From the NCBI GenBank assembly GCA_038248745.1, contig JBBRXC010000001.1, positions 264-64,263 of the forward strand: a stretch of 64,000 nucleotides of DNA. Reading direction: 5' to 3'. The stretch comes from Peptostreptococcales bacterium. Its GTDB lineage: Bacteria; Bacillota; Clostridia; Peptostreptococcales; Anaerovoracaceae. Both the position numbers and the translations under genes were made by a program. The notes under the pieces were generated by a model. That model was not told where the DNA came from. It did not search any database and saw nothing but the letters and a program-made list of their open reading frames with translations. Below are positions 1 to 64,000 of this stretch, in pieces; the first letter of the stretch is position 1, and every line of letters begins with the position of its first letter.

Positions 1-355
1 GAAAAGCAAACCCAAGTTGCTTAATATCCGCATTTGCTGCCATTTTTTCTCCAAATACGCCATTTTGTATCAGCCATGTCATTGCTATTGAGTACCAAAA
101 AAATGCGAATGCACCAAATGCAGTAGCGCCAAAAGTATTGTTTATCTTGGCATCAATAATGGATGCATAAATTTGAGCTGTTGCGCCCAAAAAAATAACC
201 CACGGGATGATTAAGGAAGTACCTTCTGTAATTCCAAGTTTTTGCGTGCATGCAACTAAAGTTACCATAGCAAGCCCAAATAATCCGATAGCTGAAGGGT
301 TTGCCATTACTGGCTTTACGCTGGTAACAGCTTCGTTTGATAAGTGTTCTGACAT
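1..355 (-). CDS. GPR1/FUN34/YaaH-family acetate/succinate transporter-like membrane protein (3' end lies beyond the window)
   Basis: Not in the ORF track because it runs off the window. My translation from ATG at 355 (RBS GGAG about 8 nt upstream) reads MSEHLSNEAVTSVKPVMANPSAIGLFGLAMVTLVACTQKLGITEG... ANPSAIGLFGL resembles the NPxPLGLxGF signature of this family, and several TM-like segments follow. It replaces the out-of-frame track ORF 153..380. Confidence 0.55.
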   Translation of the reverse strand, partial: MSEHLSNEAVTSVKPVMANPSAIGLFGLAMVTLVACTQKLGITEGTSLIIPWVIFLGATAQIYASIIDAKINNTFGATAFGAFAFFWYSIAMTWLIQNGVFGEKMAANADIKQLGFAF

Positions 356-442
356 TAAAATCTCCTTTCAGAAATAACAAAATTAATAAAACCGCACTTT
401 GGAATTATATATTAGGTTGTGTCAAAAGGCAACACAATTCAG

Positions 443-495
443 TCTCTAAAATCGTGTTTATTTATCGATACAAAAGGAAACACGATCTTTAGAGA
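443..495. repeat. Long inverted repeat in the 5' region of the transporter-like gene
   Basis: TCTCTAAAATCGTGTTT (443-459) pairs with AAACACGATCTTTAGAGA (478-495) with one bulge and an 18-nt spacer. No T-run follows on either strand. Confidence 0.6.
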
Positions 496-595
496 TAAAA
501 TATTCCACTCCCACTTTTACACTTCCTATATCAAAACTATATCCATATATTCGAATAGCACCTTTAAATTCGCATGCTCATTCTTTTAAAACCTC

Positions 596-629
596 AAAAC
601 ACCTGTGGATAACTATCCACAGGTGTTTT
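596..629. terminator. Bidirectional intrinsic terminator hairpin (stem carries TGTGGATAA / TATCCACA)
   Basis: Perfect 16-bp inverted repeat AAAACACCTGTGGATA / TATCCACAGGTGTTTT. The A- and T-runs are built into the ends, with TTTTATCTT after it on the plus strand. It lies downstream of the minus-strand gene 748..2337. Confidence 0.65.
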
Positions 630-681
630 ATCTTGCAATTTCAATATGAAGAGCCTTTTCAACCCTTTACAATCAGGCTTG

Positions 682-744
682 AAGCCCATTATGGGCTGCC
701 TATATTAGGCTTCAAGCCCAATGTCGGATGCTTATAATGGGCTT
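682..744. repeat. REP/REPIN-like doublet: degenerate inverted copy (682-712) plus a perfect 31-nt copy (714-744)
   Basis: AAGCCCAATGTCGGATGCTTATAATGGGCTT at 714-744 is identical to the copies at 33092-33122 and 61935-61965. The left half shares only the first 11 nt of the inverted form. The repeat ends 3 nt from the stop codon of the 748..2337 gene. Confidence 0.85.
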
Positions 745-747
745 TGT

Positions 748-2337
748 TTAGGCGTACGAATCCAGTTTCCATGATTTTTTAAGGTATTTCTTAAATACCT
801 CCAATACGCTGACAGGATCATCTATATAATAGGAGCGCGCAATATTGCCGTTGGCATCCCGGTCTGCTCCATCCCACCATATAGCCACCTTAATATTCGA
901 ATAATACTTGATATTTTCAAACATGCTGGAAACCCATTGGGTTTTATCGCCTCCAAGGTTTGCTGAACCAAATTCAGAAATCATTAATGGCTGGCCAAAA
1001 TTTCTGTAATATTCATTATACAAATTGGCGTAAAGTTCTTGAAATTCTTGCCATTTTTCCCCTGTTGAAGCGTAATATGTTCCGGTATTGTAGGCCGTTA
1101 ATCCAACAACATCTACATATTCATCTCCTGGGTAATACATTAAAGTGTCATTCCATTTAAAATTAGGAAAGGACTCTGCGTTAGGATTCCAAACCCATAT
1201 TGTATTTTCAACACCTGCCTCCTCAAATATACTGTAAACGTATCGGTAAAACTCTTTAAATACCATAGGGTCTCTTGACGTATTATAACCCGCATACGGG
1301 CACCAGTCCCCGTTCATTTCATTACCAAGCCGGAAGATTACAGGGTGCCCAAAATCTTTAATGGTCAATGCATAGTCTCTCAGAAATTCATCGTACTTCC
1401 CTGAAAGTACATCATAGACCATATTTCCTGTTCCTTTTGCCTTCCAATTTGTCTGAAGGGTAAGCTCCATGGTTTTACCATTATCATAAGCGGTATCAAG
1501 TCTGAGTTTCAAATTTGGATGCTTATAAGTGTTCTCAAACTCGCTGTAGTTTAGAATAATCGGGAAATTGTAATTGGTGTAATTTTCTAATTGATTTAGC
1601 TGCTCATAATTAAACATCGCCGTGTTTGGTTCAAAAATACCCCAGGTTAAAGGCGCGGATTCAGAAAAGTATTTGATGAAAAAATCACTCGTCTCCTGAT
1701 TCCAGTTTTTTGTTTCCAGGTTTACAGGGGCTGATTTATAGGTAAAAGGGGCTTTTGTTGGCTGAAATGTATAGAATTTATCTAACAGATATTCATATCC
1801 GCCAAGATTTCCGATTGGCTTATTTGCCTTCACAAATATTGTATAGACAAAACCATTCTCTGATATGTCAAGAACCAGATAGTAATTTTTATCATTATTC
1901 ACCCTTGAAAGTTTAGCTCTATTCCATGATAATATATGGACTTGTCTACCTGCTATGGTCTGGTTTCCATTGTACTCTACTTTGTGATCCGCAGTATTTT
2001 CGATAAATTTATTAGAATAATTAATATATCCAGCTTTGCTAGTCCCAGTAAGCGGCTGTTTGAAAATTTCTATTCTCTTCTCATTATTTTCTAAAACAGT
2101 GTAAACGCTGGAATAAGACATGTCAACACTCATTCCTTTATCAACCTGCAAACTATATCCATCTACATTATTACTAAAAATATTCATAGTATCTGCTGCA
2201 TATAAATTATATAATCCTTCCGGCTGTTCCAGTTTAACCTCTTCATTGCTCAAAGCATATGCTGAAGTTGTCATGGGGGATATTAAGAGAGCAATGATAA
2301 TAACAGCTATAATTTTTCTCAATTCGTTTTCTCCCAT
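748..2337 (-). CDS. Secreted glycoside hydrolase, GH26-like C-terminal domain with an unknown N-terminal domain
   Basis: 529-aa ORF with a signal-like N-terminus (IAVIIIALLISPMTTSAYA). The C-terminal half has FRLGNEMNGDW, WVWNPN and LMISEFGS, which resemble the GH26 acid/base and nucleophile Glu motifs. Confidence 0.5.
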   Translation of the reverse strand: MGENELRKIIAVIIIALLISPMTTSAYALSNEEVKLEQPEGLYNLYAADTMNIFSNNVDGYSLQVDKGMSVDMSYSSVYTVLENNEKRIEIFKQPLTGTSKAGYINYSNKFIENTADHKVEYNGNQTIAGRQVHILSWNRAKLSRVNNDKNYYLVLDISENGFVYTIFVKANKPIGNLGGYEYLLDKFYTFQPTKAPFTYKSAPVNLETKNWNQETSDFFIKYFSESAPLTWGIFEPNTAMFNYEQLNQLENYTNYNFPIILNYSEFENTYKHPNLKLRLDTAYDNGKTMELTLQTNWKAKGTGNMVYDVLSGKYDEFLRDYALTIKDFGHPVIFRLGNEMNGDWCPYAGYNTSRDPMVFKEFYRYVYSIFEEAGVENTIWVWNPNAESFPNFKWNDTLMYYPGDEYVDVVGLTAYNTGTYYASTGEKWQEFQELYANLYNEYYRNFGQPLMISEFGSANLGGDKTQWVSSMFENIKYYSNIKVAIWWDGADRDANGNIARSYYIDDPVSVLEVFKKYLKKSWKLDSYA

Positions 2338-2339
2338 CT

Positions 2340-2858
2340 TTAATTTTCTATACCGACTCTGGCGTTCACGCCATCAGTATAATAATGTTTGATTTCTTTC
2401 ATTTCAGTCACCAAGTCCGCCCTGTCAATGATTTCTTTTGGGGCGTTTCTTCCGGTTAGAATAAGCTCGGTTGTTTCCCTTTTTAAATTGATTACATCAA
2501 TAACTTCTTCAACCTTTAGGAGCTTAAAAAATAAAGCCGTATTTATTTCATCAAATACAATAACGTCATATTCTCCCGATGCTACAACTTCCTTCATTCT
2601 TAAAAGACCCTTTTCTGCATCAGCTATATCTTTTGCTGTAGGCTCGCCGTGTAAAAACTCAACACCGCCAAATTGTTCCATTTTAAGGCCGGGCAAAAAA
2701 TCTACCGCTTTTAATTCGCTGTAATCCTGGCCCTTCATAAACTGTCCCATAAATGCCTTATTCCCTGCACATATCGTTCGTAATACCAGGCCTAACGCCG
2801 CCGTCGTCTTTCCCTTCCCGTTTCCCGTGTACACTTGTACATATCCTTTTTCCAACAT
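2340..2858 (-). CDS. cobO: Cob(I)yrinic acid a,c-diamide adenosyltransferase
   Basis: 172 aa. KGYVQVYTGNGKGKTTAALG P-loop and length are typical of CobO/BtuR. ATG at 2858 is preceded by GGAGG. Confidence 0.85.
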   Translation of the reverse strand: MLEKGYVQVYTGNGKGKTTAALGLVLRTICAGNKAFMGQFMKGQDYSELKAVDFLPGLKMEQFGGVEFLHGEPTAKDIADAEKGLLRMKEVVASGEYDVIVFDEINTALFFKLLKVEEVIDVINLKRETTELILTGRNAPKEIIDRADLVTEMKEIKHYYTDGVNARVGIEN

Positions 2859-2904
2859 TAAACAATCCTCCTATCAATCTCTCGCCATTTACAAATACCC
2901 AATA

Positions 2905-4422
2905 CTACTTCGCATATTTTTTTGCAATTGCTTCGGCTATTTTGATACCATCTACTGCTGCAGAAGTGATCCCGCCTGAATAACCGGCTCCTTCTCCACA
3001 GGGATAAATTCCTTTTATTGTCCCTTGGAAATCCTCATTTCTTTCAATTCTTACTGGAGAAGAACTCCTTGTTTCCACCGCACTTAATACGGCATCTGGG
3101 GTATCAAAACCTCTAAGCTTTCTTCCCATAAATGGAACAGCCTCTAAGATGGACGCTATTGCAAAATCTGGAAGTGATGCTCTCACACCAACGCCGCCCC
3201 CCTTATTTTTAATAAACTCTCCAAGAGAACATTTCGGTGCCTTGTATCTTTCACCAGCCACCTTGAATGCTAATTTTTCATATTTCTCCTGAAAATAAAT
3301 TCCTGCAAGTGGATCTTCAGATTCAAAGTCTTCAGTTCTCACGTCCACCAAAAGACCACTGTTTGCATTTTTAGCGTCTCTGGCATTGTTGCTCATGCCA
3401 TTTATTACTACAGTGCCTTCACTGGAAGATGTTACAATAACTTCTCCACCAGGACACATACAGAAGGTGTAAACGCCTCTTCCATTTTTACATTGATGCG
3501 ACAGTTTATATTCTGCTGCCCCAAGTCCTTCAACGTCTCCATACTGGGATTTGTTGATCAATGTCTGCAGGTGTTCGATTCTTACCCCGATGGAAAATGG
3601 TTTCTGAGACATTTTCAATCCCAGCTGATTTAAATATTTAAAGGTATCCCTAGCACTGTGACCAATGGCCAAAATCAGGGTTTCTGTTTCTATCACTTCA
3701 TTGTTATTGACTTCTACTGCATATACTTCTCCGTTTGCCACTTTTACTCCGGTTACTTTTGACTCAAATCTTATTTCTCCACCCAGGCTTATGATTTTTT
3801 TCCTAAGATTTACCACAACACCCCTAAGCAGATCTGTTCCAATATGCGGTTTTTGTTTGTATAGAATTTCTTCTCCACTGCCTGCTTTTGCAAATTCGTT
3901 CAGCACTTTTCCGATTCTCTTATCTTTGATCTGCGTTGTAAGCTTGCCGTCTGAAAATGTTCCTGCTCCTCCTTCACCAAATTGAGGATTTGATTCTGAA
4001 TCTAAAATTCCATCGTTCCATAAATTTTCCACATCTGTTATTCTTTGATCCATGGCTTTTCCACGCTCTAGCACAAGGGGTTTATATCCCATCTCAGCAA
4101 GAATTAAAGCAGAAAAAATTCCAGCAGGTCCAAACCCAACAATAACAAGTCTGTTCTTCATCTCCTCTGTTCCCTTTTCAACATATTCATATTCCATGGA
4201 TTTTGGTTGATCCAGTTTCAATTCAATTTCTGGATTGTCAATTGAAAAGTCAACACTGTAAACAAATTTAATATCACCCTTGTCTCTGGCATCGATAGAT
4301 TCCTTCACAATTCTATATTCTGTAATCTGAAGCTCCGGTTTTCCTAATTTGCTGATAATCCTGGCAGGAATATTACTTTTATCCTCATCAATATTTAATT
4401 TTATTTCGTGAATTCTATACAT
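2905..4422 (-). CDS. FAD-dependent oxidoreductase (COG2509-type, function unknown)
   Basis: 505 aa. Rossmann dinucleotide motif VIVGFGPAGIFSALILAEMGYKPLVLERG after a roughly 90-aa N-terminal domain, plus a C-terminal GEGAGYSGGI motif. Confidence 0.7.
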   Translation of the reverse strand: MYRIHEIKLNIDEDKSNIPARIISKLGKPELQITEYRIVKESIDARDKGDIKFVYSVDFSIDNPEIELKLDQPKSMEYEYVEKGTEEMKNRLVIVGFGPAGIFSALILAEMGYKPLVLERGKAMDQRITDVENLWNDGILDSESNPQFGEGGAGTFSDGKLTTQIKDKRIGKVLNEFAKAGSGEEILYKQKPHIGTDLLRGVVVNLRKKIISLGGEIRFESKVTGVKVANGEVYAVEVNNNEVIETETLILAIGHSARDTFKYLNQLGLKMSQKPFSIGVRIEHLQTLINKSQYGDVEGLGAAEYKLSHQCKNGRGVYTFCMCPGGEVIVTSSSEGTVVINGMSNNARDAKNANSGLLVDVRTEDFESEDPLAGIYFQEKYEKLAFKVAGERYKAPKCSLGEFIKNKGGGVGVRASLPDFAIASILEAVPFMGRKLRGFDTPDAVLSAVETRSSSPVRIERNEDFQGTIKGIYPCGEGAGYSGGITSAAVDGIKIAEAIAKKYAK

Positions 4423-4423
4423 T

Positions 4424-5611
4424 TTATATTCCCTTTACAATATTGTGGCCAGCTTTGATCCCATTCAACCATGCATTTTGAAGATTATATCCTCCACAAG
4501 GTCCGTCGTAATCAATGATCTCGCCACCAAAGAACAACCCTTTCACAAGTTTTGATTCCATAGTATCTATATTTATTTCTTCTAAATCAACGCCGCCGCT
4601 TGTGCATTGCGCCTCTTTCCAGCCTTTTGCACCTGTCACTGTGAATGCCAGGGCTTTTACAGATTCACTGAGTTTTTTCATCTCGAGTGCAGTAATCTCT
4701 GAAACATTTCTTTCTTTTCTGCCTAACACTCTTTCATAAACAAACTTGGCAAGTTTTTTATTCAATATTGAATGCAGCATCACGGGTGCTTCCTCGTCTG
4801 GCATTATTTTTTGTTTTTGCAACAAATAATCTGTAAGCATCTGCACAGACGTTTCCGGGACAAAATCCAGCGTAATGGTATATTCCCTAAAGCCGATATC
4901 CAATTTGATTCCCTCTTCGATTTTTATCAAACGGCTCAAATTAAAGATACATATTCCTGAAAGTCCCTGATCGGTAAACTGTATCTCGCCTTTTTCAATC
5001 GCCTGAAGATTTCCCTTTTTTAGAAGTGCTGCTGTTCCTTTTGACCTGACGCCCTTTATAGTATTGAATTCGCCTTCACAAATAACCGGCATCAACGTTG
5101 GTGCAAGTTTTGTTACATGATGTCCAAGATTCTTTGCAAACCGATACCCGTCGCCTGTTGACCCAAACTGAGGTGCCGCTTTCCCTCCCGTTGTAATGGC
5201 AATTCTGTCTGCAAATATAGGGTCCCCTTTTCTTAGGTTTATTTTAAATTCATCCTCTAATTTTTCTATACTTTCAACTTCCATATTTAATTTCTTGCTG
5301 ATTCCAAGCCTATCAATTTCTCTTTCAAAAGCTTCCACTACAGCGTTTGCCTGTTCGGAATACGGATAAAGTCTTCCTTCCTCCTCTTTTCTAATCATGA
5401 GCCCTACTGATTCAAATAAAAGTAATACTGAAGCAATCTCTTCTCCATTTATATTGGAAATATTGCATTTTCCATTGCCTGTTGCTAAAATTTTTTTACC
5501 TAAGCTGCTGTTTTTTTCTATTATTTCAACTTGTGCCTGCGGGTTTTCTCGTGCTGCTTCAATGGCCAAACTTATTCCTGCAGCGCCTCCCCCTATTATT
5601 ACAACCTTCAA
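4424..5611 (-). CDS. HI0933/YhiN (BaiN-like) family flavoprotein
   Basis: 395 aa. MKVVIIGGGAAGISLAIEAA FAD motif and C-terminal GGEIIDYDGPCGGYNLQNAW, typical of the aminoacetone-oxidase-like HI0933 family. Confidence 0.7.
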   Translation of the reverse strand: MKVVIIGGGAAGISLAIEAARENPQAQVEIIEKNSSLGKKILATGNGKCNISNINGEEIASVLLLFESVGLMIRKEEEGRLYPYSEQANAVVEAFEREIDRLGISKKLNMEVESIEKLEDEFKINLRKGDPIFADRIAITTGGKAAPQFGSTGDGYRFAKNLGHHVTKLAPTLMPVICEGEFNTIKGVRSKGTAALLKKGNLQAIEKGEIQFTDQGLSGICIFNLSRLIKIEEGIKLDIGFREYTITLDFVPETSVQMLTDYLLQKQKIMPDEEAPVMLHSILNKKLAKFVYERVLGRKERNVSEITALEMKKLSESVKALAFTVTGAKGWKEAQCTSGGVDLEEINIDTMESKLVKGLFFGGEIIDYDGPCGGYNLQNAWLNGIKAGHNIVKGI

Positions 5612-5747
5612 AATTTCTACCTCGCATCACTGGTTTTCCATTAAAAACACATTAATATATTATATCATATAAATATGTTATTGCCATTAAAGAGTTTTGT
5701 GGTATTATATTAAAATACGCTTTTGTAAAATTTAGATTGGTGAATAA

Positions 5748-6593
5748 ATGTTTAAAGTAATAAAATTTATATTAAAGTCATTTCTTCTGGTTGCTTTAAT
5801 TCTGGCAGGTTTATTTATTTATGCCAGATTTATCGAGCCAAATATTTTAGTGGAGAAAGATGTAAAAATTTCTTCTCCTTATGTTTCAGAAAGCGCAAAT
5901 AATTTAAAGATTGCCGTTTTCTCCGACACCCATTTCAGCGATGATTACGACTTAAAAGATTTTCAAAAAGTCATGGATAGCATAGAAAAAAATAAGCCTG
6001 ATTTCGTTTTTTTCACAGGTGATTTGTTTGATCACCTGGATACTTATGATCGTAAGACGGATAAAATTTCTGAAGCGCTCAAATCCATAAAAGCACCGCT
6101 AGGGAAATATGCCATTTTTGGAAATCACGACTATGGTGGTGGTGCTGAAAATGAATATGAGAAAATCTTAAGTGCGGGCGGATTTAAAGTTCTCAAAAAT
6201 CAGTATTTCGCCTTGGATTCTTATAAGATTTCAATTATTGGCATTGATGACTTTATGATTGGCTATGGGGATATATCAAAAGCCACATGGGCAAGAGAGG
6301 ATTACTTTAATATTCTACTGTGTCATGAACCGGATGTTATAGATTCAATTTTAGATTACAATATTGATTTGATGGTTTCAGGCCACACCCACGGAGGACA
6401 AATACACCTTCCTGGCTTCTCTGAGGAGTTTCTTCCACCCTATGGGAAAAATTATGTAAAAGGGTTATTTGAATTCAACAATTCCAGATTGACAAAACTT
6501 TACGTCAACCCTGGACTCGGAACCACTAAAATCCCTTTAAGATTCCTTTCTAAGCCCGAAATCACTTACATAACCATCACTCCTCAAATTTAG
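5748..6593 (+). CDS. Membrane-anchored metallophosphoesterase (YkuE-like)
   Basis: 281 aa. N-terminal TM segment followed by the calcineurin-like motifs DTHF, GDLFD, GNHDY and GHTHGGQ. Confidence 0.8.
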   Translation: MFKVIKFILKSFLLVALILAGLFIYARFIEPNILVEKDVKISSPYVSESANNLKIAVFSDTHFSDDYDLKDFQKVMDSIEKNKPDFVFFTGDLFDHLDTYDRKTDKISEALKSIKAPLGKYAIFGNHDYGGGAENEYEKILSAGGFKVLKNQYFALDSYKISIIGIDDFMIGYGDISKATWAREDYFNILLCHEPDVIDSILDYNIDLMVSGHTHGGQIHLPGFSEEFLPPYGKNYVKGLFEFNNSRLTKLYVNPGLGTTKIPLRFLSKPEITYITITPQI

Positions 6594-7117
6594 AGAAAAT
6601 GTTTTTTCTTATGGGGCATATTAATCCCAATGACCAGAACATTTGCTCCCTGTATAATAAAAGAGGTTCCTACCAGCAACACAATTGCCAAGCCCAAAGT
6701 GATTGGATTTATAAATGCATAAAGTCCTAGGATTGATGCCAGAATGCCAAAAGTCAGTGTCCAGTGCCAAGCCTTTTCCTTTAATTTTCTCAATTGAAAG
6801 GCTGCAACTATTCTAAGGCACCCTGAGAACAGCAACCACATGCCAAAGAAAATCCCCACCATTGCATCTAGCACAATCTGGTTTGAAAGTACAATACAGC
6901 CAAGGATAAACGTTAAAATAGATTCTGCTATAACCCATCCACCTTCTGGATTTCTGTTTTTCTCAGTAAAATAATTAACCGACCCGGCTAATCCAGCGAT
7001 CATCATTACGATACCAAGAATAAAAGCGAGGGACAAAAAGCTGGCGCCAGGATTTGCAAAGCACCAAACTCCTGCTATCAGCATAAAAAGTCCCGATATA
7101 ATAGTTAGTATTCTCAT
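6590..7117 (-). CDS. HdeD/DUF308-family membrane protein
   Basis: 175 aa with six TM-like segments and repeated G/I-rich DUF308-like units. Convergent 4-nt overlap with the preceding gene. Confidence 0.55.
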   Translation of the reverse strand: MRILTIISGLFMLIAGVWCFANPGASFLSLAFILGIVMMIAGLAGSVNYFTEKNRNPEGGWVIAESILTFILGCIVLSNQIVLDAMVGIFFGMWLLFSGCLRIVAAFQLRKLKEKAWHWTLTFGILASILGLYAFINPITLGLAIVLLVGTSFIIQGANVLVIGINMPHKKKHFL

Positions 7118-7133
7118 TTATTTTCCTCCTGAT

Positions 7134-7514
7134 TTACTCTGCTGGTATCACGATGACATCGGCATTTTTCTTGATTCTTTCACTGAACAAAGCGATAAAA
7201 TTATTTTCAGCATTGTTCTCTCCTGATTGACCAAGGACCACCTTGGTTATTTTGTTTTTTTCTACTAATTCAACCAGTGTGTCCAATACATGATTTGAGC
7301 GGACTACGGTTAAATTTGCTCCAAACTCCAACGCTTTTTCATATAAGTACTCCAATGCTTCCCCTTCTTCCGAATTTCCCAGGAATTTGAAATTATAATG
7401 AGCTACATGAATGATGAATAATTCACCTTTGCTTTTCCCTAATAATTCATGTCCGTATTTTATTAACCTGTCACATGTTCTCTGCTGAGTAACACACACC
7501 ATAACATTTTTCAT
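7134..7514 (-). CDS. Universal stress protein (USP)-like domain protein
   Basis: The track ORF extends to 7562. ATG at 7514 (MKNVMVCVTQQ...) follows GGAGGAAAT and avoids overlapping the dnaE stop at 7531. The fold-level pattern resembles USP/KdpD-USP domains. Confidence 0.55.
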   Translation of the reverse strand: MKNVMVCVTQQRTCDRLIKYGHELLGKSKGELFIIHVAHYNFKFLGNSEEGEALEYLYEKALEFGANLTVVRSNHVLDTLVELVEKNKITKVVLGQSGENNAENNFIALFSERIKKNADVIVIPAE

Positions 7515-7530
7515 ATTTCCTCCTTTTGTT

Positions 7531-10500
7531 TTAATCCTGCAAAATAAATCCGATGTCTTCAAGTTCTGTTTTTAACAAAGAACCTGGGCTCACCCAAAGA
7601 TCTTTGCTTGCCTTGAATTTTTTCCCTGTTCTATCTATTTTAATAACAACCGGCGTATTTCCTTTATGTGCGGTTAAAACTTCTTTCAACGCTGAAAATG
7701 CTTCAATCTCATTTAAATCTTCCGGTATACTGATTTTCAAAGATGGTGTAGTCAACGTTTCATCTATTAAACCTATATCAAATATTTTTTCTGCCATTAG
7801 TTTTGGTTGCTCATCTTCTTTAAAGTTGATGGTCCCCTTTACCACAACCACATTATCCTCTTTTATACTTTGAATGCATCTTTCATAAACTTTTGGAAAT
7901 ACAATGACTTCAACAATGCCATAAAGATCTTCAAGGTCAATAAATGCCATCTGCTTGTTGCTTTTTGTCACCAGGATTTTCTTGCCACTTATAATACCCG
8001 CCATCGTGACTTTCATGCCATCTACAATATGTTCGTTTATTTCCAAGTGAGACAGTTCCTCTGAGGTAATGGTTGCAATTTTTTCAATCCGGTCTTCATA
8101 ATCTTTTAAAGGGTGTCCTGTAATGTATACGCCTAGCATCTCCTTCTCCAAGGCAATCAACGTATCTTTCGAAAAATTTGACACCTGTGGGAGCACAGAG
8201 GCGGCGCCTGGTGCAGACATTTCGTCAATATTTATCTGGAATAATGACAATTGACCTTGAATATTTTTTCTATTATTGTTTTGAGCTGATTCTATCAGTT
8301 TTTCATAAACTGCCATAAGCTGTGCTCTATTTTCATTAATGCAATCAAATGCGCCAGCCTTAATAAGGCTTTCGAAAGCTTTTTTGTTTACTTCCTGGAT
8401 ATCGATGTTGTTGATAAACTGAAAAATGTCATTTGGAACGCCTTTCTCATTTCGCATTTTAATAATGGCATTAATAACACCTTCCCCTACATTCTTGACC
8501 CCAAGAAGACCAAATCTTATTTCTTCACCTACAACGGTAAATTTTTTATTACTTCCTGCCACACATGGGGGCAGTACTTGGATTTGCATTTCATTACAAT
8601 TTCTAATATATTTTGCAATCTGTGCCGAATCCCCTATCACGCTGGTCATAAGGGCCGCCATAAACTCAACAGGATAATAAGCCTTTAGATAAGCTGTCTC
8701 ATAAGCGATCACAGCATAGGCTGCAGCATGGGACTTGTTAAAGGCATATTCTGCAAAACTGATCATCTGGCCAAAAATTTCTTTCGCCACCGCAGGGGAC
8801 AGTTGCTTATTTTCCACCGCACCCTTAATAAAATGTTCCTGTTCTTCTAGCATGACGTCCATTTTTTTCTTGCTCATGGCTCTTCTTACAAGGTCACTTC
8901 TTCCATAGGAATATCCTGCCAAATCCCTGACAATCTGCATCACTTGCTCCTGATATACAAGACAGCCGTAAGTAACCGATAGGATCGGCTCCAAACTTTC
9001 ATGCAAATATTTTATATTCTTTGGATTTTTCTTGTTTTCAATATAAGTAGGGATTGAATTCATCGGCCCTGGTCTGTACAGAGAAATTCCAGCAACAATA
9101 TCTTCAAAGCAGTCAGGCTTCAGGTTCTTCATGAATTGAGTCATTCCGCCGCTTTCCAACTGAAAAACACCTTGTGTATTTCCGGAACTTATTAATTCAT
9201 AAACCTTCGGATCATCATAATCCATCTTTGAAAAATTGATTTTTCGCCCATGATTTTCCTCTATTAATTCTAGTGCATCTCTAATAACCGTTAAATTTCT
9301 AAGACCCAAAAAGTCCATCTTTAGCAGGCCCAATTCCTCAATGGTATTCATGGTAAACTGGGTCGAAATCCCTTTATCAGAAAGATACAAAGGAACATAT
9401 TCGTTGATATTTTTTTTAGAAATGACAACGCCGGCCGCATGTGTTGATGCATGTCTTGACAACCCTTCAAGAGCTTTTGCCATATCCAGCACCTTCGCGA
9501 TATTCTTGTCCTTTTCATACATGGCTTTTAGTTCAGGATTCAACGCCATCGCTTTTGAAATTGTCATTTTTAACTCAAATGGAATGGCTTTTGCAATGGC
9601 GTCAACCTCGCTATAGCCCATATTTAAAGCTCTTCCTACATCTCTGATGGCCGCTTTTGCTTTCATCGTGCCAAAAGTGATGATTTGAGCGACCTTATCC
9701 TCACCATATTTTTCAATGACGTAATTAATGACCTCCTGCCGTCTTTCATAGCAAAAATCTATGTCGATATCAGGCATACTTATTCTTTCAGGGTTTAAAA
9801 AACGTTCAAAAATAAGACCGTATTTAATGGGATCTATATCTGTTATGTTAAGTGCATAGGCAATGATGCTGCCTGCAGCAGACCCTCTACCAGGGCCAAC
9901 CATTATACCATTTTGTTTAGCATAGTGAATAAAATCCCAGACAATCAGGAAGTATTCTATATAGCCCATTTTTATGATGGTTGCCAGTTCATATTCAAAT
10001 CTATCTTTAAGTTCTTGACTCAACTCCCCATATCGGTCATCAAGTCCAGCCTCACATAATTCTCTTAAGTACGCCTCATTTGTTTTGCCTGAAGGTGATA
10101 CAAAATCAGGCAGGTGGAGCTTCCCAAATGTAAAGTCCACATTACAGGCTTCCGCAATAACGGCAGTATTACTGATAGCTTCTGGAAATTTGGCAAATAT
10201 TTTTTCCATTTCTGTTCCAGATTTCAAATAAAACTGATCATTTGGAAATCTCATTCGTTTTTCGTCATCCACATTTGTTGCCGTTTGAATGCAAAGAAGG
10301 ATATCATGGGCTTCTGCATCTTCCTGTCTCACATAATGAACGTCATTCGTCGCAACAAAAGGAATACCTGTTTCCAAGTGGAGTCGTTCCATATCAGGTA
10401 AAATGGTCAATTCTTCTTCAAGCCCCTGGTCCTGAAGCTCTAAATAGAAGTTCCCTTCCCCAAATATATCTAAAAGTTCCAACGCTTCTTCTTTGGCTCC

Positions 10501-10956
10501 CTGATAATCTCTGTTTAACAATTTTCTTTGTATGCCACCCGCCAGACAGGCTGAGAGTGCAATAATTCCTTTGCTGTGCTCCCGAAGCAATTTTTTATCT
10601 ACTCTTGGCTTATAATAAAACCCTTTTGTAAATCCTTCAGAAACGATTTTGATAAGGTTTTTATAGCCCTCTTCATCTTTCGCCAGTAAAACAAGATGAC
10701 CCTGATATTTATCTTTATCAGAGTCTTTATCTTCTTTGGATCTTGCCGCCGTATATACTTCGCAGCCAATAATAGGTTTTATTCCCTGTTTCTTCGCTTC
10801 CTTATAAAAATCAATTACACCAAACATTACTCCATGGTCTGTGATTGCCAAAGAGTCCATACCCATTTCTTTTGCATGTGCAACAAGTTCACTAATTCGT
10901 GCTGCTCCATCCAAAAGACTATATTCTGTATGTACGTGAAGATGTGTAAATGCCAT
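7531..10956 (-). CDS. dnaE: DNA polymerase III alpha subunit
   Basis: 1141 aa. PHP-domain N-terminus MAFTHLHVHTEYSLLDGA, a polymerase core and a C-terminal OB region. Confidence 0.95.
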   Translation of the reverse strand: MAFTHLHVHTEYSLLDGAARISELVAHAKEMGMDSLAITDHGVMFGVIDFYKEAKKQGIKPIIGCEVYTAARSKEDKDSDKDKYQGHLVLLAKDEEGYKNLIKIVSEGFTKGFYYKPRVDKKLLREHSKGIIALSACLAGGIQRKLLNRDYQGAKEEALELLDIFGEGNFYLELQDQGLEEELTILPDMERLHLETGIPFVATNDVHYVRQEDAEAHDILLCIQTATNVDDEKRMRFPNDQFYLKSGTEMEKIFAKFPEAISNTAVIAEACNVDFTFGKLHLPDFVSPSGKTNEAYLRELCEAGLDDRYGELSQELKDRFEYELATIIKMGYIEYFLIVWDFIHYAKQNGIMVGPGRGSAAGSIIAYALNITDIDPIKYGLIFERFLNPERISMPDIDIDFCYERRQEVINYVIEKYGEDKVAQIITFGTMKAKAAIRDVGRALNMGYSEVDAIAKAIPFELKMTISKAMALNPELKAMYEKDKNIAKVLDMAKALEGLSRHASTHAAGVVISKKNINEYVPLYLSDKGISTQFTMNTIEELGLLKMDFLGLRNLTVIRDALELIEENHGRKINFSKMDYDDPKVYELISSGNTQGVFQLESGGMTQFMKNLKPDCFEDIVAGISLYRPGPMNSIPTYIENKKNPKNIKYLHESLEPILSVTYGCLVYQEQVMQIVRDLAGYSYGRSDLVRRAMSKKKMDVMLEEQEHFIKGAVENKQLSPAVAKEIFGQMISFAEYAFNKSHAAAYAVIAYETAYLKAYYPVEFMAALMTSVIGDSAQIAKYIRNCNEMQIQVLPPCVAGSNKKFTVVGEEIRFGLLGVKNVGEGVINAIIKMRNEKGVPNDIFQFINNIDIQEVNKKAFESLIKAGAFDCINENRAQLMAVYEKLIESAQNNNRKNIQGQLSLFQINIDEMSAPGAASVLPQVSNFSKDTLIALEKEMLGVYITGHPLKDYEDRIEKIATITSEELSHLEINEHIVDGMKVTMAGIISGKKILVTKSNKQMAFIDLEDLYGIVEVIVFPKVYERCIQSIKEDNVVVVKGTINFKEDEQPKLMAEKIFDIGLIDETLTTPSLKISIPEDLNEIEAFSALKEVLTAHKGNTPVVIKIDRTGKKFKASKDLWVSPGSLLKTELEDIGFILQD

Positions 10957-10967
10957 GGTTTATATCC

Positions 10968-12416
10968 TTATATTTCTTTGCCTACTACGTGTATTCTCAT
11001 CATATTTGTATTTCCTTCAATACCAACAGGAAGTCCTGCGGTAATAATTAAAATATCATTCTTCTTGATTTTTTCTCTTTTGGATAATGCTTCAATCGCC
11101 TTAACAAACAGATCTCTTTCTGTACCCGCAGATGAAACAACCAGACATTCAACTCCCCAAGAGAGGGCCAGTCTTCTTGCAACTTCTTCATTTGCTGTTG
11201 CAGCGAAAATAGGTGCCTTTGGTCTGAACTTGGAAATAATCATTGGGGTGCCGCCGGAGGCAGTTGGTGCCAAAATAGCTCTGGCCTTCAATCCATATGA
11301 GCTTGCAACGGTAGCATGGCCAATTGCGTTGGTAATGCTTTCATCTCTAAGACTAATGTTTCTTCGCATTACTTCTTCAAAATCAATATTTTCTTCAACA
11401 GTAATGGCGATCTCCGTCATACTTTTCACTGCTTCTATTGGATATTTGCCTACAGCAGTTTCACCTGAAAGCATAATCGCATCCGTTCCGTCAAATATGG
11501 CATTTGCCACATCTGCCACCTCTGCTCTGGTCGGTCTTGGGTTTCTGATCATGGAATCCAGCATTTGTGTTGCTGTAATAACAGGTTTCCCTACATTATT
11601 GCATTTTTTGATTATTTTTTTCTGTAATAAAGGTACCTGCTCTTGGGGTATTTCTACGCCTAAGTCTCCTCGAGCGACCATGATGCCATCGGAAGCTTCG
11701 ATAATATCATCTAAATTCTCTATGCCTTCACCATTTTCAATTTTAGCAATTATTCTGATATAACTGCCACCATTATGTTTTAATATTGTTCTTATTTCTT
11801 CCACGTCACTGGCTTTTCTTACAAAAGATGCCGCAATAAAATCAACTTTATTCTCAATGCCAAAAATAATATCCCCATAATCTTTTTCTGTAATTGATGG
11901 CAGATTTAATTTCACACCAGGGAGATTCACCCCCCTATTATCCTTTAATATACCAGCATTTTTAACAATGCACTTAACGCTATCCCCTTTAATCTCAAGA
12001 GCTTCTAATTCAATTAACCCATCATCAATTAATATTCTGTCCCCAATGGATAAATCACGGGTAATATCTTTATAAGTGACACTGCAAATCTCTTCGTTGC
12101 CTACCATCTCTCGAGTGGTCAGGGTATAAATTTGCCCTTCTTTAATGGCAACTTCAGGTTTATCAAACTTCCCGGTTCTAATTTCTGGGCCTTTTGTATC
12201 CAGTAATATGGCAACATTCACGCCCAGCAGTTTCCTGACTTCTTTTATTGTATCCATCTTAACTTTTTGTTCTTCATGAGATCCATGGGAAAAGTTTAGT
12301 CGGGCCACATTCATTCCCGAATTTATCATTTCTTTTAAAATTTCTTTATCTTCACAAGCGGGGCCAATCGTTGCCACTATTTTCGTTCTTTTAAAACTTT
12401 TTATTTCTCTATCCAT
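10968..12416 (-). CDS. pyk: Pyruvate kinase
   Basis: 482 aa. TKIVATIGPA, MNVARLNFSHG and MVARGDLGVEIP motifs. Confidence 0.92.
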   Translation of the reverse strand: MDREIKSFKRTKIVATIGPACEDKEILKEMINSGMNVARLNFSHGSHEEQKVKMDTIKEVRKLLGVNVAILLDTKGPEIRTGKFDKPEVAIKEGQIYTLTTREMVGNEEICSVTYKDITRDLSIGDRILIDDGLIELEALEIKGDSVKCIVKNAGILKDNRGVNLPGVKLNLPSITEKDYGDIIFGIENKVDFIAASFVRKASDVEEIRTILKHNGGSYIRIIAKIENGEGIENLDDIIEASDGIMVARGDLGVEIPQEQVPLLQKKIIKKCNNVGKPVITATQMLDSMIRNPRPTRAEVADVANAIFDGTDAIMLSGETAVGKYPIEAVKSMTEIAITVEENIDFEEVMRRNISLRDESITNAIGHATVASSYGLKARAILAPTASGGTPMIISKFRPKAPIFAATANEEVARRLALSWGVECLVVSSAGTERDLFVKAIEALSKREKIKKNDILIITAGLPVGIEGNTNMMRIHVVGKEI

Positions 12417-12453
12417 TTTTCACACTTCCCTTTACTTGCTTTTCCAAATAGTT

Positions 12454-12639
12454 CTACTTATTTTTTCTTTGCTTTGCTTTTCCACGGATAAACTGAAAGG
12501 CAAAATAAAAAGCCGTTGTTACTGCCAAGATTGAGACGATTTGCCCATTATCATTTATGCCAAACATTTTTAGAGCAAACAGCGCGCCTATAATAAATAT
12601 CCAGTAATACAAAATCAATCCAATCACATTACCATTCAT
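12454..12639 (-). CDS. Small two-TM membrane protein, function unknown
   Basis: 61 aa with two hydrophobic helices and a basic tail (KAKQRKNK). GGGAGG RBS upstream. Confidence 0.5.
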   Translation of the reverse strand: MNGNVIGLILYYWIFIIGALFALKMFGINDNGQIVSILAVTTAFYFAFQFIRGKAKQRKNK

Positions 12640-12656
12640 AATATATCCTCCCTTGT

Positions 12657-14468
12657 CTACCTACCGCTTCTTCTTCTTTCTAATTCCTTCAGTTCTTTTT
12701 TTCTAAGTCTTATATCATTTGGTACTATTTCAACTAATTCATCATCATCAATAAACTCAAGTGCTTCTTCAAGGGTAAACGCCCTGCTTGGCGGTAACTT
12801 TACTGAATCGTCAGTACCGGCAGCTCTCATATTTGTTACTTTCTTTGCTTTGCAAGGATTCATTACCATATCCTCATTTCTGCTGTTCATTCCTACAATC
12901 ATACCTTCATAAACTTTTGTACCCGGTTCAATGAACAACTGAACTCTTTCACTAATATTGTACAATGCATAAGGCGTGGAAACACCATCTTCTATGGCAA
13001 TCGCAACGCCGTTGGTCCTTTGAGGAATGTCTCCTTTATGTGGTTCAAAGGATTCAAAACGTCTTACCATCGTTCCTTCTCCCCTTGTGTCATTAATGAA
13101 TTCTGTTCTGTAACCAAGCAGACCTCTTGTTGGCACAAGATATTCTATTTTCGCATAACCGTTTTCACTGGACATTTGTCTCATCATCCCTTTTCTAACA
13201 TTCAGTTTTGATATGACCGCTCCCGCATATTGTTCAGCAACTGTAACAATTACTTCTTCCATAGGTTCCAGTTTATGACCTTTTTTATCCTTATGCATGA
13301 TGACTTCCGGTTTTGATACAGCAAGTTCATATCCTTCTCTTCTCATATTTTCGATTAATATGGAAAGATGAAGTTCTCCTCGTCCAGATACCTTAAAGCT
13401 GTCTGTGGATTCTGTTTCTTCAACGATCAGCCCAACGTTTACTTCAAGTTCTTTATCCAATCTTTCTCTGATATGCCTTGAGGTGACAAATTTTCCAACC
13501 TTGCCTGCAAATGGCGACTTGTTGACCATGAAGTTCATGGAAAGAGTAGGTTCTTCAATTTGTATCATTTCCATTGGTTGAACATTTTTATCATCACAGA
13601 TAGTCTCCCCTATTGAGATGTCCGAAATCCCGGCAACAACAACAATGTCTCCACATTCTGCGTGATCAACCAAGGTTCTCTTCATCCCTACATAGGTAAA
13701 CAACTGGTTAATTTTTCTTTGTACAATGGTTCCATCAGCCTTTGCAACTGCTACTGTTTGCCCAGCTTTTATCTTTCCTTTTGTGATTCTTCCAATGCCA
13801 AGTCTGCCAATATAATCATCATAAGCTAGTGTTGAAACCTGAAATTGTAAAGGTTCTTTATTAAGATTTGGATAAGGCTTCACATGTGAAATAATAGTAT
13901 CAAACAATGGGGTTAAATCAGTGCTATCATCATCTAGTTCTTTCTTTGCAATCCCCTGTTTTGCTATCCCATATAATATGGGGAAATCAAGTTGTTGATC
14001 GTTTGCATGTAGATCCATAAATAATTCATAAACCATGTCAACAACTTCAACCGGCCTTGCATCCTTTTTATCAATTTTATTAATAAGTAAAATCGGGTTG
14101 AGTCCCTGCTGAAGGGACTTCTGCAGCACGAATCTTGTCTGTGGCATTGGTCCTTCACTAGAGTCAACCAATAAAACAACTGTATCTACTGTCTTAATGA
14201 TCCGTTCAACCTCCGACGAAAAATCCGCATGTCCTGGTGTGTCCACTATGTTTATTTTAAAGTCGCCATGCATAATTGAACAGTTTTTAGAATAAATAGT
14301 TATTCCTCTTTCTCTCTCAATATCATCACTGTCCATCACACAGTCTATTACTTCTTCGTTTGCTCTAAAAACGCCACTTTGTCCTAGTAATGCATCCACC
14401 AAAGTTGATTTCCCTGCATCTACGTGGGCGATTACCGCAATATTGATTATCTTTTTCTTGCTATTCAT
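12657..14468 (-). CDS. typA: Translational GTPase TypA/BipA
   Basis: 603 aa. G motifs [17 protein letters not shown] and NKIDK. EF-G-like domain order without domain IV. Confidence 0.92.
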
Positions 14469-14608
14469 GTTTTCCTACTTTCTTTTTTTCATTCGTTAAC
14501 CTTGATATTATATCACAACAAAGCAAAAAAATATATACCTATATTTATGACTAATTTAACGTGATGTGGTATAATTAACCTATGCAAAATGAAAGTTGGT
14601 AAAATAAA

Positions 14609-15799
14609 ATGGAACAAATTAAAGAAATCTTACAAAATATTTTAGAAGAAAAAAAATTGATTAAAATGGTGTTTGGTAGCGCAAGAAAAAAAACCATTCC
14701 CTATCATAAAATCATCATTCGCCCTATTATCATAAAAGATCAATTTTATTATCAAGTGGAATATCATTACAAGGATAAAGTCATTCACGAAAATTTAAAT
14801 CCAGAAGATTTAATCTTGCTTTGCCATGATTTTATTCTTATGGATTTTAAACAGTTGAATATTTATGCGATTAATGAAGATATTCAGATTTTAGCCGCCA
14901 ATCCAAACGACCCCAAAGTATTGAAAAGCAAACCATCGAAAAAAAAGGTTGATCTCAACCATAATAGAAAGAAACAATACATTATCCCGGATAATGAACC
15001 CTGCGATTTTCTTATCAGACTCGGTGTCTCTGATGATAAGGGAAAGGTATTTCACAAACATTACAGCAAATTCAGGCAAATTAATAGATTCCTTGAAATT
15101 GTTGACGATTCTTTTGAATCTTTAGATACGTCCAAACCTATTAGAGTAATAGATTTTGGCTGCGGAAAGGCATATCTTACCTTTGCACTTTATCATTATT
15201 TAAGAGTTATGAAAGGGTTGGACGTTGAAATTATTGGCCTTGACCTGAAAGAAGATGTCATAGAATTTTGCAATAAAATTGCACTAGAACTGGAATTTGA
15301 TAAATTGAAGTTCTTCATTGGCAACATTAAAGATTACGTCAGCGATCAGGCAGATATGGTTGTCACACTTCACGCCTGTGATACTGCAACTGATTTTGCA
15401 CTTATCAATGCTGTGAAGTGGCACTCTCAAATCATTCTTTCTGTGCCATGCTGCCAGCATGAGCTCTTCAACCAAATGAAAGACCCTTTACATGACCCCT
15501 TATTCAAACACGGCATTTTGAAAGATCGATTTACTGAAATTTTAACCGACGGGATCAGAGGATTAAAACTTGAAGCTGCAGGATATGATGTGAAAATGAT
15601 AGAATTCACCACCTTGGAACATACCTCTAAAAACATTATGATAAAAGCCGTTATAAGCAAACCTGTTACAACCGTTTCTGAAACAGAAGAGAATTTGAGG
15701 GAAACTGAAGCGAGAAAAAATAAAGCTTTAAAAGCAAATAAAGAATATGAAGCACTAAAAAAATACTGGCATATAAATCCCACCATCGATTCTCTGTAA
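14609..15799 (+). CDS. Class I SAM-dependent methyltransferase
   Basis: 396 aa. VIDFGCGKAYLTFALY SAM-binding motif I in the central domain. Confidence 0.7.
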   Translation: MEQIKEILQNILEEKKLIKMVFGSARKKTIPYHKIIIRPIIIKDQFYYQVEYHYKDKVIHENLNPEDLILLCHDFILMDFKQLNIYAINEDIQILAANPNDPKVLKSKPSKKKVDLNHNRKKQYIIPDNEPCDFLIRLGVSDDKGKVFHKHYSKFRQINRFLEIVDDSFESLDTSKPIRVIDFGCGKAYLTFALYHYLRVMKGLDVEIIGLDLKEDVIEFCNKIALELEFDKLKFFIGNIKDYVSDQADMVVTLHACDTATDFALINAVKWHSQIILSVPCCQHELFNQMKDPLHDPLFKHGILKDRFTEILTDGIRGLKLEAAGYDVKMIEFTTLEHTSKNIMIKAVISKPVTTVSETEENLRETEARKNKALKANKEYEALKKYWHINPTIDSL

Positions 15800-15852
15800 A
15801 AAATAAATTTGACTTAAATCAACAATCTAATAGTTTTGTAAAATGAAATTAA

Positions 15853-15899
15853 AATAATCCCAACGGTAGATCGAACTGACCGTCGGGATTATTATTTTT
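15853..15899. terminator. Bidirectional intrinsic terminator between convergent genes
   Basis: AATAATCCCAACGG / CCGTCGGGATTATT stem with one mismatch, followed by ATTTTT and preceded by AAAA. Confidence 0.7.
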
Positions 15900-15953
15900 C
15901 ATTTTATCATTGACCAAATACTTTAATTTTCTCAGTGGCCAAATCCATTGATT

Positions 15954-17858
15954 TTACCAGCTTCCGCCGCCGCCGCCGCCAAAGCCACCGCCACCAAAAC
16001 CGCCGCCGCCTGAGAACCCGCCAGAGCCAAGCCCCCCTGAACCGCCACTTGCACTAGGCGGAACAATGCTGCTGGCCATGGAATTTGTGAATCCATTAAA
16101 CATATTCATGAATATCCACGTATTGAACAACGTATTATTAGTCCCTCCGTGATACCAGGCAGGAGGTTCAACTGCCAATCCTTCAAAGTTCTTTGCCCAT
16201 TTTTCATTGAGACCAAGAACATAAGCATATGGTAAAACGTCATAGAAGTAAGCTGGATTTTCTTCAGAAAGTTTATTAATCCGATCCAATTCTGCCGTTC
16301 TAATAAATTCCTTAAACCCAAGGATTTTCCCTAAAAGCTCGGCACTGCGCTTTGTTCTTTGTTTCATTCTAATTGTAAATATAAAACTGATGGCTGAAGC
16401 GATAGCGGCTAAAACACCATAAGCGAAATTCAAAAACAATAGACTGTATCCTGTAAAGACAACTAGTCCTAAAACTGCCAGCAATCCACCTAGAATCACC
16501 TTTGTTTTATAGCTCATTTTACTGTTTGCATCACGCTTATCATGGGCTGCAATCACGATGGAATAGCCAGAAAAAATCAGAAATAATATGGGTAGGCTGA
16601 TGATAGCGGTTTCTGGAGCCAGCATTAAATATATTGGACCAAGTATAGCCATTCCGGCTATTGGGACCAGCATCAGTAGCATTCCCAAAGCTCTAGCACC
16701 AATGGAATTTTGTGTAAATATTCTATTTTCTTTGTTCTTTGTGAAATGGGCTTTCAACTGAACTGAAGATACCTGAAAACTATCATAAAAGTCACCCTGC
16801 AATTCTATCAGTGTTACGCTGTCCCTTAAATTGAACAATCCCTCAAAGAAAGTTGATTCATAAATCTTTGCCTCATCGCCCATCTCTTTTTTCTTGATCA
16901 GTATAAATTCATCTTTTTCTGTTTCCTCTATAGACAAATACCCTTTTTCCGCGAAATAAATGACAAGAGATACCAAATCCTTCTCATCAACGATGCCGTC
17001 TACAACGTAGCCCACCTCTGCCGGAGAAATTCCCTCAGGAGGATAAAATTCAACAGTTTGAACAACCTTTGGGTCTCTTCCAAAAGCAAACCATAAAAGA
17101 AGACTTAGTGCTGGTGCAGCTACACAAAGAAGTAGCATAAGTAATAATGCCCAGTTTGTATTCATTTCACCGGTAAAATATCCTTCTGGTAAAACAACTC
17201 TGAAGGTTACCCCTTCACCAAGTTGAAGTGGCCTGACGGTAGTGCCGGCGAGTTGATTCCCTGAAGTGGTCCATTTTACTGCTCCACTGTCTGTTGCGCC
17301 ATAAGCCCCAGCAAGAAATTCAGCTTTTAATGGGTCAAATTCTTTCGGCATATTTATAATGATTGTAGAAGCTTCTATTGATGTGCCCCACCCATTGGGT
17401 ATCACATTGTAGTATAAACTGTCGTACCCATCAATACCGTCATCATAAAGTCGGACCCTATAGGAAATGACGTAGTTCTGATCCCCTTCTACTAGATAAT
17501 TCGGGCTTCCTATCTGAATGACAACATTTCCATTTTCTTCATAAACCTGGTATTCATATCCTTCGACGCTGACATTTTCCACCTTCATTTTATATTTCTG
17601 CTCGACCACTTTTCCGTCTACTTGGCTATAAGCCGTTCCCGTTAAAGGGATATACCTGTATAAGCCATGACGAGGTTCCGTATAGGATACTTTTATTTCT
17701 TCTTTCATCAAAAAAGAATTGTCTTTTGCCACATCCATGGTCACATTATATTCATTTGTATTGTAATATTCCGCCCCATAGGAATTGACCGGTCCTGGAA
17801 TATAAATTGTCACAACCAGCAACAGGAGCACAGCGAATATTCTTGAAATATTTTTCAT
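15954..17858 (-). CDS. DUF2207-family membrane protein with a Gly-rich C-terminal tail
   Basis: Signal/TM start MKNISRIFAVLLLLVV, taken from ATG at 17858 (AAGGTG RBS 10 nt upstream; the track start is 17879). Large N-terminal extracytoplasmic domain, multiple TMs and a GGGFGGGGFGGGGGGSW tail. Classic pairing with lemA. Confidence 0.75.
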   Translation of the reverse strand: MKNISRIFAVLLLLVVTIYIPGPVNSYGAEYYNTNEYNVTMDVAKDNSFLMKEEIKVSYTEPRHGLYRYIPLTGTAYSQVDGKVVEQKYKMKVENVSVEGYEYQVYEENGNVVIQIGSPNYLVEGDQNYVISYRVRLYDDGIDGYDSLYYNVIPNGWGTSIEASTIIINMPKEFDPLKAEFLAGAYGATDSGAVKWTTSGNQLAGTTVRPLQLGEGVTFRVVLPEGYFTGEMNTNWALLLMLLLCVAAPALSLLLWFAFGRDPKVVQTVEFYPPEGISPAEVGYVVDGIVDEKDLVSLVIYFAEKGYLSIEETEKDEFILIKKKEMGDEAKIYESTFFEGLFNLRDSVTLIELQGDFYDSFQVSSVQLKAHFTKNKENRIFTQNSIGARALGMLLMLVPIAGMAILGPIYLMLAPETAIISLPILFLIFSGYSIVIAAHDKRDANSKMSYKTKVILGGLLAVLGLVVFTGYSLLFLNFAYGVLAAIASAISFIFTIRMKQRTKRSAELLGKILGFKEFIRTAELDRINKLSEENPAYFYDVLPYAYVLGLNEKWAKNFEGLAVEPPAWYHGGTNNTLFNTWIFMNMFNGFTNSMASSIVPPSASGGSGGLGSGGFSGGGGFGGGGFGGGGGGSW

Positions 17859-17859
17859 A

Positions 17860-18426
17860 TTAAAATTGCACCTTAACATTTTGTCTTTCTGATTCTTCCT
17901 CTACTTCAAACATTTGCTTTCTCACAAACTTAAATACCGCAGCAATTAAATTGCTTGGGAATGATTCTACCATTGTATTGAATTCTCTTACAATCGCATT
18001 GTAGTATTTTCTCGAATTCGCAATGTCTTCTTCCACTTTTTGAAGCTGCTTTTGAAGATCCATAAAATTAGTGTTTGCTTTTAAATCAGGATATGCTTCC
18101 GCTAGGGCAAACAAACTTTTTAAAGTGCCAGTGAGCATGTTCTCTCCTGCGATTTTATCCTCAATTGTATTTGCGCTTTGTGCCATGTTTCTCGCTGCGA
18201 CTACTTTCTCAAACGTTCCAGATTCATGCTTTGCATAGCCTTTAACCGTTTCAACTAGATTTGGAATCAAATCATATCTTTTCTTCAGGTATACATCCAT
18301 TGTGGCAAATGCTTCCTCTGCCATATTTTTCATTTTAATAAAACCGTTATAACCGTTTACAAGCCAGATTGCAATAATAACTATTACTGCTGCGATTACA
18401 ATTAAAAAAATTGTTGTACCTTCCAT
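17860..18426 (-). CDS. lemA: LemA family protein
   Basis: The track start at 18441 is TTG. ATG at 18426 follows GGAGG by about 8 nt. Single N-terminal TM followed by a LemA-like helical domain (RYDLIPNLVETVKGYA). Confidence 0.8.
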   Translation of the reverse strand: MEGTTIFLIVIAAVIVIIAIWLVNGYNGFIKMKNMAEEAFATMDVYLKKRYDLIPNLVETVKGYAKHESGTFEKVVAARNMAQSANTIEDKIAGENMLTGTLKSLFALAEAYPDLKANTNFMDLQKQLQKVEEDIANSRKYYNAIVREFNTMVESFPSNLIAAVFKFVRKQMFEVEEESERQNVKVQF

Positions 18427-18428
18427 CT

Positions 18429-19091
18429 TTAAATCCTCCAATCAATATACTCATTATTTTTCATTAAAAAATTGTTTGCTTTAGAAAAGGGCTTTGATCC
18501 CCAAAATCCGTTATAAGCTGATAGCGGACTTGGATGCGGACTTTCCAGCACCAAATGGTTTCTGTTGGTAATAAGGGCTTTTTTTGATCTTGCATTGGCA
18601 CCCCATAAGATAAAGACCATAGGCTTTTCTCTCAGATTCAATTGTTTAACAATCTCATCCGTAAAAATTTCCCAGCCTTTTCCTTTATGGGAGTTTGCCT
18701 CCCCTTCCCGTACAGTCAGGACCGTATTCAACAGCAGAACGCCCTGCTTTGCCCAACCTTCAAGGGAATGATCAGTTGCTACAATAATCCCTGTGTCTGT
18801 ATAGAGCTCTTTGAAAATATTTTTTAATGAAGGGGGTCTTTTCACCTCATTGCCGACTGAAAAAGCAAGGCCATTGGACTGTCCTCTTTCATGGTAAGGA
18901 TCCTGCCCTAAAATCACCACCTTAACAGCTCTAAAATCTGACAGTTTCAATGCATAAAAAATTTCTGCCTCTGATGGATAGATCGTACGATTTTCATACT
19001 CGTTTTTCAAGAACTCCTGAAGCTCTAGATAATATTCTTTATTAAACTCTTTTTCAAGGATTTCATCCCATTCATTCCCAATCTTATTCAT
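18429..19091 (-). CDS. ung: Uracil-DNA glycosylase
   Basis: 220 aa. GQDPYH and HPSPLS motifs. Confidence 0.92.
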   Translation of the reverse strand: MNKIGNEWDEILEKEFNKEYYLELQEFLKNEYENRTIYPSEAEIFYALKLSDFRAVKVVILGQDPYHERGQSNGLAFSVGNEVKRPPSLKNIFKELYTDTGIIVATDHSLEGWAKQGVLLLNTVLTVREGEANSHKGKGWEIFTDEIVKQLNLREKPMVFILWGANARSKKALITNRNHLVLESPHPSPLSAYNGFWGSKPFSKANNFLMKNNEYIDWRI

Positions 19092-19151
19092 ATCACTATT
19101 TTACATCTAAATTGGGAAAGGCACAATAGCCCCCTTGCCACATGATAACAT

Positions 19152-20927
19152 CTATTTACCTTCAACCTCCTCAAAAAGCTCTGTTAAATATACCCATCGT
19201 TCCGTTTTATGTTCCAAGTTATTCTCCAGTTGTTCTTTTTTATCGAGGAGCCCTGTCAGTTTATCATAATTCGTGGCTGCCTCACCAATTTCAAGTTCCG
19301 TTTTTTTTATTTGTTTTTCAAGTTTGGCTATTTCATGATCAATTGTCTCATACTCATGTTTTTCTTTAAATGAAATTTTCTTTTTTTCAGAGTTGCTTTT
19401 TTCTCTTGGCTTAACAACTTTTGGCTTTGCGGGGTTGGCTTGAACTATTCGGTTGTTTAATATTTCCAGATAATCAGAATACCCGCCATTATATAAGTTT
19501 ATTCCATCCTCTTCAAATGCAAAAACTCGATTCACAATCCTGTCCAAAAAGTATCTGTCATGAGATACTGCAATAACCGCTCCTTTAAAATTGTCGATGT
19601 AATCCTCTAAAATAGTCAGCGTTTCGATGTCCAGGTCATTGGTCGGTTCATCTAAAAGAAGTACATTTGGTGCGCCCATCAAGATGCCTAGAAGGTGCAG
19701 TCTTCGTTTTTCGCCTCCGGACAACCTTCCAATCACGTTATGCTGCAAATCAGGCGAGAATAAAAACCTTTCTAACATTTGTGATGCCGTGATACTTCCT
19801 TCTTCCGTTACAACAATTTCCGCAATATCTTTAACGAAGTCAATCACCTTTTGTTCGGGATTCAAATTCTCATTTTCCTGAGAAAAATAACCGATTTTTA
19901 CGGTGTCTCCAATCTCCACAAACCCGCTGTCAGGTTCAACCATCCCCATAATCATCTTAAGCAGCGTTGATTTGCCACATCCATTATCTCCAATAATCCC
20001 AAGTCTGTCTTTTCTGAGGATGGTATATTCAAAATTCTTAAATAAAATCTTCTCCTCATAGGATTTTGAAACATGATTGATTTCTATAATTTTTTTCCCC
20101 AGCCTTGAGGATACGGATGACAATTCAACCTTGTCTGCATTAAATAATCCATCCTGATCTCGTAATTTTTCATAACGCTCCACTCGGCCCTTACTTCTAG
20201 TTCCTCGAGCCTTTATTCCTTGTTTCATCCATGCTAGTTCTTTTTTTAATATAGTTTGTCTTTTTCTTTCGCTCCCAACAAGGCTTTCTTCTCTGAGCGC
20301 CTTCATTTCCAGATATGTTGAGTAATTTCCCTCATAGGCGAATAATTTCCCTCGTTCAATTTCAACAATCCTGTTTGTCACCCGATCCAGAAAATATCTG
20401 TCATGGGTGATCATGACGATTGCACCTGAATATTTAATCAGATACTGTTCCAGCCATAATATTGAATCTTTATCAAGATGATTGGTAGGCTCATCCAAAA
20501 TCAGCAGATCACTATCAGAAACCAGTGCCCGTGCAATGGCCACTCTCTTTTTTTGCCCACCGGAAAGTTGCCCTACCGGCTTATCATAGTCTTTTATTTC
20601 CAATCTTCCCAGGATATCCTTGGCTTCATATTCTTGTATTTCTAAATCCGACCCACTCTTTTCCGCCAGTACAAAATTAATAACCGACATTTCTCCTGAA
20701 ATATCGGTGTTTTGATCCAAATACGCTATTTTTGCCAGCTTATTTCTGCTAATGTCCCCCGAATCCGAATATTCTAGTCCTGCCAAAATCTTAAGGAAGG
20801 TTGATTTACCTGTACCATTGATCCCTATAATTCCAACTTTATCTTGTTCATTTAAATAAAAATCAACTTCATCAAGCAAAGGTTTTATCCCATAGCTTTT
20901 AGAAATTTTTTCTGCTGATACTATCAT
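19152..20927 (-). CDS. ABC-F family ATPase (Uup/YfmR-like translation factor type)
   Basis: 591 aa with two ABC cassettes (GINGTGKST/LSGGQKKRV and GDNGCGKST/LSGGEKRRL), no TM domain, and a C-terminal coiled-coil tail. Confidence 0.85.
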   Translation of the reverse strand: MIVSAEKISKSYGIKPLLDEVDFYLNEQDKVGIIGINGTGKSTFLKILAGLEYSDSGDISRNKLAKIAYLDQNTDISGEMSVINFVLAEKSGSDLEIQEYEAKDILGRLEIKDYDKPVGQLSGGQKKRVAIARALVSDSDLLILDEPTNHLDKDSILWLEQYLIKYSGAIVMITHDRYFLDRVTNRIVEIERGKLFAYEGNYSTYLEMKALREESLVGSERKRQTILKKELAWMKQGIKARGTRSKGRVERYEKLRDQDGLFNADKVELSSVSSRLGKKIIEINHVSKSYEEKILFKNFEYTILRKDRLGIIGDNGCGKSTLLKMIMGMVEPDSGFVEIGDTVKIGYFSQENENLNPEQKVIDFVKDIAEIVVTEEGSITASQMLERFLFSPDLQHNVIGRLSGGEKRRLHLLGILMGAPNVLLLDEPTNDLDIETLTILEDYIDNFKGAVIAVSHDRYFLDRIVNRVFAFEEDGINLYNGGYSDYLEILNNRIVQANPAKPKVVKPREKSNSEKKKISFKEKHEYETIDHEIAKLEKQIKKTELEIGEAATNYDKLTGLLDKKEQLENNLEHKTERWVYLTELFEEVEGK

Positions 20928-20971
20928 TGCCCACCCTTCTCTTTAACGACACTTCTTCCTAAAAAGCTTCT

Positions 20972-21580
20972 CTATTTTATCTCCATGGTTTGCATTTCTA
21001 TTTTCGTCTTCCCATGAGACGCGCCTTTTAATTCCCAGTATTTATTACCTACTTTTACAAAAATGCCTTTAAAAATAGGCATCTGTGTTTTTAAATATAT
21101 GTTTTTTCCCAATTCAATTGCTTTCGCAAACTTTTTTATTTCACCAATAACCAATCCTCTAAAAGGAGAGTCCAGAATCGCTTCCCCCGAACCTATGCTT
21201 AGTACGCCCCCAAACTCATAATTATTCTTCTTTAGAAAAAGCGCCATTATACTAATCGCCACTTCATTTTGTTCATTTTCAATGAAACCACAATTGACGA
21301 TGATATAAACAATTGGTCGAGATTTATACTTTTCTCCCAACTTTTCTAATCGGTTTAAAAACCCAAGTAAAATGGATGGAATACTATCCACATACAAAGG
21401 GAAAATCAATACTGCTTTATTCGCAGAAAAAAGTTCTTTAGACACTTCATCATAATTGTTTTTATTGAGCAGAAATTCTTCTGAACTAGATTTTAAAAAC
21501 TTCATAAGGTACTTGCCATATCTTCTAGAGTTTGATATTGGTGCTCTATGACTTCCGTTGATGATGACTATTTTATCCAT
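20972..21580 (-). CDS. Flavodoxin-like fold / NAD(P)H-dependent FMN reductase-like protein
   Basis: 202 aa. The N-terminus KIVIINGSHRAPISNS resembles the FMN-phosphate loop of flavodoxin-like reductases. Confidence 0.4.
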   Translation of the reverse strand: MDKIVIINGSHRAPISNSRRYGKYLMKFLKSSSEEFLLNKNNYDEVSKELFSANKAVLIFPLYVDSIPSILLGFLNRLEKLGEKYKSRPIVYIIVNCGFIENEQNEVAISIMALFLKKNNYEFGGVLSIGSGEAILDSPFRGLVIGEIKKFAKAIELGKNIYLKTQMPIFKGIFVKVGNKYWELKGASHGKTKIEMQTMEIK

Positions 21581-22092
21581 CTTTCAGATACCTCCTTCTG
21601 GAGAATTTTTTCTATTTCAGATTCTGCAGCTAAAACAACCTTATAACTTCCAAGACACATATTGTATGCGGTTCTCTCTATTAATTTTTTAAAAATTTCT
21701 TTTTCTTCTTCATGCTCTATGCCATAGCCAATAATGATAGAATCTTTTATCTCTACACATCTTTGCTGATGATGGGTTTCTTTATTGAAAACCCTCAAAA
21801 AAGGCTGTTGCAGAGGAAGGCATCTTTCAAGCATTCGCTTAAAAGCCACATCATAACAACCGTATTTAACTTTACAGATATAGACAATTTCCTTAGCCAG
21901 TGCAATTTTAGGATAAATAAGCACTTGATCATCTCTGATTACACAGCTTCCTGGTGTTTTTATCCAACAATTAAAACAACTTGTGCAAAAGTTTATAGTA
22001 TGACTGTTAATATTAATAACTTCAGCCTGTTCCATTTTAAAGTCTATTGTTTTATCTGTAAGTATTAACATATTATCACCAATCCATCTCAT
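21568..22092 (-). CDS. Flavodoxin-like / iron-sulfur flavoprotein-like protein
   Basis: 174 aa. The Cys cluster CTSCFNCWIKTPGSCVIRDD resembles Isf-type flavodoxin-family proteins. ATGA overlap with the upstream gene; an alternative start is at 22071. Confidence 0.4.
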   Translation of the reverse strand: MRWIGDNMLILTDKTIDFKMEQAEVININSHTINFCTSCFNCWIKTPGSCVIRDDQVLIYPKIALAKEIVYICKVKYGCYDVAFKRMLERCLPLQQPFLRVFNKETHHQQRCVEIKDSIIIGYGIEHEEEKEIFKKLIERTAYNMCLGSYKVVLAAESEIEKILQKEVSERWIK

Positions 22093-22766
22093 TTTTTCAT
22101 TTTCAGTAACATCAACTTATCTTCTTTTGAAACCCGATAAGACTCCCTTATTTTCTGTAATGCCTTATTATGCGTCCAAGGATCTAAGCTATCAGAACAA
22201 AGAAATTGAAAGGTTTTTTCTCTTTGTTTCACAAAAGCTGAAGAAACCGCCCAAGCGATTGCCATTTTAACATAATAACCCTCCTGGTTAATATTTGCCA
22301 AAACAGTCAGTACCTCATCAATATACAATGGTTCAAGATAGTAATCCATCAGCATGACAACGGCAAACCTAATCTCATACTCTTCGTTTGAATTAAAATA
22401 TCTATCTAGCAAGCGCCACATTTTGTCTTTATTTTTTACAGTGATTTTCAAACTACTGCAAAAACTATCACAAACTGCCCAATTGTCTATGAAGGGTACA
22501 AACTCAATGATGTGTTTCGCCACCTGATCAAATGGCAGTTTTAGATTTCCAATGACAAATCCATAAAGCATTTTTTCTTCATAATAATCAAAAGACCGTT
22601 GTTCAAAAAAACTGTCATCCCCCTCTTTTACTAATTCCTTGGCTATCTTCCTAATAATAGGGATTCTTACCCCTTGAATGTTCTGCACACCTGGAACCAG
22701 TTTTTCATGAAATGCTTTATATCCTGCATCTTTATTATCTGCCAATATTTTCTTATAGTTTATCAT
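22089..22766 (-). CDS. DNA alkylation repair protein (AlkD-like HEAT-repeat family)
   Basis: 225 aa. The pattern N-terminal [11 protein letters not shown]...[14 protein letters not shown] and W..D..C is typical of the DNA_alkylation family. Confidence 0.65.
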
Positions 22767-23497
22767 TCACCACCCGTTAATTCTATTACAAAGTCTGTTT
22801 TCGGATGTTGTTTTATTTCTGATGGTGTGCCAATTTGAATAATTTTACCCTGATCCATAACTAGTACTCTTGTGCCAAGTTTCAGCGCTTCTTTGATATC
22901 ATGGGTAATAAATACAATCATCACATTCAGTTTTTTGTAGATTTTCAATATTTCTTCCTGTAGTAGTTTCCGGTTTATTTCATCAACTGCGCCAAATGGC
23001 TCATCCATAAGCAACACTTCCGGGGAGGCCGCTAATGCTCTTGCCAGGCCAACCCTCTGTCGTTGACCTCCAGAAAGTTCGCTGGGATATCTTGAAATAA
23101 TTTCTTCTTCCAAACCAACCATATTGATCAGTTCTTTTACTTTCATTTTTATTTTAAGTTTATCATCTTCTTTAATTAAGTTGGGGACATAAGCAATGTT
23201 TTTACCAATGTTCATATGTGGGAAGAGACCAACCTCCTGAATAACATAACCCATTTTTCTTCTTAATTGAATCTGATCAATCTTTGCTATGTCTTCCCCA
23301 TTTACAAGAATTCTGCCACTGTCAGGCGTGAGCAACCCGTTAATTAGCTTTAAAACAGTTGTTTTTCCACATCCTGAGCTCCCAATGATGGTTAAAAAAT
23401 CCCCTCTGCATATAGTTAAATTAAAATTGTTCAATATCATATTCTCACCATATGATTTAGAGACATTTTCAAAAATGATACAATCTTGGTTTTCCAT
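22763..23497 (-). CDS. Osmoprotectant (glycine betaine/choline-type) ABC transporter ATP-binding protein
   Basis: 244 aa. Walker [10 protein letters not shown], signature LSGGQRQRV, Walker B LLMDEP. Sits in an operon with an Opu-type permease and binding protein. Confidence 0.8.
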
Positions 23498-23519
23498 ATG
23501 CCCTCCATCTTCTATAGTG

Positions 23520-24422
23520 TTATTTTAAAAGTCCTTTTTCAATTAAAAAATCTTTTGCTAAATCTTTTTCATTAATTCCCTCAGCTTCAACCTTATAGTT
23601 TAATTCAGCCATTTCCTTGTCCGTGATAATATTATCCATTTTCATTAAAACTGCTTCTAGCTCAGGATATTTTTCCAGCGTGTCCATTCTGACAACTGTT
23701 CCACAATAATACGACTGATAGAAATCTTTATCATCCTCAAGAACGGTCACATCTGAAATAGCCAGTTGGCCATCCGTTGTAAAGATATTCATCACATCTA
23801 TTTCTTTTGAATTAATGGCATTGTATTTAAGGCCTATATCAAGATCAACTGTTTTTTTGAATGCCAATCCATAAGTTTTAGCCAATGCGTCAAATCCATC
23901 TTCTCTTTCAAAAAAATCATATTCCGCGCCAAATACCAGATCCTTTGAATATTTAGCTAAATCAGAATAAGTCGTTATATTATATTTATCTGCTATTTCT
24001 TTTCTTACCACTAACCCATAGGTATTATTAAACCCATATAATCCAACCCATTTCAGATTATACTCACTTTCATATTTTTTTGTAAGCTCATTATACAAGG
24101 TTACATCATCTGGAATCCCTGTTTCTTTTAAAACAAAACTCCACGCTGTACCCGTGTATTCTGGGTAAAGATCAAAATCTCCTGCAAGGATAGCTGGCTG
24201 AATATTACTGGTTCCACCGCCAACACCTTTTGTCATTTCCACTGTTAGATCTGTATCTGCTTCAATCAGCAACGCTAACATTTCTCCTAAAATAAACTGC
24301 TCAGTCATTGGCTTGGTAGCAATTTTTATGATTTTGGTTTCACTTTTTCCTGAACATCCAATCAATGAGATCATTAATACAAATACCAACAAAATCGACA
24401 TCTTCCTAAAATACTTATTCAT
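23520..24422 (-). CDS. Osmoprotectant ABC transporter substrate-binding lipoprotein
   Basis: ATG at 24422 (GGAGG 8 nt upstream, ATGA overlap with the permease stop). Lipobox LIGCSG. OpuBC/OpuCC-like fold pattern. Confidence 0.75.
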
Positions 24423-25063
24423 CTTTTCAACCTCCACTTTCTTTCTACAGATTTTTCAAGACTCCCTATCAAGAAGTCTGAAACTAAAGCTAAACCCGCA
24501 ATCAGTAAACTGCCGGCCACCGTCATAACCATATTATTTGTGGTAATTCCTCTGTAAATTGCCACACCCAATCCACCCGCACCGATAAAGGAAGCAATAC
24601 CCGCCAGTGCTATGGTCATTACCACCATATTTCTAAAACCTGCCAGTATAATAGTCGTTGCAAGAGGAAGTTTGATTTTATAAAGTATCTCAAAAGGGGT
24701 GCTTCCCATTCCTTTTGCTGCTTCAATGATTGCCGGATCAATGTTATCTATACCTGCATGTGTATTTCTGACCATAGGTAGAAGCGCATAAACAGTCAAT
24801 GCGATGATTGCAGTTGTATTTCCAATCCCTGAAAAAGGAATTAGAATACCAAGAAGAGAGATGGATGGTATGGTATAGATAAAATTAGTTAATCCAAGAA
24901 TGATTGGTGACGTTTTTTTGAACTCACTGATAAATACCCCTAAAACCAATCCGATCATCGCCCCGAAAAGAATTGCACTACCTGAAATTTTCAAATGTTC
25001 CAAAATCAGTTGAATGAAAAAGTCTCCTCTTTCATAGTATATCTGAAATACTTGTTTAATCAT
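24419..25063 (-). CDS. Osmoprotectant ABC transporter permease
   Basis: The track start at 25075 is TTG inside the RBS. ATG at 25063 (MIKQVFQ...) follows GGAGG. BPD-transporter EAA-like region IEAAKGMGSTPFEILYKIKLP. Confidence 0.8.
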   Translation of the reverse strand: MIKQVFQIYYERGDFFIQLILEHLKISGSAILFGAMIGLVLGVFISEFKKTSPIILGLTNFIYTIPSISLLGILIPFSGIGNTTAIIALTVYALLPMVRNTHAGIDNIDPAIIEAAKGMGSTPFEILYKIKLPLATTIILAGFRNMVVMTIALAGIASFIGAGGLGVAIYRGITTNNMVMTVAGSLLIAGLALVSDFLIGSLEKSVERKWRLKR

Positions 25064-25087
25064 CCAAGCCTCCAATCCTATTTGCCC

Positions 25088-25143
25088 GATTCAATCGTAA
25101 TATGATTCAATAGTAATATGATTCAATAATAATATGATTCAAT
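25088..25143. repeat. 16-bp tandem repeat, 3.5 copies
   Basis: GATTCAATCGTAATAT / GATTCAATAGTAATAT / GATTCAATAATAATAT / GATTCAAT starting at 25088, 25104, 25120 and 25136. Located between the GIY-YIG gene stop (25139-25141, inside the last unit) and the opu permease start. Confidence 0.9.
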
Positions 25144-25390
25144 CCCATGTTTCTGACTGTATTAATTTAATTTTTTCTATTCTGCTCATTTTTTTTATTT
25201 GGCGCTCTCTCAGAAGTGCCTCTTTTTTTGTCTCCAGCGCTTCATAATAAACTAAAGCAACCGGGAGTCTCCCCCTGGTATATTTAGAACCCTTCCCCCT
25301 GTTATGTACTGCTATGCGCCGGTTGATATCCAGCGTATAGCCTGTGTATAGGGTCCCGTCAGAACATAGTAAAATATAAGTATAATGCAT
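25139..25390 (-). CDS. GIY-YIG nuclease family protein (YazA/UPF0213-like)
   Basis: 83 aa. YTYILLCSDGTLYTGYT ... RRIAVHNRGKGSKYTR matches the GIY-YIG core. Confidence 0.85.
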   Translation of the reverse strand: MHYTYILLCSDGTLYTGYTLDINRRIAVHNRGKGSKYTRGRLPVALVYYEALETKKEALLRERQIKKMSRIEKIKLIQSETWD

Positions 25391-25428
25391 ATCTCAACTA
25401 TCCCGTCATCTAATTTAAACCAATAATT

Positions 25429-25824
25429 TTATTTTTTCAACAAATCCCGTATTTCTCTTAGAAGTGCTGTATCTTCTGGCGTCTCTTCAATTACTTCTTC
25501 GATTATAGCCTCCTTCTTTCTCTTTGACTTTTCTATGATTCTAATCGTCAGGAAAATACAAAAAGCAATAATGACAAAATCCACAATGTTTTGAATAAAC
25601 ATACCATAATAGACGGCGACCTCTGGCGAATCTCCAACAGCAGGTTCGATTAAAATTTTCAACGACTTAAAATCCACATTGCCCATCAGAATACCCACAA
25701 TTGGCATAATCACATCATTAACCAAAGACGTAATAATTTTGCCAAATGCACCTCCGATGATTACCGCAACTGCAAGGTCTAAAACATTACCTTTCATAAT
25801 AAACTGCTTGAAATCTTTTAACAT
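25429..25824 (-). CDS. mscL: Large-conductance mechanosensitive channel
   Basis: 131 aa. The N-terminus MLKDFKQFIMKGNVLDLAVAVIIGGAFGKI is diagnostic. Confidence 0.92.
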   Translation of the reverse strand: MLKDFKQFIMKGNVLDLAVAVIIGGAFGKIITSLVNDVIMPIVGILMGNVDFKSLKILIEPAVGDSPEVAVYYGMFIQNIVDFVIIAFCIFLTIRIIEKSKRKKEAIIEEVIEETPEDTALLREIRDLLKK

Positions 25825-25890
25825 TTTTTAACCCTCCTCTTTCTTCTGTTTTAATGATGTTTTAGTAATATTATATCATAAACTTAACGG

Positions 25891-26322
25891 TTACTCCTCT
25901 ATTAATTTTTTGATAGCTTCATCAAATATACTGTCCTGATTTTTTGTTCGCTTACCTTGCCCTTTTATTCTACCACCAGACATTCTGACCTCTCTAGCTG
26001 TATGCCTTGCCATAAGAAGTCCATCAATGTTTTCATCGGTATACAGCAACCCGTTTTGAGAAATAGGTCGTGCCTTTTTTGCCAGGCACATGGCTGCAAG
26101 CCCATAGTCCTGCGTAACCACAATGTCGCCTTGATTTACCATATTCACCAATGCAAAATCAACCGTGTCATTTCCCTTGGAAACCATCACCATCCTTGCA
26201 CCCTTTTTATTAAAATAATGAGAAGTATCACATAATATAATACATTCTATACCCATTTTGTTACATAATGAGACAGTTATATCTATCACAGGGCATCCGT
26301 CTCCATCTATTAATATTTTCAT
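25891..26322 (-). CDS. YaiI/YqxD family protein (UPF0178/DUF188)
   Basis: 143 aa. MKILIDGDGCPV start and DFALVN/VVTQDYGLA motifs. Confidence 0.8.
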   Translation of the reverse strand: MKILIDGDGCPVIDITVSLCNKMGIECIILCDTSHYFNKKGARMVMVSKGNDTVDFALVNMVNQGDIVVTQDYGLAAMCLAKKARPISQNGLLYTDENIDGLLMARHTAREVRMSGGRIKGQGKRTKNQDSIFDEAIKKLIEE

Positions 26323-26405
26323 ACATCATCCTTCTTTTAAACTTCACCTTTAATGAAAGGCTCTGGAAACTCCAAAGCCTTATCCGAAAATTTTTTTTAC
26401 TATGC

Positions 26406-27044
26406 TTATAACTGATTTTGTAATTTGAATATTTTTTTAGTAAGTGGCAAAAGCTGCTGCACAATAGGGCCTATAAGCACCAAACTGATAATTGTGCCAA
26501 CGCCATAAACGGCTCCGAGTGAAACCCCAATTAAAAAGAATAGGAAATCACCGCCAATTTTCAAATACTTGAATTTCCATCCTGTTTTTTCTGATGCAAT
26601 CATCGGAAGTATTTCTCCAGCTCCCAACCCAAAATCTGGACTGATGTAAATTGCGATTCCAGTTCCAATCACAATGCAACCTAGAATCAGAACCAACAGA
26701 CTTGAAACGAAGCTGATTTCTGAAGGGAGATTGGCGATTAAAACAATTCTCCAAAGGTCTACTGAAAATCCAATGAAAACTGCTGAAATCAGGGTCCCAT
26801 ATCCAATTTTCTTTCTATTCAAGAAAAATGCAATGGTCAGAAAAACAACATTTATCACGATTTGGGCGTTCCCAAAGGTATACTCCCCATATTTATTGAT
26901 CAGTTTGAAAACACCCATGACTCCTGTTGTAAAAGGATCTACACCTATATTTGCATATATGATCAAGTTTATTCCCAATCCCATAAAAATCATACCCAGA
27001 AAAACGATCAGTGACTTTTTCATATTTAATTTAAAATTATTCAT
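26406..27044 (-). CDS. YczE/YitT-like polytopic membrane protein
   Basis: 212 aa with about six TM segments. Pattern resembles the YczE/YyaS family. Confidence 0.5.
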   Translation of the reverse strand: MNNFKLNMKKSLIVFLGMIFMGLGINLIIYANIGVDPFTTGVMGVFKLINKYGEYTFGNAQIVINVVFLTIAFFLNRKKIGYGTLISAVFIGFSVDLWRIVLIANLPSEISFVSSLLVLILGCIVIGTGIAIYISPDFGLGAGEILPMIASEKTGWKFKYLKIGGDFLFFLIGVSLGAVYGVGTIISLVLIGPIVQQLLPLTKKIFKLQNQL

Positions 27045-27086
27045 TAAAATGTTACCCCTTCTTCTTCTTTATAGTATACACATATC

Positions 27087-27115
27087 TAGACAGTTTTCAA
27101 GGGTTAGTGTACAAT
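27087..27115 (+). promoter_or_regulatory. Sigma-A-type promoter candidate for the EamA-fdhD-mobA... operon
   Basis: TAGACA (27087-27092), 17-nt spacer, TACAAT (27110-27115), about 18 nt before the AGGAGG RBS. Confidence 0.45.
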
Positions 27116-27133
27116 ATACGAGGAGGATTTAAG

Positions 27134-28051
27134 ATGAATAAATACTATTTATATATAATTATTGCAGCATCATTCTGGGGAACGATAGGTATCATTGTAA
27201 AAAGTTTTTATGCTGCTGGCTTCAGTCCGATACAACTTGTCTTTTTCCGGACCTTTATCGGCGTCATCATGCTTTTTATTTATTTAATTATTAATGATAA
27301 AAGCAAACTTAGAATAAGGCTTAAGGATACTTGGATGTTTTTCGGAACGGGGATCATCAGTTTTGCTTTTTTTAATGTATGCTATTTTATTGCAGTGGAA
27401 AAAACAGGATTATCAGTGGCCTCAGTCCTCCTATATACAGCCCCCGGATTTGTTTTTATTCTCTCAGTAATAGTTTTTAAAGAGAAAATAACAAAAGTGA
27501 AAATGATGGCATTGTGCCTTGCTTTTTTTGGTTGTCTCCTTGTTTCAGGAGTTCTTCAACAGGCTGATTATGCCATAGACCTTACAGGAATTATGTTTGG
27601 TATTCTTGCTGGCTTCGGGTATGGGCTTTACAGCATCTTCGGCAAAATAGCACTATCTAGATATTCTCCTATTACAGTAACATTCTATACCTTTACTTTT
27701 GGGTTCCTTGGTGCACTGCCTTTTTCAAATATAACCGAAATACCAGCAATGATCACAAGTGGTGAAATTGCCATCAATATCCTTCTGCTAGCTGCCATCA
27801 TCACAGTTCTACCTTTCGCCCTGTATACAAAAGGCCTTTCAAAAGTGGAACCTTCAAGAGCCTCCATTTTAGCCACGATTGAGCCAGTTGTCGCCACTAT
27901 TTTTGGCGTGCTTCTCTTTAATGAAGTCATGACCTTTATTAAAATTCTAGGTATTGCTTCCGTTATTGGTGCCGCCATCATCATCAGTTTAAAACCAAAA
28001 ATTGAAACTAGAGGGTTAAATGAATATAAAATTAGACAATCAAATAGTTGA
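27134..28051 (+). CDS. EamA/DMT family transporter
   Basis: ATG at 27134 follows AGGAGG (the track start at 27107 is unlikely). Ten TM segments in two EamA-like halves. Confidence 0.8.
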   Translation: MNKYYLYIIIAASFWGTIGIIVKSFYAAGFSPIQLVFFRTFIGVIMLFIYLIINDKSKLRIRLKDTWMFFGTGIISFAFFNVCYFIAVEKTGLSVASVLLYTAPGFVFILSVIVFKEKITKVKMMALCLAFFGCLLVSGVLQQADYAIDLTGIMFGILAGFGYGLYSIFGKIALSRYSPITVTFYTFTFGFLGALPFSNITEIPAMITSGEIAINILLLAAIITVLPFALYTKGLSKVEPSRASILATIEPVVATIFGVLLFNEVMTFIKILGIASVIGAAIIISLKPKIETRGLNEYKIRQSNS

Positions 28052-28736
28052 GCCAAAAGCTGACGGACGGGCACCTGAAACAGAATCAGTAAAAAAAACA
28101 GCGGAACTAGAAACTGTATCCGCCCTAGAAATCGCCAGATATCAGGACAACACCTTGTTTAACTTGGAAGATCAAGTAGGTATGGAATCAACAATAACAG
28201 TTGATTTGAGCAATGGAAATCAGGTTACATTGCCATGCACCGCTGTTCATTTGGAAGAATTGGCATTAGGTTTTGCTTTTTCACAAAACGAAAAAAACAA
28301 GATTTCAGATGAATCCATCCACCCTATTGAAACACCCTTGCCTTTTGACGATATTTCCTACGAAAAAATGTTGATCTGTTTTAAGAAATTTTCCTCCGCT
28401 TCCCCATTGTTTCGTTCAACTGGAAGTGTTCACAGTGGTCAGCTGATGGATGTTGATTATAATATACTGTTTTTTACAGAAGATATGGGCAGGCACAATG
28501 TCATTGACAAAATAATTGGCTTTATCATAAAAAACAATATAGACTGTACGCATTGTATTTTAATGATAAGTTCAAGAATGCCTTTAGAACTTGTTGAGAA
28601 AATTTATAGAACAGGAATCAGAAATATCGCCTCGGTGTCTGCCCCCACAAAAGAAGCGGTCTTGTACTCCAGAGAGAGAAATATAAACCTGATTGGCATG
28701 TACAGAGATTCCAGATTTAATATATATTCTAAATAA
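28020..28736 (+). CDS. fdhD: Formate dehydrogenase accessory sulfurtransferase FdhD
   Basis: 238 aa. GRHNVIDKIIG (FdhD GRHN motif) and C-terminal SAPT. Overlaps the EamA gene by 32 nt. Confidence 0.8.
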   Translation: MNIKLDNQIVEPKADGRAPETESVKKTAELETVSALEIARYQDNTLFNLEDQVGMESTITVDLSNGNQVTLPCTAVHLEELALGFAFSQNEKNKISDESIHPIETPLPFDDISYEKMLICFKKFSSASPLFRSTGSVHSGQLMDVDYNILFFTEDMGRHNVIDKIIGFIIKNNIDCTHCILMISSRMPLELVEKIYRTGIRNIASVSAPTKEAVLYSRERNINLIGMYRDSRFNIYSK

Positions 28737-28737
28737 T

Positions 28738-29382
28738 ATGGAGAAATTGATGAAACATTTTATAAATAACGAGACCAAATTAAATACTGCCGTGATCCTT
28801 GCAGGGGGCAAAAGTAGCAGACTTCCCTTTGACAAACAAACGTTCAAAATTAATGGAAATTTAATGCCAGTTTTTATTGCTGATTGTCTTTCTGTAGAGT
28901 TTGACAGGGTGATTATTGTATCTAATAAACCGGAATTATACAGAAAAAATTGTTCATATGAAGTTATTCCTGACACCTGGATAGGCCTTGGCCCCAAAGC
29001 GGGCATTCTTGCCGGGTTAGAATTTGCTGCAGATGAATTTGTTTATTTTACAGGCTGCGATATGCCTTTCGTCAATCTGCCTTATATCCGTTATATGAAA
29101 AGCCTACTACAGCATGCCGAAATGGATTTATCTGTGGTACTCTCAGTTAAAAATGGTTATTACGAACCGCTAAATGCCTTCTATTCAAAAAATTTAATCC
29201 CAGTTCTGCAGACTCAGCTTCAAACGAAAAAGAATAAAATCTCTGATTGCTATTTTGAAAACAGCATACTCAAAATAACGGAAAGAATGCAAGTTCAATT
29301 TGATCCCCATAGATTGATGTTTATCAATCTAAATACCCCAAAAGACATTGAAGAATGGCATTCAAAACAAATACTTTTATGA
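28738..29382 (+). CDS. mobA: Molybdenum cofactor guanylyltransferase
   Basis: AVILAGGKSSRL, GPKAGILAGL and GCDMPF motifs. ATG at 28738 lies 1 nt after the fdhD stop; an alternative ATG is at 28750. The track start at 28693 is unlikely. Confidence 0.8.
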   Translation: MEKLMKHFINNETKLNTAVILAGGKSSRLPFDKQTFKINGNLMPVFIADCLSVEFDRVIIVSNKPELYRKNCSYEVIPDTWIGLGPKAGILAGLEFAADEFVYFTGCDMPFVNLPYIRYMKSLLQHAEMDLSVVLSVKNGYYEPLNAFYSKNLIPVLQTQLQTKKNKISDCYFENSILKITERMQVQFDPHRLMFINLNTPKDIEEWHSKQILL

Positions 29383-29409
29383 AAACTTAAATTATAGTAT
29401 ACTATACAT

Positions 29410-30078
29410 ATGAGTAAAATATATATTTCAGAGGACGCCCATCCCCTTCTAAAAGAATATTTATCCTGCAGAAACCATCTAATTATAGAAGTAGAAAGCA
29501 CGGATCAGGTGTATGAGAGCATTTCTTCCCATCCTGATATTTTTATGTGCAAAATAAACAATCAAATGATAAAGTCTGAAAAGGACCTGGGATATTCCTA
29601 CCCTGATAATATAAAATATAACGGCGTACAGATTGGAAACTATTTCATCCACCATACCAATTATACGGCTTCAAAACTTATGTCCGCTGTAAAAGCAGCT
29701 GGTTTAATACCTGTTCATGTACCACAAGGCTATACCAAATGCAACATCGTTGCTGTAGATAAGAATTCAATCATTACCTCTGACGAAGGGATAAAAAACA
29801 TCTTAGTTCCTTTGGGGTTGGACGTTCTTTTAATTTCACCAGGGAATGTGAAGCTTAAAGGTTTTTCTTACGGTTTTTTAGGAGGTGCCTCTGGCAAAGT
29901 TGGTGATTCAATTATTTTTAATGGCAATCTCTCAGCGCATCCTGATTATCAGAAAATATCAGATTTTATCTTAACCAGAGGATTGAAGCTGAAATATTTC
30001 AAAGAATATGATCTTGAAGACATTGGATCTATCATTGAGGATGAAGTACATTTAAAAAGAGAGGTCAAATCACCATGA
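29410..30078 (+). CDS. Hypothetical protein, possibly guanidino-modifying-enzyme (pentein)-like fold (DUF6873-like)
   Basis: 222-aa ORF with good coding appearance. SHPD and QGYTKCN segments are faintly pentein-like. Functional assignment is weak. Confidence 0.35.
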   Translation: MSKIYISEDAHPLLKEYLSCRNHLIIEVESTDQVYESISSHPDIFMCKINNQMIKSEKDLGYSYPDNIKYNGVQIGNYFIHHTNYTASKLMSAVKAAGLIPVHVPQGYTKCNIVAVDKNSIITSDEGIKNILVPLGLDVLLISPGNVKLKGFSYGFLGGASGKVGDSIIFNGNLSAHPDYQKISDFILTRGLKLKYFKEYDLEDIGSIIEDEVHLKREVKSP

Positions 30079-31175
30079 AAAGGCATGCTATCATACCCAT
30101 TTTCATCCCCCACCAGGGTTGTCCAAATGATTGCGTTTTTTGCAACCAACGTAACATTACCGCAAGAACAGCCATACCTGGAGCGGATGATGTAAGGGGA
30201 ACCATAGAAAGGTACTTGCCAACCCTAACTGGCAGAGGGCTTGAAACCATTGAGGTGGCATTTTTTGGGGGTAGTTTTACAGGGCTAGACATAGATCTCC
30301 AGTCAACGTATCTTCGCGTTGCCAAAGAGTATAAAGAGAAAGGACTTATCAATAAAATCCATTTATCTACAAGGCCTGATTACATCAATACCCGAATATT
30401 AGATAATCTTAAAGACTACAGCGTGGATATTATTGAACTAGGTGTTCAGTCTTTTGACGAAGAGGTTTTAAAACGTTCTAATAGAGGTCATGATATTGCC
30501 TGCGTTTATGAAAGCGCTTCATTAATACAAAAATATGGCTTTGAACTTGGCTTGCAACTGATGCTCGGTCTGCCAGGCGATACGTTGGAAAAAGATTTAT
30601 TCTCGGCACAGGAACTGGTTAAAATTAACCCATCCATTGCCCGTCTTTATCCAACCATAGTGATTCAGGATACTCAATTATATGAAATGTACCTGAAAGG
30701 TGATTATCACCCTTTAACCCAGGAAGAAGCAGTACATATTACAAAAGAAATGTATAAAATAATTTCAACTGCCGGAATAAACATCATTCGCGTTGGCCTA
30801 AAGAGCACTGATGTGATCAATGATTCCGATCTCGGTGCCATTGCCGGAGGGACCTTCCATCCGGCCTTCAGGCAGCTTGTAGAAGGAGAAATAGCCAAAG
30901 ACATGCTAGAGCACCAATTGACGGAATTTCTTTCCAAAAATGAAGAAATCCTCAACAAGAGCAACTGTATGCGAAATAGCGAAAATGCAGAAAATAGCGA
31001 AAATGTAAAAACTCTTTACTTTTCTTCAAGAAACGAATCTTTCTCAAATATGGTGGGAAATAGTAAAATTAACAAGAAGTATTTTGCAGATAGGTTTCCC
31101 TGTGTTAAAATAGAATACATTATAGATAATTCAATAGGATTTAATACCTATATATTAAAGGAGGAAAAGAAATGA
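30075..31175 (+). CDS. Radical SAM protein (ELP3-like/COG1243 type)
   Basis: 366 aa. CPNDCVFC (CxxxCxxC) near the N-terminus and a GGSFT motif. 4-nt overlap with the previous gene. Confidence 0.8.
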   Translation: MKRHAIIPIFIPHQGCPNDCVFCNQRNITARTAIPGADDVRGTIERYLPTLTGRGLETIEVAFFGGSFTGLDIDLQSTYLRVAKEYKEKGLINKIHLSTRPDYINTRILDNLKDYSVDIIELGVQSFDEEVLKRSNRGHDIACVYESASLIQKYGFELGLQLMLGLPGDTLEKDLFSAQELVKINPSIARLYPTIVIQDTQLYEMYLKGDYHPLTQEEAVHITKEMYKIISTAGINIIRVGLKSTDVINDSDLGAIAGGTFHPAFRQLVEGEIAKDMLEHQLTEFLSKNEEILNKSNCMRNSENAENSENVKTLYFSSRNESFSNMVGNSKINKKYFADRFPCVKIEYIIDNSIGFNTYILKEEKK

Positions 31176-31435
31176 AAGCAGTTATAACCGTTATCGGTAA
31201 GGATATGGTTGGAATTTTGGCAAAAGTTAGCACAACCTGTGCTGAATCAAATGCAAATGTGATAGAGGTGACACAAACCATCCTTCAGGAATATTTTTGT
31301 ATGGTCATGCTAATTGACATTTCTGAAATGAATTGTGAAATTGACGAATTAAAACAAAGATTGTCTGCAAATGTCCCAACGATGACTGTGCATGTTATGC
31401 ATGAAGACATTTTCAATTCCATGCACCGCATTTAG
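31172..31435 (+). CDS. ACT domain-containing protein (UPF0237)
   Basis: 87 aa. MKAVITVIGKDMVGILAKVS is typical of the small ACT protein that pairs with UPF0210. Confidence 0.8.
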   Translation: MKAVITVIGKDMVGILAKVSTTCAESNANVIEVTQTILQEYFCMVMLIDISEMNCEIDELKQRLSANVPTMTVHVMHEDIFNSMHRI

Positions 31436-31444
31436 GAGGATACT

Positions 31445-32803
31445 ATGCTGAATATGAGCGACATCATGGAAACGATTACCATGATTCAAGATGAAAACTT
31501 AGATATTAGAACGATTACGATGGGAATTTCTTTGATTGACTGTTGCGATAGTGACATAGATAAATCATGTGAAAAGGTGTACAACAAAATCTATACCTAT
31601 GCAAAAGACCTTGTGAAAACAGGGGAAGATATTGAAAAGCAGTATGGCATTCCTATAGTAAATAAAAGAATTTCCGTCACTCCTATAGCCATGTTGGCTG
31701 GTGCCTCTGGTGGGGACCCAGTAAAATATGCAAAAACCCTTGATAGGGCAGCTCGCGACGTAGGGGTAAACTTTATTGGTGGGTACTCGGCGCTTGTACA
31801 AAAGGGATTTTCTCCCGGAGACAAAGCCCTTATAGAATCAATCCCCAGAGCTCTTTCTGAAACTGAATTTGTTTGTTCCTCAGTGAATATCGGGTCAACC
31901 AGAGCCGGCATCAATATGGATGCTGTTAAATTGATGGGACAAATAGTCATAGATGCTGCCGAACTTACCAAAGACAGGCAATGCATCGGAGCTGCCAAGC
32001 TGGTGGTATTTTGCAATGCAGTTGAAGACAATCCATTCATGGCCGGCGCCTTTCATGGTCCTGGTGAAGCTGACTGTGTTTTAAACATTGGTGTCTCCGG
32101 TCCAGGAGTCGTTCGTGCCGCACTTGCTAAAATGCCTGAAGATGCAAGTTTAGACGAAATAGCGGATATGATTAAACGAACTGCCTTTAAAATCACCCGA
32201 ATGGGTCAACTTGTGGGCATTGAAGCCTCCGCTAGATTAGGCGTTCCTTTCGGTATTATTGACTTGTCCCTTGCTCCTACACCAGCTGTTGGAGACTCGG
32301 TTGCTCACATCTTGGAAGAAATCGGTCTTGACATGTGTGGTGGCCACGGGACAACCGCAGCCCTTGCCATGTTAAATGATGCAGTAAAAAAAGGCGGCGT
32401 GATGGCAACCTCCCACGTAGGCGGATTGTCAGGTGCTTTTATTCCAGTAACTGAAGATGCTGGAATGATCGCTGCAGCAAGAGCGGGAAATCTTACGATA
32501 GAAAAGCTTGAAGCGATGACTGCTGTTTGTTCAGTAGGTTTAGATATGATTGTCATTCCTGGGGATACAACTGCTGCTGTTATATCTGGTATCATAGCAG
32601 ATGAAGCCGCAATAGGGATGGTCAATTCCAAAACTACCGCTGTAAGGCTTATTCCCGCCATTGGCCTTGCCGAGGGAGAAGAGCTGGACTTTGGTGGCCT
32701 GCTTGGAAACGGTCCTGTCATGAAGCTAAATACCACCTCTCCTGCTAAAATGATTAACCGCGGTGGCAGGATTCCTGCTCCACTTCAAAGCTTAAAAAAC
32801 TAA
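31445..32803 (+). CDS. PFL-like UPF0210/DUF711 family protein
   Basis: 452 aa. [11 protein letters not shown] start and the conserved partnership with the upstream ACT gene. Confidence 0.8.
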
Positions 32804-33122
32804 ACCCAATATAAGCAGCCGACATTGGGTTTGTTAAAATATTAACCCCTGAAGTTGGTGGGTTTTTGGAAAATTAACCTGTGGATAAGTTTTTTAGTGC
32901 CAAGTAAATTATTCCTGTCATAAAATAAACTGAGCATGGGATGAATGTGTTTATGTCACATTCATCCCATGCTCAGTCTTTATACGTTTAATTGATTAAG
33001 TTTGTTTCCGTACCTTTGATTAGTTATCCACAGGTTCCCTGTGAATAACGGAAATTTGAAATGACTAATTGCAAGGGATAAAAAAAAAACGAAGCCCAAT
33101 GTCGGATGCTTATAATGGGCTT
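32802..33122. repeat. 320-bp composite palindromic (MITE-like) element bounded by inverted copies of the 31-nt REP-like unit
   Basis: Left end AAACCCAATATAAGCAGCCGACATTGGGTTT (27/31 match to the inverted unit). Right end is a perfect AAGCCCAATGTCGGATGCTTATAATGGGCTT (33092-33122). Internal mirrored CCTGTGGATAA (32878-32888) and TTATCCACAGG (33024-33034), with a central 21-bp hairpin. Confidence 0.8.
32929..32977. terminator. Strong bidirectional hairpin between convergent genes
   Basis: ACTGAGCATGGGATGAATGTG / CACATTCATCCCATGCTCAGT, a perfect 21-bp stem with a 7-nt loop, flanked by AAATAA and CTTTAT. Confidence 0.7.
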
Positions 33123-33622
33123 TGATCCAATTTGTTTGCAAGCTGAAGTAACCTTTCACAGGCAAGCTTTTGTGCATAACTGGAAATAGCTAGTTTTAGA
33201 ATCATCTCTGAGAGTTCCTCCCGGTCCATGTCTACATGGATTAAGTCTGAAACAGCTACGAATTCTCGGTCTATTTCTTTACAATATTTTTTATAAAAGT
33301 CCTCAATTTCTTGTCCCTCAAGTTGATCTTTTAGAAGTTTATCCGTATCTGATACAGATAAGACTCTCTTAAGAAGACAAATTGCCGTCAAATGAGCCAC
33401 ATGCTCTTTTTTGTATTTTTTTCGATGGGCCCTAGGCAATAAACCTTTTTTTATATAATTATTCACCATGGAGGCTGTCAGTGTTTCCTCACCTTCAAGC
33501 CCAATATGCTGTTTTTTCATAAAATTAAGCACTTGATCCATATATAATTCAATATCAGGGATCTGCTCCCATTTGGCAGGTCTGTCATCTTTTAAACTTC
33601 TCTTTAATTCAACAATATTCAT
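33110..33622 (-). CDS. DUF1836 domain-containing protein
   Basis: 170 aa. N-terminal ...WEQIPDIELYMDQVLNFM pattern. The last four codons and the stop lie inside the REP-like copy. Confidence 0.55.
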   Translation of the reverse strand: MNIVELKRSLKDDRPAKWEQIPDIELYMDQVLNFMKKQHIGLEGEETLTASMVNNYIKKGLLPRAHRKKYKKEHVAHLTAICLLKRVLSVSDTDKLLKDQLEGQEIEDFYKKYCKEIDREFVAVSDLIHVDMDREELSEMILKLAISSYAQKLACERLLQLANKLDQSPL

Positions 33623-33626
33623 TTTA

Positions 33627-34853
33627 TTATACCTCTTTTCTCCCAGGTCTTTTACAAGTATAGTGACTGGTATCCTTATAATTCAAGGTATCCATTGGAA
33701 GCTCCTTCTCACATAGTTTGTTCCTGACATATCTGCCCACATAGGCGTATATAACAGCAAAAATAGGGATTCCGATAATCATTCCAATAAATCCAAATAA
33801 CCCACCGCCAACCAGGATTGCAAAAATTACCCAGAAACTTGGTATGCCTGTAGAACCACCCAAAATCCTAGGCCCTATTACATTCCCATCCACAAGCTGC
33901 AATATTTGTATGAATATTACAAAATATACCGCTTGGATTGGGCTTTCCAGCAATATGATGATTGTTGAAGGGATTGCCCCTATAAACGGTCCAAAGAATG
34001 GGATGATATTTGTCGCACCGATAATCACACTTATTAATAAGGTATATGGCATACCCATAATTGTCATTGATATAAAACATATAATTCCAACAATGATAGA
34101 ATCTATTATTTTCCCATTGATAAAACCACTAAAAGTTCTGTTGATAAATTTTGATTCATGGATAATAAATTCTGCTCTTTCTTTTGTACAGCTTGCAAAA
34201 ATAATTTTTTTTGCCTGCGCAGCGAAAACTTCTTTTCCGTTCAGAAAATAAACACAAATAATAAGCCCTAATAAAAAGTTCTTGATGATCACTAAAAAAC
34301 TGATTAATCCAGTGGAGACACCTGCCACCACTTCTGACACGGTTGGCACCAGATTTTCCATAAACCAGTTGGTTAAATTATTTACAATGTTATTATTGAT
34401 GAAGTTTGCTGTTCTTTCAGATAGGTTAAATTTATCAACGACCCAAATCATTAATCCATCTGCATTACTTGGAAACGTGTTAATAATGCCCAGTATGCTT
34501 GTAGCCAGCTGAGGTAAGACCATGCTGATCAATCCGGTAATAATCGTTATCGACAATACTAAAGTGATTGCAGTAGATACTATTTTTGAAAAAGATATTA
34601 ATTTTTTCTTGTTATTGATCCGTGGTTCAAGAAACAGATTAATCTTCCGTAGGAAAAAATTATAGGAGGGAGTTAATAAATAGGCTATGACAAACCCATA
34701 AATAAATGGCGTTACAATGGCAACAAGAACACTCAGGTTTTCTGCAAGCCCTTGGGAACGATAAATCAGAAAAAACAAAACGATGGAGGCTGAAATAGCG
34801 ATAAAAATTGTCAACCCCCACTTAAAATAAGTATTTTCGATTTTAAGTTTCAT
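33627..34853 (-). CDS. AI-2E family transporter (PerM/YhhT-like)
   Basis: 408 aa with about eight TM segments and a C-terminal GxxGxxIGIP-type motif (GFIGMIIGIPIFAV). Confidence 0.8.
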   Translation of the reverse strand: MKLKIENTYFKWGLTIFIAISASIVLFFLIYRSQGLAENLSVLVAIVTPFIYGFVIAYLLTPSYNFFLRKINLFLEPRINNKKKLISFSKIVSTAITLVLSITIITGLISMVLPQLATSILGIINTFPSNADGLMIWVVDKFNLSERTANFINNNIVNNLTNWFMENLVPTVSEVVAGVSTGLISFLVIIKNFLLGLIICVYFLNGKEVFAAQAKKIIFASCTKERAEFIIHESKFINRTFSGFINGKIIDSIIVGIICFISMTIMGMPYTLLISVIIGATNIIPFFGPFIGAIPSTIIILLESPIQAVYFVIFIQILQLVDGNVIGPRILGGSTGIPSFWVIFAILVGGGLFGFIGMIIGIPIFAVIYAYVGRYVRNKLCEKELPMDTLNYKDTSHYTCKRPGRKEV

Positions 34854-34916
34854 CGGCTTCCTCCCGTCAAAATTTTATAATGTCATTATATCAAATCCCT
34901 TAAGATTATACCAGTA

Positions 34917-35978
34917 TTATCTGATGTAGTCTTTAAATCCACTTGTATATTCAAGACTCCCGTCAGGCATTACAAAAACCGCTTCAGCACCATCAATTTT
35001 TTCAATTAGCGCTTTTGCTTCATTAAGGGGCATAATAAAGCAGGCCGTGGAAAGCCCGTCTGCTATGCCGGAATCTTTTGCAATAATTGAAACGGACCTG
35101 TAATGATCTGCTGGCATAAGCGTCTCCGGATCAATAATATGATGATATCTTTTCCCATTTACAAAATAATATCGCTGGTAATCGCCACTTGTAACGAGAG
35201 CACTTTCAACGAGTGCCACCGTATGAATGAGACTTGTGCCATCTTCCTTGTCAGGATTCTGAACGCCTACTTTCCAGGGGCCTTCATCATTGCCCTTCTC
35301 ACCAATGGATCTGACATTACCTCCGATACTTAGAAGCATCATTGTAATACCTTCCTTCTTTTCTCCGGCGAGGGCTGCCTGTTCTGTCGCGTAACCCTTT
35401 GCAACAGCCCCAACATCCAGGCTCATTTCTTTATCTTCAAGATAAACAGTACTCGCCTGTTCGTCTATTATCATCTTATTCATATCAGTATGTTTATTCG
35501 CTTCGAACAGACTTTCCATTGGAGGTACAGCCGCAGATTCAGGTAGAGCTATTCCCGCTTCCCTATATTCATGCCACACCTTCAGTACACTGCCAAATGC
35601 AACATTCACTTTTCCATCGGTCAATTCGTAGATTTCTTTTGAGAACAGAAGCAGATCTATCAGCTTTTTATCAACTTTCACAGGATTTATTCCCGCATTT
35701 TCATTGATGGTTTTGATATTATTTATACCCTCATAATCATTATAAATATCAAATAATTCATGATATATTTTAAGTTCATCGTAAATAAAATTTGACTGTT
35801 TCTTAAACGCAGCCTCATCAGTTGAATATGCTATGATTTGTGAGGCAGTATCAAATAAATTTGTGAATCCTACGTCATACCTTGTTAATTTTGTTCCATT
35901 TGCACACCCGACAAGCATTCCTGCACTTAATGCGATTATAAGGATTATGCTTATTTTAAGTTTCATTTTATTGGTCAC
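34917..35978 (-). CDS. apbE: FAD:protein FMN transferase (ApbE) lipoprotein
   Basis: 353 aa. GTG start 8 nt after GGAG. Lipobox MLVGCANG. ApbE motifs DVGAVAKGYA, LLSIGGN, TSGDYQRY and HHIIDP. Confidence 0.88.
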   Translation of the reverse strand: MTNKMKLKISIILIIALSAGMLVGCANGTKLTRYDVGFTNLFDTASQIIAYSTDEAAFKKQSNFIYDELKIYHELFDIYNDYEGINNIKTINENAGINPVKVDKKLIDLLLFSKEIYELTDGKVNVAFGSVLKVWHEYREAGIALPESAAVPPMESLFEANKHTDMNKMIIDEQASTVYLEDKEMSLDVGAVAKGYATEQAALAGEKKEGITMMLLSIGGNVRSIGEKGNDEGPWKVGVQNPDKEDGTSLIHTVALVESALVTSGDYQRYYFVNGKRYHHIIDPETLMPADHYRSVSIIAKDSGIADGLSTACFIMPLNEAKALIEKIDGAEAVFVMPDGSLEYTSGFKDYIR

Positions 35979-36021
35979 TTTTGATCTCCTCGAAAAATAA
36001 TTATAGTAAACTGTATTTTGG

Positions 36022-36060
36022 GAAAAAAATTAGGGGCAGAAAATCCCACCCCTAAAAAAA
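36022..36060 (-). terminator. Intrinsic terminator between the FMN-binding lipoprotein gene and apbE
   Basis: Minus strand: TTAGGGGTGGGATTTTCTGCCCCTAA hairpin followed by TTTTTTTCC. Confidence 0.6.
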
Positions 36061-36070
36061 ACGTTGTTTT

Positions 36071-36574
36071 TTATTTTGCTTCTGCCTGTGCAAGCGCTTC
36101 GTTTACAAGGTCAAAGAAGTGACCATAAGAAATGGTTGCTCCTGAAATTGCATCCGTTTTGCCTTCAGCATCAAACATAATGGAAGTAGTATCCTGTGTT
36201 GAAACGATATAATCTTGAATAGCCTTTGCCTGTGCATCCCAAGGTGAAGTAGAGCCTGCAACACTCATGTCATAATTTCCAGCTGCCACTTCTGCCAGTT
36301 TGTCACCCTTTGTAGCATCTGAATTTGTTGCATTTAAAACAACAGCTGATATTTTACCATCCGTAATTGTTACGGTAGCATTATCTTTCCATCCAGTTTC
36401 AGCACTAAAATCAGCCTGTTCAGCGGTATAAGTACCGTCTGTATAAAGAGTAGCCTCTGGTGTTGGTTCTGGTGTTGGTTCTGGTGTTGGCTCATCTTTT
36501 GCGCATGCTGTAAATACAGTCAAGGCCATAATAAGAACCAGCATAAAAATACCTGTTTTTTTAAAATTTTTCAT
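36071..36574 (-). CDS. FMN-binding domain lipoprotein (PplA-like flavinylation substrate)
   Basis: 167 aa. Lipobox VFTACAK, PTPEPTPEPTPE linker, single FMN_bind-like domain carrying the ApbE target motif DAISGATIS. Confidence 0.8.
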   Translation of the reverse strand: MKNFKKTGIFMLVLIMALTVFTACAKDEPTPEPTPEPTPEATLYTDGTYTAEQADFSAETGWKDNATVTITDGKISAVVLNATNSDATKGDKLAEVAAGNYDMSVAGSTSPWDAQAKAIQDYIVSTQDTTSIMFDAEGKTDAISGATISYGHFFDLVNEALAQAEAK

Positions 36575-36615
36575 TGAAAATTTCCTCCTTAAATTGAATT
36601 GTTTTGATTGAGTTA

Positions 36616-37131
36616 TTATTTGTTATTATAAAACCCGACTCTGTTAAAAGCAGGTTGAATAAACTTGAGTAGTACCGATGTGACAATTCCTGCTATCACT
36701 CCTGTCAGAAGTAGAAGTGGGAAAAAGTACAACAGATACAAGTTTGTATATACAACAGAGACAGCGACCAGCTGACCAATGTTATGGGATATAGCACCGA
36801 AAATACTTAAAATCAAGTAAGATACCCTGTCCTTAAATATATACATGAAAAGAATCATCACTGTTACCGATAAAAGCCCTCCAGATAAACTTAAAACACT
36901 TGCGATCCATCCTCTTGTTGAAAAGACGAAAATGGCTTTTAATACTGCCACTGCATATGCCTGTTTCCCTCCTATAAAGAAAAGAACATACATGACGGCG
37001 ATATTTGAAAGTCCAAATTTAACACCAGGTATTGCAACGGGCAACGGAGGCAATGAATTTTCTACGACTGACAATATGATTGCAACTGCAAAGAATAGTG
37101 ACGTCAACACCAGCTTTTGTGTTTTTCCCAT
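36616..37131 (-). CDS. Gx transporter / heptaprenyl diphosphate synthase component I-family membrane protein (EetB-like)
   Basis: 171 aa with five TM segments. The family pattern LPPLPVAIPGVKFGLSNI is typical of Hpre_diP_synt_I-type proteins. Confidence 0.65.
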   Translation of the reverse strand: MGKTQKLVLTSLFFAVAIILSVVENSLPPLPVAIPGVKFGLSNIAVMYVLFFIGGKQAYAVAVLKAIFVFSTRGWIASVLSLSGGLLSVTVMILFMYIFKDRVSYLILSIFGAISHNIGQLVAVSVVYTNLYLLYFFPLLLLTGVIAGIVTSVLLKFIQPAFNRVGFYNNK

Positions 37132-37517
37132 TATATTACCACGTCATTCTGATTATTATGATACCCATTTACTGGAACAATTTTCAATATTAAACCATTT
37201 GGCAGACAAGCTGCACTTTGACCCACAATATGAAGTCTTCCCGAATGAACACATATTTGATCGGGGCAATCAGATTTTTCAAAGGCAATAAACCCATCCT
37301 TATACAAATGAAAAACTACATTTTCCTTACCTGGAATTGAAAAAGTGCTGTCTTCTCCTGTCGACAAAACAACAGTTTTCATTAATTCTGATTCCAAATA
37401 TATTTCTGCCTTCGCTTCTTCCCCTTGCGCCAGATAATTATAGGTCACATATACCGTTGCTGAAATAACCAGCAATATTATAATGACGATTAAATCTGTT
37501 TTTTTAAAAAATTTCAT
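37131..37517 (-). CDS. NusG domain II-containing membrane-anchored protein (DUF1312, EetA-like)
   Basis: 128 aa. N-terminal TM followed by a beta-rich domain with CPDQICVHSG...ACLPNGL. Confidence 0.6.
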   Translation of the reverse strand: MKFFKKTDLIVIIILLVISATVYVTYNYLAQGEEAKAEIYLESELMKTVVLSTGEDSTFSIPGKENVVFHLYKDGFIAFEKSDCPDQICVHSGRLHIVGQSAACLPNGLILKIVPVNGYHNNQNDVVI

Positions 37518-38512
37518 TTTGTTATCCCATTATATGACTTTTCTAAAATGTCAATCAGTTTGCCTTTTTTCTCTATGTTGGTTTCAAGCCCATCTATAAC
37601 AAGGCTTGCTTTATTATAATAACCTTTTGAAATTCCTTTTGTAAAGCCTATTCCATCAAATTTAATAACCAGATTGATTATTTCTTCTATATGAATTCCC
37701 CCAGTTTTTATATTTGTGCTAAAATCTTCATTTTGTTTAATTGCATGAATTAAAGGAAGTGTTATGACACCTTCTTCATAATCCTTACCAACAGGTTTTT
37801 TTGCCTCTGCTTCAGACGCTTCAAAGTCTATGCAATCATCCGTCAATTGAAAGATCATGCCTATATATCTACCCAGTTTAGCATACTGGTTTTGATATTT
37901 TTCTTGTTCTCCGGAAAAAATTGCTCCTGCCAAGAACGCTCCTTCAAACAAAGCCGCAGTTTTACCTCTTATAATCTTTAAATATCTGAATGTTGATATA
38001 TTCAGATTTCCATTGTTAGCGTACTGCTCCAGTTCTCCAAGGCAAACTCTTGAAACAAAGTTCGGCAGAAAAAATTCAGTATAGTTTTCCTTTTCTTTTA
38101 AAAGGGATAAATTTCTAAGGGCTAAACTAAGTAAATAATCTCCACAAATCACTGCCTTTTTCTTACCGTATTTCTTTTGAAGTGTTTCATTTCCTCTTCT
38201 TAAATCAGAATCATCAATAATATCATCATGAACCAAAGTTGCCAAATGCAGTATTTCTATTGATACGGCCATGTAAACAGCATTTTCATGAATTTCGTTT
38301 TCTCTGTTCAGTGCACAAACTAATAGCCCTTTAGCTCTAACAAACTTACCCTGACTCTTTGATAAATGCTTCGTATAATCTCTAACCATATGAGGCGCTT
38401 GAACCAGTAGTTTTTCAACGGAAGCTTTTGTCAAATCTAAAGCTTCATCAAATGTATAGTATTTGATGTCAGAATGAATACTGCCAGAATTGTTAATTTC
38501 CAGTTTAGTCAT
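37514..38512 (-). CDS. Polyprenyl diphosphate synthase (DmkB-like)
   Basis: First Asp-rich motif LVHDDIIDDSDLRRG and second Asp-rich motif QLTDDCIDF. ATG at 38512; the track start at 38536 is TTG. Confidence 0.85.
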   Translation of the reverse strand: MTKLEINNSGSIHSDIKYYTFDEALDLTKASVEKLLVQAPHMVRDYTKHLSKSQGKFVRAKGLLVCALNRENEIHENAVYMAVSIEILHLATLVHDDIIDDSDLRRGNETLQKKYGKKKAVICGDYLLSLALRNLSLLKEKENYTEFFLPNFVSRVCLGELEQYANNGNLNISTFRYLKIIRGKTAALFEGAFLAGAIFSGEQEKYQNQYAKLGRYIGMIFQLTDDCIDFEASEAEAKKPVGKDYEEGVITLPLIHAIKQNEDFSTNIKTGGIHIEEIINLVIKFDGIGFTKGISKGYYNKASLVIDGLETNIEKKGKLIDILEKSYNGITK

Positions 38513-40475
38513 TATATAAGTACCACTTTCTTCCAAATCTTGTATGTGCCCATTTATTTTTCAATACCGGCATGACATAATAATCCAAGCCAAATACGCT
38601 GCCTCCAGCTATTAGTAAAGCGATTGCTGCAAATACCATCCAGAAGGTGGTAATATATAGCCCCGTAGTCAGCATGAACATAGCTTGTAGAACAATGGAA
38701 AACCCGGAAGCAAGGAAGGTAAAAAGCCCACCAATTAAAGCCAAACCGATAAGAATTTCTGCAATGACGATTGTTGACTGCATGAATACCTGCATGGCTT
38801 CACTTGATAAAATAAATTTATCTACAAACCAGTTCATAAAAGGCATATCTATTTTCAATGCATAATCTGACATTGTTGCCATATCTAAACTCTTTCCGCT
38901 TACAAATATAATACGAATCAGTCCAAATATATCAAAATTTAAAATCTGTACTCCTGTTGTAATGACCGATTCGACACCACCTGCACCGGTTGCTGCAGTT
39001 ACAGCATCTCCAGCTTTTTGTACGGTATCAGCGGCTACATCCCCAGTAATACTATTATACCAGTTGGTCGCTCCACCAAAGAAGCCTTCAAGTTTTGGCT
39101 GAGTCATCCAACCTTCAATGATTTTTTTAATACCTTCGAATACCCACACTGAACCAAGCCACAAACGCAATGGAACCAGTAAAAAACTTGGTGTTCGATT
39201 GGAAAAATGTCCTCCCACGAAGCTTCTGTTGTTTCGAATTGTGAAGAACTCATGTTTGGAATAGTTAAATAGCTTGTTCCAACCCAGTACCTGGAGAAAA
39301 TAAATGCAGTTGATAAAATGCTTTGACAACATGGCCAAAAATGATGGCAGGTTGAACATGAATTTTGGAAGTCCCACTCTAGCTACACCATAACGTCCTC
39401 CCACACAAACCATAACCCCATGAAATGATGGTTTATAGGTTTCCAAATGCTGACCTTTGATGGCAGCTTCAATGTTGTGAGACACTGTATGCGCACTTTG
39501 TTCACAGTTTTCAACCATCTGAGGTACTGGCATTTCCTCTCCCTTAGGGATAAAGAACATATTGTCTCCAGCAACGTATACATCTTCTCTATCTACAGAT
39601 CTTAAATATTCATCGGTCTTGATTCTACCACGACCAACTGAAGTAATCTGTTTCGCTGCTTCATATGCAATCGCTGCGCTTTCTATTCCTGCCGCCCATA
39701 CTACCGTTCCTGCATCATATTTATTGGTTTCTTCACCAACTTTAAGCGCAATAAAATCTTGACCAATTTCTACCACGCCTGTGCCAAACATGGTTTTAAC
39801 ACCCATTTTATTCAAACGTCTTTCTACCTTGTTCGATAATTTTTCAGGTAAAATAGGTACAGCTCTTGGTAAAATATCAACATTACATAAGGATACCAGT
39901 TCTTTCGGGATCCCATGTTTTTTACATAATATAGGCACGTATTCTGCCAGTTCGCCAATCATTTCAACGCCAGTAAATCCAGCACCTACAACGTAAAAAG
40001 TCAGCATCAATTTCTTCTTCTCTAGATCAGTAATGGAAACTGCTTTTCTGAAAGAATTCTCGATTTGTTCTTTTAATCTAATTGCGTCATCAAACGACCA
40101 AAGATTAAATGCAAACTCTTCTGCTCCTTTTACCCCAAAATAAGTCGGTTTAGAGCCGGAAGCAATAACAAGATAATCGTACTCATATTGGCTGCAGTTA
40201 CCTAAAACCTTTTTGCCATCAAAATCAATTGATTCAACTGTATCTAACACCACATCAACATTTCGCCCAGAAAACACTTTCTCAAGACTAATTTTGATGC
40301 TGTCCTCATCCACCCTGTTTGCGGATACTTCATGCAACTCAGTCAGCATTGTATGATAAGGATTTCTATCAATTATTGATATGGCAACTTCTTCTTTAAT
40401 TTTAAATTTCTTGGCCAATTTTTTAGCTGTCAAGATCCCAGCGTATCCTGCGCCAATAATAACAATTTTCTTCAT
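38505..40475 (-). CDS. ndh: Type II NADH dehydrogenase (NDH-2) fused to a C-terminal polytopic membrane domain
   Basis: 656 aa. KIVIIGAGYAGILTA and VVGAGFTGVEMIGEL dinucleotide motifs within the first 400 aa or so. The last 250 aa or so contain several hydrophobic helices. Confidence 0.85.
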   Translation of the reverse strand: MKKIVIIGAGYAGILTAKKLAKKFKIKEEVAISIIDRNPYHTMLTELHEVSANRVDEDSIKISLEKVFSGRNVDVVLDTVESIDFDGKKVLGNCSQYEYDYLVIASGSKPTYFGVKGAEEFAFNLWSFDDAIRLKEQIENSFRKAVSITDLEKKKLMLTFYVVGAGFTGVEMIGELAEYVPILCKKHGIPKELVSLCNVDILPRAVPILPEKLSNKVERRLNKMGVKTMFGTGVVEIGQDFIALKVGEETNKYDAGTVVWAAGIESAAIAYEAAKQITSVGRGRIKTDEYLRSVDREDVYVAGDNMFFIPKGEEMPVPQMVENCEQSAHTVSHNIEAAIKGQHLETYKPSFHGVMVCVGGRYGVARVGLPKFMFNLPSFLAMLSKHFINCIYFLQVLGWNKLFNYSKHEFFTIRNNRSFVGGHFSNRTPSFLLVPLRLWLGSVWVFEGIKKIIEGWMTQPKLEGFFGGATNWYNSITGDVAADTVQKAGDAVTAATGAGGVESVITTGVQILNFDIFGLIRIIFVSGKSLDMATMSDYALKIDMPFMNWFVDKFILSSEAMQVFMQSTIVIAEILIGLALIGGLFTFLASGFSIVLQAMFMLTTGLYITTFWMVFAAIALLIAGGSVFGLDYYVMPVLKNKWAHTRFGRKWYLYND

Positions 40476-40733
40476 ACTTTGCTCCTTGTTCTATTTTATT
40501 ATAATATTAACTATCATACTCTTCACTGTATATTTTTACACGATATTTATAGTATAGTATATTGGTAGGTAAATATCAATCGATTTCTTCGTGAATTGTT
40601 AAGTTTAAATCAAGCAAAAACCCTATTTACAATATATTATTTGTTATTATTTTGGTTATTTTTCCCTTTGATGGGTAAATACATAACATGAATTAAATAA
40701 TGTACTTATTAAAGAAATATGGAGGAAATTGAA

Positions 40734-41114
40734 ATGACAGATGTAAAATTTTTTATATGTAAGCATTGCGGCAATATCGTGGAAATGGTTCACGACTCTG
40801 GTGTTCCTATTATTTGTTGTGGAGATGAAATGAATGAAATTGTTGCAAACACTGTTGATGCAAGCAAAGAAAAGCACGTTCCGGTCGCTACTGTTGAAGG
40901 AAATACAATAACAGTTAAAGTTGGCGCTGTTGCTCATCCTATGGAACCTGAACATCATATCGCATGGGTTTATCTTCAAACAGAAAAGGGTGCGCAGAAA
41001 AAAAATCTAAAAATTGGAGATTCTCCAGAAGCACACTTCTTGCTTGAAGATGACAAAGCAGTCGCAGTTTATGATTACTGCAATCTTCACGGCCTTTGGA
41101 AATCTCAATTATAA
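40734..41114 (+). CDS. dfx: Desulfoferrodoxin (2Fe superoxide reductase)
   Basis: ATG at 40734 follows GGAGG (the track ATG at 40719 lies inside the RBS). N-terminal CKHCGN...CCG desulforedoxin site. C-terminal HPMEPEHHIAW ... CNLHGLW centre II ligands. Confidence 0.9.
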   Translation: MTDVKFFICKHCGNIVEMVHDSGVPIICCGDEMNEIVANTVDASKEKHVPVATVEGNTITVKVGAVAHPMEPEHHIAWVYLQTEKGAQKKNLKIGDSPEAHFLLEDDKAVAVYDYCNLHGLWKSQL

Positions 41115-41196
41115 TCAAATCGTTCATCCTAATTCTAATCAAACCAGTTAACTTTTTCTTTGATTAGATTTATTATTTAACACATGTCTATAAAAA

Positions 41197-41230
41197 AACT
41201 GTGCGTCTATTAAGATTCACAGTTATTTTT
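41197..41230 (+). terminator. Weak intrinsic terminator after dfx
   Basis: AACTGTG / CACAGTT 7-bp stem with a 14-nt loop, followed by ATTTTT. Confidence 0.4.
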
Positions 41231-41295
41231 AATGACACAATATTTTAATTACACTTTATATTCATTCAGATTACTATTGAATTAAAGGAATTGTT

Positions 41296-42024
41296 TTAGT
41301 GTACCGTTCCAATATAACTGAATCCACTTACCTCTTTATGATTGATATCAGTAGTGAATTCAAAATCCAATCCCCTGTTCAACCCAGCTATATATATATG
41401 GCAAAGTGCAATTCCTATATCTATTTGGTTCATTTTTCCATACAGCATACTTTGTAGAAGATTAATCGCCTTTTGATATACATGAATTGAACCATCCTGT
41501 TCTTCAAAAAACCAATTTTGGCTGTTTGTTGCTGATGGCGCCAACCTTGCCGCCTCCAAGCGTTCATCAACACCACTATAAACCTCTTCAGCCGGCTTCC
41601 GTTTAAATCCCGACATTTCTCTGTAAGGACCATTCAAGGTTTCTCCAAACCCTATCGCAATGACAAAATCCTTTTTAACATCCATCTTATCCTTTGGTTT
41701 TGCCATGCCCAACCAGCACGCTCCCAGCCCTTTACTTGACAGGAATAAATCAAGTTGCTGAAACATAAACCCTACATTATTAAGGTATCCTTCTTTCTCT
41801 TCGCTGTAAATCAACAGATAGTGAGGTGCTTTGACAGGCAACAGATTTTTTGTATCTGTAACTATTTTGTAATCAACCCTGATTTCTTTATGAAGGGGAA
41901 CAATGTTTTTAATAAATTCTTCGACTTCTATCAATGCTTCTACAGAAATTCCCTCCATCTTATATTGTCGGACAGATTTTCTTTTATAAATATATTCAAC
42001 TAGTTCTTTCAGTGTATTATCCAT
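41296..42024 (-). CDS. Nitroreductase family protein
   Basis: ATG at 42024 (MDNTLKELVEYIYKRKSVRQY) follows AAAGGTGA. RKSVRQY and the C-terminal LAPSATNSQ motif are typical of the nitroreductase fold. Confidence 0.75.
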   Translation of the reverse strand: MDNTLKELVEYIYKRKSVRQYKMEGISVEALIEVEEFIKNIVPLHKEIRVDYKIVTDTKNLLPVKAPHYLLIYSEEKEGYLNNVGFMFQQLDLFLSSKGLGACWLGMAKPKDKMDVKKDFVIAIGFGETLNGPYREMSGFKRKPAEEVYSGVDERLEAARLAPSATNSQNWFFEEQDGSIHVYQKAINLLQSMLYGKMNQIDIGIALCHIYIAGLNRGLDFEFTTDINHKEVSGFSYIGTVH

Positions 42025-42192
42025 ATTAATCACCTTTCCAGCTATTATCACTTTTTCTTCTATTTTACCTATCAATATATAATATACCATCTCTCTAAAG
42101 ATTTCAAACAATTTACTTGCCATATTATACGTTGGCCATTTATAATTATATATAATATATTTTAACAGAAACCGTAAGAGGAGGATATTGAA

Positions 42193-43638
42193 ATGTCAAT
42201 GAAAACAGGTTCAGAATACATTGAAAGTTTAAGGAAATTGAATTTAAATGTTTATATTTTTGGGGAAAAGATCAAATCTCCTGTAGATCATCCAATGATT
42301 ATTCCCTCTATGAATGCGGTTGCCCTAACCTATGATTTAGCTTTAGACCCTATGCATGAGGATTTGATGACGGTAAACTCTTCTGTCACCGGAGAGAAAA
42401 TCAATCTTTTTAATCAGGTTTTCGTCAGTACAGACAATCTGGTTCAAAAGGTTAAAAGGCAAAGAATGTTAGGGCAAAAAACAGGATGCTGTTTTCAGCG
42501 CTGTGTTGGGCAGGATGCCTTCAACGCAGTATACAGCACTGCTTATGAGATTGACCAAAAATACGGCACCCACTATTTTGATCGTTTTATACATTTTCTT
42601 AAATATGTTCAGGCCGAAGATTTGGTCACAGATGGCGCGATGACAGATCCAAAGGGAGACCGTGGTCTTTCTCCAAGCAACCAGGTTGATCCAGATCTTT
42701 ATCTTCGAGTGGTTGAAACTCTCCCGGATGGCATTATTGTAAATGGTTGTAAAGCACATCAGACAGGTATTGTAAACTCCCACGAAGTACTATGCATGCC
42801 GACCATTGCAATGGCACCTGAAGACAAGGATTATGCCCTTTCCTTCTCCATTCCAACTGATACAATAGGAATTACTATTATTTACGGAAGACAGTCCTGT
42901 GATACAAGAAAAATGGAAGGAACGGAAATAGATGTTGGGAATAGCGAGTTCGGCGGACATGAAGCGCTTGTTATCTTTGATCATGTGTTTGTGCCAAATG
43001 AAAGAATATTTATGAATGGGGAAACTGAGTTTGTAGGAATGCTGGTGGAAAGATTTAGTGGACATCACAGACCTAGTTATGCTTGCAAATCTGGTGTGGG
43101 AGATGTTCTTATAGGGGCCGCCGCTTTAGCTGCAGATTATAATGGTGTTCCAAAAGCCTCCCATATAAAAGATAAATTAATAGAAATGACTCATTTAAAC
43201 GAAACCCTTTATGCTGCAGCACTTGCCTGTTCCTATGAGGGCTTCGCAACACCTTCAGGTGCCTACCTGATTGACCTGCTACTTGCAAATGTCTGCAAAC
43301 AGAATGTTACAAGATTCCCTTATGAAATTGGCAGACTTGCTGAAGATATCGCAGGTGGATTAATGGTGACGCAACCATCGGAAAAAGATTTCAGAAGCCC
43401 CGAAATAGGTCACTACATAGAAAAATACCTAAGAGGCGTCGATTCAGTCCCAACTGAAAACAGACTTCGAATCTTAAGACTGATAGAAAATCTTACTTTA
43501 GGGGCAGGTGCTGTGGGTTACAGGACAGAATCCATGCATGGTGCCGGCTCCCCTCAGGCCCAAAGAGTCATGATCAACAGGTTTGCGAATTTGGAATATA
43601 AAAAGGAACTTGCCAAGAAGATTGCTAAAATAAAGTAA
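42193..43638 (+). CDS. 4-hydroxybutyryl-CoA dehydratase/vinylacetyl-CoA isomerase (AbfD)-family protein
   Basis: 481 aa. 4-HPA-hydroxylase-like fold with candidate Fe-S ligands GCCFQRC and HHRPSYAC, spaced as in AbfD. Confidence 0.65.
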   Translation: MSMKTGSEYIESLRKLNLNVYIFGEKIKSPVDHPMIIPSMNAVALTYDLALDPMHEDLMTVNSSVTGEKINLFNQVFVSTDNLVQKVKRQRMLGQKTGCCFQRCVGQDAFNAVYSTAYEIDQKYGTHYFDRFIHFLKYVQAEDLVTDGAMTDPKGDRGLSPSNQVDPDLYLRVVETLPDGIIVNGCKAHQTGIVNSHEVLCMPTIAMAPEDKDYALSFSIPTDTIGITIIYGRQSCDTRKMEGTEIDVGNSEFGGHEALVIFDHVFVPNERIFMNGETEFVGMLVERFSGHHRPSYACKSGVGDVLIGAAALAADYNGVPKASHIKDKLIEMTHLNETLYAAALACSYEGFATPSGAYLIDLLLANVCKQNVTRFPYEIGRLAEDIAGGLMVTQPSEKDFRSPEIGHYIEKYLRGVDSVPTENRLRILRLIENLTLGAGAVGYRTESMHGAGSPQAQRVMINRFANLEYKKELAKKIAKIK

Positions 43639-43667
43639 AAACAGCAAATTGTTGTTTTAGAAAAATT

Positions 43668-43711
43668 AAAAAGCCAACGGTCGAAATGATTTCGTGCCGT
43701 TGGCTTTTTTA
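43668..43711. terminator. Intrinsic terminator between convergent genes
   Basis: AAAAGCCAACGG / CCGTTGGCTTTT stem followed by TTTTTT. Confidence 0.75.
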
Positions 43712-43737
43712 ATAGGCAACAAAAAATAATTACCAAG

Positions 43738-44151
43738 TTAACTGATTGCCTCTTTTAATACTTGTATCATATTATCAATATGCTGTCCTACTGTAAGGTC
43801 CATCACACTTACAACCTGAATATGACATTTATTTAATGGAAGAAGTATTTTCAGCGCATGGCTTGAACCAATTGCTAATGCCATTTTTGGGGTTAGCTCT
43901 CCCATCATAGCATTAGCGTTGAGGATACCAACTGGACCAAGTATTACATCAACATGCTTCATATTATGTATAATCGCATTTTCACCAGTAGCGCCCTCAT
44001 CAGCACCACCTCTTAACATTTGTCCCGTCGCCACTGAATTGGTGCCAAGCGCATAAATCTTACAATCATTTAATATATTTTCAGCTTTAATTTTTTCAAC
44101 AATGGCCTTTCCAATACCACCACCCTGACCATCAATTACTGCAATTATCAT
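43738..44151 (-). CDS. DUF3842 family protein
   Basis: ATG at 44151 (MIIAVIDGQGGGIGKAIVEKIK) follows GGTGGTGA. The track start at 44226 is unlikely. Confidence 0.6.
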   Translation of the reverse strand: MIIAVIDGQGGGIGKAIVEKIKAENILNDCKIYALGTNSVATGQMLRGGADEGATGENAIIHNMKHVDVILGPVGILNANAMMGELTPKMALAIGSSHALKILLPLNKCHIQVVSVMDLTVGQHIDNMIQVLKEAIS

Positions 44152-44230
44152 TTCACCACCGTAAACCTTTCCAGTTTTATTTATAAAATAATGAACCTGT
44201 TCAACAGTCTCACATCCATACGCCATTTAT

Positions 44231-44282
44231 TGTAAACCATAATAAATTATTAGTTGACATACATTAATTTGTATCATATAAT
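44231..44282 (+). promoter_or_regulatory. bioY promoter with an overlapping BirA-operator-like inverted repeat
   Basis: TTGACA (44254-44259), exact 17-nt spacer, TATAAT (44277-44282). TGTAAAC-N15-GTTGACA inverted repeat (44231-44259) overlaps the -35. Confidence 0.6.
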
Positions 44283-44309
44283 CATCCTGTTGCATGAAAG
44301 GAAGTTCTT

Positions 44310-44858
44310 ATGAAAAATCAAAAAATAATTACTACAACTGTCATTGGTCTTTTTACAGCGATCACCTGTATACTAGGCCCATTATCAATTATTATTCCCA
44401 TATCTCCGGTCCCAATCACCTTTACCAATCTGGCCATCTATTTTACGGTGATCATTCTGGGCTGGAAGAAAGGAACAACAAGTTATTTGGTTTACCTGCT
44501 AATCGGCTTTGTTGGTGTGCCTGTTTTTTCCGGATTTACAGCAGGCCCTGGGAAACTACTTGGTCCGACAGGTGGCTATCTGATAGGTTTTATCTTTCTT
44601 GCGCTGATCGCCGGCTATTTCGTTGATCGATTTCCTGGCAAAACTCCCATGTATATTATTGGCATGGTTCTCGGGACCCTAGTTACTTATGCATTAGGAA
44701 CCGGATGGCTAGCTTTCCAAGCAAATCTAACTTTTCAGGCAGCTTTGTTTGCTGGCGTAATACCTTATATTTTAGGAGATGCCCTTAAAATCGCAGTTGC
44801 CGCTATGATTGGCCCAGCAATTAAAAAACAGGTAGTAAAAGCAGGGTATTTAAAATAA
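44310..44858 (+). CDS. bioY: Biotin transporter S-component
   Basis: 182 aa with six TMs. PITFTNLAIYF, GPTGGYLIGF and IPYILGDALK motifs. Confidence 0.85.
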   Translation: MKNQKIITTTVIGLFTAITCILGPLSIIIPISPVPITFTNLAIYFTVIILGWKKGTTSYLVYLLIGFVGVPVFSGFTAGPGKLLGPTGGYLIGFIFLALIAGYFVDRFPGKTPMYIIGMVLGTLVTYALGTGWLAFQANLTFQAALFAGVIPYILGDALKIAVAAMIGPAIKKQVVKAGYLK

Positions 44859-44870
44859 AGATTTTGTACC

Positions 44871-45089
44871 CTACTTTTCTTGTTCCCTAGCACGCTCATA
44901 GTAATAGTCCCATTCAAAACCACAATCCAGACAGCGGTAGACGCCGGTCGTTCCAGCCCCTCCACAGGCGCATCCCAATACAGCCCGCCCTTCAATCAGG
45001 TCTTTCCTAATTTCAGGGATGAAGGCGATATTACCAGAAACTACTTTAGCAACCTTAGCAGAGCCACACTTATAACATTTCTTCTCCAT
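44871..45089 (-). CDS. Small zinc-ribbon protein, function unknown
   Basis: About 72 aa. CYKCGS ... CLDCGFEW CxxC pairs. GGAGG RBS overlaps the ClC stop. Confidence 0.5.
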   Translation of the reverse strand: MEKKCYKCGSAKVAKVVSGNIAFIPEIRKDLIEGRAVLGCACGGAGTTGVYRCLDCGFEWDYYYERAREQEK

Positions 45090-45102
45090 CACATGTTCCT
45101 CC

Positions 45103-46665
45103 TCATTTGGTTTTAGTTATTTTATCCAAACCTTCTCTTGCTTCAACTTCATTAGAAATGCTCGTAAGTAATACCAAATAATCCTGTACCCTTATTTTTG
45201 TGTACCCATGAGGTATAATATCATGCCCATGTCTTCGAACGGCTATGAGTAAACTGCTTTTTGGGATAGCCAATTGTCGCACTTCTTTATTTTCAGCTTC
45301 TGATCCATGCTGAACTATATTTTCAACTGTGATTTTACGGCTGTTATCTTTACTGTCAACATGTAATTTTCGTTCTTTTATCAGTTTATCAAGCATGGAT
45401 TCATAAATTGGTTTACTATTCAAAAGATCTGCAAGGATGTATGCCACGATGGAAACAATTGCCAAAGGAAGCAAATGATTCAAAGATCCAGTCATTTCAA
45501 TAAGTAAAATTATCCCTGTTATAGGTGCTCTTACTATGGCCGTAAAATAGCCTGCCATGGCAAGTACCACCCAATTGGAAAAAAGTACAGGATCGCCACC
45601 CAGAAAATTTATAGTGATATTACCAAATATAGCCCCAATGATAGCGCCAAGTATTAGCAGAGGGAAAAAAATCCCTCCTGGTGCGCCCGATCCAAAGCTG
45701 ATCATAGAAAAAACAAATTTAACAACAAGTAAAATAAGAAGAAACTGCAAACTTGACGTCGACTGCAGCACTTCTATAATCTGATGACCGCTTCCCAACG
45801 CGAGAGGGTAATACAATCCTATAAGACCAGCACATAGAAAGGGTACAACTAAACGTGATTTTACATTAAGCACAGGTATTTTTTTATATAATTTTTGCGT
45901 AAAAAGAAGTATATAATTGTAAAATGCTCCAGCGGCACCAAGTATTCCACCAAGAAGAAATAAGAGCCAGTATTGATTGAGCTGTATGACTCCCTCTAGC
46001 GTAAAGTTGAAAATTGGGCTCATACCAAAAACTATTTTTGAAACGAAATCAGCCGTTATTGCTGAAGCCATCGTTGATAATAATATGATGGGAGAGAAAT
46101 ATTTAAAAATTTCTTCAACCGCAAACATCGCTCCCGCTAAAGGTGCATTAAAAGCGGCTGCCAGACCAGCACTTGCTCCACTTGCGATTAAAATTCTTTT
46201 TTCAGTTCTAGACGAACCAAATATATTTCCTACTCCTTCAGCGACACAAGCACCTATCTGAATGGATGGCCCCTCTCTACCCAAAGAAAGACCCGCTGAA
46301 ATCGAAACGATTCCTCCTATAAATTTTGCAATTAATGTACTTACCCAATTATGCTTAAAATAACCTAATATAACGCCGCTTACCTGTGGAATCCCACTAC
46401 CTCTAATCATTTCATATTTTGAAACTAAAATACCCACGCCGTATCCAAGCAAACCCAAAAAAATAAAAACAAGAGGAATAAACTGCAAATGACCGTTTAA
46501 CATTTTATAGAATTCTATAGACCCTTCCCCTGCATAGGTTAATATGAGTCTATAGGCAGCAACAACAACTCCTGCCACCAGACCCACTAAAACACTTTTA
46601 AACAGGATCGGCAGTTTATCAGTATGCGTATTTATTACAGCTCTATAATTATTTATGGTTGTCAT
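45103..46665 (-). CDS. ClC family H+/Cl- exchanger/channel with a C-terminal TrkA-C-like domain
   Basis: ATG at 46665 follows AAGGA. GREGP, GSGIPQ and GIFFP selectivity motifs are present. Confidence 0.85.
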   Translation of the reverse strand: MTTINNYRAVINTHTDKLPILFKSVLVGLVAGVVVAAYRLILTYAGEGSIEFYKMLNGHLQFIPLVFIFLGLLGYGVGILVSKYEMIRGSGIPQVSGVILGYFKHNWVSTLIAKFIGGIVSISAGLSLGREGPSIQIGACVAEGVGNIFGSSRTEKRILIASGASAGLAAAFNAPLAGAMFAVEEIFKYFSPIILLSTMASAITADFVSKIVFGMSPIFNFTLEGVIQLNQYWLLFLLGGILGAAGAFYNYILLFTQKLYKKIPVLNVKSRLVVPFLCAGLIGLYYPLALGSGHQIIEVLQSTSSLQFLLILLVVKFVFSMISFGSGAPGGIFFPLLILGAIIGAIFGNITINFLGGDPVLFSNWVVLAMAGYFTAIVRAPITGIILLIEMTGSLNHLLPLAIVSIVAYILADLLNSKPIYESMLDKLIKERKLHVDSKDNSRKITVENIVQHGSEAENKEVRQLAIPKSSLLIAVRRHGHDIIPHGYTKIRVQDYLVLLTSISNEVEAREGLDKITKTK

Positions 46666-46708
46666 ATTTTTTCCTTCTTTATGTTTCGCTTTTTGTACGG
46701 TAAGTGTA

Positions 46709-47605
46709 TCATAAATCAGTACCAATATAACGAATCCAATTGATACAATTCACAGCAGAAATATTTTTATCTTTTACTTCAAGCATGATGTCAAGGTTTT
46801 CACCCTCTACTCTTTTGTAGAAATCCATAAATTCATCTAATCTGATGCTTTGCGAATGAGATCCTCCCCTTTTCGCTAAATCCTGTTGTGAATAATGGAT
46901 TTTCTGACGGCCGTCTTTCCCTGTCCATGTTTTACCACACTCTTTGATCCAGGTTTCTTCCACTTTATTATCCGAAGACGGGTTCAACCTATTATGCAAA
47001 TTATCGAAAACGATTGGGGCGTTCAATTCTTCCCCAATTTCAAGAAGCTCCCCAATATTATAGGATCTGTCATCATTCTCTAAAACAAGTCGCTGTTTTA
47101 TTGAATCGCTGAGATCCATATAATTCGTTTTAAATCTTGCAATTGCTTCAGACTTGTTCCCATAAACACCACCGATATGTAATATTATTTTGTGTTCCTG
47201 GTTTACCCCAAGGCTGTTTAAGAAGAGTGCATGGTAATCAAGATCTTCCACAGCTCTGCTCACCACGTCTCTATTTGGTGAATTAAGAACTGTATATTGA
47301 CCAGGGTGCATAGATACCCTGATATTATTGATCTTGATTTTGTTTCCTATTTTTTGCATTTTTGGTTCAAAAACTTCCCACCATTTAATCTTATTTACAG
47401 GGCTTGAGCCAAATGGTATGATGTCAGAACTAATTCTAAAAAGATGAATATTGTTAGAAATATTGTAATCAATGATGTTTTCCAAAGAATTTAAATTATG
47501 CTTTATTAATTCAAGCAATTTTTCTTCCGTTGCATTTTTTTGTCTACAGGTTTTTTGGGTTGTATTTAAAACTCCCACAGTTAAACAGGCATATCCTATA
47601 CTCAA
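46709..47605 (-). CDS. uvsE: UV damage endonuclease
   Basis: 298 aa. MSIGYACL start, RISSDIIPFGS and TIM-barrel UVDE pattern. Confidence 0.85.
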   Translation of the reverse strand: MSIGYACLTVGVLNTTQKTCRQKNATEEKLLELIKHNLNSLENIIDYNISNNIHLFRISSDIIPFGSSPVNKIKWWEVFEPKMQKIGNKIKINNIRVSMHPGQYTVLNSPNRDVVSRAVEDLDYHALFLNSLGVNQEHKIILHIGGVYGNKSEAIARFKTNYMDLSDSIKQRLVLENDDRSYNIGELLEIGEELNAPIVFDNLHNRLNPSSDNKVEETWIKECGKTWTGKDGRQKIHYSQQDLAKRGGSHSQSIRLDEFMDFYKRVEGENLDIMLEVKDKNISAVNCINWIRYIGTDL

Positions 47606-47615
47606 TTGCTTCTCC

Positions 47616-48380
47616 TTAAATCATTTCTGATCCACAATATTTGCAATTTCCCGGTGCAATTTCATTCCAAACTTCATTTTCCGATTTATCTGAAGTGGAA
47701 TAATCTTTAATAATTTTGCCGTCCTTCATTTCTATGATTCTATCCGATTTTTCGGCAATATGTATATCATGGGTTACAATCAAAAAAGCCATCTTAAAGT
47801 CTTTGTTGATCTTTCTCAATAGTTCATACGCCTGATCCGTGGATTCTGAATCAAGATTCCCTGTTGGCTCATCTGCCAGAATAAGATTTGGATTGTTGAT
47901 TAACGCTCTGGCGATAGAAACTCTTTGCTGCTGTCCACCAGATAGATTATTTGCCAGATTGTTCATTTTATCCTGAAGCCCAACAGACTCCAATATCTCT
48001 ATTGCCCGTTTCTGTTTATCTTTATTCACATATCCAGTTTCTATCCATGTAGGAAGCATTACATTTTCTAGCGCTGTAAATTCAGGTAATAAATGATGGG
48101 ACTGGAAAATAAAACCAATGTTTTTATTTCTAAAATCTGCCAGTTCATTTTCTTCCATATTTGAAAACTCTTTCCCTTTAAAAAACAACTTCCCCGTTGT
48201 AGGTTTATCCAAAGCGCCTAACAAGTTCAACAAGGTACTTTTTCCACAACCAGAAGGCCCTATAATACTTGCAAATTCTCCGTCAAACATTTTTATATTG
48301 ATGAAGTCCAATGCTCGAGTTTTAAATTTTTCTCCATATTCTTTTGTGAGTCCATCCCCACATAATAATATATCATCCAT
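47616..48380 (-). CDS. MacB/LolD-type ABC transporter ATP-binding protein
   Basis: Walker [10 protein letters not shown], signature LSGGQQQRV, Walker [12 protein letters not shown]. About 25-aa C-terminal extension containing CKYCG. Confidence 0.85.
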
Positions 48381-49584
48381 TTTTTATCGCCTCCATCGGG
48401 TTGAGATTTGCTGATCTGTTTGCAGGAATAACCGAAGCGATTGCTCCCGCACATATTGCAATTACCACTATGATCAAAACACTCCCTATTTGATAATTAA
48501 TCACAAAACTTCCAGTACCCTTGTTGAAAAACTGGAAAACAGTTAATAGCATAATACCTAACCCACAGCCAACAACAGAACCAAACCCTCCAAGAATTAA
48601 CCCTTGAAGAAGGAATATCCTGCTGGCACTTTTTTTTGTCGCACCCATGGCCTTCAGAATGCCTATTTCTTTTGACTTCTGAATGACTGACACGGCTAAC
48701 ACGCTTGATATCCCAAAAGTAACAGCCAGTATTACAAAGAACTGAATGGTATAGGAGGAGCTACTTTGGCTAGACAATGCACTAAGTAATTGTTTGTTTT
48801 GTTCTTTCCATTCTACTATTTTTACATCGCCAATTTTATTTTTCCAAGAGGCTGCAACTTCATCCGCTATAAATGGATCTTTTATTTGTGTCTCAATCAA
48901 TGATATATTGCTTCCTTTATCGAAAATTTTCTGAGCTCTGCTTAAATCCATAAATACCAATGATTCGTTTACCACTTCATTTTGAAGGTCAAAAATTCCG
49001 CCTACTAGCATTTGAACCGTCTCTCCATTTGGGATTAATATGTTCATAAACCCTCCTTCAGAGATGCCAAGGTTCTCAGCGAGAGTTGTTCCGATTAAAA
49101 TTGTATTGCCCGATAGCGCAGGGTTTCCCGAAACTATATTGGAAGATATCGCATAGATTTTGTCAGCATTTTCAAACTGAATCCCCTTTATTTGAACGGA
49201 CTTATTCTTCCCGCTACTCCTGACCAATCCAGTCCCCTGAACAGTTGGCGAAATCGCTGTTAAATTGTTGTCTTTTTTTAATTCATCAATCACAACCGAC
49301 CAGTTGCTGATTCCTTTTTCTAACGACGAATAGTTTCCTCTTAATAGTGTCTGATAGGTTGATTGCTCTGTTAAGGCAAGGGTTGTATCATCTTCTTTAC
49401 TGCTGATCGTTATGTGGGAACTGTTCCCAATGGTTCGTTCAACTAAACTCTCCTGGAGGCTGGTAATCAGTGATCCCAGAAATATTTGGACTGCAACACC
49501 TATTGCTATTCCTAAGATAATAAATATCGTTTGTGTTCTGCCGCTTTTAAGGAATCTTAATGCTATCTTCAATTCATATATCAA
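48373..49584 (-). CDS. FtsX-like ABC transporter permease (MacB/LolCE type)
   Basis: 403 aa. TM1, large extracytoplasmic domain, then three C-terminal TMs. KEIGILKAMGA motif. Confidence 0.85.
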   Translation of the reverse strand: MIYELKIALRFLKSGRTQTIFIILGIAIGVAVQIFLGSLITSLQESLVERTIGNSSHITISSKEDDTTLALTEQSTYQTLLRGNYSSLEKGISNWSVVIDELKKDNNLTAISPTVQGTGLVRSSGKNKSVQIKGIQFENADKIYAISSNIVSGNPALSGNTILIGTTLAENLGISEGGFMNILIPNGETVQMLVGGIFDLQNEVVNESLVFMDLSRAQKIFDKGSNISLIETQIKDPFIADEVAASWKNKIGDVKIVEWKEQNKQLLSALSSQSSSSYTIQFFVILAVTFGISSVLAVSVIQKSKEIGILKAMGATKKSASRIFLLQGLILGGFGSVVGCGLGIMLLTVFQFFNKGTGSFVINYQIGSVLIIVVIAICAGAIASVIPANRSANLNPMEAIKNG

Positions 49585-50846
49585 GCAGGCTCAACTCCTT
49601 TTTTTAACGTAACGGATGCACCATCCGTTATCAAATCAGTCGGAAGTATAACAATATCCCCATCTACAAGACCTTTCCTAACAATGACATTTGAAGAAGG
49701 ACCTCTTTCGATAACAACTTCCGTTTTGTTTGCCTTCCCATTTTTATAAACAAATACGAAATCTTCACCCCCGATTAAATATTGATCTGGAATGACAATT
49801 GCTTTTGTTTGTTCTGTTAATGATATTTTCAGATTTACTGTTAAATCTGATGCATTAAACTCAATATCGGACAGCAATTTTATGATAATCTGAAAAGTTC
49901 CTGTATTCTTATTAATTTTTGGCGTGATAATACTTATTTCACCTTTTAACGGATCAGCCTGTTGTTGCCCTTCAATAGTAATGTCAACTTTCATCCCTTT
50001 CGTGACATATAAAAAATACTTTTCATCCAATTCGGCTATCACGGTATAGCTTTTAGCCTGCCCTATATCTAAAAGAACATCTCCCGGTTTCACAATATCA
50101 TTCACCTGTGCATAGGACCCTAATATGATTGAATCCCAATTTGTCTTTATTTTATATTTAGACTCGTCCACTACAGCGCTTTCATAAACAGATTTTGCAT
50201 TTTCCAGTTTATAATACAGAGAATCTCTTTTAGACCCACCTGGCCCCATGGCCTGCATTTTAAGATTGGCGGCAGATAATTGGTTTAATGCAGTCTGATA
50301 GGTTAACTGGTAATCATCTAAGCTGTTTTTTGAAATGGCGCCTTCATTATATAAAATCTGTGCATCTTTATAAGCCTTTTCTGCCTGTTGTTTGATAAGC
50401 GATGCCTTGTTAAAATCTTCTTTTGCCAGTACGTAATCATATTCTATTAAAGAATTATATTGTTCTTTTACATCTAAATAGGTGGTATTTTTCTGTTCTG
50501 TCTGAAATCCCTGTTCCGAATTATAGATAGATATTATTAGCTCGCCAGCTGACACTGTTTCACCCTCTTTGGCCCCAATATAATCAATCTCCCCATTCAC
50601 CTGGGAGACGATTTGTGTTTGATTTTCCATACCAAGCTGCCCAACGGCGACTATTTTTTCAGCATAATTCTGTTCTTTGACTTTTATATATTCTGATTCG
50701 CTTTTACCGCCAGAAAACATAAAAAAAGAAATAATCAGCAGGAATCCAATTATCCCTAATAAAGCTATTTTTTTCTTCGTCCACTTTATATTTTTAATGA
50801 TAAGAAATCGATTCCCTACTTTTTGCTTTATACTATTTAACCCCAT
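49581..50846 (-). CDS. Efflux transporter periplasmic adaptor (HlyD/MFP family)
   Basis: ATG at 50846 lies 7 nt after GGAGG. N-terminal TM, coiled-coil hairpin and beta-barrel domains. Confidence 0.75.
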   Translation of the reverse strand: MGLNSIKQKVGNRFLIIKNIKWTKKKIALLGIIGFLLIISFFMFSGGKSESEYIKVKEQNYAEKIVAVGQLGMENQTQIVSQVNGEIDYIGAKEGETVSAGELIISIYNSEQGFQTEQKNTTYLDVKEQYNSLIEYDYVLAKEDFNKASLIKQQAEKAYKDAQILYNEGAISKNSLDDYQLTYQTALNQLSAANLKMQAMGPGGSKRDSLYYKLENAKSVYESAVVDESKYKIKTNWDSIILGSYAQVNDIVKPGDVLLDIGQAKSYTVIAELDEKYFLYVTKGMKVDITIEGQQQADPLKGEISIITPKINKNTGTFQIIIKLLSDIEFNASDLTVNLKISLTEQTKAIVIPDQYLIGGEDFVFVYKNGKANKTEVVIERGPSSNVIVRKGLVDGDIVILPTDLITDGASVTLKKGVEPA

Positions 50847-51089
50847 AAAAGACCTCCTACAATCAAACACAAATTATAATTATTGTTTTTACCGTTCCAT
50901 ATTTATGTTTAAAATATACCCCTTAAACAGGTTCATTAATCACAGTAAAAATTTATTTACTAGCATTTATTTTCAAAAACATCTAAGTATGTTTTATCTG
51001 ATAATTTAATAAGTAGGGCAGGGATGAAAATCCTACCCTACAACGATCTTTCATTAGAACGATATCCTTAGAAGTAAGGAATATTTATC

Positions 51090-52238
51090 TCAATACCTGT
51101 ATATTGCGGCGATGCCTGTTGTACTAGGCATTATTTCTTTTGGTAATACAACAACCTTGCCTTTCTTTTTCATGACAAATTCAGCCAGATCATCCAATAC
51201 ATCATCTGTGTCTGGTTTTTCTAGGTCGCCTAGACGAACCGTCCCCGTTTGTAGATCAACTTTACCGGGAATTATTTTTTCTGCTTCGAGGAAAAGGGTT
51301 TCAACCCTGTTTTCTACGGCAGCTAAGGCGACTTTTAACAGGTCATCTGAACCCAAATCATTGGCTTTCGCATTACTATATTTTTCAGCTAAACTCTTAT
51401 TTTTTGCCGAATAAATAGGTTCAACCAATTCCCAAACCTTAACTTTCAGTTCATCCATGGTGAATGCATTATAGGCCCCTTTAATTCCTTCCTTCATCAG
51501 GTAAGGATTATTTGTTATTTTCATAAATTCACTGTGATGCTCTTTTAACGAAACTAAGACAAGTGGCAATTTAGAAGTTTTCGAATGATTCTCCAGAACA
51601 TATTTGTCTACATATCGGAAAAACTTCTCCAAATCTTTTTCCAACTCATTATCCTTTGTCCCATATCCAAAGGGAACAGCACCAGCCCCCGTCCCGGCGA
51701 ATTTGCTATGATTCGTTGAAGGTTCTGTATGCTGATTTCCTAAAACCTCTTCAAGGGTTGTTGGCACACCCTGCATTATTTTTATTTTTTTAATGCCATA
51801 TTTATTCCCTTCATAAAGATTGAATTCCGTACCGCTTAATCCCAGCAACTGATATTTTTCAACGGATTGAAATATCTTAAGAAGAGGCTTGATATGAAGC
51901 GAATCTGCTACGATTGCCAGATTCTCTACAGTTTCATCTAATCTGTATATGATGCATTTATTCAGGTTTGCAAGAACAGCCATTCCTTCCAGCGAATAAT
52001 TCCAAATATTCTTGTCCTCTTCTATCTGCTGAAACATTTCCATAATAGAACTAATATCTTTTTTAGAATACTTTTGTTTTAAGGAAGCTTCAACATCTCT
52101 TATCAAGTTTTTAAAAAGTGTAACATCCTGTTTATTTCCCTTTGAATCCCTATGAGTCGATTGATAAAGAGATACAAATGGTCCTTCTTCTTCAAAAATC
52201 ATCGCATTTGGGAATTCATTTACAATTTCATATTTCAT
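51090..52238 (-). CDS. eRF1/Pelota-like (baeRF-family-like) protein, function unknown
   Basis: 382 aa. The N-terminal VSLYQSTHR and the C-terminal GIAAIYRY resemble, respectively, the characteristic N-terminal motif of bacterial baeRF proteins and the C-terminal motif of the eRF1/Pelota domain. Recognised from memory only. Confidence 0.45.
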   Translation of the reverse strand: MKYEIVNEFPNAMIFEEEGPFVSLYQSTHRDSKGNKQDVTLFKNLIRDVEASLKQKYSKKDISSIMEMFQQIEEDKNIWNYSLEGMAVLANLNKCIIYRLDETVENLAIVADSLHIKPLLKIFQSVEKYQLLGLSGTEFNLYEGNKYGIKKIKIMQGVPTTLEEVLGNQHTEPSTNHSKFAGTGAGAVPFGYGTKDNELEKDLEKFFRYVDKYVLENHSKTSKLPLVLVSLKEHHSEFMKITNNPYLMKEGIKGAYNAFTMDELKVKVWELVEPIYSAKNKSLAEKYSNAKANDLGSDDLLKVALAAVENRVETLFLEAEKIIPGKVDLQTGTVRLGDLEKPDTDDVLDDLAEFVMKKKGKVVVLPKEIMPSTTGIAAIYRY

Positions 52239-52307
52239 ATTATTTCTTTATCCTTTCTATCTTATTTCATATCGGTCCTTACTAAATTTTTCGATGCTAT
52301 TCCATAT

Positions 52308-52412
52308 TTACTTCTTCTCCGCTGGTGTTTTATTTATGTTAGAAGCTTGTGAATTGGTTTTTTCCGCTGTTTTTTTCTGTTTTTTTTGTTTTTTTGGATT
52401 TTTATCTCCCAT
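52308..52412 (-). CDS. Unannotated small ORF encoding a 34-aa lysine-rich peptide
   Basis: Below the track length cutoff. GAGGAGG lies 7 nt upstream of the ATG at 52412. My translation is MGDKNPKKQKKQKKTAEKTNSQASNINKTPAEKK, stop TAA at 52308-52310. The coding DNA contains A7, A8 and A7 runs. Confidence 0.5.
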   Translation of the reverse strand: MGDKNPKKQKKQKKTAEKTNSQASNINKTPAEKK

Positions 52413-52520
52413 AATCTTTCCTCCTCTTTTGAAACAAGGCCACCTTAATTAAAAAGTGGCCTTGTTTGATCCTATACATGATGCTTTTGCCACTCTTCAC
52501 CGATGAGTGATATTATTTCT

Positions 52521-52549
52521 ATTATACCCCGTTTGGGGTGGAAAGTAAA
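52521..52549 (-). promoter_or_regulatory. Sigma-A-type promoter candidate for the small ORF / baeRF-like unit
   Basis: Minus strand: TTTACT (52549-52544), 17-nt spacer, TATAAT (52526-52521). Confidence 0.5.
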
Positions 52550-52555
52550 CGGTCG

Positions 52556-52598
52556 GTTACAAACAAATGGCACCTTTATTTGTTAATAAAGGTGCCAT
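52556..52598 (-). terminator. Intrinsic terminator after the rsgI-like gene
   Basis: ATGGCACCTTTA / TAAAGGTGCCAT 12-bp stem, followed on the minus strand by TTGTTTGT. Confidence 0.6.
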
Positions 52599-52646
52599 CA
52601 GTTCACAGTTTATAATTTATTTTAATACCCCTTCAGTGTTAATTCA

Positions 52647-53711
52647 TTATTCTTCTGTATCTATTTCTTCATTATCTGTTTCAATTGCTTCAGGTGAAGT
52701 ACGGTTCTGTATTGCATTCTGATTTCTTACTTTTTCCATTACTTTCGAATCTGTATCTTCATCCATATCTAAATCTGTATCATCATTGGCCTTGACTTTC
52801 CCCTTATCATTGCCATTGTTGTTTATATTGCCATTACCATTACCGTTATTGCCATTACCGTTATTGCCATTTCCGTTAATGTCTGAATCAACATCTATTC
52901 CTTTTGGTGTCATGCCCTTTTGTTTGAATTTGTTTGCCTTGATCTGGGCCATGATGTCTTTTACAGAACCTTCAAACCAAATAGCGGCATCCGAAGTGAC
53001 GGTAGTACCAGCAAGCTCTGGATCACTAGCATATAACTTTTGAACTAAATTCAATTTTCCAGGTGTTACTTTATATCCTAAATCTTTGCTTAATTGAGCT
53101 GCAGCTTCTACTCTCTTAGCACCTATTGCTGTTACAACGTCTTCTAAATCCAAATCAGTGTCGATTTCTTTGCCTGTTTCTTCTGCAACCATTGTTGCCA
53201 GTTTGTTTTTTATGGCAAGTATTAGTTTTTCTTCATTTTTTGCTGAAGTGGCGTTTACCCCAATGATGATACTGTCTTCATACCATGTACCATTTTTAAG
53301 ATAATTTTTTTCCTTTAATGCTAAAATTGTGTCTTCCAATACCTGATTAATGTTTTTCCCATTCCATTCAATCGTTTGAAGAATGTCAACAGCGTCTAAG
53401 TTACTTTCTTCTGATATTACCTTGTTAAATGAATTAATTGAATAAGTTATTGAAGGATTTACATCCAAACTTACATGTGCCACTGGTGTATTATAAGCAT
53501 AGGCAGTACCGCCTCCCAGCAGAATAACCAGTGATGCTGCGATTCCCCCGGCAATGTTTCGATATTTCTTACTCATCTTTTTCATTGTATTTCTCTCCAT
53601 TTCTATGGTTTGACCAATTTTATAATTTTTGTTTAAAATTTCTTTTACTCTGCCGTCATCAGATAAGGCAACTGCTTTGTTTTTTCTCGTTTCAAGTATA
53701 ACTGCTTTCAT
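52647..53711 (-). CDS. rsgI: Anti-sigma-I factor RsgI-like protein
   Basis: ATG at 53711 lies 9 nt after AAAGGAG. The N-terminus MKAVILETRKNKAVALSDDGRVKEI matches the RsgI_N pattern. Single TM, extracytoplasmic domain, then an NGNGNNGNGNNGNGNGN low-complexity region and an acidic tail. Confidence 0.7.
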   Translation of the reverse strand: MKAVILETRKNKAVALSDDGRVKEILNKNYKIGQTIEMERNTMKKMSKKYRNIAGGIAASLVILLGGGTAYAYNTPVAHVSLDVNPSITYSINSFNKVISEESNLDAVDILQTIEWNGKNINQVLEDTILALKEKNYLKNGTWYEDSIIIGVNATSAKNEEKLILAIKNKLATMVAEETGKEIDTDLDLEDVVTAIGAKRVEAAAQLSKDLGYKVTPGKLNLVQKLYASDPELAGTTVTSDAAIWFEGSVKDIMAQIKANKFKQKGMTPKGIDVDSDINGNGNNGNGNNGNGNGNINNNGNDKGKVKANDDTDLDMDEDTDSKVMEKVRNQNAIQNRTSPEAIETDNEEIDTEE

Positions 53712-53716
53712 CGGTT

Positions 53717-54424
53717 TCATCTCCTTTTCATTGAAATTACATAAGGTGTCAAGCATGGATAATCACCTTTTAGTATTTCTGTGACTGCTATTATATACTT
53801 TCGATGACGTTCCAGTATTTTTCGGGGTACTCCCGTATTTTTCTCAATGTTTTTTAATGGCAGCAGACCGCTGTTTGCCATTTCACAAAAAATAAGATCA
53901 TTATCTGTAATATAAATGACCACTTCTTTGCAGGATTCTTTTGTTTTTTTTGCTTTAGGGGAACAAGCCGCTAGATCAAAAAAAGAAAAGCCATATTTTT
54001 TCAAAGACTCCCCAAGCATTCCGATTTCATCAGCAATTTTTTCTTCAAAATTTTCATTTCCCGATAACTGTTCCGCATCATTCCTATCTTTGTTTATAAT
54101 GATATCTGAAGGATTCATTGGAACGATATGCTCTGTTTGCTTCTCTTTTCGCAGTCCATCAATAAGCCTTCTCCTAATCACCAATTTGGCAAAACTCAGG
54201 AAACTGCCCTTATCAAATGAATAAGACTGCACCGCTTCAACAAATGCTTCCAGCGCCAGCAATTCTTCTTCACTTCCACTATTAATATGCTTTGAAAGAG
54301 TTTTACCGGCACATGCCCTGATATAAGGCATTTCCTGAAGAATAAACTGTTCCAAAATCTTTTCATCCCCTACGGCTGAAATAGCCGTTTCATCAATCAG
54401 TCTTGATCTTTTCTCGTCATCCAT
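53717..54424 (-). CDS. sigI: RNA polymerase sigma factor SigI-like
   Basis: 235 aa. Sigma-70 region 2-like segment followed by the SigI-type C-terminal domain. Immediately upstream of an RsgI_N-type gene. Confidence 0.7.
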   Translation of the reverse strand: MDDEKRSRLIDETAISAVGDEKILEQFILQEMPYIRACAGKTLSKHINSGSEEELLALEAFVEAVQSYSFDKGSFLSFAKLVIRRRLIDGLRKEKQTEHIVPMNPSDIIINKDRNDAEQLSGNENFEEKIADEIGMLGESLKKYGFSFFDLAACSPKAKKTKESCKEVVIYITDNDLIFCEMANSGLLPLKNIEKNTGVPRKILERHRKYIIAVTEILKGDYPCLTPYVISMKRR

Positions 54425-54436
54425 ATACTAGAACCT

Positions 54437-55417
54437 CTATTTCTCTGATACTCTCTTGTTGATTCGATATATCAAAAAAGTGAGCCATTTTGACGGTTTT
54501 CTTTTATGGGTGAAATCCCATTCCTTCCAGGCCTTCCATTCAGTCTCTGGCGCAAATAAACCATTTTCATCTGCTTTACTTTTTATTACTTGAAGCATAT
54601 CGATAAATCTGCTGTCTTTTACTGCTGATTCATATTCAGACAGGATCTCTGCGACATGCAAAATATCATACCAGATAAAAGGCACCTTTAATTTTCGGAA
54701 ATCATCTCCCATAAAGAACATATAGGGATGGCTTTCACGGCTTTTATCCCACAAATCTAATAAGCATTCAACACCAGCCATTGCTTCTTTGTTGTTTTTA
54801 TTTTCATTATAAACGGTTATCAGTTTTAACATGATTAAATTCGCATAGGGACAGGGGTCTTCTTTCCTGCCAGGGCCTCTGAATTTGCCCAGTTCTTTTG
54901 AAACAGCGCATGGCCAGCCATTCTCTCTGCTAAGTTTCTGCACATATTCGAATCCTTTTTTCACTTGCTCATTCTCTTTCATTCCCATTCGGGAAAGTGA
55001 ATAAAGAAGTATAGGCGCATCACATAACGCCCAGGCACCAGTTTTTTCGCTTGTGCCCCCAAAATGAACAGGTATATTGACCGGTAGCTGGAATGGTCCT
55101 TCCATCGATGGATGTGCCATAACCTTTTCAAGAATTTTCGGTATTCCTTCATCTTCTTTTGTTAATCCAATATCAGCTAAAAATTCAAGCTTGTGATAAA
55201 GCTGTCCAGCACTTTTATGGCTGCTGATTACCACGCCTGGCCAGTCTTCCAATTCCTTTATTAATTGCTGCACAAGCGGGTGTCTGATCATTTGTTCTTT
55301 GGCTGACATTACTTGCCTGTCTTGCTCATCCAAGCCATACAAATCTTTTAAAGTCCCATATAAAGTCCACGGTTCCTCTATGTCTTTCAAAAACGCCATA
55401 TTTTCCAAAATCATCAC
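54437..55417 (-). CDS. Hypothetical cytoplasmic protein, possibly alpha/alpha-toroid (prenyltransferase/terpene-cyclase-like) fold
   Basis: 326-aa ORF (GTG at 55417 or ATG at 55414). Helical-repeat character with NGWPC- and WALCDAP-type segments. No confident family call. Confidence 0.3.
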   Translation of the reverse strand: MMILENMAFLKDIEEPWTLYGTLKDLYGLDEQDRQVMSAKEQMIRHPLVQQLIKELEDWPGVVISSHKSAGQLYHKLEFLADIGLTKEDEGIPKILEKVMAHPSMEGPFQLPVNIPVHFGGTSEKTGAWALCDAPILLYSLSRMGMKENEQVKKGFEYVQKLSRENGWPCAVSKELGKFRGPGRKEDPCPYANLIMLKLITVYNENKNNKEAMAGVECLLDLWDKSRESHPYMFFMGDDFRKLKVPFIWYDILHVAEILSEYESAVKDSRFIDMLQVIKSKADENGLFAPETEWKAWKEWDFTHKRKPSKWLTFLIYRINKRVSEK

Positions 55418-55435
55418 ACCCTTTCAACCCTATCA

Positions 55436-55483
55436 TATAAAAATTTCCTCTGCATAGCAATAGAAACCTTGCTTACAGAGGAA
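55436..55483 (-). terminator. Possible terminator after gpx
   Basis: Minus strand: TTCCTCTG ... CAGAGGAA stem with an inner AGCAA/TTGCT extension, followed by ATTTTTAT. Confidence 0.4.
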
Positions 55484-55562
55484 GTGAATTATAATAGGTG
55501 TTCCTGATTGATGGTGCACGCAGGACTGATTTGTGCTGCGTGCAAGCGTTATATGTGGTGTA

Positions 55563-56099
55563 CTAGCCGAGAAGCGCTGCAATATGTTTATCAATATCTT
55601 CAGGTTTAAACGCAGGGGCAAATCTTGAAACAACGTTACCCTCTTGATCCACAAGGAATTTTGTAAAGTTCCACTTAATATCATTGCCCATTACGTTTTG
55701 AGTCAGATTGAGAAGCTTTTCTTTAACGGATAATTCCTTTTCGCTATCAAATCCACTTGGTCCTTCCTGTTTTAAAAAGGTAAACAATGGATCGGCATTT
55801 TTTCCGTTCACTTCAATTTTCGAAAAAGTTTTAAATGTTGTGCCATAAGTAAGCTGGCAAAAACTGACGATTTCTTCATCTGTTCCAGGCGCCTGCCCTA
55901 AAAACTGGTTGCATGGAAAATCTAAAATCTCAAATCCACGGTCCTTATATTTTTTATATAAAATCTCAAGCCCCTCATATTGAGGGGTGAAACCACAACC
56001 GGTTGCAGTATTCACAATAAGCAAAACTTTCCCTTTATAGGCAGAGATAGAAACTTCCTCTTTTTCGATGGTTTTAACCTTAAAATCGTAAATATTCAT
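55563..56099 (-). CDS. gpx: Glutathione peroxidase family protein
   Basis: 178 aa. LIVNTATGCGFTPQY, FPCNQF and WNFTKFLV motifs. Confidence 0.9.
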   Translation of the reverse strand: MNIYDFKVKTIEKEEVSISAYKGKVLLIVNTATGCGFTPQYEGLEILYKKYKDRGFEILDFPCNQFLGQAPGTDEEIVSFCQLTYGTTFKTFSKIEVNGKNADPLFTFLKQEGPSGFDSEKELSVKEKLLNLTQNVMGNDIKWNFTKFLVDQEGNVVSRFAPAFKPEDIDKHIAALLG

Positions 56100-56188
56100 T
56101 ATACATCCTCCATTAAATCACAATATCTAATATAAGTGTATGTATACCCTTTTAACTTCCGTTGTAAGCAAATTTGATCAAATTGGTT

Positions 56189-56554
56189 TTATTCAACATT
56201 TTTCTTTCGCTTGCTACGTCTTTTAGAGATTTTATCTGATAAATACCCTGCAGCGCAGGAACCAGCATAAATTACCAAATAAATGGTAGCAGTTGGATTC
56301 ATATACATATAAATAATACCGATTACACAGGCAAAGGATAAAATTAATTGGAAAATATTGCATTTTCCTAAAGAATATGCCCTTCCTTGAAAGAAAAAAA
56401 TAATAGGATAAGCAATAAACAAAAGCATTACAAAAAAACCTTTTTTATAATCTGTTCCAAATAGGTTGCTAAAAGCCAAAAGTGCCAGTAGCAGTATGGT
56501 AAGTGCTGGCCAAACCAGAACAAAAATATTTTTAAGTTTTCTCATATTTTTCAT
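56189..56554 (-). CDS. Small polytopic membrane protein, function unknown
   Basis: 121 aa with four TM-like segments and a basic tail (KRRSKRKKN). Confidence 0.5.
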   Translation of the reverse strand: MKNMRKLKNIFVLVWPALTILLLALLAFSNLFGTDYKKGFFVMLLFIAYPIIFFFQGRAYSLGKCNIFQLILSFACVIGIIYMYMNPTATIYLVIYAGSCAAGYLSDKISKRRSKRKKNVE

Positions 56555-56572
56555 CTCCTTTTTGCTACTAAT

Positions 56573-57439
56573 TTATTTAACCAGTTCCCCAGGTGGGTTC
56601 CCTGTTCGTAATGGCAATTTTTCTTTTCCAGTCAATATTGCCTCAAAACAAATGGTCGAAACAATCATCCCTGCCGATTCAAGACTCTTTCTCGATAAAG
56701 TATTGTAATACCAGCAGCCTGCGACCGGCTTTAAATTTTCCTTGGTTGCCTGTTTTTTAAGATTTACAAGAATTTTTTTTGCGACACCTTTTTTTCTAAA
56801 CGAAGCGTTTGTATACATGCCAATAGATACAGTCCCTTTGAACAGTTGGCTTCTTTCCATAATACCACCACCCATTATTTCTTCCTGCTCCATTAACACA
56901 AAAATAATCCCTGCATCAATACGGTCCTCCAAACAACTGAACCCTGCCCCCGGTTCATCGAAAAAATCGCCTGACATTTCTTTGATTTTTTCACAATCTC
57001 CCTGCGTCGCAACCCTGAAGATTTCTCCATCTTCCAGTAGATCTTTTTGATCATCACTGCCCAAATCAGTAAATCCACACGCCAATTTTTTCTTTTCATA
57101 ATCCCATTCTGCTATCAATGCAGAAAGAAAGGAATCCTGCGTCAAAACAAATACTGATTTTATCTTTTTTCTCTCAATGATCTCTTCCAGAAGGGAAGGT
57201 GCATAGGGGAAAAATTCTTTTCTCACATAAAAATAGAAAATACTGTTGTCTTTTATAGCTGTATACCCAACCTTTATATGATTTAATATAATCATATATT
57301 TTTCCGTTTCAACAAGTCTTTCCTCCGGCCAGGAATCCATATGATAGAGAAACACCTTTAAGTGCTCTTGGATGAAAACATTCACATCTTCGTTATCGCA
57401 TTTTTCTATTTTAATCAGATTATTAGAATGATTGCCCAT
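56573..57439 (-). CDS. GNAT family N-acetyltransferase (C-terminal GNAT domain)
   Basis: 288 aa. C-terminal FRKKGVAKKILVNLKK acetyl-CoA-binding-type motif. Confidence 0.65.
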   Translation of the reverse strand: MGNHSNNLIKIEKCDNEDVNVFIQEHLKVFLYHMDSWPEERLVETEKYMIILNHIKVGYTAIKDNSIFYFYVRKEFFPYAPSLLEEIIERKKIKSVFVLTQDSFLSALIAEWDYEKKKLACGFTDLGSDDQKDLLEDGEIFRVATQGDCEKIKEMSGDFFDEPGAGFSCLEDRIDAGIIFVLMEQEEIMGGGIMERSQLFKGTVSIGMYTNASFRKKGVAKKILVNLKKQATKENLKPVAGCWYYNTLSRKSLESAGMIVSTICFEAILTGKEKLPLRTGNPPGELVK

Positions 57440-57444
57440 GGTTT

Positions 57445-58638
57445 TTATGCCTCCTTTTTAATCCATTCAATACAGGGGTCTCTATTCTCCAGGTAATCTA
57501 TGATGCTTACACTGAAATTTATTTCCGGATAAAATGAATCCTGTACATTTCCTTCTATTAAATAATAATACTCGGTAGAATAACGTACTGAAAGCCCTGA
57601 TTCCCTAAGTTTGAAATAATTCACTTCCCCGTAGCAATTAGGTTTACCCCCTGTTGCTTCTCCTATAAATATTGCTTTTGTTTTGAATTTGAGCAAATAT
57701 ACATTCAAGAGTGCTGAAGAGAACGTATCTCTACCAACAACAACAAATATTTTAAAAGCTTGATTTGAATTTTCATTTCTCTCTCTTTGAAACTCAGATA
57801 GCCATTCAATAAAAGGTCTGAACAGTTCTGAATCCCCCCCATTATTGTTGCGATAGTCCAAAACAATATTTTTGATTTTTAAATCCTTTTCAAGATTTTC
57901 CTCTAAATTCCCGATGAAATTTTCTACTGAAAGGGTTTCCATCTCTTTGCATTTTTTGTAATTCACATAAAGAATGGATTCTTTCTCGATTTGTTCTTCC
58001 CAGTAATATAAATCTAGGTTTTTTCGAAAAAGCGGCAGCTTCTCAGCCTGATCGCCACTGGTTTCTTGCCTTTTATTTTCTTTATGTGCCTCCATTTTCC
58101 AGTCCTTATATTTCATGGATGGCATTACCAGACTACTTTGTTTACCATCCAGACTTTCAATCCTAAGTTGAACTTTTTCCACACTGCTGGCAATCCCTAA
58201 ACCATATAAAATATCAGTACAAACCAGCAGTTCAGGGAGCTGTGATTTGACAAACTGCATATTCTCATGAGAAATCATCTCAGTGAATTTTTCTATCACC
58301 TCTGTCATTGGCACTCCGTCGATTTCAATGATTTTATGATGCAATGCTGTCTCAAATTCTGGCATCGTACCAATTATATAAATACCTTCCTCAAACCAGA
58401 AAATTTCTATTGGCAGCATATTATTTTTTGGCAGTTCTAGCGCTGTATGGGCATCTCCAGCCAAAGCAATTAATTTAGAAATTTCAACAACAATAGTATA
58501 CACATTCATATTCTTTTTATTCTGTATTAATTTTTCAACCTTATCATAAAATTCTTCTTTTGAAATGTCATGGAAAAAATTATTGTGAAGCTTTGGAAGA
58601 TCTTCTGCCAGCTGGTTTATATCTGACTGCCAATTCAT
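57445..58638 (-). CDS. Peptidase S41-like protein without a signal peptide
   Basis: ATG at 58638 lies 1 nt after the upstream stop; the track start at 58752 is unlikely. LDYRNNNGGD and GRDTFSSALL resemble the S41 oxyanion and catalytic-Ser regions. Confidence 0.55.
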   Translation of the reverse strand: MNWQSDINQLAEDLPKLHNNFFHDISKEEFYDKVEKLIQNKKNMNVYTIVVEISKLIALAGDAHTALELPKNNMLPIEIFWFEEGIYIIGTMPEFETALHHKIIEIDGVPMTEVIEKFTEMISHENMQFVKSQLPELLVCTDILYGLGIASSVEKVQLRIESLDGKQSSLVMPSMKYKDWKMEAHKENKRQETSGDQAEKLPLFRKNLDLYYWEEQIEKESILYVNYKKCKEMETLSVENFIGNLEENLEKDLKIKNIVLDYRNNNGGDSELFRPFIEWLSEFQRERNENSNQAFKIFVVVGRDTFSSALLNVYLLKFKTKAIFIGEATGGKPNCYGEVNYFKLRESGLSVRYSTEYYYLIEGNVQDSFYPEINFSVSIIDYLENRDPCIEWIKKEA

Positions 58639-58639
58639 A

Positions 58640-60292
58640 TTATTTACCCCTAGTCTTATTTTGATCTTTGCTAGCAGCATAAAACTTATGTCCTCCGGAA
58701 AGGTTATAAACGTTTTTAAACCCGCGAGCAAGCAGAATATTTTGTGCGGCATTGCCCGTAGTGCCCTTATTACAGTATGCTATGGTCATTTTTTTAGGGT
58801 CGAGGGCCTCTATTTTTTCTCTCAAATCTTCATGGGATAATTGAATGGCGTCATCAACATGGCCTTTTTTCAAATAATCATCCTGGCTCCTAGCATCAAT
58901 AATCTGTTTTTCCTCTGTAGTATTTCTAAGTTCCTCTGCTGTGATTAGTTTTCTTTCATGGCTGATGGCATTATCAAGAATCATCCCGGTGTAATGAACA
59001 GGATCTTTTGTTGTTGAAAATGGTGGCGCATAGGCCAAATCAATATGAAACAGCTCATCAACGGTCGCCTTATAGGTAATAAGTGTGGCAAAAACGTCTA
59101 TTCTTTTATCAACCCCGTTCATTCCAATAATCTGAACACCCAGCAATCGTTTAGTTTTTCTATCTGCAATGGCTTTAATCACCATTTCTTCTCCATGAAA
59201 ATAGCTGGGCTTGTCCAGTTTAATATTATGACTTATTTCAATATCGTACCCTTCCATTTTGGAATCTTTTTCAGAAAGTCCTGTACTAGCCACTGTCAAA
59301 TCGAATAATTTAAAAATTCCTGTTCCCAGATTTCCTTTATAGGTTAAATCTCCTCCGGTAAGGGAATCTCCAGCGATTCTTCCTGTTTTATTCGCTGTTG
59401 ATCCAAGCGGTCTGTATACAGGTTTTCCAGTTATAATAGAAAATGTCTCAATACAATCACCGCAAGCATATATATTTTCAATGTTTGTCTGCATTCTTTC
59501 ATTCACTTTGATACCACCGGTAATACCTAAGGTTATTCCCGCGCTTAAAGCAAGCGCCGTATTTGGGCGCACCCCAGTCGACATGATTACCATATCAGCC
59601 TCGAGCTTTTGTCCGTCACTCAGCAATACAGTGGTTTCATCTATTATCTGAATACTCCTTGACTTGAGTATCGAAACGCCTCTTTTGAGTAAATCATTTT
59701 CAAGAAATGTCGCCATATCCAGATCTAGATTAGGTGTAATTTTGTCAGCAACTTCAACTACAGTGACATTGATATTCAAGCCTGCTAAATTCTCAAGCAT
59801 TTCAAAACCGATAAATCCGGTTCCTGCAATAACAGCTATCTTCGGTCGCCTAATCTGTATAAATTCTCTGATGGCTATGGCATTTTGCACATTTCGCAGA
59901 AAGAATACATGGGACCTAGCAAGGCCTTCCACTGGTGGAATAAATGGCGATGCTCCCGTTGCAATGACCAGCTTATCATAATAATCCTGGAAGACTCTGC
60001 CCGTTGCCATTTCCTTCACTATTAACATATTACTCTCAGCGTTTATTTCCATTACCTCATACTCAGTTTTTACATCTATATCATATTTTTTCTTAAAAAA
60101 AGAAGCGTCTCTGGGCGTCAGTTCAGAGATATCTTCAACTTCTCCCCCAATATAATAAGGTAGGCCGCACCCTGAGTAGGATATGTCCTGGTCCTTTTCA
60201 TAAATAATTATTTCTGCAAAATCATCATTTCTCCTGGCCTTAGCGGCAGCAGAGGTACCCGCAGCAACAGCTCCTATAACAATGATCCTCAT
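58640..60292 (-). CDS. CoA-disulfide reductase/NADH oxidase-family flavoprotein with a C-terminal rhodanese domain
   Basis: 550 aa. VIGAVAAGTSAAAKA FAD motif, redox Cys in SYSGCGLPYY, second dinucleotide motif VIAGTGFIGFE, and a C-terminal rhodanese loop YCNKGTTG. Confidence 0.8.
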   Translation of the reverse strand: MRIIVIGAVAAGTSAAAKARRNDDFAEIIIYEKDQDISYSGCGLPYYIGGEVEDISELTPRDASFFKKKYDIDVKTEYEVMEINAESNMLIVKEMATGRVFQDYYDKLVIATGASPFIPPVEGLARSHVFFLRNVQNAIAIREFIQIRRPKIAVIAGTGFIGFEMLENLAGLNINVTVVEVADKITPNLDLDMATFLENDLLKRGVSILKSRSIQIIDETTVLLSDGQKLEADMVIMSTGVRPNTALALSAGITLGITGGIKVNERMQTNIENIYACGDCIETFSIITGKPVYRPLGSTANKTGRIAGDSLTGGDLTYKGNLGTGIFKLFDLTVASTGLSEKDSKMEGYDIEISHNIKLDKPSYFHGEEMVIKAIADRKTKRLLGVQIIGMNGVDKRIDVFATLITYKATVDELFHIDLAYAPPFSTTKDPVHYTGMILDNAISHERKLITAEELRNTTEEKQIIDARSQDDYLKKGHVDDAIQLSHEDLREKIEALDPKKMTIAYCNKGTTGNAAQNILLARGFKNVYNLSGGHKFYAASKDQNKTRGK

Positions 60293-61653
60293 AGTAACCT
60301 CTCCTCTATTCGCTTTGGTGCCACACTTTTATAAGCAGGTCTTATTATTTTGCCCTGATTAACCAGTTCTTCTATCCTATGAGCGCTCCATCCGACTATT
60401 CGCGAGACGGCAAATATTGGGGTGTACAATTCCATTGGTATATCCAGCATTTTATAAACAAGGCCCGAATAAAAGTCTACATTTGTGCTAACCCCTTTGT
60501 ATATTTTACTGGCTTCCCCAATAACTCTAGGGCCTATTTTTTCAACTTTTTCATATAGCAGAAACTCAGCCTCACAACCTTTTTCCTTTGCCAGCATTTC
60601 GGCAGAATTCTTTAAAATCACTGCGCGTGGATCAGAAATCGAATAAACTGCATGTCCAAATCCATAAATTAAACCCGTTTTGTCAAATGCCTCTTTTCGT
60701 AATACAGATCTCAAATAATTTGCGATCTCTTCCTCATCCTCCCAGTTTTTTACCTTTTCTTTCAACTCATCAAACATCATAACAACTTTATTATTAGCAC
60801 CACCATGTCGTGGGCCTTTTAATGAGCCAAGAGCAGCGGCGATAACAGAATAAGTATCTGTTGCAGAAGAAGTGGCCACATGAGTAATAAAGGATGAGTT
60901 GTTACCACCACCATGCTCCGCATGAAGAACAAGAGCTAAATCAAGAAGTTTAGCCTCGAGTTTGGTATATTGGCTGTCAGGCCTAAGCATATGCAGAAAA
61001 TTTTCTGCTGTACTAAGTCCAGGTAATGGTTTATGTATGGATAAACTTTCACGACAATGGTAATGCATAAATGACTGGTACCCATAAACGGCAAGCATTG
61101 GAAAGCAGGCAATAAGCTGTAAACTTTGCCTTAACACGTTTTCGATTGAAATATCATCTGCATCTTCATCCATACTATATAAAACTAAAACTGACCTGGC
61201 AAGCATATTAATCATGTCCTTACTTGGCGCCGTCATTATATTTTCTTTGACGAAAGTATCCGGCAATGTCCTATAGTCTGAAAGTAGTTGGTTAAATTCC
61301 ACCAATTCCTTTTCATTGGGTCTCTCTCCAAAAAGCAGTAAGTAAATGGTCTCTTCAAAGCCAAACCGATCCCCTTTCGTAAATCTCTCAACGATATCCT
61401 CAATTTCATATCCTCTGTAGCTAAGTTTGCCTCGAATGGAGACTCTTTCCCCATTGATATATTCATGGCCGACTGTATCTCCAATTTTAGTTAAACCTGC
61501 CAATACACCTACACCATTGATATCACGCAATCCCTTTTTTACATCATATAAGGTATAAAGATCTGGTTCAATCAAACTACTCTTAATCGAATTCTCTGTC
61601 AGTTTTTTTAGCAAATTTGCTTCATCACTGTCTTTTATAATTATATTATCCAT
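60289..61653 (-). CDS. gltA: Citrate synthase (Si-type, GltA/CitZ family)
   Basis: 454 aa. LHAEHGGGNNS, GPRHGGAN and GFGHAVY motifs. RBS GAGGAG. Confidence 0.88.
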   Translation of the reverse strand: MDNIIIKDSDEANLLKKLTENSIKSSLIEPDLYTLYDVKKGLRDINGVGVLAGLTKIGDTVGHEYINGERVSIRGKLSYRGYEIEDIVERFTKGDRFGFEETIYLLLFGERPNEKELVEFNQLLSDYRTLPDTFVKENIMTAPSKDMINMLARSVLVLYSMDEDADDISIENVLRQSLQLIACFPMLAVYGYQSFMHYHCRESLSIHKPLPGLSTAENFLHMLRPDSQYTKLEAKLLDLALVLHAEHGGGNNSSFITHVATSSATDTYSVIAAALGSLKGPRHGGANNKVVMMFDELKEKVKNWEDEEEIANYLRSVLRKEAFDKTGLIYGFGHAVYSISDPRAVILKNSAEMLAKEKGCEAEFLLYEKVEKIGPRVIGEASKIYKGVSTNVDFYSGLVYKMLDIPMELYTPIFAVSRIVGWSAHRIEELVNQGKIIRPAYKSVAPKRIEERLL

Positions 61654-61666
61654 TTAAATTCTCCTC

Positions 61667-61870
61667 ATTAAAAAGAAAACACCACAGAAAAAATTCTGCG
61701 GCAAATTGTATTTTGGGTTCACCAATAATTAAGTATAAAGCAATACTTAATCATACTCTTCCACCGCTTGCGAGATTAGCTGACGGATTCGGATTGAAAA
61801 GTTAATCCTACACAAATTTGTGATTCACCCCAAGAAATGGTTCTCCCGCTCCATAACTGGATTCAACGTA
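61667..61870 (-). promoter_or_regulatory. ydaO/yuaA-type (c-di-AMP) riboswitch-like leader with a terminator expression platform
   Basis: Minus strand: GGAGCGGGAGAACCA...GGGGTGAATC...TAGGATT(hairpin)AATCCGAATCCGTCAGCTAATCTCGCAAGCG, then CCGCAGA-N6-TCTGTGG plus TGTTTTCTTTTT just before the RBS. Confidence 0.75.
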
Positions 61871-61902
61871 ATAATATATTAACACAAATAAACCCCGTGA
61901 GC

Positions 61903-61965
61903 AAGCCCATTATAAGCATCCGACATTGGGCTTCAAGCCCAATGTCGGATGCTTATAATGGGCTT
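61903..61965. repeat. REPIN-like doublet: two perfect inverted 31-nt REP-like units separated by 1 nt
   Basis: AAGCCCATTATAAGCATCCGACATTGGGCTT (61903-61933), C, AAGCCCAATGTCGGATGCTTATAATGGGCTT (61935-61965). Together they form a 63-nt perfect palindrome. Confidence 0.9.
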
Positions 61966-62000
61966 GGTTTTTGCAAAACCCTTGCAATCACTCACAAAAA

Positions 62001-62035
62001 ATATAGTTGTCCACAGTGCCTGTGGACAACTATAT
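62001..62035 (-). terminator. Intrinsic terminator of htrA (stem carries TTGTCCACA / TGTGGACAA)
   Basis: ATATAGTTGTCCACAG / CTGTGGACAACTATAT perfect 16-bp stem with a 3-nt loop, followed on the minus strand by TTTTTTGTG. Confidence 0.75.
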
Positions 62036-62106
62036 TCTACTAAATTGCTCGTTAAATGCTTCTTTATTTATATGTTTGTTTTTTATTCAATACTTTATCT
62101 AATTAT

Positions 62107-63330
62107 TTAATTTGGCATTTCTCCAAGTTCTAAATTGATTGTTTCCCTATTGTTATTTCCCTTCCTGATTATTTCAAGCTTGATCGTATCTCCTGATTTA
62201 TATTTATAAAGATCATTGATCAGCTGGGTCATTGTCTCTATTTCCTTCTTTTCGATGGCAACGATAATATCACCTTCCTTGATTCCTGCTTTCGCAGCCG
62301 GCGATTCTATGAAAATCTGATTAATATATACTCCTTTTTCTGCTCCCAGTTTTACCTCTGGGTACATCTGCTGATATTCCGCCACGCTACTCCCCTTGAT
62401 GCCAATATATGCTCTATGAAATTCACCATTTGTTTCAATAGCCTCAATAATTGGTTTAGCTGTATTGATTGGAATAGCAAAACCAAGTCCCTCAGCACTC
62501 TGTGCTTTTGCAGAATTAATGCCAATCACATTCCCTTCACTGTTTAAAAGAGGTCCGCCACTGTTTCCTGAATTGATGGAAGCGTCCGTCTGAATTAAAT
62601 TATCCATGGTTGTCTGAGATTGTCCATTTGCAATCGTTATAGATCTATTTAAACCACTAATTACTCCCTGCGTCACGCTACTTTCGAAAGACATGCCTAA
62701 TGGGTTCCCTATAGCTACCGCAAAAGAGCCAACCTTAACTTCATTAGAATCACCAAGCGTTGCAGCAGTAAGTTTGTCTGCGGTTATTTTAACGATAGCA
62801 AGATCAATACTTTTATCACTCCATAAAACTGTTCCTTTCACCTCTCTGCCATCAGCAAGTTTAATTTTAAGAGTATCTGCAGAACCGCCTTCCACAACAT
62901 GCGAATTTGTAAGAATATAACCCTTCTTGTCGACAATGATGCCAGTTCCAACGCCTGATACTTCACCATCTTGGTTTCCAAAAATACTTTGATAGGTAAC
63001 CTTCGTTGTGGTGCTGATCCCTACTACAGAAGGAATCACTTTTTCTGCAACTGCCTCTGCTGAACTAACATTATCATTTGGCGTAATAGTAATTTTATTG
63101 TACCCCATGGTTTGATTTGCAAAATAAAGTGCTGCCATTCCGCCACCGAAACCAGCTCCGGCAGCCAAAAGTACAATCAAAAATATTGCAACAATTTTTT
63201 TGGTGATATTATTTTTTCTATTATTTAAATTTATATTTTCTTTTTCAAACACTATTGGATCCTCATCCTTTACATCATCTTTTATATCTTCTTTTGCATC
63301 ATCTCGTACATCATCTTTTATATCTTCCAT
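62107..63330 (-). CDS. htrA: HtrA/DegP-family serine protease with a PDZ domain
   Basis: 407 aa. Acidic repeat N-terminus, TM segment, trypsin-like domain (TNSHVV, GNSGGPL) and a C-terminal PDZ domain. Confidence 0.9.
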   Translation of the reverse strand: MEDIKDDVRDDAKEDIKDDVKDEDPIVFEKENINLNNRKNNITKKIVAIFLIVLLAAGAGFGGGMAALYFANQTMGYNKITITPNDNVSSAEAVAEKVIPSVVGISTTTKVTYQSIFGNQDGEVSGVGTGIIVDKKGYILTNSHVVEGGSADTLKIKLADGREVKGTVLWSDKSIDLAIVKITADKLTAATLGDSNEVKVGSFAVAIGNPLGMSFESSVTQGVISGLNRSITIANGQSQTTMDNLIQTDASINSGNSGGPLLNSEGNVIGINSAKAQSAEGLGFAIPINTAKPIIEAIETNGEFHRAYIGIKGSSVAEYQQMYPEVKLGAEKGVYINQIFIESPAAKAGIKEGDIIVAIEKKEIETMTQLINDLYKYKSGDTIKLEIIRKGNNNRETINLELGEMPN

Positions 63331-63592
63331 TTTAATACCCTCCTACTAATTAATTTTGCTTTATTTTCTCATTTAAATGTGTTGATTTTATGATGATTTT
63401 GCGCTTAATACAAAATATTTTTCATAATTCCATTAAAATTAATATCATTTACTATTTTTATATGGTTTTTGGGAATATATATACGGACATTCCCATTTAT
63501 TAGCCAGCGCTCAATTGAGTTTAACACTTTTAGATGTTACAATAATTTTATAAACCACCCTTAGACATAAATTTAAAGAATGGAAGGTAATT

Positions 63593-64000
63593 ATGATGAA
63601 TGAGTATTTCGAAACACCTGTAAAGGATTTCAAAATTAGATTTGCTGAAGTCGAGGATATACCGTTGATTCTTGAGTTCATAAAAAATTTGGCTGATTAT
63701 GAACATATGCTAAACGAAGTAGTTGCTACAGAAGAAATATTAAAAGTATCTTTATTTGATAAAAAGCAGGCTGAAGTGATTATTGGTGAATACAAAGGGG
63801 AACCGGTAGGTTTTGCCTTGTTCTTCCACAATTTTTCAACTTTTCTTGGCAAAGCGAACCTTTATCTAGAAGATTTATTCGTAAAGCCAGAAATGCGTGG
63901 AAAAGGGTTCGGTAAAATATTATTATCATTTCTAGGGAAAATTGCTGTGGACAGAGGATGCGGTCGTCTAGATTGGTGGTGCCTAGACTGGAATACTTCC
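63593..64000 (+). CDS. GNAT family (spermidine/diamine acetyltransferase-like) N-acetyltransferase, 3' end beyond the window
   Basis: My translation from ATG at 63593 (GGAAGG RBS) reads MMNEYFETPVKDFKIRFAEVEDIPLILEFIKNLADYEHM...LEDLFVKPEMRGKGFGKILL. Typical GNAT motif A. Confidence 0.75.
   Translation, partial: MMNEYFETPVKDFKIRFAEVEDIPLILEFIKNLADYEHMLNEVVATEEILKVSLFDKKQAEVIIGEYKGEPVGFALFFHNFSTFLGKANLYLEDLFVKPEMRGKGFGKILLSFLGKIAVDRGCGRLDWWCLDWNTS

Follow-up and report, generated by a model that had tools for sequence, protein, structure and literature searches.

A probable Listeria-type extracellular electron-transfer locus with an exchanged lipoprotein gene in an Anaerovoracaceae-like Clostridial MAG

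Six minus-strand genes at positions 34917-40475 of the window (the whole 64,000-nucleotide stretch of DNA analysed here, from an Anaerovoracaceae-like Clostridial MAG) probably encode a flavin-based extracellular, or extracytosolic, electron-transfer (EET) chain of the type found in Listeria, Enterococcus and Lactiplantibacillus. The locus is a Clostridial copy of a known Listeria-type system, ordinary in kind, with a lipoprotein gene swapped in; gene families, motifs, topology signals, synteny and a genome-wide inventory all bear on this reading. An ORF check of the window confirmed the six genes at the coordinates earlier noted, and the whole order that the earlier note had read from the sequence was recovered, with Pfam profile searches for the gene families, namely NDH-2, polyprenyl synthase, NusG_II protein, Hpre_diP_synt_I protein, FMN_bind lipoprotein, terminator and ApbE. 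The features, all on the minus strand, are these:

40551..40579, minus strand: candidate sigma-70-type promoter upstream of ndh2, TTGATA-17-TATACT (consensus scan, 10/12 matches)
38505..40475, minus strand: long-form type II NADH dehydrogenase (Ndh2-like), 656 aa (Pyr_redox_2, 134 bits, residues 3-323)
37514..38512, minus strand: DmkB-like medium/long-chain polyprenyl diphosphate synthase, 332 aa from ATG (polyprenyl_synt, 191 bits)
37131..37517, minus strand: EetA-like membrane-anchored NusG_II protein, 128 aa, one N-terminal TM helix (NusG_II, 77 bits)
36616..37131, minus strand: EetB-like ECF-S-type membrane protein, 171 aa (Hpre_diP_synt_I, PF07456, 121 bits, cut-off 30)
36071..36603, minus strand: laterally replaced cassette, ribosome-binding site plus lipoprotein gene (DNA homology breakpoints)
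36071..36574, minus strand: single-domain FMN_bind lipoprotein, 167 aa, PplA analogue (FMN_bind, 29.7 bits, cut-off 22)
36128..36154, minus strand: flavinylation motif DAISGATIS, residues 141-149, predicted acceptor Thr147 (direct reading)
36030..36055, minus strand: intrinsic terminator between the lipoprotein gene and apbE (11-bp stem with 5 GC pairs, 4-nt loop, T7 tail)
34917..35978, minus strand: ApbE/FmnB-type FAD:protein FMN transferase lipoprotein, 353 aa (ApbE, 231 bits)

Of the 66 species-representative genomes examined, 64-65 show this gene order, so the arrangement is not due to chance, and N-P-(U)-A-B-lipoprotein-E is the form conserved across relatives. Translational coupling, which had been proposed for the first five genes, extends over four: ndh2 and the prenyl synthase gene overlap by 8 nt if ATG 38512 is taken as the start (the longest ORF begins at TTG 38536), the prenyl synthase gene and eetA by 4 nt, and eetA and eetB by 1 nt, but the lipoprotein gene, preceded by 41 nt of spacer that hold an AGGAGG ribosome-binding site for it, overlaps no neighbour and stands outside the coupled set. 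The promoter-like sequence upstream of ndh2 is a candidate only, since shuffled sequence yields equally good matches just as often.

Meheust et al. 2021 (PMC8238504) define an EET cluster by an NDH-2 (K03885-type), with one or more TM helices, encoded within an ApbE/FMN_bind cluster. The NDH-2 of the window, identified by its matches to solved structures (1e-62) and equipped with predicted TM helices, has same-strand ApbE and FMN_bind genes within 4 kb, which brings the locus under this definition. Its catalytic part occupies residues 1-400 and is followed by a membrane extension of about 250 aa. Residues 2-398 align with solved NDH-2 enzymes (YjlD, 1e-62; 4NWZ, 3e-60; 5NA1, 5e-59), structures of about 400 aa, and by this homology the N-terminal part is a bona fide NDH-2. 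Two to three TM helices are predicted in the C-terminal part, at residues 569-630, where the one profile match, to DoxD, is sub-threshold at 17 bits; full-length homologues of 60-90% identity occur in at least 551 species representatives. The polyprenyl diphosphate synthase, the DmkB-like member of the cluster, has the motifs DDIID and DDCID; ahead of the first, positions -5 and -4 are occupied by small residues (A, T). Its nearest NCBIfam models, HepT and the hexaprenyl synthase large subunit, each score under cut-off, and its nearest PDB entries are likewise heptaprenyl/hexaprenyl synthase large subunits. ApbE, begun by a GTG 7 nt after GAGGAG and carrying the lipobox LVGC that had been read in it, finds its best PDB match in Listeria FmnB (7ESA, 6.9e-38), with identical TSG, YHHI(I/L)DP and DGLSTA segments, and is a predicted FMN transferase.

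With the Listeria EET locus (2018; PMC8906456, PMC9973259) the cluster shares the long NDH-2 with its membrane extension, the polyprenyl synthase, EetB with a candidate EetA beside it, the FmnB-like ApbE lipoprotein, and a lipoprotein at the surface that has both an FMN_bind domain and an SGAT site; the gene sizes match those of the Enterococcus locus. The earlier assignment to the Listeria type by family and position is thus borne out by the Meheust definition, PF07456, the FmnB match and the Enterococcus gene sizes. There are also differences. In the MAG dmkA is unlinked, on another contig, and the cluster lacks a dedicated fmnA (ECF-T); the lipoprotein has a single FMN domain, whereas Listeria PplA has two, flavinylated at T143 and T265; and the host, which also carries Rnf, is predicted to make flavins but not DHNA, while Listeria is a flavin auxotroph that makes DHNA.

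Listeria EetA we take to be a member of PF07009. The NusG_II protein of the window, with its single TM helix and its 1-nt overlap with eetB, fits the eetA-eetB synteny described in PMC9973259, where the two genes are co-localised in 3,328 genomes. The EetB-like protein has about 5-6 hydrophobic segments, is the sole copy found in the MAG, and belongs to PF07456, the family that defines eetB, as in Listeria (PMC9973259). [quoted passage not shown] FAD export in Listeria requires a dedicated ECF-T, FmnA. No dedicated FmnA-type ECF-T or other CbiQ-family gene lies in the cluster; the three CbiQ-family genes found elsewhere in the MAG are a housekeeping EcfT (contig C18, in an ecfA-ecfA'-ecfT arrangement), a CbiQ (C4) and a weak orphan (C165). 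The absence of an ECF flavin transporter remarked on in the earlier note therefore holds for the FmnA-type ECF-T of the cluster, but EetB would itself be an ECF substrate-binding subunit. Riboflavin pathway genes (ribD, lumazine synthase and ribF) are present elsewhere in the MAG.

The apbE and eetAB genes of the locus are the sole copies found in the MAG, and the whole MAG has two FMN_bind genes, that of the cluster lipoprotein and rnfG. The rnfCDGE genes lie on contig C8, and eetB and apbE on C1 beside ndh2. Both RnfG and RnfD bear flavinylation motifs, that of RnfG (DTISGATIS) being of the same type as the lipoprotein's, and from the single apbE and eetAB copies we infer that these must mature Rnf too. 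One could go further and regard the locus as mainly a flavin-trafficking module for Rnf, with NDH-2, prenyl synthase and lipoprotein as unrelated neighbours or in a minor role, in keeping with the co-localisation of eetB with Rnf genes in 572 Clostridia genomes (PMC9973259) and with the terminator that sets apbE apart. This we think unlikely. The rnf genes are on another contig, with no rnf co-localisation of the kind that marks the Rnf-associated eetB/apbE module (Rivera-Lugo et al. 2023); ndh2, prenyl synthase and lipoprotein genes are fixed neighbours of eetAB-apbE in 64-65 of the 66 species; overlaps of 8, 4 and 1 nt join the four leading genes; and the lipoprotein bears a canonical flavinylation site and needs an electron donor. 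A dual role shared between Rnf and EET is likely and an exclusive Rnf role is not; the position of apbE behind its own terminator may stem from the added task of serving RnfG and RnfD.

The lipid carrier is bound up with the source of its head group. As the earlier note observed, no UbiA-type DmkA (MenA/UbiA-type) lies in or around the cluster, but the genome is not without one: contig C116 encodes a MenA-like UbiA protein, a DHNA prenyltransferase by NF004752 (323 bits, cut-off 289), which shares 41% identity with the in-cluster UbiA of R. cellulolyticum and is orthologous to the in-cluster UbiA genes, present inside the cluster in 53 of 66 relatives. True MenD, MenB and MqnA were found neither in the MAG nor in 10 Clostridial relatives, several of them cultured species, with positive controls detected. 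The carrier is therefore likely to be a demethylmenaquinone for which DHNA is scavenged, as in Lactiplantibacillus plantarum, a quinone auxotroph that carries out EET on exogenous DHNA (PMC9888254, PMC10746273). EET in L. plantarum does not depend on dmkA and dmkB, and DHNA can serve there as a soluble shuttle, so a membrane demethylmenaquinone pool is not guaranteed as the carrier. No cytochrome bd, FrdA-type reductase or multihaem cytochrome that would compete for the quinol pool was found in the MAG, which is 84.6% complete in 197 contigs; at that completeness the lack of men genes, of reductases and of a second ApbE is provisional, and it is the men-gene absence alone that the 10 relatives back. 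What is left of the lipid-carrier question is the origin of the naphthoquinone head group.

L. plantarum resembles our host further in lacking DHNA biosynthesis and needing exogenous quinone head groups, and in a fermentative physiology in which EET is an extra NAD+-regenerating sink. Its FLEET locus (PMC9888254, PMC10746273) comprises Ndh2, a PplA-type lipoprotein, EetA/B and DmkA/DmkB, for which the system described here has similar or candidate counterparts. It has in addition FmnA and two ATPase genes, for which the cluster of the window has no counterparts, and a two-domain PplA, in contrast to the single-domain lipoprotein of a different, 2KZX-like subfamily.

In this lipoprotein the lipobox FTAC, PTPE linker and DAISGATIS of the earlier description are all present; across 37 homologues Cys24 of the lipobox is invariant, and D141, A142, G145, T147 and I148 are invariant or nearly so. 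Against the PplA model NF041941 the protein scores 27.8 bits (cut-off 325), matching one domain at model positions 180-281, and it is best described from its sequence as a one-domain analogue with a canonical DAISGATIS, not a PplA equivalog. Residues 45-165, TDAISGATI included, match 2KZX at 1.4e-22, making 2KZX the structural representative of this single-domain subfamily. Both 2KZX, an uncharacterised structural-genomics protein, and 3O6U (CPE2226) come with no depositor-assigned function, lipid anchor or genomic context.

That the lipoprotein has one FMN-binding domain, as had been noted, is a real peculiarity, explained by a cassette swap. The consensus Clostridial cluster, N-P-U-A-B-R-E, is found in Ruminiclostridium cellulolyticum H10, Cellulosilyticum sp., Anaerovorax odorimutans and Sinanaerobacter chloroacetimidivorans, with orthologous ndh2 (60-77% identity), prenyl synthase, eetA, eetB and apbE in the same order and orientation; the nearest relative, UBA5559, shares the flanking genes too. 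The window differs in having no in-cluster UbiA and in carrying the 167-aa canonical FMN_bind form. R, the lipoprotein of 64 of the 66 related clusters, is a 331-374-aa two-repeat protein with S-x-V-T for S-G-A-T and no Pfam match. DNA homology with an R-bearing relative (L021) stops at 36603, and exactly from 36603 to 36071 the window has 76% DNA identity to a distant lineage (L103) with the FMN_bind form. The lipoprotein is about 80% identical to those of L018 and L103, while for the remaining genes of the cluster identity between these two and the window is 29-54%. These breakpoints indicate that a cassette (36603-36071) from a distant lineage replaced the two-repeat homologue. Whether the terminal lipoprotein is generally an exchangeable module of Clostridial EET, the lateral FMN_bind form having replaced R base for base in this clade and R being an unrecognised family possibly flavinylated at S-x-V-T, we put forward tentatively, as a possibility well short of even.

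Two other roles for the chain have to be weighed. The lipoprotein might feed a specific extracytosolic reductase of a soluble organic acceptor, as Listeria PplA/FmnB do for fumarate reductase and for urocanate-type flavin reductases related to it. In Dehalobacterium the homologous lipoprotein adjoins a cytochrome b and a multihaem cytochrome, so that it can work with redox partners of other kinds. An additional FMN_bind protein or an FrdA-type flavoprotein was not found in the MAG, though the missing 15% of the genome could hide one, and we give this role little chance. Less probable still is a defence against redox or oxygen stress, by NADH-driven surface reduction of O2, quinones or reactive species and not by energy-linked disposal. 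The divergently oriented neighbours, a desulfoferrodoxin and a nitroreductase-fold gene, are conserved between the window and the closest relative, and in L. plantarum exogenous quinones lead to oxidative stress that an electron acceptor relieves. However, this neighbourhood is kept only in the nearest relatives (L015/L016) and is absent in Ruminiclostridium, Cellulosilyticum and L017, where the cluster itself is conserved.

In the EET chain that we favour, whose catalytic and electron-transfer steps, quinone and terminal acceptor are all inferred from the gene content, the long NDH-2 would oxidise cytosolic NADH and reduce a membrane naphthoquinone, most likely demethylmenaquinone. The quinone tail would come from the in-cluster polyprenyl synthase and be joined to the head group by the MenA-like prenyltransferase of C116; the DHNA-type head group is probably scavenged, given that the MAG has no men or futalosine pathway. 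The quinol would then reduce FMN held covalently at Thr147 of the 167-aa surface lipoprotein, which may hand electrons on to acceptors beyond the cell, for example Fe(III), free flavins or quinones/humics; a dedicated terminal reductase was not found in the MAG. For maturation, EetB, as the ECF-S-type component, would export FAD, probably aided by EetA and with ECF-T and ATPase subunits encoded elsewhere, and the ApbE lipoprotein would take FMN from FAD and attach it to the lipoprotein.

With this reading a further strict anaerobe, Anaerovoracaceae-like and fermenting amino acids, joins the organisms for which extracellular disposal of NADH electrons is predicted. Its inventory predicts dependence on cross-fed naphthoquinone head groups, with the same gap in the 10 relatives checked. 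Rnf and the EET lipoprotein apparently depend on a single ApbE/EetAB set, which links energy conservation and electron disposal through shared maturation. The precise cassette swap shows the surface flavoprotein evolving independently of the membrane core, and the unannotated but dominant R family is the next target for characterisation. If the lipoprotein is indeed an exchangeable module, its type may set acceptor specificity, and quinone-auxotrophic anaerobes would need cross-fed DHNA to run the chain.

[quoted passage not shown] All six claimed ORFs are present exactly as described, and a Pfam search, proposed as a check, returns Pyr_redox_2, polyprenyl_synt, NusG_II, Hpre_diP_synt_I, FMN_bind and ApbE, all above curated cut-offs. 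The locus is also an EET system by the operational definition of Meheust et al. 2021 (PMC8238504), which asks for an NDH-2 with a TM helix within a flavinylation gene cluster.

Features of the locus and its flanks
34917-40475, minus strand: ndh2, prenyl synthase (DmkB-like), eetA, eetB, FMN-binding lipoprotein gene, terminator, apbE
Residues 3-323 of the 656-aa NDH-2, minus strand: Pyr_redox_2 (Pfam)
36055-36030: terminator
36000-36005, minus strand: perfect TATAAT lacking a good -35 element, after the terminator and before the apbE ribosome-binding site
40719-44858: flank with desulfoferrodoxin, nitroreductase-fold protein, HpaB/AbfD-like enzyme, DUF3842 and BioY
33110-34853: flank with AI-2E-family transporter and DUF1836

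The terminator, both lipoboxes, the PTPE linker and the DAISGATIS motif are likewise all present. Translational coupling had been proposed for the first five genes; the overlaps do measure 8, 4 and 1 nt (the first figure takes the ATG at 38512 as the start of the prenyl synthase), but the lipoprotein gene follows a 41-nt spacer and has its own AGGAGG, so overlap coupling covers four genes rather than five. The TATAAT could provide apbE with its own transcription start, though leaving almost no leader. A search for an operator upstream of ndh2 turned up no more than a short inverted repeat (8 nt) around the -10 box, which is not interpretable.

Residues 2-398 of the NDH-2 resemble solved bacterial NDH-2s, which are about 400 aa long (B. 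subtilis YjlD, 1e-62; 4NWZ; 5NA1), and the extension of about 250 residues contains 2-3 predicted TM helices; a family search with this C-terminal domain gave sub-threshold similarity to DoxD/DoxX only. Both DDxxD motifs are found in the prenyl synthase, whose nearest relatives are the large subunits of heptaprenyl/hexaprenyl synthases. The closest solved structure to ApbE is Listeria FmnB (7ESA, 6.9e-38), with the TSG, YHHIxDP and DGLSTA segments identical, and EetB falls in the family assigned to eetB by Rivera-Lugo et al. 2023 (PF07456; PMC9973259). The Enterococcus faecalis locus has proteins of similar size to those of the window: NADH dehydrogenase, 648 aa; "HepS component I", 185; HepT, 328; and ApbE, 355.

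Full-length homologues of the long NDH-2 are abundant at 60-90% identity, and a scan of species-representative genomes gave at least 551 relatives that have it. The nearest are from Firmicutes bacterium UBA5559 (77%) and Anaerovoracaceae MAGs (69-76%), followed by Sinanaerobacter, Anaerovorax, Ruminiclostridium, Hungatella, Lacrimispora, Sedimentibacter and Clostridium aminobutyricum. Both flanks are syntenic with UBA5559, and not with more distant carriers of the cluster. A tblastn census of 66 loci with enough downstream sequence gives the consensus order Ndh2-prenyl synthase-UbiA-EetA-EetB-R-ApbE, where R is a two-repeat lipoprotein.

Components in the 66-locus census
ApbE: 65 of 66 loci
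R lipoprotein: 64 of 66 loci
UbiA inside the cluster: 53 of 66 loci
f-type (single-domain) lipoprotein: 3 of 66 loci
f without R: 1 of 66 loci

A second architecture is seen at L018:8001-14500, L020:8001-14435 and L103:8001-14596, where f is followed by ApbE in the opposite orientation and then by Ndh2, EetA, EetB and prenyl synthase in the direction of f. The next gene encodes a PF02441 (UbiX/Pad1-like) flavoprotein, with no UbiA nearby, and this may reflect a different route to make or modify the quinone. At L019:8001-10262 (Dehalobacterium formicoaceticum), an f homologue, 57% identical, has as its neighbours a multihaem cytochrome c and a cytochrome b of the Ni_hydr_CYTB type in place of an Ndh2 cluster, a context which suggests that the same flavoprotein module may be able to plug into a cytochrome-based chain.

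That the PplA-like protein of the window has a single FMN-binding domain, as the earlier note stated, is real: f, of 167 aa, matches the NCBIfam PplA model NF041941 over one domain only and far below threshold (27.8 bits vs. a cut-off of 325). It matches the uncharacterised structure 2KZX at 1.4e-22, and the two have the TDAISGATI motif in common. The PplA position in 64 of the 66 Clostridial Ndh2 clusters is occupied by R, a lipoprotein of 331-374 aa whose two repeats share 48% identity. Among cultured carriers of the cluster, Clostridium aminobutyricum DSM 2634 has f alone; Anaerovorax odorimutans, Sinanaerobacter chloroacetimidivorans and Ruminiclostridium cellulolyticum are of the R type.

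Examples of R (alignment A2)
L021:13937-14965
L012:13953-15017
L014:15023-16105
60+ other loci

R has no Pfam or NCBIfam match, and a Foldseek search with its confident AlphaFold model (pLDDT 91.9) gave no significant hit in the PDB (best E 0.036). That R is an unrelated family is nevertheless ruled out by profile-profile comparison, in which the two repeats each show remote homology to f (96.9-99% probability; with signal peptides removed, 96.9% and E ~1e-10), and by 2KZX being the best PDB match of the R profile. In these alignments S-G-A-T of f falls on S-[S/E]-V-T of R, so the Thr is conserved between the two, and both repeats conserve the motif D-x-[DE]-L-x-[AS]-S-V-T at the expected flavinylation-site position.

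The f of the window shares 80% identity with its counterpart in the distant L018/L103 lineage, whose cluster is arranged differently and whose other genes are far less similar to those of the window (Ndh2, 53-54%; EetA, 29%; EetB, 35%; ApbE, 31%). In the vertical relatives (Ndh2, 70-77%; EetB, 71-75%) the lipoprotein is R and f is absent genome-wide, just as R is absent from this MAG. DNA homology to L021, an R-bearing relative, goes no further than 36603; L103 is homologous (76%) over exactly 36603-36071. On this evidence the single-domain lipoprotein is a laterally acquired cassette that has replaced R in a small clade; the sister species GCA_016650115.1 (87-96% identity) has the same swapped arrangement.

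As had been noted, no UbiA-type DmkA is linked to the cluster, but a DmkA that is truly missing is ruled out by the sole UbiA-family gene of the MAG (1.71 Mb, 197 contigs, 84.6% complete), a MenA-like gene on contig C116. Since this gene scores 323 bits against the DHNA polyprenyltransferase model (cut-off 289) and shares 41% identity (E 1.5e-67) with the in-cluster UbiA of R. cellulolyticum, DmkA is unlinked rather than absent.

In the search for a head-group pathway, tblastn with E. coli MenFDHBCE found no MenD, MenF, MenH or MenC in the MAG; the only MenB match is at crotonase level (32% identity), and the other matches are generic ligases. Curated MenD, MenB and MqnA models were far below cut-off in 11 genomes, the MAG and 10 relatives that include cultured species and complete genomes, while positive controls fired. 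On these results, from an 84.6% complete MAG and its relatives, endogenous synthesis of DHNA is rejected. Of the 66 related clusters in the tblastn census, 62 nonetheless have the prenyl synthase and 53 a MenA-like gene, a pattern without men genes that is shared with Lactiplantibacillus plantarum, which is auxotrophic for quinones and performs EET with DHNA supplied from outside (PMC9888254, PMC10746273). The carrier is thus best inferred to be a demethylmenaquinone, which would be built on a scavenged head group, with the caveat that in L. plantarum a soluble shuttle role is open to DHNA as well and EET can do without dmkA/dmkB (PMC9888254, PMC10746273).

As to the reported lack of an ECF flavin transporter, the candidates for RibU in the MAG are unconvincing (C7, FolT-like; C27, no assignment; C14, weak). 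Listeria EetB is an ECF-S subunit that exports FAD for FmnB, with the ECF-T protein FmnA, essential for export, and shared ATPases (Rivera-Lugo et al. 2023, PMC9973259). A standard ecfA-ecfA'-ecfT module lies after rplQ on C18, and the MAG has two more CbiQ-family genes, on C4 and C165. With EetB as the predicted S subunit, this ECF core and the rib genes, the absence of any flavin transporter is ruled out, and since ribD, lumazine synthase and ribF are present, import is dispensable. The C165 gene belongs to an orphan ECF-like module (C165:241-2853), in which a 337-aa protein (CbiQ, 23.5 bits, weak; no NCBIfam match) is followed by a fused double-ATPase gene cut short by the contig end. This module may supply an FmnA-like partner for EetB.

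The MAG has only two FMN_bind genes, f and the rnfG of an rnfCDGE cluster (C8:22092-25698), with the flavinylation motifs DTISGATIS in RnfG and DAITSATPL in RnfD. As the MAG yielded a single copy each of ApbE, EetA and EetB, the maturation genes of this locus would also have to serve Rnf. This co-occurrence of rnf and an EET-type cluster contradicts the published generalisation that cad-apbE loci are confined to genomes without rnf (PMC7074142).

Such systems have already been catalogued bioinformatically in Clostridia, and the anomalies flagged in this one are accounted for by an unlinked dmkA, the now-known transport role of EetB and the cassette swap. As no cytochrome bd, FrdA-type flavoprotein (fumarate reductase) or multihaem cytochrome was found among other quinol sinks sought in the MAG, f is the only evident outlet for a quinol pool.

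Follow-up and report, generated by a model that had tools for sequence, protein, structure and literature searches.

We propose that the short lysine-rich ORF preceding the gene for a 382-aa protein in the window (the whole 64-kb stretch of DNA analyzed) is probably a stand-alone small-protein gene cassette, behind which a homolog of the hibernation factor Balon lies in this lineage, co-transcribed with the mini-ORF and dependent on read-through of a leader hairpin. On the comparative sequence evidence, the mini-ORF is a genuine gene that close relatives have conserved under purifying selection, and its peptide belongs to a previously undescribed small-protein family. The 382-aa protein is, according to profile and structure-model comparisons, a Balon (baeRF family 3) homolog with an eRF1/Pelota-like fold. 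The pairing of the two genes is specific to the narrow lineage of the window and is not general to Balon or to the small protein, and the A-runs within the mini-ORF are incidental. The features of the locus are listed in Table 1.

Table 1. Features of the mini-ORF/Balon locus, in window coordinates.
Feature	Coordinates	Strand	Remarks
Putative sigma-A-type promoter, TTTACT-17-TATAAT	52521..52549	minus	10/12 consensus positions matched
5'-proximal hairpin, CACTC-ATCGGTGAA-GAGTG	52491..52509	minus	in minimum-free-energy fold; predicted transcript start
Terminator-like hairpin, core GGCCACTTT / AAGGTGGCC, extended AAACAA/TTGTTT	52432..52467	minus	leader fold
Shine-Dalgarno (SD) GAGGAGG of mini-ORF	52420..52426	minus	read from sequence; 7 nt before ATG
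Mini-ORF, MGDKNP-polyK family gene	52412..52308	minus	34 aa, 3.8 kDa, pI 10.2, lysine-rich
A-rich spacer, mini-ORF to Balon	52239..52307	minus	69 nt here; 33-80 nt among relatives via indels
Balon-family (baeRF family 3) hibernation factor homolog	51090..52238	minus	382 aa; Pfam, NCBIfam, PDB, Foldseek
Hairpin GUAGGGUAGG...CCCUGCCCUAC with U/A-rich tail	51013..51041	minus	fold of 50985-51095, z = -3.3

Coding evidence for the mini-ORF and the origin of its A-runs

The mini-ORF translates to MGDKNPKKQKKQKKTAEKTNSQASNINKTPAEKK, in which we counted 11 lysines instead of the 12 given in the first-pass annotation. The ORF itself, its ribosome-binding site and the 69-nt gap to the 382-aa ORF were confirmed from the sequence, as were its A7, A8 and A7 runs, which lie in the first half of the ORF and are joined by runs of A5 and A6. 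It is the only ATG ORF of 25-60 aa with a strong SD within the window, and the single place there with three runs of at least A7 inside 40 nt. The gene had been called unannotated, which is not fully accurate: the exact peptide is present, without a name, in a public protein collection from NCBI and Logan, and orthologous mini-ORFs are called genes on six related contigs.

An ORF of 34-35 aa was found at the equivalent place in all six close relatives fetched, whose Balon proteins are 76-87% identical to that of the window; with the window included, the mini-ORF is kept at 7/7 loci having a Balon 76-100% identical. The flanks of these seven loci vary: GSHPx or RsgI is encoded upstream, and the downstream side has MacB-type ABC genes or a ClC channel. 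Substitutions in the mini-ORF among the close relatives were mostly synonymous. The pooled pN/pS was 0.20 in frame, as compared with 0.62 and 1.24 for the two alternative frames, and pairwise dN/dS values ranged from 0.06 to 0.33, against 0.12-0.18 for the adjacent Balon gene. Indels were located in the spacer, and none fell within the mini-ORF. The in-frame conservation, together with the confinement of indels to the spacer, indicates that the mini-ORF is a real coding gene. Its GAGGAGG SD is kept across the close relatives, the version in L019 being AAGGAGG.

The A-runs had been regarded as a trigger of ribosome sliding, a view that the run lengths and their distribution do not support. Robust sliding needs A11, with little seen at A9-A10, and two consecutive AAA codons are read normally (PMC4363877). 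The mini-ORF resembles the poly(A)-track slippery sequences (Koutmou et al. 2015, PMC4363877) in that its AAA pairs give A7-A8 runs, but its maximum of A8 falls below A11; such tracks have at least 11 A in a row or at least three successive AAA codons, and neither is found here. Nor are the runs maintained across the wider family. Outside the window clade, the Lys tract is written in alternating AAA and AAG codons, which fits the known avoidance of poly(A) tracks; the longest A-run is 5-6 nt in most other members and 7-9 nt in low-GC members. In five low-GC members, AAG makes up 44% of the Lys codons among the first 20 codons, and even in the close relative L010 two of the three A-runs are interrupted by AAG. 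This alternation indicates that it is the peptide, and not the poly-A, that is conserved. The genome has a GC content of 37%, 75% of its Lys codons are AAA and 52% of its KK pairs are AAAAAA; the chance that such a Lys-rich peptide is written entirely in AAA is about 0.75^8, or ~0.1. The A-runs are thus a by-product of a Lys-rich peptide encoded in an AT-rich genome. Slippage to an alternative product was also considered and rejected, as the +1 and +2 frames encode short, non-conserved peptides.

The Balon homolog and the extent of its pairing with the mini-ORF

The first-pass annotation had read the VSLYQSTHR and GIAAIYRY motifs, both of which we found in the 382-aa protein, as signs of an eRF1/Pelota-like baeRF fold and had proposed a profile search, which bore out the guess. 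Pfam PF18845 (baeRF_family3) matched residues 129-311 with an E-value of 5e-38 (131.5 bits, gathering cut-off 31.5). The best NCBIfam match, over the full length, was NF052287, the 'AOC03_06830 family ribosome hibernation factor', that is, Balon (E 1.4e-48); since the score of 166.3 bits lies below the equivalog cut-off of 330, the protein is a relative within this family and not an equivalog. A phmmer search against the PDB gave a single match, the Balon chain of the Psychrobacter ribosome (8rd8_B; E 6e-18, residues 18-382). The AF2 model of the protein (pLDDT 81.9) matched 8rdv_B best in Foldseek (E 8.7e-25), and the top six matches comprised three Psychrobacter Balon entries and three mycobacterial Msmeg1130/Rv2629 entries (E 8.7e-25 to 8.4e-15, TM 0.60-0.69), followed by aRF1, eRF1 and Pelota. 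Neither a GGQ nor an NIKS motif was found in the 382-aa sequence. The loop at the GGQ position is not conserved and is flexible, with pLDDT <50 at residues 170-193, and the window clade has PFGYGT in place of the YHGHGG conserved in most family-3 members.

Balon was described only in 2024, and the control of its expression is largely unexplored. The report on it (PMC10901736) describes A-site occupancy by Balon together with EF-Tu during hibernation, the absence of the aeRF1 GGQ and NIKS motifs, a B. subtilis homolog named YocB, and another hibernation factor, RaiA, as the usual neighbor of Balon genes. According to the same report, Balon is mildly deleterious in normal growth, which implies a need for tight control. 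The earlier statement that baeRF function is largely unknown is therefore out of date for this family, which is that of the Balon hibernation factors (PMC10901736). The window protein shares with Psychrobacter urativorans Balon (AOC03_06830; PDB 8RD8/8RDV/8RDW) the full-length three-domain aeRF1/Pelota-like architecture, with Foldseek TM values of 0.64-0.69 to Balon structures, but the two are just 21% identical, and its binding to the ribosome and EF-Tu is a prediction. The window gene also differs from Balon genes generally in that it is not adjacent to raiA/hpf and sits behind a small-protein gene with a structured leader, an arrangement that is not among the common neighbors given in the examined passages of PMC10901736. 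An HPF gene is present in the same genome, on another contig from the Balon homolog. A metagenome search with the 382-aa protein gave two loci.

The arrangement with the mini-ORF appeared not to extend beyond the close clade. We found no comparable ORF upstream of family-3 Balon genes at 86 loci outside this clade; none preceded the 77 named-genome family-3 loci (44-59% identity), three family-3 homologs at ~60% identity, the same-genus Balon copy (53% identity) or five family-3 relatives at 25-27% identity. The pairing was confined to loci with a Balon of 76% identity or higher, and occurred at 7/7 of these. Conservation of the mini-ORF upstream of Balon orthologs, which had been suggested as a check, thus held for the six close relatives and failed at the 86 remoter family-3 genes. 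Looking from the side of the peptide, a family-3 Balon was detected with profile A4 in 3/12 peptide-carrying genomes and not detected with it in the other nine, the test having been made with the family-3 profile only.

A small-protein family in varied gene contexts

The hallmark of the family to which the mini-ORF peptide belongs is an N-terminal MGDKNP[KN]K.KKKKK..EK, followed by a variable middle and a basic C-terminus, often KKPKK, in a total of 32-42 aa (alignment A7). The residues common to the members are the N-terminal ~19, which are strongly conserved. The mini-ORF of the window has all the defining features, namely the N-terminal motif, length, basic end, strong SD, sigma-A promoter and structured leader. 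A search of 1.84 billion representatives with the close-clade profile returned two clusters, one of them new; this additional cluster (MGDKNPKKTKKKKKAAEKT...) comes from Oscillospiraceae MAGs and lies upstream of a glycosyltransferase operon instead of Balon. Six-frame profile searches gave more members than the search of protein representatives, with at least 12 further members in at least 10 families; they covered some 800 genomes from the window's own order and class, a sample out of many more. The E-values were 8.2e-21 for the window's own ORF and 1e-13 to 7e-3 in other genomes, in searches constrained by a short, low-complexity query. The distribution of the family is patchy within one class of low-GC Gram-positive-type bacteria, and the genomes carrying homologs have GC contents of 29-50%. 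Neither Pfam nor NCBIfam had a match for the mini-ORF peptide or the other family members, no homolog with a known function was detected, and the family motif was absent from the papers of the literature collection searched.

The genes that follow the mini-ORF differ among lineages. In L105, L108, L110 and L114, an intrinsic terminator stands straight after it, indicating that the gene is monocistronic there. In four lineages, each from its own family, an Anp1+GT2 glycosyltransferase gene begins 31-100 nt after the mini-ORF, followed by a gene for a conserved 415-427-aa protein for which Pfam gave no match. A 2124-aa protein with a GH94 domain (cyclic-glucan-synthase-like) is encoded downstream of the homolog in one context, and an Ice_binding-like secreted protein in another. 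The L110 family member adjoins two ORFs that look like universal stress proteins (USP), as judged from their N-terminal sequences only. It may be speculated that these neighbors, i.e., glycan synthesis, ice-binding-like, USP-like and Balon genes, hint at a stress or cell-envelope theme. What emerges is an unnamed family of ~36 aa, absent from standard domain libraries, that repeatedly heads stress- or envelope-related genes. Readings of the peptide as a minor SASP-like spore protein, as Sra/bS22 or as a signal-peptide-like sequence were set aside, having no HMM support; in most family members, moreover, the middle of the peptide is not hydrophobic.

Promoter, leader and alternative readings of the locus

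In the six close relatives, the TATAAT of the promoter is invariant and the -35 element is TTTACT in five and TATACT in L008, while the promoters of other family members match the consensus at 9-12 of 12 positions at the equivalent relative position. The stem of the 5' hairpin is invariant in the close clade, where a single loop base varies. At this position other lineages carry 5' hairpins whose sequences differ (ACACT/GGTGT, ACGGCA/TGCTGT and ACGACA/TGTCGT), and the hairpins of different lineages give no reliable alignment. A variable spacer separates the 5' hairpin from the terminator-like hairpin, which has a U-rich 3' side and ends 5 nt before the mini-ORF SD. The ~110-nt leader containing this hairpin has a predicted fold of -29.4 kcal/mol (z = -3.5). 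Across the seven aligned sequences, the terminator-like stem retains 11 pairs; three one-sided wobble changes were seen, and no position showed a double compensatory change. In most other family members the mini-ORF is likewise preceded by a hairpin and U-run, the stem of which, GCCACTTT...AAAGTGGC, is related in sequence.

In the window clade, an alternative pairing of the 3' side of the 5' hairpin, AAGAGUGGC, with the terminator 5' arm is predicted at -12 to -14 kcal/mol, and 0-7% of shuffles were equal or better; this suggests a three-stem attenuator design in that clade. Outside it, the antiterminator pairing is weak, and it is statistically convincing in the window clade only. The leader motif CACTCANCGGTGAAGAGTGG occurs once in the window's own genome and so defines no regulon there. 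No credible RNA family emerged from Rfam, whether the locus (E <= 1) or seven family loci (E <= 0.1) were scanned: the hits, to a snoRNA and an Enterococcus sRNA, scored far under their gathering thresholds and were attributed to chance. Downstream of the mini-ORF, no terminator-like site was found on the minus strand before Balon. Since the gap of 33-80 nt in this lineage is free of terminators, Balon is most likely co-transcribed with the mini-ORF. We detected no conserved RNA structure from the 3' half of the mini-ORF to the Balon start (consensus -0.49 kcal/mol, no covariation). The hairpin after Balon is, judging from its fold, probably the end of the transcription unit.

These features are consistent with the reading that we prefer, in which the mini-ORF would form a single cassette with the elements before it, namely a near-consensus sigma-A promoter, the 5' and the terminator-like hairpins and a strong SD. 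The mini-ORF would be translated into a 3.8-kDa lysine-rich protein, which may act in trans and whose binding partner, judging from composition alone, is probably a polyanion, for example RNA or ribosomes. The promoter of the mini-gene would also drive Balon, and the leader hairpin may serve as an attenuator, so that Balon expression would depend on read-through. The lineage of the window would then have a compact arrangement for the control of Balon, in which Balon follows a strong promoter, a leader resembling a terminator and the mini-gene. Several observations run against this explanation. The strong family-wide conservation, which covers just the N-terminal ~19 codons, also fits a cis-element on the Lys tract, and the glycosyltransferase gene after the mini-ORF in four lineages could mean that the mini-ORF is a regulatory leader. 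The restriction of convincing antiterminator pairing to the window clade and the lack of double compensatory changes in the terminator-like stem also count against it.

Translation of the mini-ORF as a Lys-rich uORF might instead tune whichever gene follows, Balon here and glycosyltransferases elsewhere, although we consider this unlikely. The cue could be slow poly-Lys elongation, or the uORF could sense Lys-tRNA, an antibiotic or the status of translation, and the promoter, leader and uORF would together constitute a portable regulatory cassette. Successive Lys codons of either kind are known to slow elongation in vitro (PMC4363877), and the mildly deleterious effect of Balon in normal growth (PMC10901736) would call for such control. 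The class-wide conservation focused on the first ~19 codons, Lys tract included, is in accordance with this idea, as is the placement of the cassette before different genes with no terminator between, which is seen in the Balon lineage as well as four glycosyltransferase lineages. However, no A-run here exceeds 8 nt, and AAG interrupts the runs elsewhere, whereas robust sliding needs A11 (PMC4363877). Conservation also extends to the basic cluster at the C-terminus and to the length (32-42 aa), and the dN/dS of the whole ORF is like that of a normal protein. No conserved RNA structure joins the ORF to the downstream RBS across the spacer of 33-80 nt, and the sole terminator-like hairpin lies upstream of the ORF, so that translation of the ORF cannot control it. 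Furthermore, in at least four lineages a terminator right after the ORF makes it a stand-alone gene.

A more specific proposal of the first-pass annotation, that the mini-ORF is a stalling sensor coupled to a ribosome-rescue factor, found no support. The ORF is lacking at the 86 family-3 loci, 9/12 peptide genomes are without a detected family-3 Balon, homologs elsewhere stand alone or before unrelated genes, and no RNA structure extends to the Balon RBS. In ErmCL-ermC, MifM-yidC2 and SecM-secA, a stalling or arrest leader peptide controls the downstream gene. The window resembles these systems in having a short ORF with a strong SD directly upstream of, and probably co-transcribed with, a translation-related gene, and in its Lys-codon runs, which are intrinsically slow to translate (PMC4363877). 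In contrast to them, it has no RBS-sequestering hairpin and no terminator overlapping or following the ORF, and the mini-ORF is not tied to the downstream gene across orthologs and also occurs as a monocistronic gene. Among the properties expected of a stalling leader, we found neither an RNA structure dependent on ribosome position on the ORF nor conservation of the ORF with the regulated gene across orthologs. That a poly-A stalling sensor feeding a rescue factor lacks support here should save follow-up effort.

That the basic peptide binds hibernating ribosomes together with Balon, at the mRNA channel, the exit tunnel or rRNA, is in our view distinctly unlikely. Its role would be like that of RaiA beside Balon elsewhere, or like that of the tunnel-plugging mycobacterial RTOF. 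All seven loci of the clade keep the peptide gene closely linked to Balon, with probable co-transcription, although their flanks differ, and Balon genes typically adjoin RaiA according to PMC10901736, the HPF gene being on a different contig here. Small ribosome-binding proteins of hibernation are known, for example RTOF, a 6.8-kDa protein with a basic FRRKSG motif that binds ribosomes during hibernation (10.1101/2024.11.25.625233). The two USP-like ORFs beside the L110 member (N-terminal sequences only) would also suit such a role. On the other hand, family-3 Balon is undetectable with profile A4 in 9/12 peptide genomes, the ORF is missing from 86 family-3 loci beyond the clade, and most other contexts are related to the cell envelope or glycans and not to the ribosome; nor did sequence comparison relate the peptide to RTOF, to Sra/bS22 or to a family in Pfam or NCBIfam. 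In E. coli, Sra/bS22 is a small protein on hibernating ribosomes. The mini-ORF peptide is like it and RTOF/Rv1155a (10.1101/2024.11.25.625233) in being very small, basic and probably disordered, and in being encoded beside a hibernation factor in the window clade. It differs in being Lys-rich rather than Arg-rich, with undetectable similarity, and its family mostly occurs without Balon, beside genes of envelope or glycan synthesis; its ribosome binding is hypothetical.

In a wider form, the MGDKNP-polyK peptide could be a new small RNA- or ribosome-binding factor that either joins Balon or binds its own leader hairpin, a proposal to which we assign a low probability. If the first version is true, the peptide would join Balon on hibernating ribosomes as a functional stand-in for the RaiA neighbor. 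If the second is true, its target would be the conserved hairpin of its own leader, bound in the manner of a small N-type basic antiterminator peptide; the promoter-leader-peptide cassette would then be a self-regulating portable stress switch that different lineages have placed before genes for Balon or for cyclic-glucan-synthase-like, ice-binding-like or glycosyltransferase proteins.

Finally, a functionless chance ORF in A-rich intergenic DNA is contradicted by the conservation evidence and has almost no probability left: the mini-ORF is short and of low complexity, AT-rich genomes yield Lys-rich ORFs on A-rich strands, and 10/77 control upstream regions had some K/R-rich ORF of at least 18 aa, but those control ORFs have no SD and no sequence in common with the mini-ORF, which is the sole small ATG ORF with a strong SD in the window, is conserved in frame (pN/pS 0.20) and has homologs across families, in genomes of 29-50% GC.

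Gene neighbourhoods of the lysine-rich mini-gene

The mini-gene, which in the window encodes a 34-aa lysine-rich peptide, heads a conserved operon in four different families, where it is followed by a gene for a fused Anp1-like+GT2 glycosyltransferase of about 490-530 aa and then by one for a 415-427-aa protein. The latter gave no Pfam match, and its N-terminus contains ...VGVGFVTGRKNFK.... In L123 the glycosyltransferase is found in two pieces (ORFs of 279 aa and 132 aa), and in L101 a UDP-GlcNAc 2-epimerase gene comes next after that for the 415-427-aa protein. The association of the mini-gene with the glycosyltransferase is conserved more widely than that with Balon, the baeRF family 3 protein encoded downstream of it in the window.

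Other neighbours were found in two genera. In genus g85, the mini-gene carries its own terminator and lies just upstream of a gene for a 2124-aa protein, which has GH94 supersandwich and glucoamylase-like domains and resembles cyclic beta-1,2-glucan synthases. In genus g139 (L106, L107 and L109), the downstream gene encodes a secreted Ice_binding-like (PF11999) protein and is followed by that of a membrane protein whose N-terminus is basic. Outside the window's clade (the window and its six close relatives), only these three g139 genomes combine the peptide with a Balon homologue encoded elsewhere in the genome.

Locations of the features in the window and in homologous loci
Feature	Location	Remark
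Two-codon start-stop ORF	window 52255-52263	mini-ORF-Balon spacer
Terminator-like leader hairpin	window 52432-52467	equivalents in L101, L105-L109, L111, L114, L115
15-bp hairpin + T-run	window 52566-52599	end of upstream RsgI-like gene
Balon loop at GGQ position	residues ~196-206	window protein 51090-52238
Glycosyltransferase operon	L101:469-4557	
Glycosyltransferase operon	L120:5995-9007	
Glycosyltransferase operon	L121	mini-ORF at 6735 (locus oriented)
Glycosyltransferase operon	L123	mini-ORF at 7059 (locus oriented)
Mini-gene and 2124-aa protein gene, g85	L122:6908-13524 (G059); L108	

Leader hairpin and flanking elements

The stem sequence of the leader hairpin, GCCACTTT...AAAGTGGC, is kept across families, more than is usual for a simple terminator. 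Possible reasons are an alternative pairing, a binding site, or that the cassette as a whole has spread laterally; a search of Rfam returned nothing matching the hairpin. Since the 15-bp hairpin and its T-run stand between the RsgI-like gene and the mini-gene promoter, the SigI/RsgI module is in a different transcription unit from the mini-gene.

The spacer before Balon holds a start-stop, ATG-AAA-TAA, which six of the seven close loci retain; the SD-like GAAAGGA of Balon follows about 20 nt later. This two-codon ORF is probably incidental.

Loop sequence and distribution of Balon

In the family-3 alignment (A4), the loop at the GGQ position contains a conserved YHGHGG motif in most Balon homologues; in the window's clade, PFGYGT (or FHGSGS) takes its place. 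This replacement may bear on the contacts of Balon with the peptidyl-transferase centre.

Among the named homologues from outside the clade, the closest (57-59% identity) belong to MAGs bearing Atribacterota and Actinomycetota labels; a Methanomethylovorans MAG encodes one that is 51% identical (loci L021-L024, L027 and L059). The sole copy in the same-genus genome is only 53% identical. This distribution points to lateral transfer of the window's Balon subfamily, or to binning errors.

Follow-up and report, generated by a model that had tools for sequence, protein, structure and literature searches.

The window, by which we mean the whole 64-kb stretch of DNA analyzed here, carries on its minus strand a citrate synthase gene (60289..61653) whose leader harbors a match to the c-di-AMP riboswitch family. 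The 454 aa product belongs to the PRK14032/NF010635 subfamily, scoring 377.5 bits with Pfam PF00285 (vs 27) and 691.3 bits with NCBIfam NF010635 (vs a cutoff of 426). The next gene (58640..60292, minus strand) begins on the citrate synthase stop codon (ATGA) and encodes a flavoprotein with Pyr_redox_2, Pyr_redox_dim and C-terminal Rhodanese domains. This protein resembles CoA-disulfide/persulfide reductases: it reaches 444 bits with TIGR03385, which is under the cutoff of 578.8, and its nearest solved structures (3nta, 3icr and 8a56) are rhodanese-containing enzymes of this reductase type. The citrate synthase operon that the original prediction had placed downstream of the switch is thus borne out. 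The operon may also include a third gene, an S41-peptidase-like ORF (57445..58752, minus strand) assigned by its reading frame and domain, which overlaps the 3′ end of the reductase-like gene. A terminator scan detected no terminator-like site between the citrate synthase, reductase-like and S41-like genes. The pairing of citrate synthase with the reductase-like protein recurs in the three closest relatives (L081-L083), and the order including the S41-like ORF is repeated in L081. Upstream, the gene for an HtrA-type protease (62107..63330, minus strand) ends in its own terminator hairpin (62036..62000), so the riboswitch heads a separate transcription unit. Our survey of the 64-kb window found no c-di-AMP, K+ or glutamate genes elsewhere. 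The citrate synthase reaction releases CoA, and this is the sole hint at a role for the reductase-like partner.

The citrate synthase retains the signature motifs LHAEHGGGN, GFGHAVY..DPR, NVDFYSG, AHR and RP, which are invariant in its relatives and align with solved citrate synthases. The invariant residues are H244 and H247 (LHAEHGGGN), H334 (GFGHAVY), D341-P342-R343, D393 (NVDFYSG), H425-R426 and R438, among which the catalytic His/His/Asp and the substrate-binding Arg are assigned by analogy with the pig and archaeal enzymes. The best PDB match reaches 185.7 bits, i.e. the subfamily has no close solved representative, and we know of no characterized member of NF010635. Its substrate specificity is assumed here, from sequence, to be that of a citrate synthase.

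When the whole 64-kb window was scanned with cmscan against 4227 Rfam families, RF00379 (c-di-AMP, ydaO/yuaA) was the sole match above its gathering score. The match lies at 61878..61751 on the minus strand, scores 102.8 bits where 38 would suffice for gathering, and spans model positions 1-134 of 134 without a flagged non-canonical pair; at E = 2.5e-23 it is far beyond chance. The original prediction had recognized the ydaO class from the strings GGAGCGGGAGAACCA, GGGGTGAATC and TAGGATT..AATCCGAATCCGTCAGCTAATCTCGCAAGCG, all of which are present on the minus strand, and the Rfam covariance-model search that it proposed confirms the class membership over the full length of the model. R1, a covariance model that we built from citrate-synthase-linked aptamers, scored the window aptamer at 137.9 bits. 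The match extends 8 nt further 5′ than the previously described span (61667-61870), into unstructured positions, and that span corresponds to the functional leader.

The aptamer (61751..61878, minus strand), supported by Rfam, R1 and covariation, contains the pseudo-twofold core motifs GAGCGGGAGAACCA, GGGGUGAAUC and CCGAAUCCGUCAGCUAAUCUCG. Its P1 helix is formed by CGUU (61868-61865) and AGCG (61768-61765). The core nucleotides of the class, GAGCGGGGGAaCC, GGGGUGAAU, UAGGG and CCCGAACCCGuCAGCUAACCuCG, are all present, and every departure from the upper-case RF00379 consensus is helical and compensated (G-C to A-U or G-U). Core positions are likewise invariant or covarying in the other citrate-synthase-linked copies (n = 13), with the exception of one degraded copy (L090). 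The strands CUUUU (61801-61797, P6 loop) and AAGAG (61760-61756, 3′ tail) are complementary and could form the pseudoknot in the pairing register of the RF00379 class. As both strands are invariant in the alignment, covariation speaks neither for nor against this pseudoknot. We are highly confident that this RNA is a c-di-AMP riboswitch, with ligand binding predicted from its sequence. Within this well-studied class the aptamer is unremarkable apart from its high score, and neither its structure nor its platform is new.

Two candidate σA promoters precede the aptamer on the minus strand. A consensus scan picked TTGAAG-16-TATAAT (61936..61909; 10/12 matches), located in the right arm of a palindromic repeat, and 10/12 matches in the leader region are no commoner than in shuffled sequence. 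The other, TTGCTC-17-TAATAT with an upstream TG (61904..61876), was read by eye and would place the transcription start approximately 1-3 nt before P1. Good -35/-10 pairs just 5′ of the aptamer were also seen by eye in other citrate-synthase-linked leaders.

On the 3′ side, the interval between aptamer and terminator contains a spacer hairpin, AUGAUUAAGUAU/AUACUUAAUUAU (61725..61754, minus strand), an inverted repeat with 12 nt arms and 92% complementarity that also appears in the leader folds. It is followed by an intrinsic terminator (61670..61703, minus strand), identified by terminator scan and folding, in which the stem GCCGCAGAA/UUCUGUGGU closes a UUUU loop and GUUUUCUUUUU comes next. 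The scan, which is independent of Rfam, placed the hairpin at 61703..61680 on the minus strand with 10 pairs followed by TTTTCTTTTT, and the hairpin folded alone has a free energy of -13.0 kcal/mol. The RBS GAGGAG (61666..61661) and the start codon ATG (61653..61651), together at 61651..61666 on the minus strand, complete the leader. The elements named by the original prediction, namely the hairpin CCGCAGAA/TTCTGTGG with GTTTTCTTTTT, the RBS GAGGAG and the start codon at 61653, are all found on this strand. Conservation of the terminator extends to two relatives that carry the riboswitch (L084 and L085) and to the remnant leader of L081.

A candidate antiterminator strand, GCGGUGG (61761..61767, minus strand), may connect the two elements: it has GCG in common with the 3′ strand of P1, and its partner UUGCCGC (61704..61698) is the 5′ arm of the terminator. 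The predicted duplex comprises 7 bp, 3 of which are G-U, at -7.8 kcal/mol. When the leader of the window was folded with the antiterminator forced, its energy equaled that of the aptamer plus terminator state (both -49.0 kcal/mol), as expected of a switch tipped by ligand. The unconstrained minimum-free-energy fold of -57.0 kcal/mol corresponds to neither functional state and is not informative on switching. GCGGTGG and CCGC are kept in L084 and L085, and the changes in the partner strand (UUGCCGC, UCACCGC and CGCCGC) preserve the pairing.

Based on this architecture and on analogy, the element is very probably a transcription-termination OFF switch on the citrate synthase operon. At high c-di-AMP, under K+-replete conditions without osmotic stress, two ligand molecules would lock the pseudo-twofold aptamer, including P1 and the 3′ tail. 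The locked aptamer would let the GCCGCAGAA/UUCUGUGGU hairpin and its U-tract form, and RNA polymerase would terminate before citrate synthase. At low c-di-AMP, when K+ is limiting or the cell is under hyperosmotic stress, GCGGUGG of the P1 3′ strand and tail would be free to pair with UUGCCGC, and this antiterminator pairing would allow read-through into citrate synthase and the CoA-disulfide-reductase-like gene. We infer both the identity of the antiterminator and the sign of regulation in vivo from sequence and by analogy. The same antiterminator design has been described for a c-di-AMP riboswitch of Dehalobacter (PMC9337991).

We compared the leaders of citrate synthase orthologs from three sources: 80 species-representative genomes, 8 closer-relative loci obtained by exact protein look-up, and 80 metagenome contigs, whose orthologs among the matches listed are 59-66% identical and none in the window's own clade. 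RF00379 is located on the same strand upstream of at least 13 further citrate synthase genes in at least four lineages. The scores among genomes and closer relatives are 111.8 bits (L085), 107.3 bits (L007, Desulfosporosinus paludis SB140), 103.5 bits (L005), 100.1 bits (L084), 99.8 bits (L088) and 85.7 bits (L064). The metagenome scan added L132 (107.1 bits), L092 (99.8 bits), L151 (95.3 bits), L107 (93.7 bits), L094 (91.5 bits), L121 (53.5 bits) and L090 (45.5 bits). R1, which was built from the first 7 citrate-synthase-linked aptamers, returned the same carriers as Rfam and nothing weaker in a search of 169 sources. A fuzzy-regex pre-screen of the 80 genome loci had yielded 3 candidates, to which Rfam and R1 added no weak matches. 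Carriers thus account for 3/80 species-representative orthologs and, among the matches listed, 7/80 metagenomic orthologs. The association of citrate synthase with this riboswitch is a minority but recurrent trait.

When the first 89 citrate synthases were placed on a neighbor-joining tree, carriers occupied at least three separate places: the window's own clade, to which L084, L085 and L088 belong; a Desulfitobacteriaceae group with L005 and L007; and L064 alone. By similarity of leader and terminator, L092 and L090 go with the Desulfitobacteriaceae group and L132, L151, L107 and L094 with L064, while the leader of L121 is of a further, GC-richer type. RF00379 was found upstream of citrate synthase in none of approximately 60 Lachnospiraceae/Oscillospiraceae-type loci, and one Desulfosporosinus sp. 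(L011) has neither aptamer nor terminator within the 190 nt of upstream sequence present. The downstream neighbors differ by lineage and encode a CoA-disulfide reductase, a GGDEF protein, Usp, a MerR regulator or an ANKH-like membrane protein, or the next gene is convergent. These units have no gene in common other than citrate synthase, which indicates that it is the selected target. No co-regulated gene for aconitase, isocitrate dehydrogenase or glutamate synthesis was found in the loci examined.

The comparison of orthologous leaders, proposed along with the original prediction, revealed the same riboswitch class, with covariation in support of helices P1-P7. In a MAFFT alignment of 7 aptamers, 98.4% of the pair cells are standard and 16/28 pairs have changed on both sides. 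None of 500 shuffles matched the observed pairing values. In controls with the 3′ partners displaced by 1-3 columns, 27-52% remained paired. When all 14 copies were aligned with MAFFT blind to structure, RNAalifold recovered the class architecture, and 15/27 pairs are compensatory. The OFF-switch layout proposed for the window also holds in all citrate-synthase-linked leaders (14/14), each of which has a terminator hairpin of -10 to -16 kcal/mol and a U-tract 3′ of the aptamer. In several leaders this terminator is located 100-400 nt upstream of the RBS, which argues that the leaders have transcription termination, and not RBS occlusion, as their common mechanism.

The candidate alternative pairing differs between lineages, and in each it draws on 3′ or core nucleotides of the aptamer. 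For L005, L007 and L092 it joins GUUAGCUG plus (U)AACCC to the conserved aptamer sequences CAGCUAAC and GGGUU(AC). For L064 and its group it joins GGGGUAUA of the tail to UAUACUCC of the terminator.

The aptamer has also been lost. The three closest relatives, L081-L083, encode citrate synthases that are 89-91% identical to that of the window and keep the order htrA-citrate synthase-reductase, and the aptamer is absent from all three. L081 retains the promoter region, a P1/P2 stub (TTGAATCCGGTTGTGG) and the intact terminator around a deleted aptamer core, and nearly the whole leader is gone in L082 and L083. We had considered these loci as extra examples of the riboswitch and rejected them, since the deletion makes them evidence of loss instead. 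In two metagenomic loci, L090 and L092, an opposite-strand ORF for a 192-aa membrane protein lies between the riboswitch and citrate synthase. The aptamer of L090 has, in addition, decayed to 45.5 bits and contains broken pairs. Loss in the three closest relatives implies that the control is dispensable, and we conclude that c-di-AMP control of citrate synthase is useful but dispensable.

These losses might suggest that the window element is itself a decaying or non-functional relic, with citrate synthase expressed constitutively or from another promoter, as the deletion in the closest relatives and the decay in L090 indicate that loss is common. We consider this very unlikely for the window, where the aptamer scores 102.8 bits without non-canonical pairs, the deviations from the consensus are compensated, and both the terminator and the candidate antiterminator remain intact and are kept in L084 and L085. 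Moreover, no alternative promoter was found between the terminator and the RBS, which are only about 4 nt apart. This same proximity would suit a switch that is mainly translational through RBS occlusion, or an ON switch, in place of termination OFF, and in the minimum-free-energy fold the U-tract (UUUUCUUUU) does pair with the RBS region GAGGAGAAU. That pairing uses no aptamer nucleotides, however, and is thus not ligand-dependent by itself. As a canonical terminator separate from the aptamer is present in 14/14 leaders, a layout that experiment in Dehalobacter showed to be OFF (PMC9337991), and the terminator is remote from the RBS in several of them, a translational or ON switch is quite improbable.

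Other alternatives accept the aptamer and question either its target or its ligand. The regulated enzyme might instead condense a different acyl-CoA, for example as a 2-methylcitrate synthase, in which case the link to the TCA pathway and glutamate would be wrong. Relatives carry the annotation 'citrate/2-methylcitrate synthase' in the sources, the NF010635 model is of the 'subfamily' type and not an equivalog, and the nearest solved structures score no higher than 185.7 bits. On the other hand, the protein scores 691 vs 426 on the NF010635 'citrate synthase' model and falls well under the cutoffs of the 2-methylcitrate synthase models. None of the loci examined has methylcitrate-cycle neighbors of the prpB/prpD type, and the NF010635-type family is widespread in Clostridia as a single citrate-synthase-like gene. 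A different acyl-CoA substrate is therefore unlikely. Ligand-specificity variants arose within the ykkC class, and the target gene here is atypical of the described c-di-AMP regulon, so that citrate-synthase-linked aptamers might have turned to another ligand. Such a variant is extremely improbable: the conserved unpaired RF00379 core is kept in the window and the other 13 copies, except for the degraded L090, the intact copies have scores typical of the class (85-112 bits), and citrate-synthase-linked aptamers of different lineages have no distinctive substitution in common. We thus retain the reading of a c-di-AMP-responsive termination switch on citrate synthase.

In one member of the window's citrate synthase clade, L087 (70% identity), a Na+ riboswitch occupies the same leader position. 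The match to RF03071 (DUF1646 motif) spans 664-715 and scores 56.5 bits vs 40.5. A hairpin at approximately 703-739 is followed by UUUUUG, and the left arm of this terminator overlaps the 3′ end of the aptamer via GGGGUGGGAAGU. In the Na+ riboswitch class, such an overlap between terminator and aptamer marks the ON layout (PMC9337991), and from its sequence the L087 riboswitch has this ON-switch layout. The swap of Na+ for c-di-AMP sensing is seen in this one locus. Na+ and c-di-AMP riboswitches cooperate on the osmolyte-biosynthesis genes ablA, dapB and eam (PMC9337991). The use of two ionic/osmotic sensors of the same sign in one ortholog group argues that citrate synthase output matters to the response. 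Citrate synthase may accordingly represent a recurrent node of an RNA-based ionic/osmotic regulon in anaerobic Firmicutes, in which c-di-AMP (OFF) switches and, for one or more sister lineages, Na+ (ON) switches would be interchangeable and would tune the supply of 2-oxoglutarate and glutamate; we regard this generalization as evenly balanced between right and wrong.

To our knowledge, no bacterial second messenger other than c-di-AMP is essential, and genetic work has linked this requirement to the homeostasis of K+, osmolytes and glutamate/TCA. Glutamate is the main counter-ion of K+ and an osmolyte precursor. The direct links between c-di-AMP and central metabolism known to us, pyruvate carboxylase and DarB, all act at the protein level. 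With a riboswitch on citrate synthase, the connection would also operate through RNA and would include strict anaerobes whose TCA pathway is branched. Increased citrate synthase could direct more oxaloacetate and acetyl-CoA carbon to 2-oxoglutarate and glutamate. If this holds true, either low c-di-AMP or high Na+ would result in more citrate synthase and more glutamate. We give this glutamate/osmotic rationale for the control of citrate synthase about an even chance of being correct.

The rationale is modeled on the known physiology of the signal. Ample K+ causes c-di-AMP to accumulate, and the nucleotide signals the absence of osmotic distress (PMC9337991, PMC8822347, PMC8549634), and its riboswitches repress genes for K+ uptake and the osmotic response. 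In Listeria and Lactococcus c-di-AMP inhibits pyruvate carboxylase directly, and in B. subtilis apo-DarB activates this enzyme (PMC8822347, PMC8549634). The stated purpose of this control of anaplerosis is to match the supply of 2-oxoglutarate and glutamate to K+ availability, and citZ mutations suppress the essentiality of c-di-AMP in Listeria (PMC8822347, PMC8549634). Both the inhibition of pyruvate carboxylase and the citZ suppressors, which the original prediction had named for Listeria, are thus found in the literature. The proposed switch would have the same sign and presumed purpose as these pyruvate carboxylase controls: in both, high c-di-AMP restricts and low c-di-AMP promotes the flow of carbon into the route from oxaloacetate via citrate and 2-oxoglutarate to glutamate. 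The means differ, in that pyruvate carboxylase is controlled allosterically or by protein-protein interaction (PMC8822347, PMC8549634), whereas the window switch would attenuate transcription of the next enzyme in the pathway through RNA.

Among known riboswitches, those of B. subtilis ydaO (kimA) and ktrAB (Nelson et al., 2013, as cited in later papers) belong to the same RF00379 class, with the pseudo-twofold core and potential pseudoknot, the same aptamer-then-terminator OFF layout and the same c-di-AMP signal of K+ and osmotic state. They control K+ uptake, whereas the window switch would control citrate synthase and a CoA-disulfide-reductase-like gene. A closer parallel in the type of target is provided by the tandem Na+/c-di-AMP riboswitches on ablA of Dehalobacter sp. 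CF and the like tandems on dapB and eam, where the target is a biosynthetic enzyme feeding osmolytes and not a transporter (White et al., 2022; PMC9337991). As proposed for citrate synthase, Na+ and c-di-AMP riboswitches there serve one physiological response. The two classes stand in tandem in Dehalobacter (PMC9337991), whereas here a single leader position is filled by one class or the other in distinct but related genomes (the window, L084, L085 and L088 vs L087).

The targets of c-di-AMP riboswitches described in reviews and regulon surveys are K+ and amino-acid transporters, osmotic-shock genes and cell-wall genes, in agreement with the initial view that citrate synthase is an atypical target. 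The gene context typical of the class, K+, osmolyte or amino-acid transport and cell-wall remodeling, is not seen at the window locus; such context is not class-defining. Citrate synthase is absent as a target from the text and the searched supplements of White et al., 2022 (PMC9337991). We found no literature report of citrate synthase as a target of a c-di-AMP or Na+ riboswitch, although the supplementary gene lists of the founding papers (Nelson et al., 2013; Block et al., 2010) could contain one. The target is therefore noteworthy and apparently unreported, while the mechanism itself is known. For annotation, the recurrence of this arrangement cautions that the c-di-AMP regulon includes metabolic enzymes besides transporters and cell-wall hydrolases. 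A cultured carrier of the citrate-synthase-linked riboswitch is Desulfosporosinus paludis SB140 (L007).

A perfect palindrome of 32+1+32 nt (61902-61966 in the window) lies directly upstream of the c-di-AMP riboswitch that precedes the citrate synthase gene. The arm sequence, AAGCCCAATGTCGGATGCTTATAATGGGCTT, includes a TATAAT box and recurs as a dispersed repeat in intergenic DNA; its other positions in the window are 714-745, about 32800-32832 and 33092-33122. One 18-nt core of the arm was found five times in the window with up to 3 mismatches, versus 0.04 occurrences expected by chance, and a hairpin, GTTATCCACAGG..CCTGTGGATAAC, plus AATGACTAATTGCAAGGG is often located 5′ of the arm. In the sister genome L081, 25 nt of the arm recur without mismatch at three places (1695-1719, 3816-3840 and 3854-3878), whereas this stretch is absent from all 167 other loci. 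The palindromic repeat may be a REP- or MITE-like element that supplies or overlaps the promoter of the leader.

The aptamer itself has been lost in the three closest relatives (L081, 3880-4003; L082 and L083, likewise 3880-4003), in which citrate synthase is 89-91% identical to that of the window and the htrA-citrate synthase-reductase synteny is kept. In L081, a stub of P1/P2 is retained 5′ of citrate synthase, together with a perfect terminator, and in L082 and L083 a -10 box nearly touches the RBS. In the window (61661-61680), the RBS region GAGGAGAAU and the U-tract of the terminator, UUUUCUUUU, are complementary, and the minimum-free-energy fold pairs them. This predicted pairing could possibly damp translation of read-through transcripts independently of the ligand.

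Downstream of citrate synthase, a gene for a CoA-disulfide/persulfide-reductase-like protein with a rhodanese domain (58640-60292) overlaps the citrate synthase stop codon with its start (ATGA), and this gene pair is restricted to the window and L081-L083. The next ORF, S41-peptidase-like (57445-58752), overlaps the 3′ end of the reductase-like gene by ~110 nt as called, and its true start is therefore probably located further downstream. In three other relatives of the window's own citrate synthase clade, a GGDEF-domain (diguanylate cyclase-like) gene lies on the citrate synthase strand about 100-160 nt 3′ of citrate synthase (L084, 5513-6658; L085, 5534-6688; L086, 5592-6725). In L084 and L085, it could be co-transcribed with citrate synthase under the c-di-AMP riboswitch, which would imply cross-talk between second messengers.

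Two more distant loci that have a c-di-AMP riboswitch, L090 and L092, carry a conserved ORF on the opposite strand between the riboswitch/terminator and citrate synthase (interval 149-1183 in L090 and 57-1183 in L092). This ORF of 192 aa encodes a predicted membrane protein (MSWNIKKWNWSG...), and if transcription reads through, the transcript of the riboswitch would run antisense to this ORF. In L090 the aptamer has decayed: it scores 45.5 bits, and several of its pairs are broken.

A different riboswitch class was found at L087, where an Na+ riboswitch (RF03071, 56.5 bits), whose overlapping terminator gives an ON-switch layout (664-745 for the two together), precedes a citrate synthase ortholog of the window's own clade. 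An overlapping 417-aa ORF without Pfam matches comes next, and L087 is the sole locus found with this riboswitch before citrate synthase. A lysine riboswitch (96.7 bits, 1374-1554 in L071) and an L21 leader (40.3 bits, 1082-1163 in L016) were detected in two Peptococcaceae MAGs; they lie 2.5-3 kb 5′ of the citrate synthase orthologs, and this distance is too great for either to regulate citrate synthase.

Unrelated to the riboswitch and citrate synthase, the window also contains a gene for a protein that resembles bacterial archaeo-eukaryotic release factors (baeRF family 3/6/7) and an adjoining RsgI-like anti-sigma factor gene (51090-52238 and 52647-54424). The latter overlaps a 235-aa ORF, which may encode its sigma factor.
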